A stretch of 31,637 nt of DNA from a virus (taxonomy: Duplodnaviria; Caudoviricetes): positions 1-31,637 of the IMG/VR virus record IMGVR_UViG_3300020044_002565, one strand, 5' to 3'. Below the pieces are notes generated by a model. It worked only from the letters and a program-made list of their open reading frames with translations, did no database searches and was not told the origin of the DNA. Shown here one piece after another: positions 1-31,637 of the stretch. The first letter of the stretch is position 1; each line of letters opens with the position of its first letter. Made by a program: the position numbers and the translations under genes.

Positions 1-85
1 GATTCAGTATTGATACAGTATATATACAGTATGGATACACATACGCAAGAAGAAGAAGAAGAAGAACAAGAAGAAGAACAAGAAA
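1..85 (+). repeat. Terminal direct repeat, left copy (circular or terminally redundant genome)
   Basis: 1-85 aligns to 31553-31637. Identical over 24-85, with mismatches at 4, 5, 22 and 23. Confidence 0.95.
6..38. repeat. Three tandem 11-bp palindromic iterons AGTATnnATAC, putative replication origin inside the initiator gene
   Basis: AGTATTGATAC / AGTATATATAC / AGTATGGATAC, followed by a purine-rich GAA tract. Lambda O-type initiators carry ori within the gene. Confidence 0.65.
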
Positions 86-357
86 AAGAACAAGTTGATA
101 GTAAAACTTTGTTTTTAGATAAAATTGAACCATTTAAAAATTTATTAGGGGAATCATACCAAGAATTTATTGATTATTGGTGCGAATCGTCAAAAAGTGG
201 TAAATTACGTTATCAATCAGAAAAATTTTTTGAACCGAAGCGTCGCGTTAATACGTGGCTTCAAAACAAATTAAAGTATGGAAATACAAAAAATACTGAC
301 GCAACCGCTGCAAGTCGCAAAAGAATGCAAGACTTACAAAATTGGGTTAATAGCTAA
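10..357 (+). CDS. Replication initiator, C-terminal part (continues in frame from 31220 across the junction, about 229 aa in total)
   Basis: Poly-Glu linker followed by a FIDYW...RVNTW C-terminal domain. In frame with the ATG at 31220 through the terminal repeat. Confidence 0.8.
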   Translation: MIQYIYSMDTHTQEEEEEEQEEEQEKEQVDSKTLFLDKIEPFKNLLGESYQEFIDYWCESSKSGKLRYQSEKFFEPKRRVNTWLQNKLKYGNTKNTDATAASRKRMQDLQNWVNS

Positions 358-1021
358 CGAAGACCTGCCAATTGTTGAAGCTTTCAAAGGCGACAAATTA
401 AACTTAGTTTCGCCTGTAACATTAAGGGAAAACTTAGCTTACATTTTTACTTTGATAGGTTTGACCCGTTTGCCGGACAAAATGGAATTGGAAGTTATTG
501 AAGATTACATTCGTACAACTTACCCTTATTTCACAGTACAGGAAATGCGAATTGCTTTTAAAATGGCAGTTCAGGGACGTTTAGATTGCAATACAGACCA
601 TTACGAGAAGTTTTCGCCTAAATATATATCCCAAATTTTAAACGCCTACAAAGTGAAAGCAAACGAAATTCGCCGTAATATACCCCCACCGCCCGAACCG
701 CCTGCAAAACAATTGACAGACGAAGAAATTGTTGAATTTACAAAAAATGAATGGTTGACCGGTAAGCGCGAAGACTTCAATCGTGTTTTTAATGCTGACA
801 AAGTTTTTGGAATCCTTTTAAAACAGGGGAAATTAAAGTTTACCAAAGAACAAATTTTAGAAACGATTAAAGTTGTACGTGAAGACAATTTATACAGGCT
901 TAACCGATTAAGTCCAATTGAAGCCAAAGAGTTCATCAAAAGAATAAAAAACGAAGACTATATTGAATCACAATGTAAAAAATTAGCATTAGTTAAATAC
1001 TTTGAAAATTTATCAAATTAA
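278..1021 (+). CDS. Replication-associated protein (possible helicase loader)
   Basis: 247-aa ORF overlapping the end of the initiator. Function inferred from position only. Confidence 0.5.
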   Translation: MEIQKILTQPLQVAKECKTYKIGLIANEDLPIVEAFKGDKLNLVSPVTLRENLAYIFTLIGLTRLPDKMELEVIEDYIRTTYPYFTVQEMRIAFKMAVQGRLDCNTDHYEKFSPKYISQILNAYKVKANEIRRNIPPPPEPPAKQLTDEEIVEFTKNEWLTGKREDFNRVFNADKVFGILLKQGKLKFTKEQILETIKVVREDNLYRLNRLSPIEAKEFIKRIKNEDYIESQCKKLALVKYFENLSN

Positions 1022-1208
1022 ATACAGACATTTTGGAACTTTAAAATATTGCTATACAGACAATTTTATTGACTTTTACGCAAATTACCCTGAAGTTAAA
1101 ATAAAAGAAAACAGGTTATTATTTAAAAAAGAATTTTATGAAAAAGTGCAACAAGTGCAAACAGAACTTGGATTGGGACAAATTCAGGAAGGACAGGCGA
1201 AACGCTGA
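1002..1208 (+). CDS. Hypothetical protein
   Basis: 68-aa ORF with TTG start filling the gap between genes. Confidence 0.45.
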   Translation: MKIYQIKYRHFGTLKYCYTDNFIDFYANYPEVKIKENRLLFKKEFYEKVQQVQTELGLGQIQEGQAKR

Positions 1209-1299
1209 CGGATATTATGGTTATTGTAAAGTATGCAGTAAAGAAAAACAAGACCAATACAAAAACAAAATTAAAGAAGGAACTATAAAAGCTTTTTAA
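1138..1299 (+). CDS. Small zinc-finger protein, 53 aa (not in ORF track)
   Basis: MKKCNKCKQ...GYCKVCSK has two CxxC pairs. The stop abuts the next ATG. Confidence 0.75.
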   Translation: MKKCNKCKQNLDWDKFRKDRRNADGYYGYCKVCSKEKQDQYKNKIKEGTIKAF

Positions 1300-1614
1300 A
1301 TGGACATAACCGCAAATGAACTTACGAAATGGGCGAAAAAAAACCTTGAATATGTGGGTTACCGATTAAACAGGGTAAACAATATTCCATTTGGAAAACG
1401 TAAAGGGACAATTCAAAAAGGGTGGGCTGATTTACAAGGCTACACCGAAAATGGTATTTATGTGGCGGTTGAAGTCAAAAAGTTAGGGGATAAACTAAGC
1501 GAAGAACAAAAAGAACGATTAAAAGATATTTTTCAATGTGGGGGGATTGTTTATATTTGTACAGAAGTGGAAAACAAACCTGCTTTAATTGAATGGTCAA
1601 AAATAAAATTTTAG
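1300..1614 (+). CDS. VRR-NUC (PD-(D/E)XK) nuclease
   Basis: KGWADLQG...AVEVKK.GDKLSEEQ motif. Confidence 0.85.
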   Translation: MDITANELTKWAKKNLEYVGYRLNRVNNIPFGKRKGTIQKGWADLQGYTENGIYVAVEVKKLGDKLSEEQKERLKDIFQCGGIVYICTEVENKPALIEWSKIKF

Positions 1615-2093
1615 CTGAATTTTGGGACTTAAAAGAAGTCAACGAAGCATTTGCTAAAATGCAACCGGAAGAATTGCAGTATGACCTTAAAGCAGAAGTT
1701 TTTTTAGTTCTTTGCGAAATGGAAGAACAGAAGTTAATTGGATTATATGAAAGGAATGAATTAAAATTTTATATTGTGCGTACAATGTTAAATATGATTA
1801 AAAGTGACAGAAGTAATTTTTACAAGAATTACCGAAACCATATTGAATTTGTACCAACTGAAATAAATAAAGAAATTCAACGTTTAAATACAGAACCAAC
1901 GGATTTGATTGATAAACTTGAACAAAACTTGGAAGGGTTGCATTGGTATAATAAGGAAATATTGAAACTTTATGCAATTGACTTTAAAAAGAACGCAAAA
2001 GAATTAAGCAGAAAAACAGGGATTCCTTATATGTCAATTGTAAGAACTATAAATAAAACCAAAAAACAAATGAAACAAAATATAAGAAAATGA
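1593..2093 (+). CDS. Phage ECF-like RNA polymerase sigma factor (candidate late sigma)
   Basis: Region 2-like DLKAEVFLVL and region 4 HTH (AKELSRKTGIPYMSIVRTINKTK) in 166 aa. Confidence 0.7.
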   Translation: MVKNKILAEFWDLKEVNEAFAKMQPEELQYDLKAEVFLVLCEMEEQKLIGLYERNELKFYIVRTMLNMIKSDRSNFYKNYRNHIEFVPTEINKEIQRLNTEPTDLIDKLEQNLEGLHWYNKEILKLYAIDFKKNAKELSRKTGIPYMSIVRTINKTKKQMKQNIRK

Positions 2094-2329
2094 TTTTATC
2101 AATTTTAACCGCCGTCTGTGCATCACTATTTATTAACGATATACATAACCTTCCCTATAAATGGAAAGCGAATTTCAAGCCATTTAATTGCGGAAGTTGC
2201 TTGGCTGCGTGGCTTGCACCAATACACTATTTCGCACCTGAACTAATACAAAATATTACTTCGTGCATATTTATTGCAGGATTTGTAGCGCCAATTATTT
2301 CAAAATTAATATGGAATTTATGGAAATAA
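2090..2329 (+). CDS. Small membrane protein with CxxC
   Basis: Hydrophobic segments and KPFNCGSCLAAW. Confidence 0.65.
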   Translation: MILSILTAVCASLFINDIHNLPYKWKANFKPFNCGSCLAAWLAPIHYFAPELIQNITSCIFIAGFVAPIISKLIWNLWK

Positions 2330-2649
2330 AACAAGAACACCGCGATTTTTTAGACGCTAATATTGGCAATTATGAAAGCGCGCAAAATGGATATATTAGA
2401 AATTTGGATTTACCCGAACTTCAAATGTACGAACATATTTACCGTTTATATTTAGACCCAAACTTTTTATTGTCTGTTTGGTGTGGCGCTTGTAAGTTTG
2501 AAATGATAATGCGTTTATATAATTGGTATGTTGCACAACCTAAACCAACAGAAAATATTGAAGGGAATTATTTTTATGAAACACCTGTTGAAATAGTTTT
2601 AAACCAACAACCAAAAAAACGCGGACGTAAACCCAAAACAAATGGCTAA
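2320..2649 (+). CDS. Hypothetical protein (WCGAC motif, basic tail)
   Basis: Likely start is the ATG at 2320, overlapping the previous stop. C-terminal KKRGRKPK. Confidence 0.65.
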   Translation: MEIKQEHRDFLDANIGNYESAQNGYIRNLDLPELQMYEHIYRLYLDPNFLLSVWCGACKFEMIMRLYNWYVAQPKPTENIEGNYFYETPVEIVLNQQPKKRGRKPKTNG

Positions 2650-3124
2650 TTTTATACACCCAACCGCCATAATTGGCGACAACGTTGAATTAGGCGACAA
2701 CAATTACATTGGCGCTTATTGTATCATTGGCGACCCCGCTGAACATAAAAAATATTGGGGTCAACCAAAAGGCAAAGTTATAATTGGTAACGGTAATATG
2801 ATAACAGGTTTAGTTACTATTGACGCCGGAACTGAAGACCCGACCATTATTGAAAACAATTGTTTCATAATGAAACACGCGCACATTGGTCACGATTGCA
2901 GAATTATGAATGACGTGACGATTAGTTGCGGCGCAAAGATTGGCGGGCATTCTGTAATTGGCGAACGTTCAAACATTGGATTGAATGCAGTATTACACCA
3001 ATTCAGCATAATCAAAAAGGGTTGTATGATTGGTGCAAGCGCTTTTTTCAAAGGCGAATCAGAACAGGAAATGAAATATGCCGGCGTGCCTGCGCGCAAG
3101 CTTGGTTCAAATATAAGAAAATGA
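2642..3124 (+). CDS. Left-handed beta-helix (hexapeptide repeat) acyltransferase, LpxA/PglD-like
   Basis: IHPTAII, HIGHDC, GVPAR and hexapeptide repeats. Confidence 0.9.
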   Translation: MANFIHPTAIIGDNVELGDNNYIGAYCIIGDPAEHKKYWGQPKGKVIIGNGNMITGLVTIDAGTEDPTIIENNCFIMKHAHIGHDCRIMNDVTISCGAKIGGHSVIGERSNIGLNAVLHQFSIIKKGCMIGASAFFKGESEQEMKYAGVPARKLGSNIRK

Positions 3125-3810
3125 ATATAGCCGTAATTTTACTAAACCTAAACAGAAACCATTTAGCAAAACGCGTTGTTGACCAAAATTTTAAAAATTC
3201 AGGTTACAATGCGGATTGTTTTTTGGTTGACAATGGAAGCGACGAAGTTCCTTATGATTTATACAATTGGACGAACTGCAATGTTTCAACAAAGAAACGC
3301 GGAATTGCCGCAGGTGTAAACGCAGGTTTAAGTATGACACGCGCATACGACGGCGTTTGTATTTTAGCAAACGATATATTGCTTCCTGAAAATTGGCTTT
3401 TAAAATGGGTTAATTATTCAAACCTAATACCAAAGACGGGAATTATTGGGATTCATTGTGTTGAAAATTTGCCGCCATTAACCGACGGAGTGCATAAAGT
3501 GCATACACCATTTGGCGACAATTACCTTACAAGGGAATTAATTGATACAATTGGGGGTTACAATTTAGAATATGACCCTTATGGAATGCAAGACAGGGAT
3601 TATGCAGAACGTGCAACCATTGCAGGATTTACAAATTACTATTTACCGGATTTGCGTTCTGAACACATAGGTCACGACGTCGGTAATAATACAGAATATA
3701 CACAAATGAAAGACGAAAGCTTGCAACGTGCGCAGGCAGTTTGGGAAAAATACCAACCAATTTACCATATAGAAAAAAATATTTATGCGAATTTTAGCAA
3801 TAACAAGTAA
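3121..3810 (+). CDS. Glycosyltransferase, GT-A fold (GT2-like)
   Basis: LVDNGS, GIAAGVNAG, YGMQDRD. Start ATG at 3121 overlaps the previous stop. Confidence 0.85.
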   Translation: MNIAVILLNLNRNHLAKRVVDQNFKNSGYNADCFLVDNGSDEVPYDLYNWTNCNVSTKKRGIAAGVNAGLSMTRAYDGVCILANDILLPENWLLKWVNYSNLIPKTGIIGIHCVENLPPLTDGVHKVHTPFGDNYLTRELIDTIGGYNLEYDPYGMQDRDYAERATIAGFTNYYLPDLRSEHIGHDVGNNTEYTQMKDESLQRAQAVWEKYQPIYHIEKNIYANFSNNK

Positions 3811-4792
3811 CAAAAGCGGGGTTGGTTACCATAGAATCATTATGCCAATAGTCAATATGCAAAAAGATTATTGTTTAATGACCGATACATTAAGCGAAGA
3901 AACATTTGAAGGCAATTATGATATTGTGGTTATGAATAGAATGTTAGCCAATATAACGCCTGAACAAATGGACGCTTGGCGTATGAAATACGGTTTTAAA
4001 TTAGTTGTTGACAACGACGATTTTTGGCATTTAGACCCTTCGCATATTTTGTACGAACGTTATATTCTAAATGATATACCGCAACAGATTATAAATTGGG
4101 TACGTATTGCAGACCTTTGCACAGTAACGCACGAAAGATTAGCTGAAGAAATAAAGCCATATAATTCAAATGTTGAAATATTGCCAAATGCTATTCCATA
4201 CGGCGAAGAACAATTCAAAGATTTTAAAAAGGATTCAGACCTTATTCGTTTATTTTGGTCAGGTTCAGGTACACACGGAAAAGACTTGGAAATTTTAAGA
4301 AATCCAATGAAGCGTATAAATTTTCCCGTTCGTACAGTAATTGCCGGATATAATGAAACCGAAAAACCAATTTGGGACGGTATGATTTGCGCCTTCACTA
4401 ACGGGTTAAAATTAAACCCTACAATTTACAATTATAACGAAGTGACTTCATATATGGCAGCATATGCGGATTCAGACATTTCATTGATTCCTTTGATTGA
4501 TTCCAAGTTTAATGCAATGAAGTCTAATTTGAAGGTACTTGAAACGGCGGCAAAGAAGAACCCCGCAATTGTAAGTAACGTACACCCTTATAAGGGTTTT
4601 TATCCTGCCTGTCACGTCAACAGTCAAAAAGATTGGTATTATTGGATTAAACTATTGACCAAAGACAAAGACGCACGCAAACACTACGGAAACGCTTTGT
4701 ATGACTATTGCAATAAGAACTTTAATTTACACGAAGTAAACAAACAAAGATTCGCTATTTATAGTAAACTAATAGGAAATGCCGGTAATTAA
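3785..4792 (+). CDS. Glycosyltransferase, GT-B fold (GT4-like)
   Basis: GVGYHRIIMP, VVDNDD, WSGSGTH, KSNLKVLE. Confidence 0.85.
   Translation: MRILAITSNKSGVGYHRIIMPIVNMQKDYCLMTDTLSEETFEGNYDIVVMNRMLANITPEQMDAWRMKYGFKLVVDNDDFWHLDPSHILYERYILNDIPQQIINWVRIADLCTVTHERLAEEIKPYNSNVEILPNAIPYGEEQFKDFKKDSDLIRLFWSGSGTHGKDLEILRNPMKRINFPVRTVIAGYNETEKPIWDGMICAFTNGLKLNPTIYNYNEVTSYMAAYADSDISLIPLIDSKFNAMKSNLKVLETAAKKNPAIVSNVHPYKGFYPACHVNSQKDWYYWIKLLTKDKDARKHYGNALYDYCNKNFNLHEVNKQRFAIYSKLIGNAGN
4754..4761 (+). promoter_or_regulatory. Putative late promoter GCTATTTA
   Basis: Same motif as at 9905, 16277 and 19322, here 17 nt before ATG 4779. Confidence 0.45.
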
Positions 4793-5522
4793 ATGTTCAA
4801 ATGGAAAATATAGAATTGGGTCAGGCGCTTGCATATACGACACAGAAGAAAAAGCAACCAAAGTTTGGCAGGCAATATTAGCTTCAGGCGCTTATGCAGC
4901 CGACGAAAACAAAGTTTCAATTGACTTTGACGATACATTGGACACAGAACGCGGCAAAGCATTAGCAAAAAGACTAATTGCAGAAGGTAAAACAGTTTAC
5001 ATTGTTACAAGACGCCAACAAAGCGCAAGCGAAGAAGTTTATAAAGTTGCGGACGAATTAGGCATTCCAAAAAGCAGGGTTAAATTTACAAATGGTTCTT
5101 ATAAGTGGGAAACCATTAAACACTACGGAATTGGCACACATTATGACAACAATTCCCGTGAAATAGAATTGATTAATTCTAAAACGACCGCAAAGGGGGT
5201 AAAATTCGCGTTTCAGGATTCATACAACGATTATCCCAAAGCTGCACTATTAAACGCCGAAAAAGCGCTTAATTTGCGAAATGAATATAATTTAGACTGC
5301 GGAACGCCTGTTGGTTGGGCGCGCGCAAACCAATTAGCCAATAATGAACCTATTTCACGCGACACAATTGCAAGAATGGCGTCTTTTGAAAGGCACAGAC
5401 AAAATTCTAAGGGCGACCCGAAAAAAGATTGCGGCGCTTTAATGTGGTTGGCGTGGGGTGGCAACGAAGGGATTGAATGGGCGCAAAAGAAGCTTAAACA
5501 AATTGATGAAGAAGCACGTTAA
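4779..5522 (+). CDS. Multidomain protein with a central HAD-superfamily phosphatase-like domain
   Basis: SIDFDDTL (DxDxT), IVTRR, K and YDN motifs, plus separate Cys-containing N- and C-terminal modules. Confidence 0.65.
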   Translation: MPVIKCSNGKYRIGSGACIYDTEEKATKVWQAILASGAYAADENKVSIDFDDTLDTERGKALAKRLIAEGKTVYIVTRRQQSASEEVYKVADELGIPKSRVKFTNGSYKWETIKHYGIGTHYDNNSREIELINSKTTAKGVKFAFQDSYNDYPKAALLNAEKALNLRNEYNLDCGTPVGWARANQLANNEPISRDTIARMASFERHRQNSKGDPKKDCGALMWLAWGGNEGIEWAQKKLKQIDEEAR

Positions 5523-5763
5523 AATTTACCTTGATTACTTCGGTTACGGAATAGAAGATTTTATTGCGTGCGAAGTATGCGGAAAAAAGGCGGTTGACAT
5601 ACACCATATTGACGCGCGGGGAATGGGGGGAACGAAGAACGAAGATACAATTGACAATTTGCAGGCATTATGCCGCCAATGTCACTTGGTTATGGGCGAT
5701 ACAAAAACACATTATCAATATTTAAAGGACATTCATAACAAAGTATTAAATGGCAAAAGTTAA
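5506..5763 (+). CDS. HNH endonuclease (packaging-associated)
   Basis: CEVC...DIHHI...NLQALCRQCH, upstream of the terminases. Likely start ATG 5506. Confidence 0.9.
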   Translation: MKKHVKIYLDYFGYGIEDFIACEVCGKKAVDIHHIDARGMGGTKNEDTIDNLQALCRQCHLVMGDTKTHYQYLKDIHNKVLNGKS

Positions 5764-5872
5764 GTCAGACAGTCGCAAAGTATCATTCGGAAAAAGAAAG
5801 TGCGGACACGCAAAAAAGTCTTATAATAAACACAGTCCCAAACCAAAAGCATACAGGGGTCAGGGAAGATAA
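5750..5872 (+). CDS. Small basic peptide, 40 aa (not in ORF track)
   Basis: MAKVKSDSRKVSFGKRKCGHAKKSYNKHSPKPKAYRGQGR fills the gap between HNH and TerS. Confidence 0.65.
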   Translation: MAKVKSDSRKVSFGKRKCGHAKKSYNKHSPKPKAYRGQGR

Positions 5873-5887
5873 AACAAAGGTATTACA

Positions 5888-6268
5888 ATGGCAAAGGCAA
5901 CCAAACAACCACACGGGGGAACTTTAAACATATTGCAGAAAGGCGAAACGGCAAACCCGAACGGAAGACCGCGCAAATACGTTAGTCTGTTAAAAGAACA
6001 AGGTTACAAATTAGCCGAAATAAACGATTCAATTCAGGCACTTATGTCAATGACACCAAAAGAATTGGAAGCCGTGACAAAAAACCCTGACGCGACAGTT
6101 CTTGAAATGACAGTTGCAAAGGCAATCATAAAGTCAATGAATAACGGAAGTCTTTATTCAATGGACACTTTACTTTCACGCGTTTACGGTAAACCAAAAG
6201 AACAGGTTGACGTTCAACAGGATACAAAGATTGAAGTCGTATTTGTTGACGGCAAAACCATTTTGTAA
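5888..6268 (+). CDS. terS: Terminase small subunit (putative)
   Basis: KGETANPNGRP motif and RVYGKPK, immediately upstream of TerL. Confidence 0.7.
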   Translation: MAKATKQPHGGTLNILQKGETANPNGRPRKYVSLLKEQGYKLAEINDSIQALMSMTPKELEAVTKNPDATVLEMTVAKAIIKSMNNGSLYSMDTLLSRVYGKPKEQVDVQQDTKIEVVFVDGKTIL

Positions 6269-6291
6269 TATAAACGGCGTATCTTTACATT

Positions 6292-7443
6292 ATGCGCATT
6301 GAGTTACCAACCCCACATATTAACCAAAGACAAATATTAGAATCGGATAAACGATTTATTGTCGTTATGTGCGGACGTCGTTTCGGTAAGTCTGAATTGT
6401 CGCAAATATTAATAATTAAAGAAGCATTAAAAGGCGGTCAGGTTGCATACGTTACGCCGACATACGGATTGGCGCAAGTATTCTTTGAACGATTGGCGAA
6501 AGTGCTTCCATTTAAAAACAATATTTCAAAGCTTAAAATATATTGTCCCAACGAAGGGTCAATTGAATTTTTCACAGGGGAACGATTAGACAATTTACGC
6601 GGACGCAAATTCCATTTGGTTATTATTGACGAAGCTGCGTTTATTTCAGATTTGGAAGACGGTTGGAATAATAGCATTCGCCCAACGCTGACCGATTACG
6701 AAGGACGTGCGGTTTTCCTTTCAACCCCACGCGGGAAGAACTTTTTTTATTCCCTGTTTATGAAGCAAGGCGAAAACGATTGGCAAAGCTTCAAATTTAG
6801 CACATACGACAACCCGCATATAAACCCCCGTGAAATTGACGAAGCACGAATACAGTTGCCGGAAGTTGTATTTAATCAGGAATATTTAGCAGACCCCGCA
6901 GAAAATAGTGCCAACCCTTTTGGGAACGCATTTATCAAACGCTGCATAAAACCTATTTCAGCGCAACCGATTGTTTGTTACGGGATTGACCTTGCGAAGT
7001 CTGTTGACTTTACAGTTATCGTTGGTTTGGATAATGCCGGAAATGTAGCTTATTTTGACCGCTTCCAATTGGATTGGCATAATACCAAAGAAACAATAAA
7101 AAGGTTGCCGCCTGCGCCTATAATCGTGGATTCAACGGGTGTTGGCGACCCTATATTAGAAGACTTGCTTCGTGAAGGGGTAAATATAGAAGGTTTGAAG
7201 TTTACAAGTCAGTCAAAGCAGCAATTAATGGAAGGTTTAGCTTCAGCCATTCAACAGGGACGAATCGGATTCCCTGAAGGGGTTATTGTGGACGAATTAG
7301 ACGTGTTTGAATATCAGTTTACGGCAAATGGCGTTAGGTATTCAGCACCTTCAGGATTTCACGACGACTGCGTTATGGCATTGGCTTTGGCTTGGCAAAA
7401 CCATAATATAAAGCGCGGTTCAGGGCGTTACGCCTTTGCTTAA
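6292..7443 (+). CDS. terL: Terminase large subunit
   Basis: Walker A GRRFGKS, Walker B IIDEAA, STP motif, nuclease GIDLA...HDDCVMA. Confidence 0.97.
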   Translation: MRIELPTPHINQRQILESDKRFIVVMCGRRFGKSELSQILIIKEALKGGQVAYVTPTYGLAQVFFERLAKVLPFKNNISKLKIYCPNEGSIEFFTGERLDNLRGRKFHLVIIDEAAFISDLEDGWNNSIRPTLTDYEGRAVFLSTPRGKNFFYSLFMKQGENDWQSFKFSTYDNPHINPREIDEARIQLPEVVFNQEYLADPAENSANPFGNAFIKRCIKPISAQPIVCYGIDLAKSVDFTVIVGLDNAGNVAYFDRFQLDWHNTKETIKRLPPAPIIVDSTGVGDPILEDLLREGVNIEGLKFTSQSKQQLMEGLASAIQQGRIGFPEGVIVDELDVFEYQFTANGVRYSAPSGFHDDCVMALALAWQNHNIKRGSGRYAFA

Positions 7444-7518
7444 CAATCATAATCGGTTCAGTTATCAATCAATTATGACTCGTTTATGACCGATATTCGG
7501 TTCTTTTATGACAGATAT

Positions 7519-7548
7519 ACCGTTTATCCTTATTATTTACCGTTCATC
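7519..7548 (+). promoter_or_regulatory. LytTR-type direct repeat (ACCGTTTATC-N10-ACCGTTCATC)
   Basis: 20-bp period, repeated at 28391-28420. Resembles the AlgR site ACCGTTCGTC. Confidence 0.65.
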
Positions 7549-7576
7549 ACATTTTTCAAAAAAAGATTAAAAAAGA

Positions 7577-7609
7577 TTTGGTTGGTAATGTGTAGAAGGT
7601 GTATATTTG
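7577..7609 (+). promoter_or_regulatory. Early promoter 1, Bacteroidota primary-sigma type
   Basis: TTTG (7577-80), N21, TATATTTG (7602-09). Near-duplicate of 28429-28460. Confidence 0.85.
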
Positions 7610-7630
7610 TGTTAACAAAAGCAAATAACA

Positions 7631-7864
7631 ATGACAACTTTAACTACACAAATGACAATCGGTTTTAAATTCCAAGTAAACGGAAAAAATTTCACAAAGT
7701 TAGTATGTAACAGAAACAGATTCGTTGACATTACTTTGGTTAACGATTTATACAACGTGAAAGCTTACACTTTGAAAGGAATTAACGAAACAAAAGTTTC
7801 TGAATTAAATGGTATCTTTATTGAAGATTTACAAAAAGCAATCGTAACAACTTACAACGCATAA
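7631..7864 (+). CDS. Early hypothetical protein
   Basis: First ORF after early promoter 1, with an A-rich initiation region. Confidence 0.8.
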   Translation: MTTLTTQMTIGFKFQVNGKNFTKLVCNRNRFVDITLVNDLYNVKAYTLKGINETKVSELNGIFIEDLQKAIVTTYNA

Positions 7865-7868
7865 TTTG

Positions 7869-7896
7869 GTCGCAGGGGTGCGACTGCTAAACGCAC
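7869..7896 (+). ncRNA. Conserved cis RNA element (candidate H-type pseudoknot), copy 1
   Basis: GCAG/CTGC and GTGCG/CGCAC interleaved stems. Second copy at 28701-28722. Confidence 0.6.
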
Positions 7897-7914
7897 ATTT
7901 TAAAACCTTAACTT

Positions 7915-8067
7915 ATGGCAAACAAATTAAAAACACCACAGGAAAAACATTTGGAATTATTAGCTGAACGTCAAAAGCAATACGCAAAAGAATCATTGGG
8001 TATGGGTTGGTTCTTCGCTATTATTACGGCGGCTTTATTGTTAACCGCTTTAATTGAAAACTTATAA
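7915..8067 (+). CDS. Small membrane-anchored early protein, 50 aa (not in ORF track)
   Basis: MANKLKTPQ...GMGWFFAIITAALLLTALIENL, with a C-terminal transmembrane helix. Confidence 0.7.
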   Translation: MANKLKTPQEKHLELLAERQKQYAKESLGMGWFFAIITAALLLTALIENL

Positions 8068-8068
8068 T

Positions 8069-8236
8069 ATGCCATTTTCAACTTGCTGCGGTGCGCATAC
8101 CAATTTTCCCGAAATAGACATTTGCCCTGATTGCTTAGAACATTGTGATTGGGAAGACGAAGACGAAGAAGAATTGGAAGCTGACCAAGAAACAGAAAAC
8201 AAAATTGACCAAGCTAAAATTGATTCAAATGCCTAA
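8069..8236 (+). CDS. Small Cys-rich acidic protein
   Basis: STCCGA...CPDCLEHC followed by an acidic tail. ATG at 8069. Confidence 0.7.
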   Translation: MPFSTCCGAHTNFPEIDICPDCLEHCDWEDEDEEELEADQETENKIDQAKIDSNA

Positions 8237-8390
8237 ATACTACGAATTAAAACAGACGACTTTAATGGAATTGGAAATTGAAGGTTTGATTGAAAAAATT
8301 AAAAAACTTGAAATTACAATAGGAATTAAAGAACAGGAAATAAAACAATTAAAAATGCGTATCTTAGCAATGGCAGACATTAACCAATAA
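8229..8390 (+). CDS. Small coiled-coil protein
   Basis: ATG at 8229 overlaps the previous stop. Heptad pattern. Confidence 0.65.
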   Translation: MPKYYELKQTTLMELEIEGLIEKIKKLEITIGIKEQEIKQLKMRILAMADINQ

Positions 8391-8393
8391 TAT

Positions 8394-8459
8394 TGTCCCC
8401 GTCCAATTCAACAATCATTTTTAAACAGGGGTGTTTAAGTTATGTCACGGGCGGGGATA
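8394..8459 (+). ncRNA. Intergenic structured RNA (candidate sRNA or processing element)
   Basis: 11-bp outer stem TGTCCCCGTCC/GGGCGGGGATA enclosing the hairpin TTAAACA-GGGG-TGTTTAA. Confidence 0.55.
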
Positions 8460-8477
8460 TTTTAAAAGCTTATAACA

Positions 8478-8837
8478 ATGATAACAAACTTTGAATTCCT
8501 GACAAAGGAAATGACCGACGAAGAAAAAAAGTTAGTGCCTATCCTAATAAAAGGATTTAACACGAAGACAAAAGACAACCCAATTAAAGCGCCTGAAATA
8601 GTACAGGCAATCAATGATAAACGCGAAAGTTTAGGTTTGAAATCTAATTTTTCAGAAGTTAGGTTGCGTAAAATTGTTAACTTTATACGTGCAGAAGGGA
8701 TTTTGCCGCTAATAGCTACGTCAAACGGTTACTATTGCAGCAAAGACAAAGAAGAAATTAAAAGTCAAATTGAAAGTTTAACACAACGCGCAGACGCAAT
8801 AATGTCAAGTGCTAACGGATTAAATAAATTTTTATGA
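8478..8837 (+). CDS. Putative winged-helix DNA-binding protein
   Basis: PIKAPEIV...SEVRLRKIVNFIR...LIATSNGYY pattern. Confidence 0.6.
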   Translation: MITNFEFLTKEMTDEEKKLVPILIKGFNTKTKDNPIKAPEIVQAINDKRESLGLKSNFSEVRLRKIVNFIRAEGILPLIATSNGYYCSKDKEEIKSQIESLTQRADAIMSSANGLNKFL

Positions 8838-8908
8838 TAACTGTTTTAATATCAATAACAAGTTGGGAATTGGCAAAATGGCTATTTTATAAAATTGCAA
8901 ATAAATAA
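8834..8908 (+). CDS. Possible 24-aa hydrophobic peptide
   Basis: ATGA overlap with the previous stop. MITVLISITSWELAKWLFYKIANK fills the gap exactly. Confidence 0.45.
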   Translation: MITVLISITSWELAKWLFYKIANK

Positions 8909-8911
8909 TAT

Positions 8912-9070
8912 ATGAATGAACTGAACGAACTTCGCGAATGGGTTTGGTCACAATGTTTGACAGGTCAACCTTTTTCCTGTGCAGACGTTATAAATAAGAT
9001 TGACGAAATGTTGGAATCTGACACAGATATTGAAGAACTTTTATTAACTTCGTTTTATGAAATGGAATAA
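8912..9070 (+). CDS. Hypothetical protein, 52 aa (not in ORF track)
   Basis: MNELNELREWVWSQC... fills the gap before 9057. Confidence 0.6.
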   Translation: MNELNELREWVWSQCLTGQPFSCADVINKIDEMLESDTDIEELLLTSFYEME

Positions 9071-9731
9071 TTTAACCCTTTGGCAGTACCAACAATTAAT
9101 GCCTATAATTACCAACCCGAATAAGGATTGGACGGAATTGGACAAAGAAGTAAAATTATTGTCCGTAATTACAGGATTGACAGAATATCAGATTGACAGT
9201 TTAACGATTGAAGATTTAAAAGAACTGCGCAAAGATTTAGCTTTTTTAGACGAACCAATTGAAGGGAAGCCGGTTGACTTTATTGTTATCAATGGCAGGC
9301 GTTACCGTATGAATTACGATATTAAAAATATGCCGGCGGCGCGTTACATTGAAAGCAAGGTTTTCAGCAAAGATACATTGGCAAACCTGCACAAAATAGC
9401 TGCGTCAATGGTTATTCCGCAAAAAAAGACTTGGTTTGGCAAATGGGTTGACGACAAATACGACGCGAGCAAACACGAAGATTATGCTGCGGATATGCAG
9501 GAAGCTAATTTTATACACGTTTATCATTCGTTGGTTTTTTTTTATCAAGTATACAGAAATTGGATAGAAGTTTCGCGGGATTATATGATTCGGGAAATGA
9601 CGACGACGGGAATGACGACAGAACAGGCGGCGGCGGTGGTTCAGCTTTTATGCGAATCTACGGGTGGCATTATACCGCCAAACTTGTTGCCGAACACCAA
9701 AATATCAGAACTTCAGAAGCTTTTGAAATAA
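9057..9731 (+). CDS. Putative tail assembly chaperone (0-frame product)
   Basis: Contains the slippery GTT TTT TTT TAT at 9534-9545 and an overlapping -1 ORF. Confidence 0.65.
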   Translation: MKWNNLTLWQYQQLMPIITNPNKDWTELDKEVKLLSVITGLTEYQIDSLTIEDLKELRKDLAFLDEPIEGKPVDFIVINGRRYRMNYDIKNMPAARYIESKVFSKDTLANLHKIAASMVIPQKKTWFGKWVDDKYDASKHEDYAADMQEANFIHVYHSLVFFYQVYRNWIEVSRDYMIREMTTTGMTTEQAAAVVQLLCESTGGIIPPNLLPNTKISELQKLLK

Positions 9732-9814
9732 AGACTTTGGAATTTTTGAATACAATGGCTTATATGAAAGCAAAGAATTCACACGACCGTGAAGAAATGA
9801 AGCGGTTAAAATAA
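9542..9814 (+). CDS. -1 frameshift extension of the tail assembly chaperone (gpGT-like)
   Basis: The -1 frame is open from the T9 run: ...FFLSSIQKLDRSFAGLY...YGWHY...KRLK. Confidence 0.7.
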   Translation, partial: LSSIQKLDRSFAGLYDSGNDDDGNDDRTGGGGGSAFMRIYGWHYTAKLVAEHQNIRTSEAFEIKTLEFLNTMAYMKAKNSHDREEMKRLK

Positions 9815-9850
9815 GGCAGTTGGTTTTTATTGTTATAAGCAAAAGGAAGA

Positions 9851-9876
9851 AGACCCCGTTTTTTAGCGGGGTTTTT
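9851..9876 (+). terminator. Rho-independent terminator
   Basis: AGACCCCGTT-loop-AGCGGGGTTT with T run. Confidence 0.85.
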
Positions 9877-9904
9877 CTATTGGCGGTATTTAGATTTATT
9901 TTGG

Positions 9905-9911
9905 CTATTTA
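9905..9911 (+). promoter_or_regulatory. Putative late promoter CTATTTA, 5 nt before ATG
   Basis: TTTTGGCTATTTA is shared exactly with 19316-19328 and follows a terminator. Confidence 0.65.
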
Positions 9912-9916
9912 TAGGT

Positions 9917-10645
9917 ATGAGTGAAGCAAAAGCACAGGCAGTCTTTTTAAGGGAAAAATATTTAAAAGAAATTGGCGACTATTATAATTTAATTGACCCG
10001 ACTGAATATCCTATTGCTGAACAAATGTTAATGTATTACGGGAAGGTTTTTAATGATACGGTTCAGGCTAACTTAGACAAAAGCGGTTCAATTGCTTCGG
10101 GTAAAATTGGGGATTTGGCAGTTCCAAAGGTTAAAAAGTTTGGGAATAACTATGAAATGCAGTTAGGATATGACCCAAAAAACCCTGCTTCGGTTTATTA
10201 TAGGTTCGTAAATAAGGGGGTTCGTGGTGCAGGCGGGGAAAATGCAAGACCTAAAAAAGTGTCTTCAGATTCGCCTTACCAATTTAAAACACAGTTCCCA
10301 AATGAAAAAATGGCTAAGTCTATTTTGGAATGGTATAAATTAGGCAAAGTAAAAGCACGTACAGATTCACAAAAAAAGAATCTAAGCGCAACACAGACAA
10401 AGAATAGAAGATTAAAACAAGTCGCAAGTAAGCCATTGACATTAATGCAGGTGGCATATAGAACGGCGGCGGCAATTAAAAGGGACGGTTTAAAGTCAAC
10501 TAAATTCTTTGATAATGCAATTAAAACTGTATTTAATAAAGATTTTTTTGAAACAATGGCTTCGGCTTTTGGCGGGGATATTCAATTACAAATTAGACAA
10601 ATTGGAAATAAAATAGAAGAAAGTAATGGCAATAACAGTAAATAG
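9917..10645 (+). CDS. Putative neck/tail completion protein (HK97 gp10-like)
   Basis: Basic protein with ASGKI, YYRFVNKGV and IKRDGLK.T.FF motifs. Confidence 0.55.
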   Translation: MSEAKAQAVFLREKYLKEIGDYYNLIDPTEYPIAEQMLMYYGKVFNDTVQANLDKSGSIASGKIGDLAVPKVKKFGNNYEMQLGYDPKNPASVYYRFVNKGVRGAGGENARPKKVSSDSPYQFKTQFPNEKMAKSILEWYKLGKVKARTDSQKKNLSATQTKNRRLKQVASKPLTLMQVAYRTAAAIKRDGLKSTKFFDNAIKTVFNKDFFETMASAFGGDIQLQIRQIGNKIEESNGNNSK

Positions 10646-11840
10646 TGTACCGGCTACATATCCAAGTATGCACGACGACCTTTGGTTTGTGGCTTCTTCA
10701 ACAAATGTTGGGGTTACAAACTTTAAATTCGTTTATGACGTTTATATTAACGGCACACAGGTAAGCAGAAACAAAGTATTCCCTGCGCCAAGTGCAGAAG
10801 GAAGTTATGGCGTATTTAACGCGTCGCCAATGGTGCGCGCATACGTGACGAACTATTTTGAACCGTCCGGAAATACGGTTTTAATGGCTTCAAATGACAA
10901 AATAAAGATTGATTATCAAGTACGTATTGGCGAAGAAGTAAGCGGAACTGTGACACCTAATTTGGCTTCAGGTTCTTATTCTGCGTATAACTATTACGCG
11001 CCATTATTCGGGGATATATTCACAGAAAACGGCGAAGTACCTTTGGTATTGTCTAATTATTACGACAATTTATTGATTGAAAACTATACGGACGATTGGT
11101 TAAGTGACCGCGACAATTCAGATATAACGATTGAATACGGCGACCAATTTTTTATTACTTTCTTAAAGATTACAGGCGGGACATATAAACTTTGGGTTCA
11201 GCCTACAAATGAAGACGGAAGTTTTGGAACTGCGGTTAGTGGGGGAATTACAATGACAGGTCAATTCAATTTATTTAATTTTCAGGCAGCGGCAATAAAC
11301 CAATGGGCAGGTTCTGAAATTATAACACAAAACACATACGGTTATAATGTTTATATTTCGCTTGGCGCAGCAACCACAAGGGTATTACGATTCAAACAAG
11401 TATGTAACCCTAAGTATAGACAGTATAACCTTCACTTTCTCAATAGACTTGGTGGATATGATACAATGGCATTCAGATTGGTCAACAAACGAAGAAGTGA
11501 ATTTCAACGTTCTTCATACAGACGTAACCCGTATCAATTATCAAATGGTACAATGACCAATATTGACACGTATAATAAATACAATGAAACAACTTATAAC
11601 TTCGCAATTCAACACACCGATTATTATATGTTGACTTCAGATTGGGTTAATGACCAAGATTACGCTTGGCTTGCTCAATTGATTGCGTCGCCTATTGTTT
11701 ATATGGAAGTTCAAGGTGCATTTTTCCCTGTGACAATTAGAAATACAAACTATCAATATAAATACAAGGTTGCGGACAGATTATTTAATTTTGATTTAGA
11801 AGTTGAAGTTGGAAAATATTTAAACAGTCAGTACAGATAA
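10626..11840 (+). CDS. Minor tail protein (tail tip/distal tail-like)
   Basis: Beta-rich, with FLNRLGGYD and LIASPIVY motifs, in the tail operon. Confidence 0.65.
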   Translation: MAITVNSVPATYPSMHDDLWFVASSTNVGVTNFKFVYDVYINGTQVSRNKVFPAPSAEGSYGVFNASPMVRAYVTNYFEPSGNTVLMASNDKIKIDYQVRIGEEVSGTVTPNLASGSYSAYNYYAPLFGDIFTENGEVPLVLSNYYDNLLIENYTDDWLSDRDNSDITIEYGDQFFITFLKITGGTYKLWVQPTNEDGSFGTAVSGGITMTGQFNLFNFQAAAINQWAGSEIITQNTYGYNVYISLGAATTRVLRFKQVCNPKYRQYNLHFLNRLGGYDTMAFRLVNKRRSEFQRSSYRRNPYQLSNGTMTNIDTYNKYNETTYNFAIQHTDYYMLTSDWVNDQDYAWLAQLIASPIVYMEVQGAFFPVTIRNTNYQYKYKVADRLFNFDLEVEVGKYLNSQYR

Positions 11841-13900
11841 TGATTAGAACCGAAATATACATTGAAGACCAATTGATTGACTTATTAAAAGACATTGGAA
11901 CTGACTTCACGTACACGATTGACGACGTGCGCGACTTCGGTTCAAGAAATACGTCTTTTAGTCGTACAATATCAATTCCTGCAACTGCACGAAATAATAA
12001 AATTTTGGGTTTTGCGTTTGAATTGGGAATGGCGCACGAACATAATATGGATTTACCTAACGTAAATACAAACTTTACACCGTCACAGGCGGCTAAGTGC
12101 GAAGTCTATATTGATAAAATACAGATATTTAAGGGCGTAATTAGAATACTTGAAATCATAACTAATAACGGTACAACAGAATATCAATGCGCCGTATTTG
12201 GGGAATTAGGCGGCTTTATTACTGAATTAGGAAATAAACGTTTGGAAGACTTGGATTTTAGCGAATATAACCACACTTGGAATGTAACGACAATACAAAA
12301 CAGTTGGAATACAATAAACGGTTCAGGTTATTATTATCCATTAGTTGATTATGGCGACGTTTCAACAAATAAAGACGATTTCCACGTTAGTACATTTAGA
12401 CCTGCATTATATGTAAAAGAATATATTCAGAAAATATTTGAAGGCACTTCTTATACTTTGAATTGTGACTTTTTTAATACTGATTTTTTTAAAAAGCTTA
12501 TAATTCCAAACAATAGTCAGGGAATTCAGGGTACAAATGACCGTTTTATTCTTGCAACTATTGACGCAACTAAAACAATATTAAACAGTAACACACCAAC
12601 CGCACGAAATATAAATGTACCTTTTGATTCTACGACTTTACTTAATTTTACGGAAAATGGAAGCAAGAGTATATTTACTTATACTGACGGTACAAAGACT
12701 GTGCGCGCGTTGGCTTCCATAACAGGAATTTATCAAACGGACGCTGCTTCGTCTATTACCGCAACTTTATATGTTGCAGGTATTGCAGTTCAAACATTGA
12801 CACAAAATACATTTTCAGCAAATAATCCTTATACATTCAACTTTGATTGGACAGGAAATATTGCTAATACTAATACAGTTTATATTAATGTAAGTGTACC
12901 GGCAACTGCCAATACTTATATTGTGTCAGTTTCAAGTGCAAACTTTACTTTTACGCAATTAGCTGCGCAATTAGCAACTGTTGCTTATAATGGTACGGTT
13001 TCAATGAATAATAATTTGCCAAAAGGTATATTTCAAAAAGACTTCTTTTTGTCTGTTTGTAAAATGTTTAATTTATACGTTTATCAGGATAACATAAACG
13101 AAAAACAAATTAACATTGCGCCTTTTATTGATTTCTATTCTGACGCCGTGACAAATTCATTGGATTGGTCGCAGAAAATTGATATGTCAGGGTCAATGTC
13201 AATTAAACCAATGTCACAGTTGAATGCCCGTTATTATGCGTATAAATATACGCCTGACACAGATTATTTTAATGATAATTATTTGAAAAAATACGGTCAA
13301 TCATACGGGGATTTTATTTATGATTCAGAATTTGATTTTGTAAAAGATACTGCTTCAACACAGATTATATTTGCGCCTTCAGCTTTGGTTTTACATTCAG
13401 GACAGGATAAATACCATACAAGTATTTACAAATTGTCTAATAATAATACACAGGAAGACCCAATGGATAGCGTTATTCGTGTTATAATGGCAAAGAAACT
13501 AACAGGTGTTTCTTCTTGGAAAATACAAAACGACGGTGGCGGTACATTGGCAAATATTACAAGTTATGGTTATGCGGGACACTTAGACGACCCAACGAAT
13601 CCAACTGTTGACTTGAATTTTGGCGCACCTAAGGAATTACAATTTCCTGCGTCAATTTACCCAACAAATAACTTATTTAACACATATCATAAACCGTACA
13701 TTTTAGAAATTACGGATATGGAATCTAAACTTTTAACGTGTCGCGTTTATTTGAATGCACTTGATATTTATAATTTAGATTTCAGCAAATATATTTGGAT
13801 AAATGGCGTATTATTTAGATTGAACAAAGTTGAATCATACGACCCGACGACATTTAATACAACACAAATTAATTTACTTAAAGTAATAAATACGAATTAA
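11840..13900 (+). CDS. Minor tail protein (hub-like)
   Basis: N-terminal SFSRTISIPAT..N and YYYPLVDYG. Adjacent to the tape measure gene. Confidence 0.65.
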   Translation: MIRTEIYIEDQLIDLLKDIGTDFTYTIDDVRDFGSRNTSFSRTISIPATARNNKILGFAFELGMAHEHNMDLPNVNTNFTPSQAAKCEVYIDKIQIFKGVIRILEIITNNGTTEYQCAVFGELGGFITELGNKRLEDLDFSEYNHTWNVTTIQNSWNTINGSGYYYPLVDYGDVSTNKDDFHVSTFRPALYVKEYIQKIFEGTSYTLNCDFFNTDFFKKLIIPNNSQGIQGTNDRFILATIDATKTILNSNTPTARNINVPFDSTTLLNFTENGSKSIFTYTDGTKTVRALASITGIYQTDAASSITATLYVAGIAVQTLTQNTFSANNPYTFNFDWTGNIANTNTVYINVSVPATANTYIVSVSSANFTFTQLAAQLATVAYNGTVSMNNNLPKGIFQKDFFLSVCKMFNLYVYQDNINEKQINIAPFIDFYSDAVTNSLDWSQKIDMSGSMSIKPMSQLNARYYAYKYTPDTDYFNDNYLKKYGQSYGDFIYDSEFDFVKDTASTQIIFAPSALVLHSGQDKYHTSIYKLSNNNTQEDPMDSVIRVIMAKKLTGVSSWKIQNDGGGTLANITSYGYAGHLDDPTNPTVDLNFGAPKELQFPASIYPTNNLFNTYHKPYILEITDMESKLLTCRVYLNALDIYNLDFSKYIWINGVLFRLNKVESYDPTTFNTTQINLLKVINTN

Positions 13901-16254
13901 TGGCAGATGAAATAATTGGTATAAAAATAACCACAGACGCCGCGCAGGCAACACAGGACGTACAGAAATTAGATAATGCTTTTGAAGCTACCGACCAAAC
14001 CGTTAAAGGTTTAAGAACACAATTAAAAGAAGCGGTTGCTAATGTTGCTTTAATGGCTGACAAATTTGGCGCGACTTCAAAAGAAGCTATTAATGCGGCT
14101 AAACGTGCGGCTGAATTAAAAGACAGAATTGGCGACGCAAAAGCATTGACTGACGCGTTTAATCCTGACGCAAAATTTAAAGCAGTTGCCGCTTCGTTAT
14201 CAGGTGTTGCCGGTGGATTTAGTGCGCTTCAGGGTGCAATGGCATTATTTGGCGCAGAAAATAAAGACGTTGAAAAAGCTTTATTAAAAGTAAATGCTGC
14301 AATGGCTTTGTCGCAAGGTTTACAGGCAGTCGGCGAAAGCATTGATTCATTCAGACAATTAGGCGCGGTTATTAAAAGTACAACAGTTTATCAAGAAGCT
14401 AATAATGCAGCAACAAAAACGGCTGCGGCAGTTCAACGTGCTTTTGGTATTGCAACTGTTGAAACAAGTACAGGATTCAAAGTTTTAAAAGGTGCTATTG
14501 TTGCGACAGGTATTGGCGCATTAGTTGTTTTATTGGGTGCAGTAATAAATAACTTTGACGCAATTTCAGATTGGATTAAAAAAAGTCCATTAGGTGCATT
14601 GGCGAAAGGTGTTGGAAGTTTAGTTGAAGGATTTACTGACCTTATTGGTGTAACAAGTGAAGCAGAACGTAATTTAGCTAAATTATCAGTTGCTAATAAA
14701 AGAGCAAATGAAGATATTGAAAACAGAATTAAAGTATTAAAAGCGCAAGGCGGTTCTGAAGAAGAAATATATAAATTAAGTCAACAAAGAGTTAATAACG
14801 AACTTAATACTTTACGTGAAAGTTTAAAAACAAAGGGGAAATTAACAGAAGACGAAGCTAAACAATTCAGGGACTTAAAAACTGAACAATTAGTTTTAAC
14901 AGGCGACTATCATAAAAAATCAGCTGAAGCAACTAAAAAAGCAGCTGAAGAAGCTAAGAAAAAGCAAGATGAAGTTAATAAACAAATTGTTGCAGATACA
15001 GATAAGGCAAATGATTTATTGCTTAAAATGCAAAATGAAAAAGCCATTGCTGAATTAAAAACACAGGAAGAAAAAGACCTTGCTTTATTAGCACAACAGG
15101 AAAAACAACAACTTGCAGAAGTAGACGCTTTAAAAGTAAATGAAGATTTAAAGGGTAAATTAAAGGCTGCTATTAAAGCAGATTACGACGCAAAAGAAAC
15201 TGAATTAAAAGATAAACAAGCCAAAGACAAAGCAGAAAAAGACGCTGAAGCTTTAAAAGCTGAACAGGATTTTAATAGTAAAGTTTCTGAAATAAAAGCA
15301 AATGCAATTAAAGACGATACTGAACGTGCAGAAGCGCAACGTTTGGCAAAACTTGAAAAAGATTTAAAAGACTTAGATTCTGACAAAGAATTTTTAAAGA
15401 AATCTTTGACTGAACAAGCTGAAATTAAGAAGGCAATAATTGACGCGTCTGAATTAGAAGGTCAAAAATCTAAAAATGATATTATTGCAAAAGGCTTGCA
15501 AGACGAAGTTGCATTATTACAAGCGCAACAAAAAGGATTAACTGAAGATTCGGCGGCATATTGGAAGAATGTAAATGAAATTGAAGATAAGTCTTATCAG
15601 GCTAAACTTATTGCTGCAAAAGGTAACGCAAAAGAAATTGAAAAAATTGAAAAAGAACACGCTGCAAATAAAGAAGAAATTGCAAAACTTGAAAAAGAAG
15701 CGCAATTAAAGATAATAAAGCAACGTATTAATGATATACAAACATTCGGAAGTAATTTACAAGTAATTGCAGGTAAAAATAAAAAATTAGCAATTGCGGG
15801 ATTATTGATTGAAAAAGCCGCAGCCGTTACAGACGTTGTTGTTAATACTGCAAAAGCTACAACAAAAGCAGTTGCTGCTTCGCCTTTAACATTAGGTTTG
15901 CCGTGGTCGGCTTTAATTGTGGCAAATGGTGTTTTACAGTCAGCTGCAATTATTAAGTCAGCGGTTGACGGTATTGCTGCAATTAATAGCGCGGGTAATT
16001 CTGCGGGAATTACTGAAAATTCTGAAATACCTTCAGGCGGTTCAGCACCTTCACTTTCAAGTCCTTCAGGTGGTGGCGGTGCAGTTCCCGATTTAGGTGG
16101 TGGCACTTCGCCGGATTTAGGCGGTGGTGGTGGCGGTGTAGGCGGCGGCGGTGGTGGTCAAACGCCAACAGTTCGTGCTTATGTTGTTGAACGTGATATT
16201 TCTGACGCACAAAGCCGTGACGCAGAAATTCAAAACCGCGCAAGATTCCAATAA
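13900..16254 (+). CDS. Tail tape measure protein
   Basis: Ala/Gly-rich helices, hydrophobic segments, long coiled coil, and C-terminal VRAYVVE.DI. Confidence 0.85.
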   Translation: MADEIIGIKITTDAAQATQDVQKLDNAFEATDQTVKGLRTQLKEAVANVALMADKFGATSKEAINAAKRAAELKDRIGDAKALTDAFNPDAKFKAVAASLSGVAGGFSALQGAMALFGAENKDVEKALLKVNAAMALSQGLQAVGESIDSFRQLGAVIKSTTVYQEANNAATKTAAAVQRAFGIATVETSTGFKVLKGAIVATGIGALVVLLGAVINNFDAISDWIKKSPLGALAKGVGSLVEGFTDLIGVTSEAERNLAKLSVANKRANEDIENRIKVLKAQGGSEEEIYKLSQQRVNNELNTLRESLKTKGKLTEDEAKQFRDLKTEQLVLTGDYHKKSAEATKKAAEEAKKKQDEVNKQIVADTDKANDLLLKMQNEKAIAELKTQEEKDLALLAQQEKQQLAEVDALKVNEDLKGKLKAAIKADYDAKETELKDKQAKDKAEKDAEALKAEQDFNSKVSEIKANAIKDDTERAEAQRLAKLEKDLKDLDSDKEFLKKSLTEQAEIKKAIIDASELEGQKSKNDIIAKGLQDEVALLQAQQKGLTEDSAAYWKNVNEIEDKSYQAKLIAAKGNAKEIEKIEKEHAANKEEIAKLEKEAQLKIIKQRINDIQTFGSNLQVIAGKNKKLAIAGLLIEKAAAVTDVVVNTAKATTKAVAASPLTLGLPWSALIVANGVLQSAAIIKSAVDGIAAINSAGNSAGITENSEIPSGGSAPSLSSPSGGGGAVPDLGGGTSPDLGGGGGGVGGGGGGQTPTVRAYVVERDISDAQSRDAEIQNRARFQ

Positions 16255-16276
16255 ACGATAAATATTAAAAATTAAA

Positions 16277-16283
16277 CTATTTA
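16277..16283 (+). promoter_or_regulatory. Putative late promoter CTATTTA, 5 nt before ATG 16289
   Basis: Same motif and spacing as 9905 and 19322. Confidence 0.6.
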
Positions 16284-16288
16284 TGATT

Positions 16289-16882
16289 ATGAATACTGAA
16301 TTACCAATATATATGTTGGATATAACAGAAGACATTGAAGACGATTCACAGGTTGACTTCATTGCTTTGGTTGACCGTCCGGCAATCCAAAAGAATTGGA
16401 ACGCATTTAATAAAACACAAAAATTTGAAATTGTTAACGAAGACCGTCGCATTATTTCAGGCGCTATTATGTTGGCTGACACGCCTATTTTTAGGAGTGA
16501 CAGCACTTACGGTGATTATTATGTGGCTTTTAGTGCAGACACTATTCTTAAAATTGTACAAAAGTTTTTCAAAAAAGGATTTCAAAGCAATGTGAATTTA
16601 ATGCACGATTCAAACGCACAATTTGAAGGCGTGACATTATTTGAAAGCTTTATTTCAGACCCTTCACGTGGAATTATGCCAATGAAAGGATTTGAAGACG
16701 CACCTGTTGGAAGTTGGTTTGGTTCAATGATTGTTGACAATAACGAAGCGTGGTCAAAGGTTAAAAACGGCGACATTGCAGGATTTAGCGTTGAAGGTTT
16801 ATTTAACTACAAACCAAAAGAAGTAAATAAAGTTGCTTCAATGGTTGACGAAATCAAAAAAATATTGTCACAGGTTAAGTGA
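16289..16882 (+). CDS. Prohead serine protease (XkdF-like)
   Basis: IALVDRPAI, NLMH, GSWFGS, GFSVEG. Upstream of scaffold and capsid. Confidence 0.85.
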   Translation: MNTELPIYMLDITEDIEDDSQVDFIALVDRPAIQKNWNAFNKTQKFEIVNEDRRIISGAIMLADTPIFRSDSTYGDYYVAFSADTILKIVQKFFKKGFQSNVNLMHDSNAQFEGVTLFESFISDPSRGIMPMKGFEDAPVGSWFGSMIVDNNEAWSKVKNGDIAGFSVEGLFNYKPKEVNKVASMVDEIKKILSQVK

Positions 16883-16919
16883 TAAACATTTTATTTTTTA
16901 ACTATATAATAAAAAAAGT

Positions 16920-17549
16920 ATGAACGCACAGGAAGCGATTTTAAAAATCAAAGCTTTGTTTGAAGAAAACAACGCTGCGCCTGTTGAAGAAGTGAAAGCT
17001 GAAGAAACACCAATTGTTGAAGAAACAAAGGTTGAAATGGCTGAATATTCTTTAATGGACGGAACTAAGGTTGATATTACTGCCTTAGAAATTGGCGGTT
17101 CTGTAACTATGCCGGACGGTACACCTGCACCTGCGGGCGAACACCAATTAGCAGACGGAACTATGATTCAATTGGATGAAAACGGTATTATCATTGAAAT
17201 TTCTGCAAAAGAAGAAGATGTAACATCGGAAGAAGAAGCTGCACCAATGCCTGAAGATATGGGCAAAGAAGCAGACAAAAAAATGCAAGAAATGGCTGAA
17301 GCATTTGAAGCACAAATTGCTGAATTAAAAGCAGCAAAAGAAGTTTCAGACGCTAAGGTTTTGGATTTAGAAAATAAGGTTAAGCAAGGATTTGCACAGG
17401 TAGCTGAATTAATAGAAGCACTTTCAATTACACCAAGCGCAGACCCAATTTCAAAACCAAATTCTTTTAATTCATTTATAAAAACAAATGATATTAAAGA
17501 AGAAAGACTTGCAAAATATAGAAACGCAATTTTAAACACTAAAAATTAA
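16920..17549 (+). CDS. Capsid scaffolding protein (putative)
   Basis: Acidic, with APAGEHQLADG and a coiled coil, between protease and capsid. Confidence 0.7.
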   Translation: MNAQEAILKIKALFEENNAAPVEEVKAEETPIVEETKVEMAEYSLMDGTKVDITALEIGGSVTMPDGTPAPAGEHQLADGTMIQLDENGIIIEISAKEEDVTSEEEAAPMPEDMGKEADKKMQEMAEAFEAQIAELKAAKEVSDAKVLDLENKVKQGFAQVAELIEALSITPSADPISKPNSFNSFIKTNDIKEERLAKYRNAILNTKN

Positions 17550-17554
17550 TAACA

Positions 17555-18508
17555 ATGGCATTTGATGTATCAGCATTAGCCGCATATACTGAGCAAAACG
17601 CTGCACAATTAGTGACGTCTTCAGTATTAGGCGCAAAAACTGCAAACTTGATTAAGAGTGCAGGAAATGTAATGGTTGGCGTAAAAAGCGCTGAAACTAT
17701 TAACATTATGGACACAGACGCAATATTTCAGGCAGGCGGAAGCTGCGGATTTACTGCTTCAGGTTCAACAACTTTCACACAAAGAACTGTGACTGTTGGT
17801 AAAATTAAAGTAAACGAAGCTTTATGTCCAAAAGACTTAGAAGCTAAGTATTTACAAAAAGCTTTACCTACCGGTTCAATTTATGATTCAATTCCTTTTG
17901 AGCAAGAATTCGCAGATAAGAAAGCGAAAACTATTGCTGCTCAATTAGAAACTGCAATTTGGCAAGGCGACACTTCAAGTGTTAACGTAAACTTGAACAA
18001 ATTTGACGGTTTAGTAAAATTAATCGGCGCTGCTTCAGGTGTTGTTGCTGCTAACGCTTCAACTTACATTTCAGGCGCACCTTTATCTTCAATTACTGCT
18101 GCTAACGTAATCAGTATTTTTGACGGTGTTTACTCTGCAATCCCTGCAAAAGTTGTAGCTGCTGACGATATGACTATCTTCTGCGGTCAAGACTTATTCA
18201 GAACTTACACAATTGCATTAAAGAACGCTAATAGCTTCCATTATTCAGTTGACGCTAAGGCTGACGGCGAATTCGTTTTACCGGGTACAATGATTAAAGT
18301 TGTTGCAGTTGGTGGATTAAACGGAACTAACAAAGTTTACGCTGCACGTTTAAGCAACTTGTTTATCGGTACAGACTTATTGAACGAAGAAGAAAAATTT
18401 GAAATCTTCTACGCGAAAGAAGCTGACCAAGTACGTTTTGTTTCTGAATTCAAAATGGGCGTGAATATTGCATTCCCTGACGAAACAGTGAAATTCGTAT
18501 TGGCTTAA
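17555..18508 (+). CDS. Major capsid protein
   Basis: 317 aa with LETAIWQGD...FDGLVK, following the scaffold and followed by a terminator. Confidence 0.85.
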   Translation: MAFDVSALAAYTEQNAAQLVTSSVLGAKTANLIKSAGNVMVGVKSAETINIMDTDAIFQAGGSCGFTASGSTTFTQRTVTVGKIKVNEALCPKDLEAKYLQKALPTGSIYDSIPFEQEFADKKAKTIAAQLETAIWQGDTSSVNVNLNKFDGLVKLIGAASGVVAANASTYISGAPLSSITAANVISIFDGVYSAIPAKVVAADDMTIFCGQDLFRTYTIALKNANSFHYSVDAKADGEFVLPGTMIKVVAVGGLNGTNKVYAARLSNLFIGTDLLNEEEKFEIFYAKEADQVRFVSEFKMGVNIAFPDETVKFVLA

Positions 18509-18514
18509 TTATTC

Positions 18515-18542
18515 GGGGTGTTGAAATATACACCCCTTTTTT
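18515..18542 (+). terminator. Rho-independent terminator after the capsid gene
   Basis: GGGGTGT...ACACCCC followed by TTTTTT. Confidence 0.85.
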
Positions 18543-18565
18543 AAAAATATTTAAAATTATTAACA

Positions 18566-19087
18566 ATGGCGTGTGCATTAACACAAGGATATTCTTTAGA
18601 CTGTCGCGATAGTTTAGGCGGGATTGTTGAAGTGTATTTTACTGAAGCTGCCAACGTAACTACAACAACTGAAGCAAGCGGTGTTATTACTGCTTTGACT
18701 AAGGCTGCGGGGAAACGTTTTTGGAAATATGCTTTAGTTAAAGATACTTCAATGTTCAACCAAACAATGAATGCTTCTGTTGCAAACGGAACTGTATTCT
18801 ATGCTCAAGAACTTCAGATTGTCCTTAACAAATTACAGACCAATACAAGAAATGAATTATTGTTATTGGCACAAAATAGCTTAGTTGCAGTTGTAAAAGA
18901 TAGCAACGGAATCTATTGGTATTTAGGAAAAACACGCGGTATTGACTTAACTGCAAATGCAGCAAGTACAGGTACTGCGCAAGGTGACAGAAGCGGTTTC
19001 ACTTTAACTTTCACAGGTTCTGAACCTGCATTAGCGCCAAGTGTTACTTCAGTTATTGCTTTGGCATTAGAAACACCGGGTTCTTAA
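18566..19087 (+). CDS. Major tail tube protein (putative)
   Basis: MAC.LT.G..LDCRDSLGGI, NGTVFYAQ, GDRSGFTLTF pattern in 173 aa. Confidence 0.7.
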   Translation: MACALTQGYSLDCRDSLGGIVEVYFTEAANVTTTTEASGVITALTKAAGKRFWKYALVKDTSMFNQTMNASVANGTVFYAQELQIVLNKLQTNTRNELLLLAQNSLVAVVKDSNGIYWYLGKTRGIDLTANAASTGTAQGDRSGFTLTFTGSEPALAPSVTSVIALALETPGS

Positions 19088-19117
19088 TAAGCTTGTTTTT
19101 CATAGGTTTATAGGTTT

Positions 19118-19150
19118 GCCGCCGTTCCTTAATTGGTTCGGCGGTTTTTT
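19118..19150 (+). terminator. Rho-independent terminator
   Basis: GCCGCCG...CGGCGGT with T run. Confidence 0.8.
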
Positions 19151-19151
19151 A

Positions 19152-19320
19152 TGTTACAATTTTATATAAATATGTGACAAAGTAAAGCTAAAAGTTTACT
19201 TTTAATGTAACAAAGTAAAGGCAAAACTTTACTAAAATGTGTCATAAATTGCACTTTTTGATGCATATTTTATACATATAAGTCAAATTTGATTATAATA
19301 TGCAACAAATTGCACTTTTG
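19152..19320. repeat. Array of imperfect palindromes and direct repeats
   Basis: TGTRACAAAGTAAAG-N6-STTTACT twice and AAATTGCACTTTT twice. Confidence 0.7.
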
Positions 19321-19321
19321 G

Positions 19322-19328
19322 CTATTTA
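19322..19328 (+). promoter_or_regulatory. Putative late promoter CTATTTA, 5 nt before ATG 19334
   Basis: Same motif and spacing as 9905 and 16277. Confidence 0.65.
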
Positions 19329-19333
19329 CTTAT

Positions 19334-19708
19334 ATGATTAGGTTAACCAAAGGTCAGACGCAAAATATTATTTTAACCTTAACTGAAAAACAGTTATTGA
19401 CAAACCCAAATTATTTGTTTGTTTTTACAAATAGAAGTGCAAATACAATAATTAAGTTTGTAAAATTAAATGCAATTGACATAAGCCAATATAAAGACCG
19501 TTATAATGAATTTAATATTGTAACGAACACTAATTTTGGGTCAGCGTTAAACGGTCAATATGATTATGAAATTTATGAGCAAACAAGTACGACAAATACC
19601 AACCCAACAGGTTTAAATATGGTTGAATCAGGTATTATGGAATTAGTCGGAACGCCTTTTGAATTTACAGAATATCAAACAACAGACACTTACACAATTA
19701 GACAATAA
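19334..19708 (+). CDS. Hypothetical structural protein
   Basis: Beta-rich, likely start ATG 19334, coupled to the portal gene. Confidence 0.7.
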   Translation: MIRLTKGQTQNIILTLTEKQLLTNPNYLFVFTNRSANTIIKFVKLNAIDISQYKDRYNEFNIVTNTNFGSALNGQYDYEIYEQTSTTNTNPTGLNMVESGIMELVGTPFEFTEYQTTDTYTIRQ

Positions 19709-21504
19709 TGGATTTACGCGTATTAACATTTGCAGAAGCACGCCAACCTGAATTTAAGGAAAAAAGGGGCGAAGGATATATTCAGTACGGCGACCGCAAT
19801 GATTACCCAATTTATTTGGTTGATTTATTCAATAAGTCGGCTAAACATAACGCCATTGTAAAAAGCAAGGTGCATTATATAACCGGAAATGGTTGGAAAG
19901 GCAGCGCAGAATCTGAAACTTTTATTCAGAAAGTCAACAGAATGGAATCTTTGGACGATTTAACGCGCAAAGTTTCATTAGATACCGAATTATTCGGCGG
20001 ATATTATTTAGAAATCATTTGGTCAGTTACAAAACAATTGGCTGAAATATGGCATTTAGACTATACTAAGATTCGTACAAATAAAGATAATACGCAGTTT
20101 TGGTATAAAGAAGATTGGTCAGACAGAAACGAAAAACATAAAGTTTACGCTGCATTCAATCCAAACAATCCTGAAGGAAAACAAATTTTATACGTTAAGG
20201 AATACCGCCCAAATATGGGTATTTATAGTTTACCGGGTTATTTTGGCGCGTTAAATTATATTGAATCTGACATTGAAATTTCAAAACATGTATTGGGCAA
20301 TGCGCAAACAGGATTCAGCGCAAGCAAATTAATTACTTTGCCTAACGGCGAACCTTCAGACGAAGAAAAGCGTAATATTGAAAAACGCTTTACAAATAGA
20401 TTTAGCGGTTCAGACGGTAAGAAGTTTATTTTAGCTTTCGTAAATGATAGCGCAAGAAAACCAATTGTTGACGATTTAGGCGCTTCAGATATTACCAAAG
20501 AAGATTTTGGACGTGTGGATTCTTTAATTCAAACAAACATATTTTCAGGACACCAAATTACAACGCCTTCAATATTCGGTATTGCAGAAGCGGGTAAATT
20601 AGGAAGCCGTTCAGAAATGCGCGACGGTTACGAAATATTCAAAAATACTTACGTAAATAGTAAGCAAATGCACCTTGAAAGTGTATTTAATATGTTGGCT
20701 AAATACAGGGGTGTTGCTGAACCTGAATTAAGCATTATCCCAACTGAACCAATTGGTTTTGAATTTACTGAAAACTTATTGAAGGAAATTGCACCGAAGG
20801 AATGGTTACTTGAAAAAGCGGGTATTGATATGACTAAATATCAGCCTGTTCAAGATACAGTTCGTGTTGTACAGGAAGCGCAATTTAAAGACGATTTCAG
20901 CGCCTTTTATGAATTTGGCGAAGCAAAGGACGGTTTTAATGTTTGGAAGCAAAAAACACGCTTTAATGACGATTCTGAATACCAAATGTTTGCAGACGTA
21001 AGCCAATTACAAGCCAACGTATTAGATTTGATTTCAAAAGATAAAAGAATTACGGCTGAAGTATTGGCGACAACACTTGAACAAAACGTTGAAACAATTG
21101 ATTTGGTTATTAGTGATTTAATTGACAAAGGGTATTTAGAGCAAAACGAATATTCAATAGGTCAGGGAATTGACGAAAACGTTATTAATGAATTGACGCT
21201 TACTGCGCCATTAGCTGACATATTGGTTAAAGTTCAACCGACAACAAAGGAATTATTAATTCGTTATTCGTACGAATGGAAAACAGGGTTTTCAAATAAG
21301 GATAAAAAAACAAGCCGTCCGTTTTGTGTAGCTTTATTAGACGCGGGCAAAATGTATTCACGTTCTGAAATTGAGCAAATAAGCGCAAGATTAGGTTATT
21401 CAGTTTGGGACAGGTCGGGCGGTTGGTACACAGTACCGGGAACTAACGAACACGAACCAAGTTGCAGACACCAATGGGTATCAAACATAGTAACAAGAAA
21501 ATAA
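19708..21504 (+). CDS. Portal protein with C-terminal extension
   Basis: YGDRNDYP, SAKHNAIV..K, FSGSDG, GHQITTPSIFGI motifs. The tail has SRPFC...CRHQW. Confidence 0.8.
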   Translation: MDLRVLTFAEARQPEFKEKRGEGYIQYGDRNDYPIYLVDLFNKSAKHNAIVKSKVHYITGNGWKGSAESETFIQKVNRMESLDDLTRKVSLDTELFGGYYLEIIWSVTKQLAEIWHLDYTKIRTNKDNTQFWYKEDWSDRNEKHKVYAAFNPNNPEGKQILYVKEYRPNMGIYSLPGYFGALNYIESDIEISKHVLGNAQTGFSASKLITLPNGEPSDEEKRNIEKRFTNRFSGSDGKKFILAFVNDSARKPIVDDLGASDITKEDFGRVDSLIQTNIFSGHQITTPSIFGIAEAGKLGSRSEMRDGYEIFKNTYVNSKQMHLESVFNMLAKYRGVAEPELSIIPTEPIGFEFTENLLKEIAPKEWLLEKAGIDMTKYQPVQDTVRVVQEAQFKDDFSAFYEFGEAKDGFNVWKQKTRFNDDSEYQMFADVSQLQANVLDLISKDKRITAEVLATTLEQNVETIDLVISDLIDKGYLEQNEYSIGQGIDENVINELTLTAPLADILVKVQPTTKELLIRYSYEWKTGFSNKDKKTSRPFCVALLDAGKMYSRSEIEQISARLGYSVWDRSGGWYTVPGTNEHEPSCRHQWVSNIVTRK

Positions 21505-21505
21505 A

Positions 21506-22093
21506 ATGAGCAAAAACACGTTATTCATATCAGTACAGTCAATTAAGGATAGAACAGGGTTACACGCTAACGTTGACGAAAAATTAGTTTTACCGGAAAT
21601 TAAGACGGCGCAGGATATGTACATTTTACCGGCTTTGGGTTCAGCGCTTTACAATGAATTACAAACCGCAGTTGAAGCAAACAGTTTTACGACTTTACAG
21701 ACGACATTATTGGACGATTACATTGTGGATTGTTTGATTTATTATGTAATGTCTGAATTACCGCAGGGTTTATCATATCAGTTTTACAATAAGGGATTAA
21801 TTAGAAAAACAGGCGAAAATCAAGAAAGTCCTTCAATGCAGGATATGATTGACGTGGCTAATAGATACCGCGCACGTGCAGAATTTTACAAACAAAGACT
21901 TATTAAATATTTAAAACAAAACAATGCTTTATATCCAAACTATTTAAACTTTGGTTCAGGCATTGATTCAATCAAACCTGACAATGAAGGATATACTGTT
22001 TCAATGTGGTTGGGCGACAATGGTTGTTGCGGGGACGGGGATAGCAGAAAAACTTTTGAAGAACGTTATCAGGGAAACATTGGTTGTTGTTAA
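21506..22093 (+). CDS. Head-tail adaptor protein (putative)
   Basis: Helical, with IKTAQDMYILPALGSALY, immediately after the portal. Confidence 0.65.
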   Translation: MSKNTLFISVQSIKDRTGLHANVDEKLVLPEIKTAQDMYILPALGSALYNELQTAVEANSFTTLQTTLLDDYIVDCLIYYVMSELPQGLSYQFYNKGLIRKTGENQESPSMQDMIDVANRYRARAEFYKQRLIKYLKQNNALYPNYLNFGSGIDSIKPDNEGYTVSMWLGDNGCCGDGDSRKTFEERYQGNIGCC

Positions 22094-22096
22094 TAT

Positions 22097-22225
22097 ATGA
22101 GTAAACAAGTAACTATTAAAAACCAAAATAAGCTTAAAGTTTATTTGGAAAAAGCAAAAAAGAATGACATTAAACCAAATAGTCAAAGAACTGACAACAA
22201 TAGGAAACCAACACGAACAAATTGA
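22097..22225 (+). CDS. Possible 42-aa basic peptide
   Basis: MSKQVTIKNQNKLKVYLEKAK... spans the gap between adaptor and next gene. Confidence 0.4.
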   Translation: MSKQVTIKNQNKLKVYLEKAKKNDIKPNSQRTDNNRKPTRTN

Positions 22226-22613
22226 TTTTGTTTATTTTGGGGACGTTTGGGAACGCTTGAGCAATGGCGAAGTAACCTATCCTGCAATGTTTTTTACGTT
22301 GACAGGTGCAAGTTATGGCGCAAAAGAAATTGGTTTTTCATTTAGTCTTTATTTTATGGACAGAATGTTAAACGAAGAAACAAACGAAACTGAAGTTTTA
22401 TCAGATATGACACAGGTTGCCGGTGACATAGTTGCACAATTGCGTTACCCTGAAGATTACCAAATTGTGACTTGGACATTGAACCAAAATTTACCAATTA
22501 CTTTTTACACAGAAAGCGACCCTGATTATTTAGCAGGTGTAAAATTAGACGTGACGTTAACAGTACCATTTATTAACAATAGGTGTCAAGTACCTTCAAA
22601 TTATACTTTTTAA
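22164..22613 (+). CDS. Tail terminator/completion protein (putative)
   Basis: Acidic 149 aa with YPAMF...LAGV.LD.TL in the neck region. Confidence 0.6.
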   Translation: MTLNQIVKELTTIGNQHEQIDFVYFGDVWERLSNGEVTYPAMFFTLTGASYGAKEIGFSFSLYFMDRMLNEETNETEVLSDMTQVAGDIVAQLRYPEDYQIVTWTLNQNLPITFYTESDPDYLAGVKLDVTLTVPFINNRCQVPSNYTF

Positions 22614-25009
22614 TGGAATCCAAAAAAATTAATCAATTAGCGACAGAACTTGCGCCTGATTTATCAGATTTAACAATTATAGGCGACCCAACAACCGGAA
22701 TAAGTAAAAAAATTACGCTTTCACAAATGGCGTCTTTATTTACAGGTACAGTTGAAGAATACGCAAACTTTGCGGCATTCCCTTTGGTTGGTACGGCTGA
22801 CACTATTTATGTGGCAAAAGATACAAACGTTATTTATAGGTGGGATTCAACTGCGTATGTAGTTTTATCCCCTAATATTATTGCGTCACTTGTATTTAAC
22901 GACGCGAATGGATTTGACGGAACTATTGCTTTGGTTGGTTCAACTGCAACTTTAACAATTACGACTGCATTAACGCAAGGTTCAGTTCCTTTTATTGGGA
23001 CTTCAGGTGCTTTAACGCAAGACAATGCAAACTTATTTTTTGACGATACCAATAACAGATTAGGAATAAATACAAATGCGCCAACAACTGCATTGGACGT
23101 TTTTGGTTCAGGTATTATTGGACGTTTAAACGGAACTTCAACAAACAATGCTTTTTTAGGCTTTGCAAGTGCAGGGACAAACAAATGGTCAATTGGCAAT
23201 GTTCAGTCTGACCATAGATTTAGGATTTATAACGACGCAACAACAAGCGAATTAGTTTCAGTTTTACAAACGGGGGAATTTGGTATTGGCATTGCAAACC
23301 CAACAACAAAACTTCATATTGACGGCGGTGCAAGTGCATTAATTGCAAATTTAGACGCAAACGTTTCTGTTGCAAAAAGTGTTTCATTTCGTTCAGATAA
23401 TAGTAATAGATTTAACATTGAAGTTTCAGGCACAGAATCAGGTTCAAATGCAGGTGCAAATTTCTTTATTAGACGATATTCAGACGCAGGTTCTTTAATT
23501 GATACACCTTTTACAATTACACGTTCAACAGGTTTAATAAGTTTAATTGGCACTACAAATATTAAGAGTGAAATAACTATTGAAGCGTCTAATTCAACAA
23601 ATAAATGGAGTCTTTATACTTATACTGACAATTCATTTAGAATGAATTATAATGGTGCAGGAAATGATGAATTTATTTTAGCTTCAGACGGAATTGCAAC
23701 ATTTTCAAGTTTTTTAAATGCAGCTACATTAGTTGCAAATGGCACTTCTATAACTTCAGGTGCAAATATTACACTTATCAATAATAGCGGTGCAAGTGTT
23801 AGTAGATTTTATTCATTTGGTGCAAATACTTCAACACGTGGTGGTTTTAAATTTATTGGTATTCATAGTGACCAAGGTAATGCAACTACATTTTTAGATA
23901 TTACTTCAAGTGGTGCAGCTACTTTTTCAAGTAGTTTAAATTTAGGTACAATTGCAAATAGCGGGGATACTTCTTTATTAAATATAAAGCAATCAAGTAC
24001 TTCATATAATAATGGTATATACATAGAAAGAGGTGCAGAAAGAAATGGTTATTTTATGTATATTGGTGGCGCAGTTGATTCACTAACATTTAGAAGAAAT
24101 TATTTTGGTACACAATCAGATGTAATGTCTTTGACACGTGACGGGAATGTTGGTATAAATATAGCTTCACCTGTAAAAAAATTACATATTGTTGATACTG
24201 CGGAACAATTAAGACTTTCTTATGATTCAGCAGGTTCAAATTATACAGATTTTAGAAATGATTCAGGCGGTGGTTTATTAATTAATACTTCAGGAAGTTA
24301 TATTATAAATTATCTTGCGGGAACTGAAAAAACAAGAATTACAACAGGTCAATTAAGAGTTGTTGGAGTAGGTTATAAATTAGCTTTTGATACAGATGGT
24401 GTAAATGGTTCAACTGAATTATTTACAAATGGTCAATATGATTTTAGGATTTTTAATTCAAGAGGTGGCGCAAGTAATATAGACGTTTCAACTTATTCTA
24501 TTGTTTTTGGAACAAATGGTTCTACGCAAAGATATGCAATGGAAACAGGAAGATTGATACCGCTTGCTGACAATGCTTATACAATGGGCGCAAGTGGTTA
24601 CAGGTGGAGTGCTATTTGGGCGGCAAATGGTACAATTCAAACTTCAGATGAAAGACAGAAAAAAGATATTACACCAACAAATTTAGGTTTAGATTTTATT
24701 ATGTCTTTGAAACCTGTTTCTTATAAATGGAAAATTGGAAAAAATATTGTTACAAGTGAAGATGAAATTATTGACGAATATGGTGCAACAAAATCAAATG
24801 ATATAATGACACCAATTGAAGGGACAAGAACACATTATGGTTTGATAGCGCAACAAGTTAAAGAAGTATTAGGAGATATTGATTTTGGTGGTTATGTATA
24901 TGATGAAGAAACTGATACAATGGCATTAAGATATGACCAATTTATTTCGCCAATGATAAAAGCAATTCAAGAATTAAAAGCAGAAATTGAACTTTTAAAA
25001 TCTAAATAA
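22613..25009 (+). CDS. Tail fibre/receptor-binding protein with C-terminal peptidase S74-type autocleaving chaperone
   Basis: Repeated G(N)VGI..P..LH(I/V) units, QTSDERQKKDI, GLIAQQV and IKAIQEL. Likely start ATG 22613. Confidence 0.9.
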   Translation: MESKKINQLATELAPDLSDLTIIGDPTTGISKKITLSQMASLFTGTVEEYANFAAFPLVGTADTIYVAKDTNVIYRWDSTAYVVLSPNIIASLVFNDANGFDGTIALVGSTATLTITTALTQGSVPFIGTSGALTQDNANLFFDDTNNRLGINTNAPTTALDVFGSGIIGRLNGTSTNNAFLGFASAGTNKWSIGNVQSDHRFRIYNDATTSELVSVLQTGEFGIGIANPTTKLHIDGGASALIANLDANVSVAKSVSFRSDNSNRFNIEVSGTESGSNAGANFFIRRYSDAGSLIDTPFTITRSTGLISLIGTTNIKSEITIEASNSTNKWSLYTYTDNSFRMNYNGAGNDEFILASDGIATFSSFLNAATLVANGTSITSGANITLINNSGASVSRFYSFGANTSTRGGFKFIGIHSDQGNATTFLDITSSGAATFSSSLNLGTIANSGDTSLLNIKQSSTSYNNGIYIERGAERNGYFMYIGGAVDSLTFRRNYFGTQSDVMSLTRDGNVGINIASPVKKLHIVDTAEQLRLSYDSAGSNYTDFRNDSGGGLLINTSGSYIINYLAGTEKTRITTGQLRVVGVGYKLAFDTDGVNGSTELFTNGQYDFRIFNSRGGASNIDVSTYSIVFGTNGSTQRYAMETGRLIPLADNAYTMGASGYRWSAIWAANGTIQTSDERQKKDITPTNLGLDFIMSLKPVSYKWKIGKNIVTSEDEIIDEYGATKSNDIMTPIEGTRTHYGLIAQQVKEVLGDIDFGGYVYDEETDTMALRYDQFISPMIKAIQELKAEIELLKSK

Positions 25010-25416
25010 TGACAATATTTTTAACCATAGTATTTTTAGTTCACTTAATTAGTTGGGTTTTATACCAAAAGCACCAATTTAAAGAACGTGATTTATACGA
25101 AATAAAACCAAAGGAAGCATACGAGCAAAATAAAAAATGGCATTTTTGGAAGGGTATAAACCATATTTCAGTTTATGTTTTAGTTTGGTCGCTTTATGGT
25201 TTTTGGTCAATGTTTTTATTTGCGACTGCTTTTTGGTTTGGCTTTGACATTCTTTGCAATGTTATTGTTTTAAAAAGACCTGCATTTTATGTAGGGGTAA
25301 CGGCTGATACAGATAAATTTATTAGAAAGGTCGCTGAACTTATAAAAATTAAACCTGAATATACTTCGGCATTGATAAAAGTATTAATTTTGATAATATT
25401 ATTAATTTTAAAATAA
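25009..25416 (+). CDS. Membrane protein
   Basis: Several hydrophobic helices, with FYVG.TA.TD. Confidence 0.7.
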   Translation: MTIFLTIVFLVHLISWVLYQKHQFKERDLYEIKPKEAYEQNKKWHFWKGINHISVYVLVWSLYGFWSMFLFATAFWFGFDILCNVIVLKRPAFYVGVTADTDKFIRKVAELIKIKPEYTSALIKVLILIILLILK

Positions 25417-25421
25417 AAACT

Positions 25422-25562
25422 ATGATTACGTTAAATGAAGAACAATTAAATGAACTAAACCAATTTTGTCAAGAACTGCCAACAAAATATGGCGTGCCTT
25501 TATTACAATGGTTTAAAAAAATTCAAGAAGAACAAGCGCCAAAAGAAGAAAAAAAAGACTAA
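25422..25562 (+). CDS. Small protein, 46 aa (not in ORF track)
   Basis: MITLNEEQLNEL...ELPTKYGVPLLQ. The stop abuts the next ATG. Confidence 0.7.
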   Translation: MITLNEEQLNELNQFCQELPTKYGVPLLQWFKKIQEEQAPKEEKKD

Positions 25563-25742
25563 ATGACACCGCATAGCAATCAAGCCGACATAGGCACAGG
25601 AATAAGCGTTTTAAGCGCTATTGTAAGTATTTCAACAATTCAACCGGTTGTCACATTATTTGCCGGTTTGATTGCTATAATTTCGGGTATAATGGCGATT
25701 CGCTATTACTACAACGCAACTAAAAAAGTAAAAAATGATTAA
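25563..25742 (+). CDS. Holin candidate, 59 aa (not in ORF track)
   Basis: Hydrophobic core ...LFAGLIAIISGIMAIRYYY and a basic tail, in the lysis region. Confidence 0.65.
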   Translation: MTPHSNQADIGTGISVLSAIVSISTIQPVVTLFAGLIAIISGIMAIRYYYNATKKVKND

Positions 25743-26277
25743 AAATATTGTGATTGCAATTTTATTGGTTGTGGTTGCTTTATTTTTATTTTCAGACCCT
25801 TCATACAATGGCGGTTCTGTGACTATTGTACGTGACACAGTTTACCAACAGAAAACTTTTACAAAGTATAAGAAAGGAAATGATATACATTCATATACCA
25901 TTTTAACCGATTCCGTACAGATTCCTGTACACGACACAATCCGCATTTTATCCGATTATAGCCGCAAATATGCGTATTCAGATACGATTCGTTTTGATAC
26001 GAATAATATCGTATATATTCAGGACACAATAAGCCAAAATAAGATTACCGGACGTTCAGTTGGGTTAAATATTGCTGAAAAAACTATATATGTTACAAAG
26101 ACAATACAACCAAAAGACAGAACTGCCATTTATTTCGGCTTTTTAGGCGATTTAAGACAGGATAACAGACAACTTGGTATTGGTGTTGGCATAGCAATTA
26201 AAACGGCAAAAAAAGGCATTATAAATGCAAATGCAACAACTAACGGTTATTCTTTGGGATATTATTTAAAATTCTAA
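25735..26277 (+). CDS. Membrane-anchored lysis accessory protein (spanin-like)
   Basis: N-terminal transmembrane helix, repeated (H/R/Q)DT motifs, and C-terminal amphipathic beta strands ending YYLKF. Confidence 0.5.
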   Translation: MIKNIVIAILLVVVALFLFSDPSYNGGSVTIVRDTVYQQKTFTKYKKGNDIHSYTILTDSVQIPVHDTIRILSDYSRKYAYSDTIRFDTNNIVYIQDTISQNKITGRSVGLNIAEKTIYVTKTIQPKDRTAIYFGFLGDLRQDNRQLGIGVGIAIKTAKKGIINANATTNGYSLGYYLKF

Positions 26278-26278
26278 T

Positions 26279-26467
26279 ATGCGTCAATTCTTTACAGAAG
26301 ATAATAACCGCCTAAGTATGAAAAGACTTTGTGGGTTTTTATGCACTATTGCCCTTTGTGCTAAATTGATACATACACCGACAGAAGCATTGGTTTATAC
26401 CGTTGGTGCTTTGGCAGGTGCAGCTTTTGGTTATACAATGGCTGAAAAAATATTTAAAAAGGACTAA
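26279..26467 (+). CDS. Small two-TM protein (holin/antiholin candidate)
   Basis: LSMKRL plus two hydrophobic segments, directly before the endolysin. Confidence 0.6.
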   Translation: MRQFFTEDNNRLSMKRLCGFLCTIALCAKLIHTPTEALVYTVGALAGAAFGYTMAEKIFKKD

Positions 26468-26469
26468 GA

Positions 26470-26976
26470 ATGAAGGACGAAAAAACACTTGAACGTATTA
26501 AATTACTTCACCCTAAATTAAGGGACGAAGCAACTGAAATGTACGACGAAATTATTGCTGCGCTTACAGGATTTGCAGCGTGTCGTTTTGCTTACACATT
26601 AAGAACATTCGCAGAACAGGACGCATTATATGCGCAAGGGCGTTCTAAGCCGGGCGCAATTGTAACAAATGCAAAAGGCGGTCAATCATATCATAACTAC
26701 GGTTTGGCAATAGATATTGTTTTATTGTTGGATACAGATAAAAACGGTAGCTTTGAAACTGCAAGTTGGGATACCAAAACAGATTTTGACAAAGACGGAA
26801 AATCAGATTGGCTTGAAATTGTCAATATTTTTAAAAGGTACGGTTATGAATGGGGTGGTGATTGGAAGTTTTTAGATTTGCCACACTTTCAAAAAACATT
26901 CGGAAAATCAATAAAAGAACTGCAACTATTGCATTCACAAAATAAAGTTGACAAAAACGGATTCGTACTAATTTAA
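26470..26976 (+). CDS. Endolysin, peptidase M15 family (L-Ala-D-Glu type)
   Basis: RTFAEQ..LYAQGR, SYHNYGLAID, WGGDW..DLPHFQ. Confidence 0.93.
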   Translation: MKDEKTLERIKLLHPKLRDEATEMYDEIIAALTGFAACRFAYTLRTFAEQDALYAQGRSKPGAIVTNAKGGQSYHNYGLAIDIVLLLDTDKNGSFETASWDTKTDFDKDGKSDWLEIVNIFKRYGYEWGGDWKFLDLPHFQKTFGKSIKELQLLHSQNKVDKNGFVLI

Positions 26977-26983
26977 ACCAAAT

Positions 26984-27730
26984 ATGACAAACACAAACCT
27001 AAAAACAAAACGCCGCAGACTATTTTTTGACATTGAAACTTCACCCAATATTGGTTTATTTTGGGAAGCCGGCTATAAAAAGAATATAGATTATTCAAAC
27101 ATAATTCAAGAACGTGCTATTATTTGTATCTGTTATAAGTGGGAAGATGAAAAAGAAGTTTATTCGCTTAATTGGGACGCTAAACAGAATGACAAACGAA
27201 TGCTTCAACAGTTCATTGAAGTTGCAAATATGGCTAACGAAATGGTCGGTCACAATGGGGACAAATTTGACTTGGCTTGGATACGAACAAGGTGTTTGTT
27301 TCACGGTATATCAATGTTTCCTAAATATACAACCATTGATACGTTAAAAGTTGCCCGTCAAAAGTTTAGATTTAATTCTAACAGGTTGAATTACATAGCT
27401 GATTTTTTAGGTTTAGGTCAGAAAATTAAAACAGAATATAGTCTTTGGAAGGATATACTTTTGCGCAAAGACAAAGTTGCAATGGAAGCAATGATAAAAT
27501 ATTGCAAAAAAGACGTTGTTTTGCTTGAAAAAGTTTTTAAATTGTTAAACAATCATATTGAACCAAAAACGCATTATGGCGTTATATTTGGCGAAGACAG
27601 GGGAACGTGTCCCGAATGTGGGTCAGACGATTTGACAAAGAACAATAAAGTCGTAACTGCAACAGGGTTAACGCGAATTCAATACAAGTGCAAAACTTGT
27701 AATAAATATCATTCTAAAACCGACAAATAA
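26984..27730 (+). CDS. DEDD/RNase H-like 3'-5' exonuclease with C-terminal Zn ribbon
   Basis: FDIET, HNGDKFD, YCKKDV, and CPECG...CKTC. Confidence 0.88.
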   Translation: MTNTNLKTKRRRLFFDIETSPNIGLFWEAGYKKNIDYSNIIQERAIICICYKWEDEKEVYSLNWDAKQNDKRMLQQFIEVANMANEMVGHNGDKFDLAWIRTRCLFHGISMFPKYTTIDTLKVARQKFRFNSNRLNYIADFLGLGQKIKTEYSLWKDILLRKDKVAMEAMIKYCKKDVVLLEKVFKLLNNHIEPKTHYGVIFGEDRGTCPECGSDDLTKNNKVVTATGLTRIQYKCKTCNKYHSKTDK

Positions 27731-27934
27731 ATGAGCAAAATCCTATATACTATTATTGACGATTTATTGGCGCGTGAAGACAAAGGAATAAAAGAATACG
27801 GCAAAACAATGGACAGAATGGATTTGACCGAATTGGATTGGTTGCAGAACGCCTATGAAGAAGCTTTGGATTTAAGCATTTACTTAAAAAAACTTATAAA
27901 TATTAAAAAGAATGAAAATGCCAAAAGGTTTTAA
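27731..27934 (+). CDS. Small all-alpha protein, possibly NTP pyrophosphohydrolase-like
   Basis: GIKEYG.TMDR.DL...WLQNAYEEALD. Confidence 0.5.
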   Translation: MSKILYTIIDDLLAREDKGIKEYGKTMDRMDLTELDWLQNAYEEALDLSIYLKKLINIKKNENAKRF

Positions 27935-28100
27935 TAAATGGACGCTTCAACAACAAGAAGAATTTTTTATTAAAAAGCTTCAGGAATTATACGATATTGA
28001 AAGCGATTTGAAAAGGAATTTGGCAAAGATTCGCGGGGGAAATAGATTGAATTTTAATGAAATAGAACGTCCTGACGAAATCCTTTTAAAAGGTTTATAA
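27912..28100 (+). CDS. Hypothetical protein
   Basis: 62-aa ORF coupled to its neighbours. Confidence 0.65.
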   Translation: MKMPKGFNKWTLQQQEEFFIKKLQELYDIESDLKRNLAKIRGGNRLNFNEIERPDEILLKGL

Positions 28101-28360
28101 TGGAAGAACAAAAACCACATACTGAACCTGAAGTTTCTGAAGAAGCCATTGAATGGGAAGAAGCAGAAACAACCACACGCGGTGATTTAATAAGCTGCGC
28201 ATATTACGCATACAGTACAGTTGAAGATATTGATTTGACTTTGCTTTCAAAAATAGAAGCAAATAAAATACGTCGTATTAGAAGACAATCATTAGACATT
28301 ATTGCCGAAGTTATTGGCGAAATGCACGCCGAAATATTTGATTTAGGCGAAGAAGACTAA
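28100..28360 (+). CDS. Acidic hypothetical protein
   Basis: 86-aa ORF with TAATG coupling. Confidence 0.7.
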   Translation: MEEQKPHTEPEVSEEAIEWEEAETTTRGDLISCAYYAYSTVEDIDLTLLSKIEANKIRRIRRQSLDIIAEVIGEMHAEIFDLGEED

Positions 28361-28390
28361 AATTTTTAGTAACTAAATTATTTAGCAATT

Positions 28391-28420
28391 ACCGTTCATC
28401 ATTTTATTTAACCGTTCGTC
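28391..28420 (+). promoter_or_regulatory. LytTR-type direct repeat (ACCGTTCATC-N10-ACCGTTCGTC)
   Basis: 20-bp period. The second unit equals the AlgR site ACCGTTCGTC. Confidence 0.65.
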
Positions 28421-28428
28421 ACTATTTA

Positions 28429-28460
28429 TTTGGTTGGTATGTGTATAACCTGTATATTTG
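28429..28460 (+). promoter_or_regulatory. Early promoter 2, Bacteroidota primary-sigma type
   Basis: TTTG (28429-32), N20, TATATTTG (28453-60). Confidence 0.85.
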
Positions 28461-28505
28461 TTGTATAATAGTTCTTTATTTATTCATTCATTAAAACCAA
28501 CACAA

Positions 28506-28694
28506 ATGAAAAATGAAACAATGAGTTTCAAAGAAATTCAAAAGCTTTGGAATTCACAACACTTTCTTGAAAGGCTTGTATTCTTGATGAACAAATTAAA
28601 AGTTTTACAAGATGAAGCTGAAAATTTATCAGAATTAGAGTTTAAAAAACTTCCTGATAATTACAAGGTTCAAATTTATCAAGTATTAAATTAA
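28506..28694 (+). CDS. Early hypothetical protein
   Basis: First ORF after early promoter 2. ATG at 28506. Confidence 0.7.
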   Translation: MKNETMSFKEIQKLWNSQHFLERLVFLMNKLKVLQDEAENLSELEFKKLPDNYKVQIYQVLN

Positions 28695-28700
28695 AAAAAT

Positions 28701-28722
28701 CAGGGGTGCGCCTGTAACGCAC
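28701..28722 (+). ncRNA. Conserved cis RNA element (candidate H-type pseudoknot), copy 2
   Basis: CAGG/CCTG and GTGCG/CGCAC interleaved stems. Confidence 0.6.
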
Positions 28723-28729
28723 AATTTTT

Positions 28730-28942
28730 ATGACTATAACAAACGAAACAATTGGCGAATTGTATTTAAGAAACACAAACCGCGCCGCAGATTATGCAGG
28801 TGCTTTGGGGTTCAGTCGTGGAACTTTAAATTTAATTTTAAAGTATGTCAAAGAAAATGACATTGAACGTATTGAAAGCCTTGCACACGAAGCATTAGAA
28901 GAAATTGAAAACGTATTTATTAAACATCAAATAAATTTATAA
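28730..28942 (+). CDS. Early hypothetical protein
   Basis: 70-aa ORF. Confidence 0.75.
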   Translation: MTITNETIGELYLRNTNRAADYAGALGFSRGTLNLILKYVKENDIERIESLAHEALEEIENVFIKHQINL

Positions 28943-29196
28943 TGAATCATTTACACGAATTAGACAAACTTCGTAACAATGTTAGTTACTGCGAATGGCT
29001 TTTTGATATTAGCACCGCATCAAATGCACGTAAAAGGTTGGAAATGGTAAAAAATGCACGTCAAGATTTAAAGGAATTTAAAGCAAAGTATTTTCCGCAT
29101 TTATTAGTTCAGCCAAAAAGCAATTTTCCAAAAGAACCTTTTGTGCCAATGTCAACTTGGTCAGAAAAATTTGAAGAATACGGAGATATGTATTAA
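28942..29196 (+). CDS. Early hypothetical protein
   Basis: 84-aa ORF with TAATG coupling. Confidence 0.75.
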   Translation: MNHLHELDKLRNNVSYCEWLFDISTASNARKRLEMVKNARQDLKEFKAKYFPHLLVQPKSNFPKEPFVPMSTWSEKFEEYGDMY

Positions 29197-29219
29197 ATTT
29201 ATAAACCTAAAACAAACCT

Positions 29220-29840
29220 ATGAAATTAGTAAAAATTCAGGCGGAATTAAAAGCGCCCAAAGGACAATTAAACAAATTCGGCAATTACCGTTACCGCAGC
29301 GCCGAAGATATTATTGAAGCGGTAAAACCAATACTGCACAAAAACGGTTGCGCGTTAATTATAACCGACGAAATTGTGCAGGTTGCTGACCGTGTTTATG
29401 TAAAAGCGACGGCGGCAATATTTGACCAAGACAATATTGACTTTCAATTTACTGCGCACGGTTGGGCGCGTGAAGAAGAAGTAAAAAAAGGAATGGACGC
29501 CGCACAAATAACCGGGTCAGCTTCTTCTTATGCCCGCAAATATGCGCTAAACGGACTGTTTGCAATTGACGATACCAAAGACGCAGATGCAACAAACGAA
29601 CATAAAGACGAAGTCGGGAATGACAAACGTTTATATTTGTTAACTTTGTTGGAATCCACTACATACGACGAACAGGCAAAAGAAAAGTTGGCTATTCGTA
29701 TTGAAGCATTAACAACAAAAGAATCATACGACAAAGCTTTATTAAACCTGCAATTAAACCAAATACAGGACAAAGACCGTATTGCAATGGGTATGAATTA
29801 CAATCAAACAGACATTAAGAAAACAACAAAAACAAAATAA
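29220..29840 (+). CDS. erf: ERF-family single-strand annealing recombinase
   Basis: NKFGNYRYRSAEDI..AVKP and AQITGSASSYARKYALNGLF.IDD.KDAD. Confidence 0.9.
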   Translation: MKLVKIQAELKAPKGQLNKFGNYRYRSAEDIIEAVKPILHKNGCALIITDEIVQVADRVYVKATAAIFDQDNIDFQFTAHGWAREEEVKKGMDAAQITGSASSYARKYALNGLFAIDDTKDADATNEHKDEVGNDKRLYLLTLLESTTYDEQAKEKLAIRIEALTTKESYDKALLNLQLNQIQDKDRIAMGMNYNQTDIKKTTKTK

Positions 29841-30235
29841 TGCGCGAATATACCATTGAAGAATTAACGAACAAAGCGGAACGAATGTTGGACTTTTTAC
29901 AGAAGCCATTACCTAAAAACGATACGCCTGATTATCACGATTCATTAATTAAACGTTTAGATACTTTAAATATTGCAATGACACAATCAGGTGAATACAG
30001 AACCGCCGCAGAATATAAAATTGAATGCGTTATTGACGGGGAAATTGGCGACAAAATAGGTGAAATAATGGACGGCAAACTTGCAACGTCAACTGTCAAT
30101 ATGTGGATAAAAAGCAAGGCGCGTGAATGGTCAAGATTAAAGAACGCATTTGACAGAATAAACGCTTCTTCAGTTCACCAAATAGACGCAATTCGTTCAA
30201 TTCTTAGTTGGGAAAAAGCCAAAATAAACCTATAA
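29840..30235 (+). CDS. Hypothetical helical protein
   Basis: 131-aa ORF coupled to erf. Confidence 0.75.
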   Translation: MREYTIEELTNKAERMLDFLQKPLPKNDTPDYHDSLIKRLDTLNIAMTQSGEYRTAAEYKIECVIDGEIGDKIGEIMDGKLATSTVNMWIKSKAREWSRLKNAFDRINASSVHQIDAIRSILSWEKAKINL

Positions 30236-30238
30236 AAA

Positions 30239-30454
30239 ATGAATCAAGAAACCTATCAAGATTACGAAAATGGAATGCAAAATTTGCTTCCAATGGAACG
30301 TCAAATGTTATTAGCAAAAGTTTACCATTATTGTTGGTATTCACCCGAAGCTTATCAGGAACTAAGCGCATACCTTGCAAAATGGGAAAATGAATGTGAA
30401 TTTAAAGCAGTATTTTTTAATCAGGAATCAGAAGATTCCACAAACCAAATATAA
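30239..30454 (+). CDS. Hypothetical protein
   Basis: 71-aa ORF. Confidence 0.7.
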   Translation: MNQETYQDYENGMQNLLPMERQMLLAKVYHYCWYSPEAYQELSAYLAKWENECEFKAVFFNQESEDSTNQI

Positions 30455-30455
30455 A

Positions 30456-30689
30456 ATGTCAGAAGTAAAAAAAGAATCAATCGGTGCTTGGAAACGTACA
30501 ACACCAAAGGGCGAAGTAATTAATTTCACAATAAACGGTCAACGTTATAATATGTGGGTAAATGGTTATAAAGATAAACCTGCGCAACCTGACTTCAAAA
30601 TATATGAAGACAATTACGTTGCACCAACAGATACAAAACCACAGTCAAAACCGGATTTTAAACCATTGTCAGAAGACGATTTATTTTAA
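30456..30689 (+). CDS. Small putative ssDNA-binding protein
   Basis: IGAWK...N.YK....QPDFKI fold and SSB-like acidic tail EDDLF. ATG at 30456. Confidence 0.6.
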   Translation: MSEVKKESIGAWKRTTPKGEVINFTINGQRYNMWVNGYKDKPAQPDFKIYEDNYVAPTDTKPQSKPDFKPLSEDDLF

Positions 30690-30691
30690 TT

Positions 30692-31123
30692 ATGAATGAA
30701 GAACTTAAAAACGAATTGGTGCAATGTTATAAAAACAGTTTATCAAGCTTAAAAATGATTCATAAAACGTTAGTAAGTGCGAAAGTTATAACAGAAGATT
30801 TTGCAGTTAGTAAAGGCGCAACAGACATTAAACCGCACAGATTGATTGAATTAGTACAGGACGTATTTGAAGCAGACGTTTTGGCTAAGAATAGGAAACA
30901 GGGTACAATCTTTGCGCGTAAAGCAAGTGCATATATTTTAAGGAAATATACACAATTGTCTTTGAACGAAATTGCGCCTTTAATTGGGGTCGGTGACCAT
31001 ACAACAGTTATTTACAATATTCAAACTGCTTCAGATTTAATTGACACAGAAGATTGGTACAAAGAAAAAATTGACCAAATTGAAGAAGATATTGAAAGTT
31101 TTAATAACTTTGTAAGGAAATAA
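30692..31123 (+). CDS. Stand-alone DnaA C-terminal (domain IV) HTH protein
   Basis: KNRKQ...ARK.SAYILRKYTQLSLNEIA..IG.GDHTTVIY matches the DnaA signature. No AAA+ domain. Confidence 0.8.
   Translation: MNEELKNELVQCYKNSLSSLKMIHKTLVSAKVITEDFAVSKGATDIKPHRLIELVQDVFEADVLAKNRKQGTIFARKASAYILRKYTQLSLNEIAPLIGVGDHTTVIYNIQTASDLIDTEDWYKEKIDQIEEDIESFNNFVRK
31105..31112 (+). promoter_or_regulatory. Bacteroidota -7 promoter element for the replication operon
   Basis: TAACTTTG just upstream of the structured leader. Confidence 0.6.
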
Positions 31124-31128
31124 GTAAA

Positions 31129-31216
31129 TGCGTTATGCAACAACGCAGTATCAAATATATTGGGTCAAGGGTTTTACAGGTAGTTGCATTGCCTGTTTGC
31201 CTGCGACCCTTTTTTT
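31129..31216 (+). ncRNA. Kissing-loop, terminator-like leader RNA of the replication initiator
   Basis: Hairpin loops ATGCAAC and GTTGCAT are perfectly complementary. The second hairpin ends in T7. Confidence 0.7.
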
Positions 31217-31219
31217 ATT

Positions 31220-31637
31220 ATGGCAATATTTAGAAAAATACACGTCAGCTTTTGGAAGGACGAATTCATTGAAAGTCTGACACCTGAACAGAAGTTTTTT
31301 TATTTGTATTTAATGACAAATGACCGGACAACGCAATGCGGCATTTATGAAATTACAATAAAACAAATGTGTTATGATACAGGGTACAATGAAGACACAA
31401 TTAAAAAGCTAATTGAATTCTTTACAAAATGCGGTAAAATTCAGTATTCTTTGGCTACAAAAGAAATTGCAATGAAGAATTGGCTGAAATACAATGATTC
31501 AACTTCACCAAAGGTAAAATCCTGCATAAACAAAGAACTTCTGAAGGTAAAAGATAGAGTATTGATACAGTATGCATACAGTATGGATACACATACGCAA
31601 GAAGAAGAAGAAGAAGAACAAGAAGAAGAACAAGAAA
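31220..31637 (+). CDS. Replication initiator, N-terminal part (not in ORF track; runs off the window end into 86-357)
   Basis: MAIFRKIHVSFWKD...EQKFFYLYLMTN..TTQCGIYEI, a winged-helix replisome-organiser-type N-terminus. Confidence 0.85.
   Translation, partial: MAIFRKIHVSFWKDEFIESLTPEQKFFYLYLMTNDRTTQCGIYEITIKQMCYDTGYNEDTIKKLIEFFTKCGKIQYSLATKEIAMKNWLKYNDSTSPKVKSCINKELLKVKDRVLIQYAYSMDTHTQEEEEEEQEEEQE
31553..31637 (+). repeat. Terminal direct repeat, right copy
   Basis: Matches 1-85 at 81 of 85 positions. Confidence 0.95.

Follow-up and report, generated by a model that had tools for sequence, protein, structure and literature searches.

A stretch of ~30 nt between the stop codon of a tail-tube-like gene (19085–19087) and a terminator in a phage of the class Caudoviricetes raises the question of whether the tail of a structural mRNA can carry a regulatory sequence and, if so, against which mRNAs it would be directed. 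The window, that is, the whole stretch of DNA analyzed here, is an entire phage of 31,637 bp (94% complete) in which all called genes lie on the + strand. Genes for terminase, tape measure, protease, a capsid-like protein, portal, tail spike and endolysin precede an early block that includes Erf and a replication initiator. A tail-tube identity for the 173-aa product is predicted and supported by gene position and by the fold of its model (pLDDT 63.9), which aligns with the tail tubes of 80alpha (Z 7.0, rmsd 4.0, 118 aligned) and SPP1 (Z 6.6, rmsd 4.2, 116 aligned), both under the caution line of the structure tool (Z 8); the top row of the comparison is a hypothetical protein (Z 7.3). Nonlabens phages, at 28% identity, were the only cultured relatives found. 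MAG bins holding close homologues are labeled Chitinophaga, Chitinophagaceae and Sediminibacterium, with one fragment in a Pseudomonadota bin; from these bins alone, the probable host family is Chitinophagaceae.

Layout of the element and its matches within the genome

Table 1. Coordinates of the features that bear on the tail-gene 3′ UTR (positions in the window)
Feature	Position	Strand	Basis or remark
Tail-tube-like gene, 173 aa, whose mRNA bears the element	18566–19087	+	ORF; PHROG 19091 (unknown function); fold
FopS-type seed (predicted)	19094–19108	+	Identity over 12 nt to the 5′ end of FopS-10 and over 15 nt to promoter-driven sRNA-like genes in the probable host family
Seed core, anti-CTATGAAAAA	19096–19105	+	Sequence, conservation
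Clade-specific extension	19106–19117	+	Complementary to AAACCTA boxes ahead of start codons; similar to second FopS block
Intrinsic-terminator-like hairpin and U-tract, putative RNA end	19118–19150	+	Hairpin 19118–19145, U-tract to 19150; same position in homologues
erf start region, best predicted own target	29200–29225	+	−20.9 kcal/mol; 12 bp across AUG plus 7–10 bp upstream
Erf-like ssDNA annealing protein gene	29220–29840	+	PHROG 155, E 3.1e-44
Start region of 71-aa early gene, predicted target	30224–30241	+	−18.8 kcal/mol; match upstream of AUG
Start region of 50-aa gene at 7915, predicted target	7885–7932	+	−18.8 kcal/mol
ATGAAAAA start of 53-aa zinc-finger/endonuclease-like early gene	1137–1145	+	11 bp AUG-anchored pairing
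ATGAAAAA start of 62-aa early gene	28506–28513	+	11 bp AUG-anchored pairing
Second terminator-proximal UTR and hairpin, outside the element	9815–9876	+	U/G-rich, no CAT seed, variable

The first-pass annotation had read the UTR as antisense to early gene starts, and the complementarities on which it relied were all recovered exactly as described. Positions 19098–19109 are the exact complement of 29214–29225, 12 nt that span the erf ATG at 29220; 19111–19117 complements the AAACCTA box at 29203–29209, a match that grows to 10 nt with its flanks (29200–29209); and 19107–19117 complements 30226–30236 (11 nt), 2 nt upstream of the ATG at 30239. The 23-mer quoted there (19096–19118) is followed by the terminator hairpin. 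Taken within one genome, these matches beat chance only marginally: dinucleotide shuffles of the UTR gave a match of at least 12 nt inside start regions in 113 of 3000 cases (p ≈ 0.04) and anywhere on the + strand in 499 of 3000. Folding predicts that a local hairpin half-buries the seed in this genome (core unpaired probability 0.52). We rejected this structure as a conserved upstream hairpin because it is predicted for this genome's variant alone and its bases differ in most relatives. Also rejected was TAGGTTTG (19111–19118) as a −7 promoter box, which fits the consensus here and is not retained across clades.

A second UTR, at 9818–9840, had been taken as a sign of a recurring design. The sequence there (9815–9845) is complementary over 12 nt to the start at 8478. 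It contains no CAT seed in this genome and varies freely among relatives, and clades C and D are without it; in these genomes, a spacer of 4–7 nt precedes the terminator of the capsid gene. This UTR is no evidence of a repeated design within the genome, and that part of the proposal is not supported.

Other features of the genome are recorded here in their own right. A late-promoter-like motif, (C/A)TATTTA, lies 4–14 nt before structural-gene ATGs (9905–9916, 19320–19333 and 16270–16288) and was counted in 31/31 cases for the 9917 family and in 19/28, 18/30 and 15/29 for three others; this placement suggests near-leaderless late mRNAs. Inside the 9057–9731 gene, 9530–9548 consists of a G with at least nine T, followed by ATC, and is kept in all seven genomes checked; the neighboring frame is open from before this run to 9814, resembling the programmed frameshift of tail-assembly chaperones. 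An extended hairpin with a U-tract end (31124–31219) directly precedes the replication-initiator gene in several clades with its inner stem conserved, and is a possible attenuator; the gene ahead of it (30692–31123) resembles the DnaA C-terminal domain. The spacer past the tail-gene terminator (19151–19320) contains short imperfect direct and inverted repeats, and the distance from the tail-gene stop to the next start ranges from 95 to 632 nt among relatives.

Conservation of the core and its likeness to FopS

We gathered 233 tail-gene loci and dropped nine that were too short, leaving 224. TTCAT occurs within 50 nt past the stop codon in 191 of these (53 of 61 distinct UTRs), the exceptions being clade D and the Nonlabens phages, and the core sits 0–12 nt after the stop, just ahead of the terminator. 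Across 778 pairs of loci at ≤80% protein identity with the core present in both, identity reaches 0.97 in the 10-nt core, compared with 0.49 at four-fold sites and 0.44 in the next 6 nt. It is because the core is conserved in relatives that the matches exceed chance, and on this comparative evidence the UTR core is a strongly selected anti-start-codon sequence rather than a chance occurrence. Among distant homologues (~30% identity), TTCAT is found in 10 of 41 distinct UTRs, and six control 5-mers in 1–6 of 41. With UTRs folded from the stop codon, the mean unpaired probability of the core is 0.81 and exceeds 0.7 in 41 of 52; mean accessibility drops to ~0.6 once coding sequence is added to the fold. 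Clade D (L129–L146, G017, G019 and G040) harbors, in place of the CAT seed, a G/U-rich UTR complementary to A-rich leaders, and its late-promoter motif differs too.

The closest known counterpart is FopS of Bacteroides thetaiotaomicron, which the available part of PMC11697453 describes as a set of 14 paralogous sRNAs in which a terminator follows a single-stranded seed at the 5′ end. According to this source, FopS-10 blocks translation through pairing at the start of susC, and compensatory mutations gave rescue; one member derives from a 3′ UTR and one copy resides in a Caudovirales phage. Bases 2–13 of the FopS-10 transcription primer given there are identical to 19094–19105 (12 nt), a stretch that natural FopS homologues also share, and the published inactive FopS-10 mutant oligo differs within this core, among other places. 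As far as the source goes, the phage element resembles FopS in this identical 5′ seed, in the intrinsic terminator that follows and in complementarity across start codons; unlike FopS, it lies behind a phage structural gene, has an unrelated terminator and no σABfr promoter, and its probable hosts are Chitinophagaceae, not Bacteroidaceae. Moreover, the FopS targets reported are mRNAs for exported proteins, whereas the predicted targets of the phage seed include the phage's own early genes.

Natural FopS homologues were found in 17 of 121 genomes (~80 bits on RF04319 for the four tested), and TAnnTTTG was present 3–5 nt upstream of the 5′ end in 30 of 30 Bacteroidales FopS loci inspected. Their consensus comprises two blocks with six bases between; the phage UTR has block one and then an approximate block two without the 6-nt spacer, block two being exact in clade B1. 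An RF04319 search of the 31,637-bp genome gave no match at the UTR (gathering threshold, 56 bits); the clade B1 UTR is the best RF04319 match of its genome, at 19.4 bits and E 0.025, under this cut-off. When we used our own model, built from 26 FopS homologues, the UTR ranked first in the genome (11.8 bits, E 1), and host-family copies scored similarly. FopS is a multicopy feature, and this genome holds one seed-plus-terminator copy only. A TAnnTTTG promoter at FopS spacing is absent here; 73 of 98 phage contexts have none, and in the promoter-bearing ones the gap is 0–4, compared with 6–9 in bacterial copies. Because the promoter at FopS spacing is missing, the phage RNA must be an mRNA tail or a processed product. 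In RNA-run contigs of relatives, which are unstranded and of small shares, one passes through the terminator and others end at varied places. Judged by its seed and layout, the element would be FopS-like, yet it is no formal FopS member, and the 12–15 nt of identity may reflect either common descent or convergence on the commonest start sequence.

Two further groups of RNAs invite comparison. GibS, in the accessible portion of PMC7366714, has an R1 seed in common with FopS and likewise pairs around start codons of SD-less mRNAs, but is a 145-nt intergenic, host-encoded RNA with two seeds and its own promoter. Phage regulatory RNAs, for which our source is part of the review PMC12197685, include P22 sar, lambda OOP and aQ, PreS, VpdS, StxS and PAK_P4as15. 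These also tune phage or host translation by base pairing, and differ in being cis-antisense or separate RNAs, often Hfq-dependent, with specific targets in phages of Proteobacteria. None of them is described in that portion as a structural mRNA tail bearing an anti-start-codon seed in common with a host sRNA family, the review makes no mention of "Bacteroid-", and our literature searches returned no report of a FopS-type seed on phage late mRNAs. The first-pass annotation had gone too far in putting the element forward as a candidate undescribed system, given that the seed and architecture are those of the characterized FopS and GibS sRNAs (PMC11697453, in the part available).

Similar loci occur on chromosomes of the probable host family. 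A complement search there returned called gene starts, by a simple rule, in nine of 33 fetched matches, and many of the others lie behind a hairpin with tiny frames, corresponding to seed plus terminator on the opposite strand. Promoter-plus-seed loci gave 28 matches in 18 of 41 genomes, compared with six for a reversed control; a terminator hairpin follows the seed in 19 of 21 inspected, and one type of these sRNA-like genes carries the 15-nt identity listed in Table 1. Two apparent promoter-driven FopS-like sRNA gene families are seen on Chitinophagaceae-family chromosomes (L764–L782, family of G041; L368, L373, L376, L386, L393, L399, L410–L413), with no Rfam match where tested. One of them sits behind a conserved gene for a 130–160-aa exported protein, itself preceded by a 302-aa gene; this may be an ECF anti-sigma-type operon, which NCBIfam did not confirm.

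The arrangement is also widespread in viral sequences. Among the IMG/VR matches listed, seed plus terminator occurs in an estimated ~1000 stretches, compared with ~190 for a composition-matched control. Of 80 IMG/VR loci with flanks, 27 follow a member of this tail-gene family; a hairpin is present at a further 39. True hairpins were recognized in 94 of 119 test loci vs 45 of 120 control loci, the control being without flank. A PHROG scan of 25 upstream proteins assigned major head (3), terminase, portal, holin, endolysin, exonucleases (3), PAPS reductase and distant tail-tube homologues (2). In bacteria, a looser seed-plus-terminator form gave 16 matches, one of them on a phage contig, in 12 of 151 phylum genomes, with four for the control. 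The pattern GTGTTTTTCATAG was discarded, as across the phylum it marks mostly ordinary reverse-strand gene starts without a terminator. One bacterial genome has seed plus terminator directly behind its SRP RNA gene (L409:1391–1550).

Predicted targets among early, late and host starts

Phage targets were predicted in 31 genomes (this one, 29 relatives and P12024S) with a simple gene model and a late list set against the rest. With CAT fixed on the AUG, in the 27 genomes having the seed, predicted pairing reaches at least 9 nt at 25.6% of the early starts (n = 771), compared with 7.3% of the late starts (n = 547) and 5.9% of the remaining ATGs (n = 18,334), such that early starts pair with the UTR far more often than late ones, as the reading of an early-gene repressor had implied. 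The contrast holds at the level of families (59 vs 33, p 0.010), and ATGAAAAA starts are found in 46 of 853 early vs 4 of 607 late genes, counts that come from related genomes and are not independent. Start-site optimization alone could account for this early–late contrast. Between the terminase and tail genes, 7486–8837 holds a cluster of small genes with early-type starts, which varies in content among relatives and includes frequent predicted targets.

On the host side, four bacterial genomes contributed 800 kb of sequence; two belong to the probable host family and the other two to a phylum sample. ATGAAAAA is the most frequent start octamer in these 800 kb (28 of 598 genes), and 25 of these 28 starts are signal-peptide-like by a crude hydrophobicity rule, compared with 138 of 570 others. 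Anchored pairing of at least 9 nt is predicted at 19.6% of the signal-peptide-like starts (n = 163), compared with 5.5% of the remaining starts (n = 435) and 3.6% of non-start ATGs. Without anchoring, duplex energies at host starts are no better than in random windows of host DNA (−10.6 vs −10.4 kcal/mol), though stronger than those given by 20 shuffled UTRs. Host mRNAs with similar start regions, also posited by the first-pass annotation, do exist by these sequence predictions and would mostly derive from signal-peptide genes; this bias follows from the MKK start habit and is no sign of targeting.

Bacteroidota mRNAs are without Shine–Dalgarno sites. Since ATGAAAAA is also the most frequent start octamer of the host sample, a single short seed can reach the mRNAs of an entire functional class.

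Readings of the element and their implications

We favor, with moderate confidence, the reading that initiation on AUG-AAA-AA mRNAs is blocked by the seed as exposed on the late capsid/tail mRNA or on a 3′ product processed from it. The seed would act at the RNA level, either within the abundant late transcript or after cleavage of a fragment from that transcript's 3′ end, and would pair across AUG-AAA-AA start regions to block ribosome loading. The phage's own early genes, erf included, would likely be damped and host mRNAs for exported proteins possibly repressed too, while late genes, mostly without such starts, would be largely spared. The sequence of the element, its conservation, its identity to the FopS seed and the bias in target class are direct observations, and a FopS-type seed represses translation in Bacteroides (PMC11697453, available part). 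That the phage RNA exists with its seed accessible, that it represses and which of its targets matter are what we infer. Overall, the element is best read as a broad, FopS-like anti-start-codon seed on a late mRNA rather than as an erf-specific antisense RNA.

A different role for the same sequence has a low but real probability: the FopS-like end might recruit or titrate a host RRM protein of the RbpB type, which would stabilize the tail-tube mRNA or free host FopS-like sRNAs, with little direct repression. RbpB CLIP peaks map to the 5′ portions of FopS and RbpB antagonizes FopS, as the available part of PMC11697453 has it, and we detected RRM_1 genes in all five bacterial genomes tested, four of them from the probable host family. 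Protein binding would also account for the fixed core in clades without targets of their own, and a free sRNA would be unneeded. However, the micromolar affinity and broad AU-rich preference given for RbpB in the same source call for no invariant CAT, and this explanation leaves aside both the variable extension that tracks erf starts and clade D, where the UTR is different and, in G017, matches its own erf leader over 12 nt.

It is unlikely that the UTR evolved solely to silence erf and a few neighboring early genes. erf is the top predicted own target here and among the top five in many relatives. For erf, chosen in advance from the first-pass annotation, own UTRs were preferred to others at p 0.011 over six clades and at p 0.042 without clade A, to which this genome belongs, and among 24 families scanned an exonuclease gene alone outdid it (p 0.006). 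Clades B1 and B2 have UTRs that differ in one base, and a 250-aa gene common to both shows the corresponding difference at its start. When nine UTR types were crossed with nine genome groups, own-genome preference was weak (p 0.042) and negative for C1 and C2. All of these tests rest on 6–9 related clades; an ERF search of 39 further records added three usable close relatives and no new clades. Dedicated self-regulation fits poorly with several observations. The invariant anti-ATGAAAAA part reaches past erf, whose second and third codons do not match the anti-AAAAA arm; the erf context varies inside clade A under a constant UTR; the erf match is lost in G040 (−7.1 kcal/mol) and modest in clade E (own duplex mean ~−11.5 kcal/mol); clades C1 and C2 keep the seed without erf or strong own targets; and the same seed is present in host chromosomes. 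The data are better explained if early genes belong to a broad class of targets, with a degree of tuning, than by a dedicated pair. Hence the earlier anti-initiation proposal survives in part: on sequence evidence, a selected anti-start sequence does appear to lie on a structural 3′ UTR, and erf starts track it loosely across clades, but a design specific to erf and the gene at 30239 is not supported.

Still less probable is a function of the minus strand, either through a DNA-level protein site or through an antisense transcript that enters the tail gene and bears a small ORF or a site for ribosome loading. The reverse complement does offer a hairpin and a strong Bacteroidota start context, of which A at −3 and −6 are determinants (PMC6847099, accessible part). 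A conserved antisense peptide was nonetheless rejected, as reverse-strand frames vary in length between 3 and 96 codons and are spread over every phase with respect to the tail gene (22/16/14), and both the U-tract, which marks a + strand terminator, and the promoter of bacterial copies, upstream on the seed strand, speak for the other strand. Least probable of all, and largely refuted by conservation far above synonymous sites and the core's own flanks, is a generic terminator-proximal U-rich sequence or chance without pairing function, which can appeal to the weak significance in this genome alone, to the 31 of 41 distant-homologue UTRs without TTCAT (many plain U-rich) and to the similar look of the 9815–9845 UTR, but not to the roughly five-fold excess over the composition-matched control among the IMG/VR matches listed or to the mere few nucleotides ahead of the capsid-gene terminator.

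Building on the favored reading of a broad anti-start-codon seed, we tentatively raise the possibility that Bacteroidota phages mimic host FopS-type sRNAs by placing a seed on the 3′ ends of abundant late mRNAs. Such an RNA-only late switch would silence the class of MKK starts, comprising early phage genes and host envelope and receptor genes, and late starts would have evolved to escape it. If active, the element would represent a protein-free switch, from early to late expression and for host takeover, carried on a structural mRNA and widespread in aquatic phages, and it would take FopS-type regulation beyond gut Bacteroidaceae into Chitinophagaceae, a family with promoter-driven candidates of its own.
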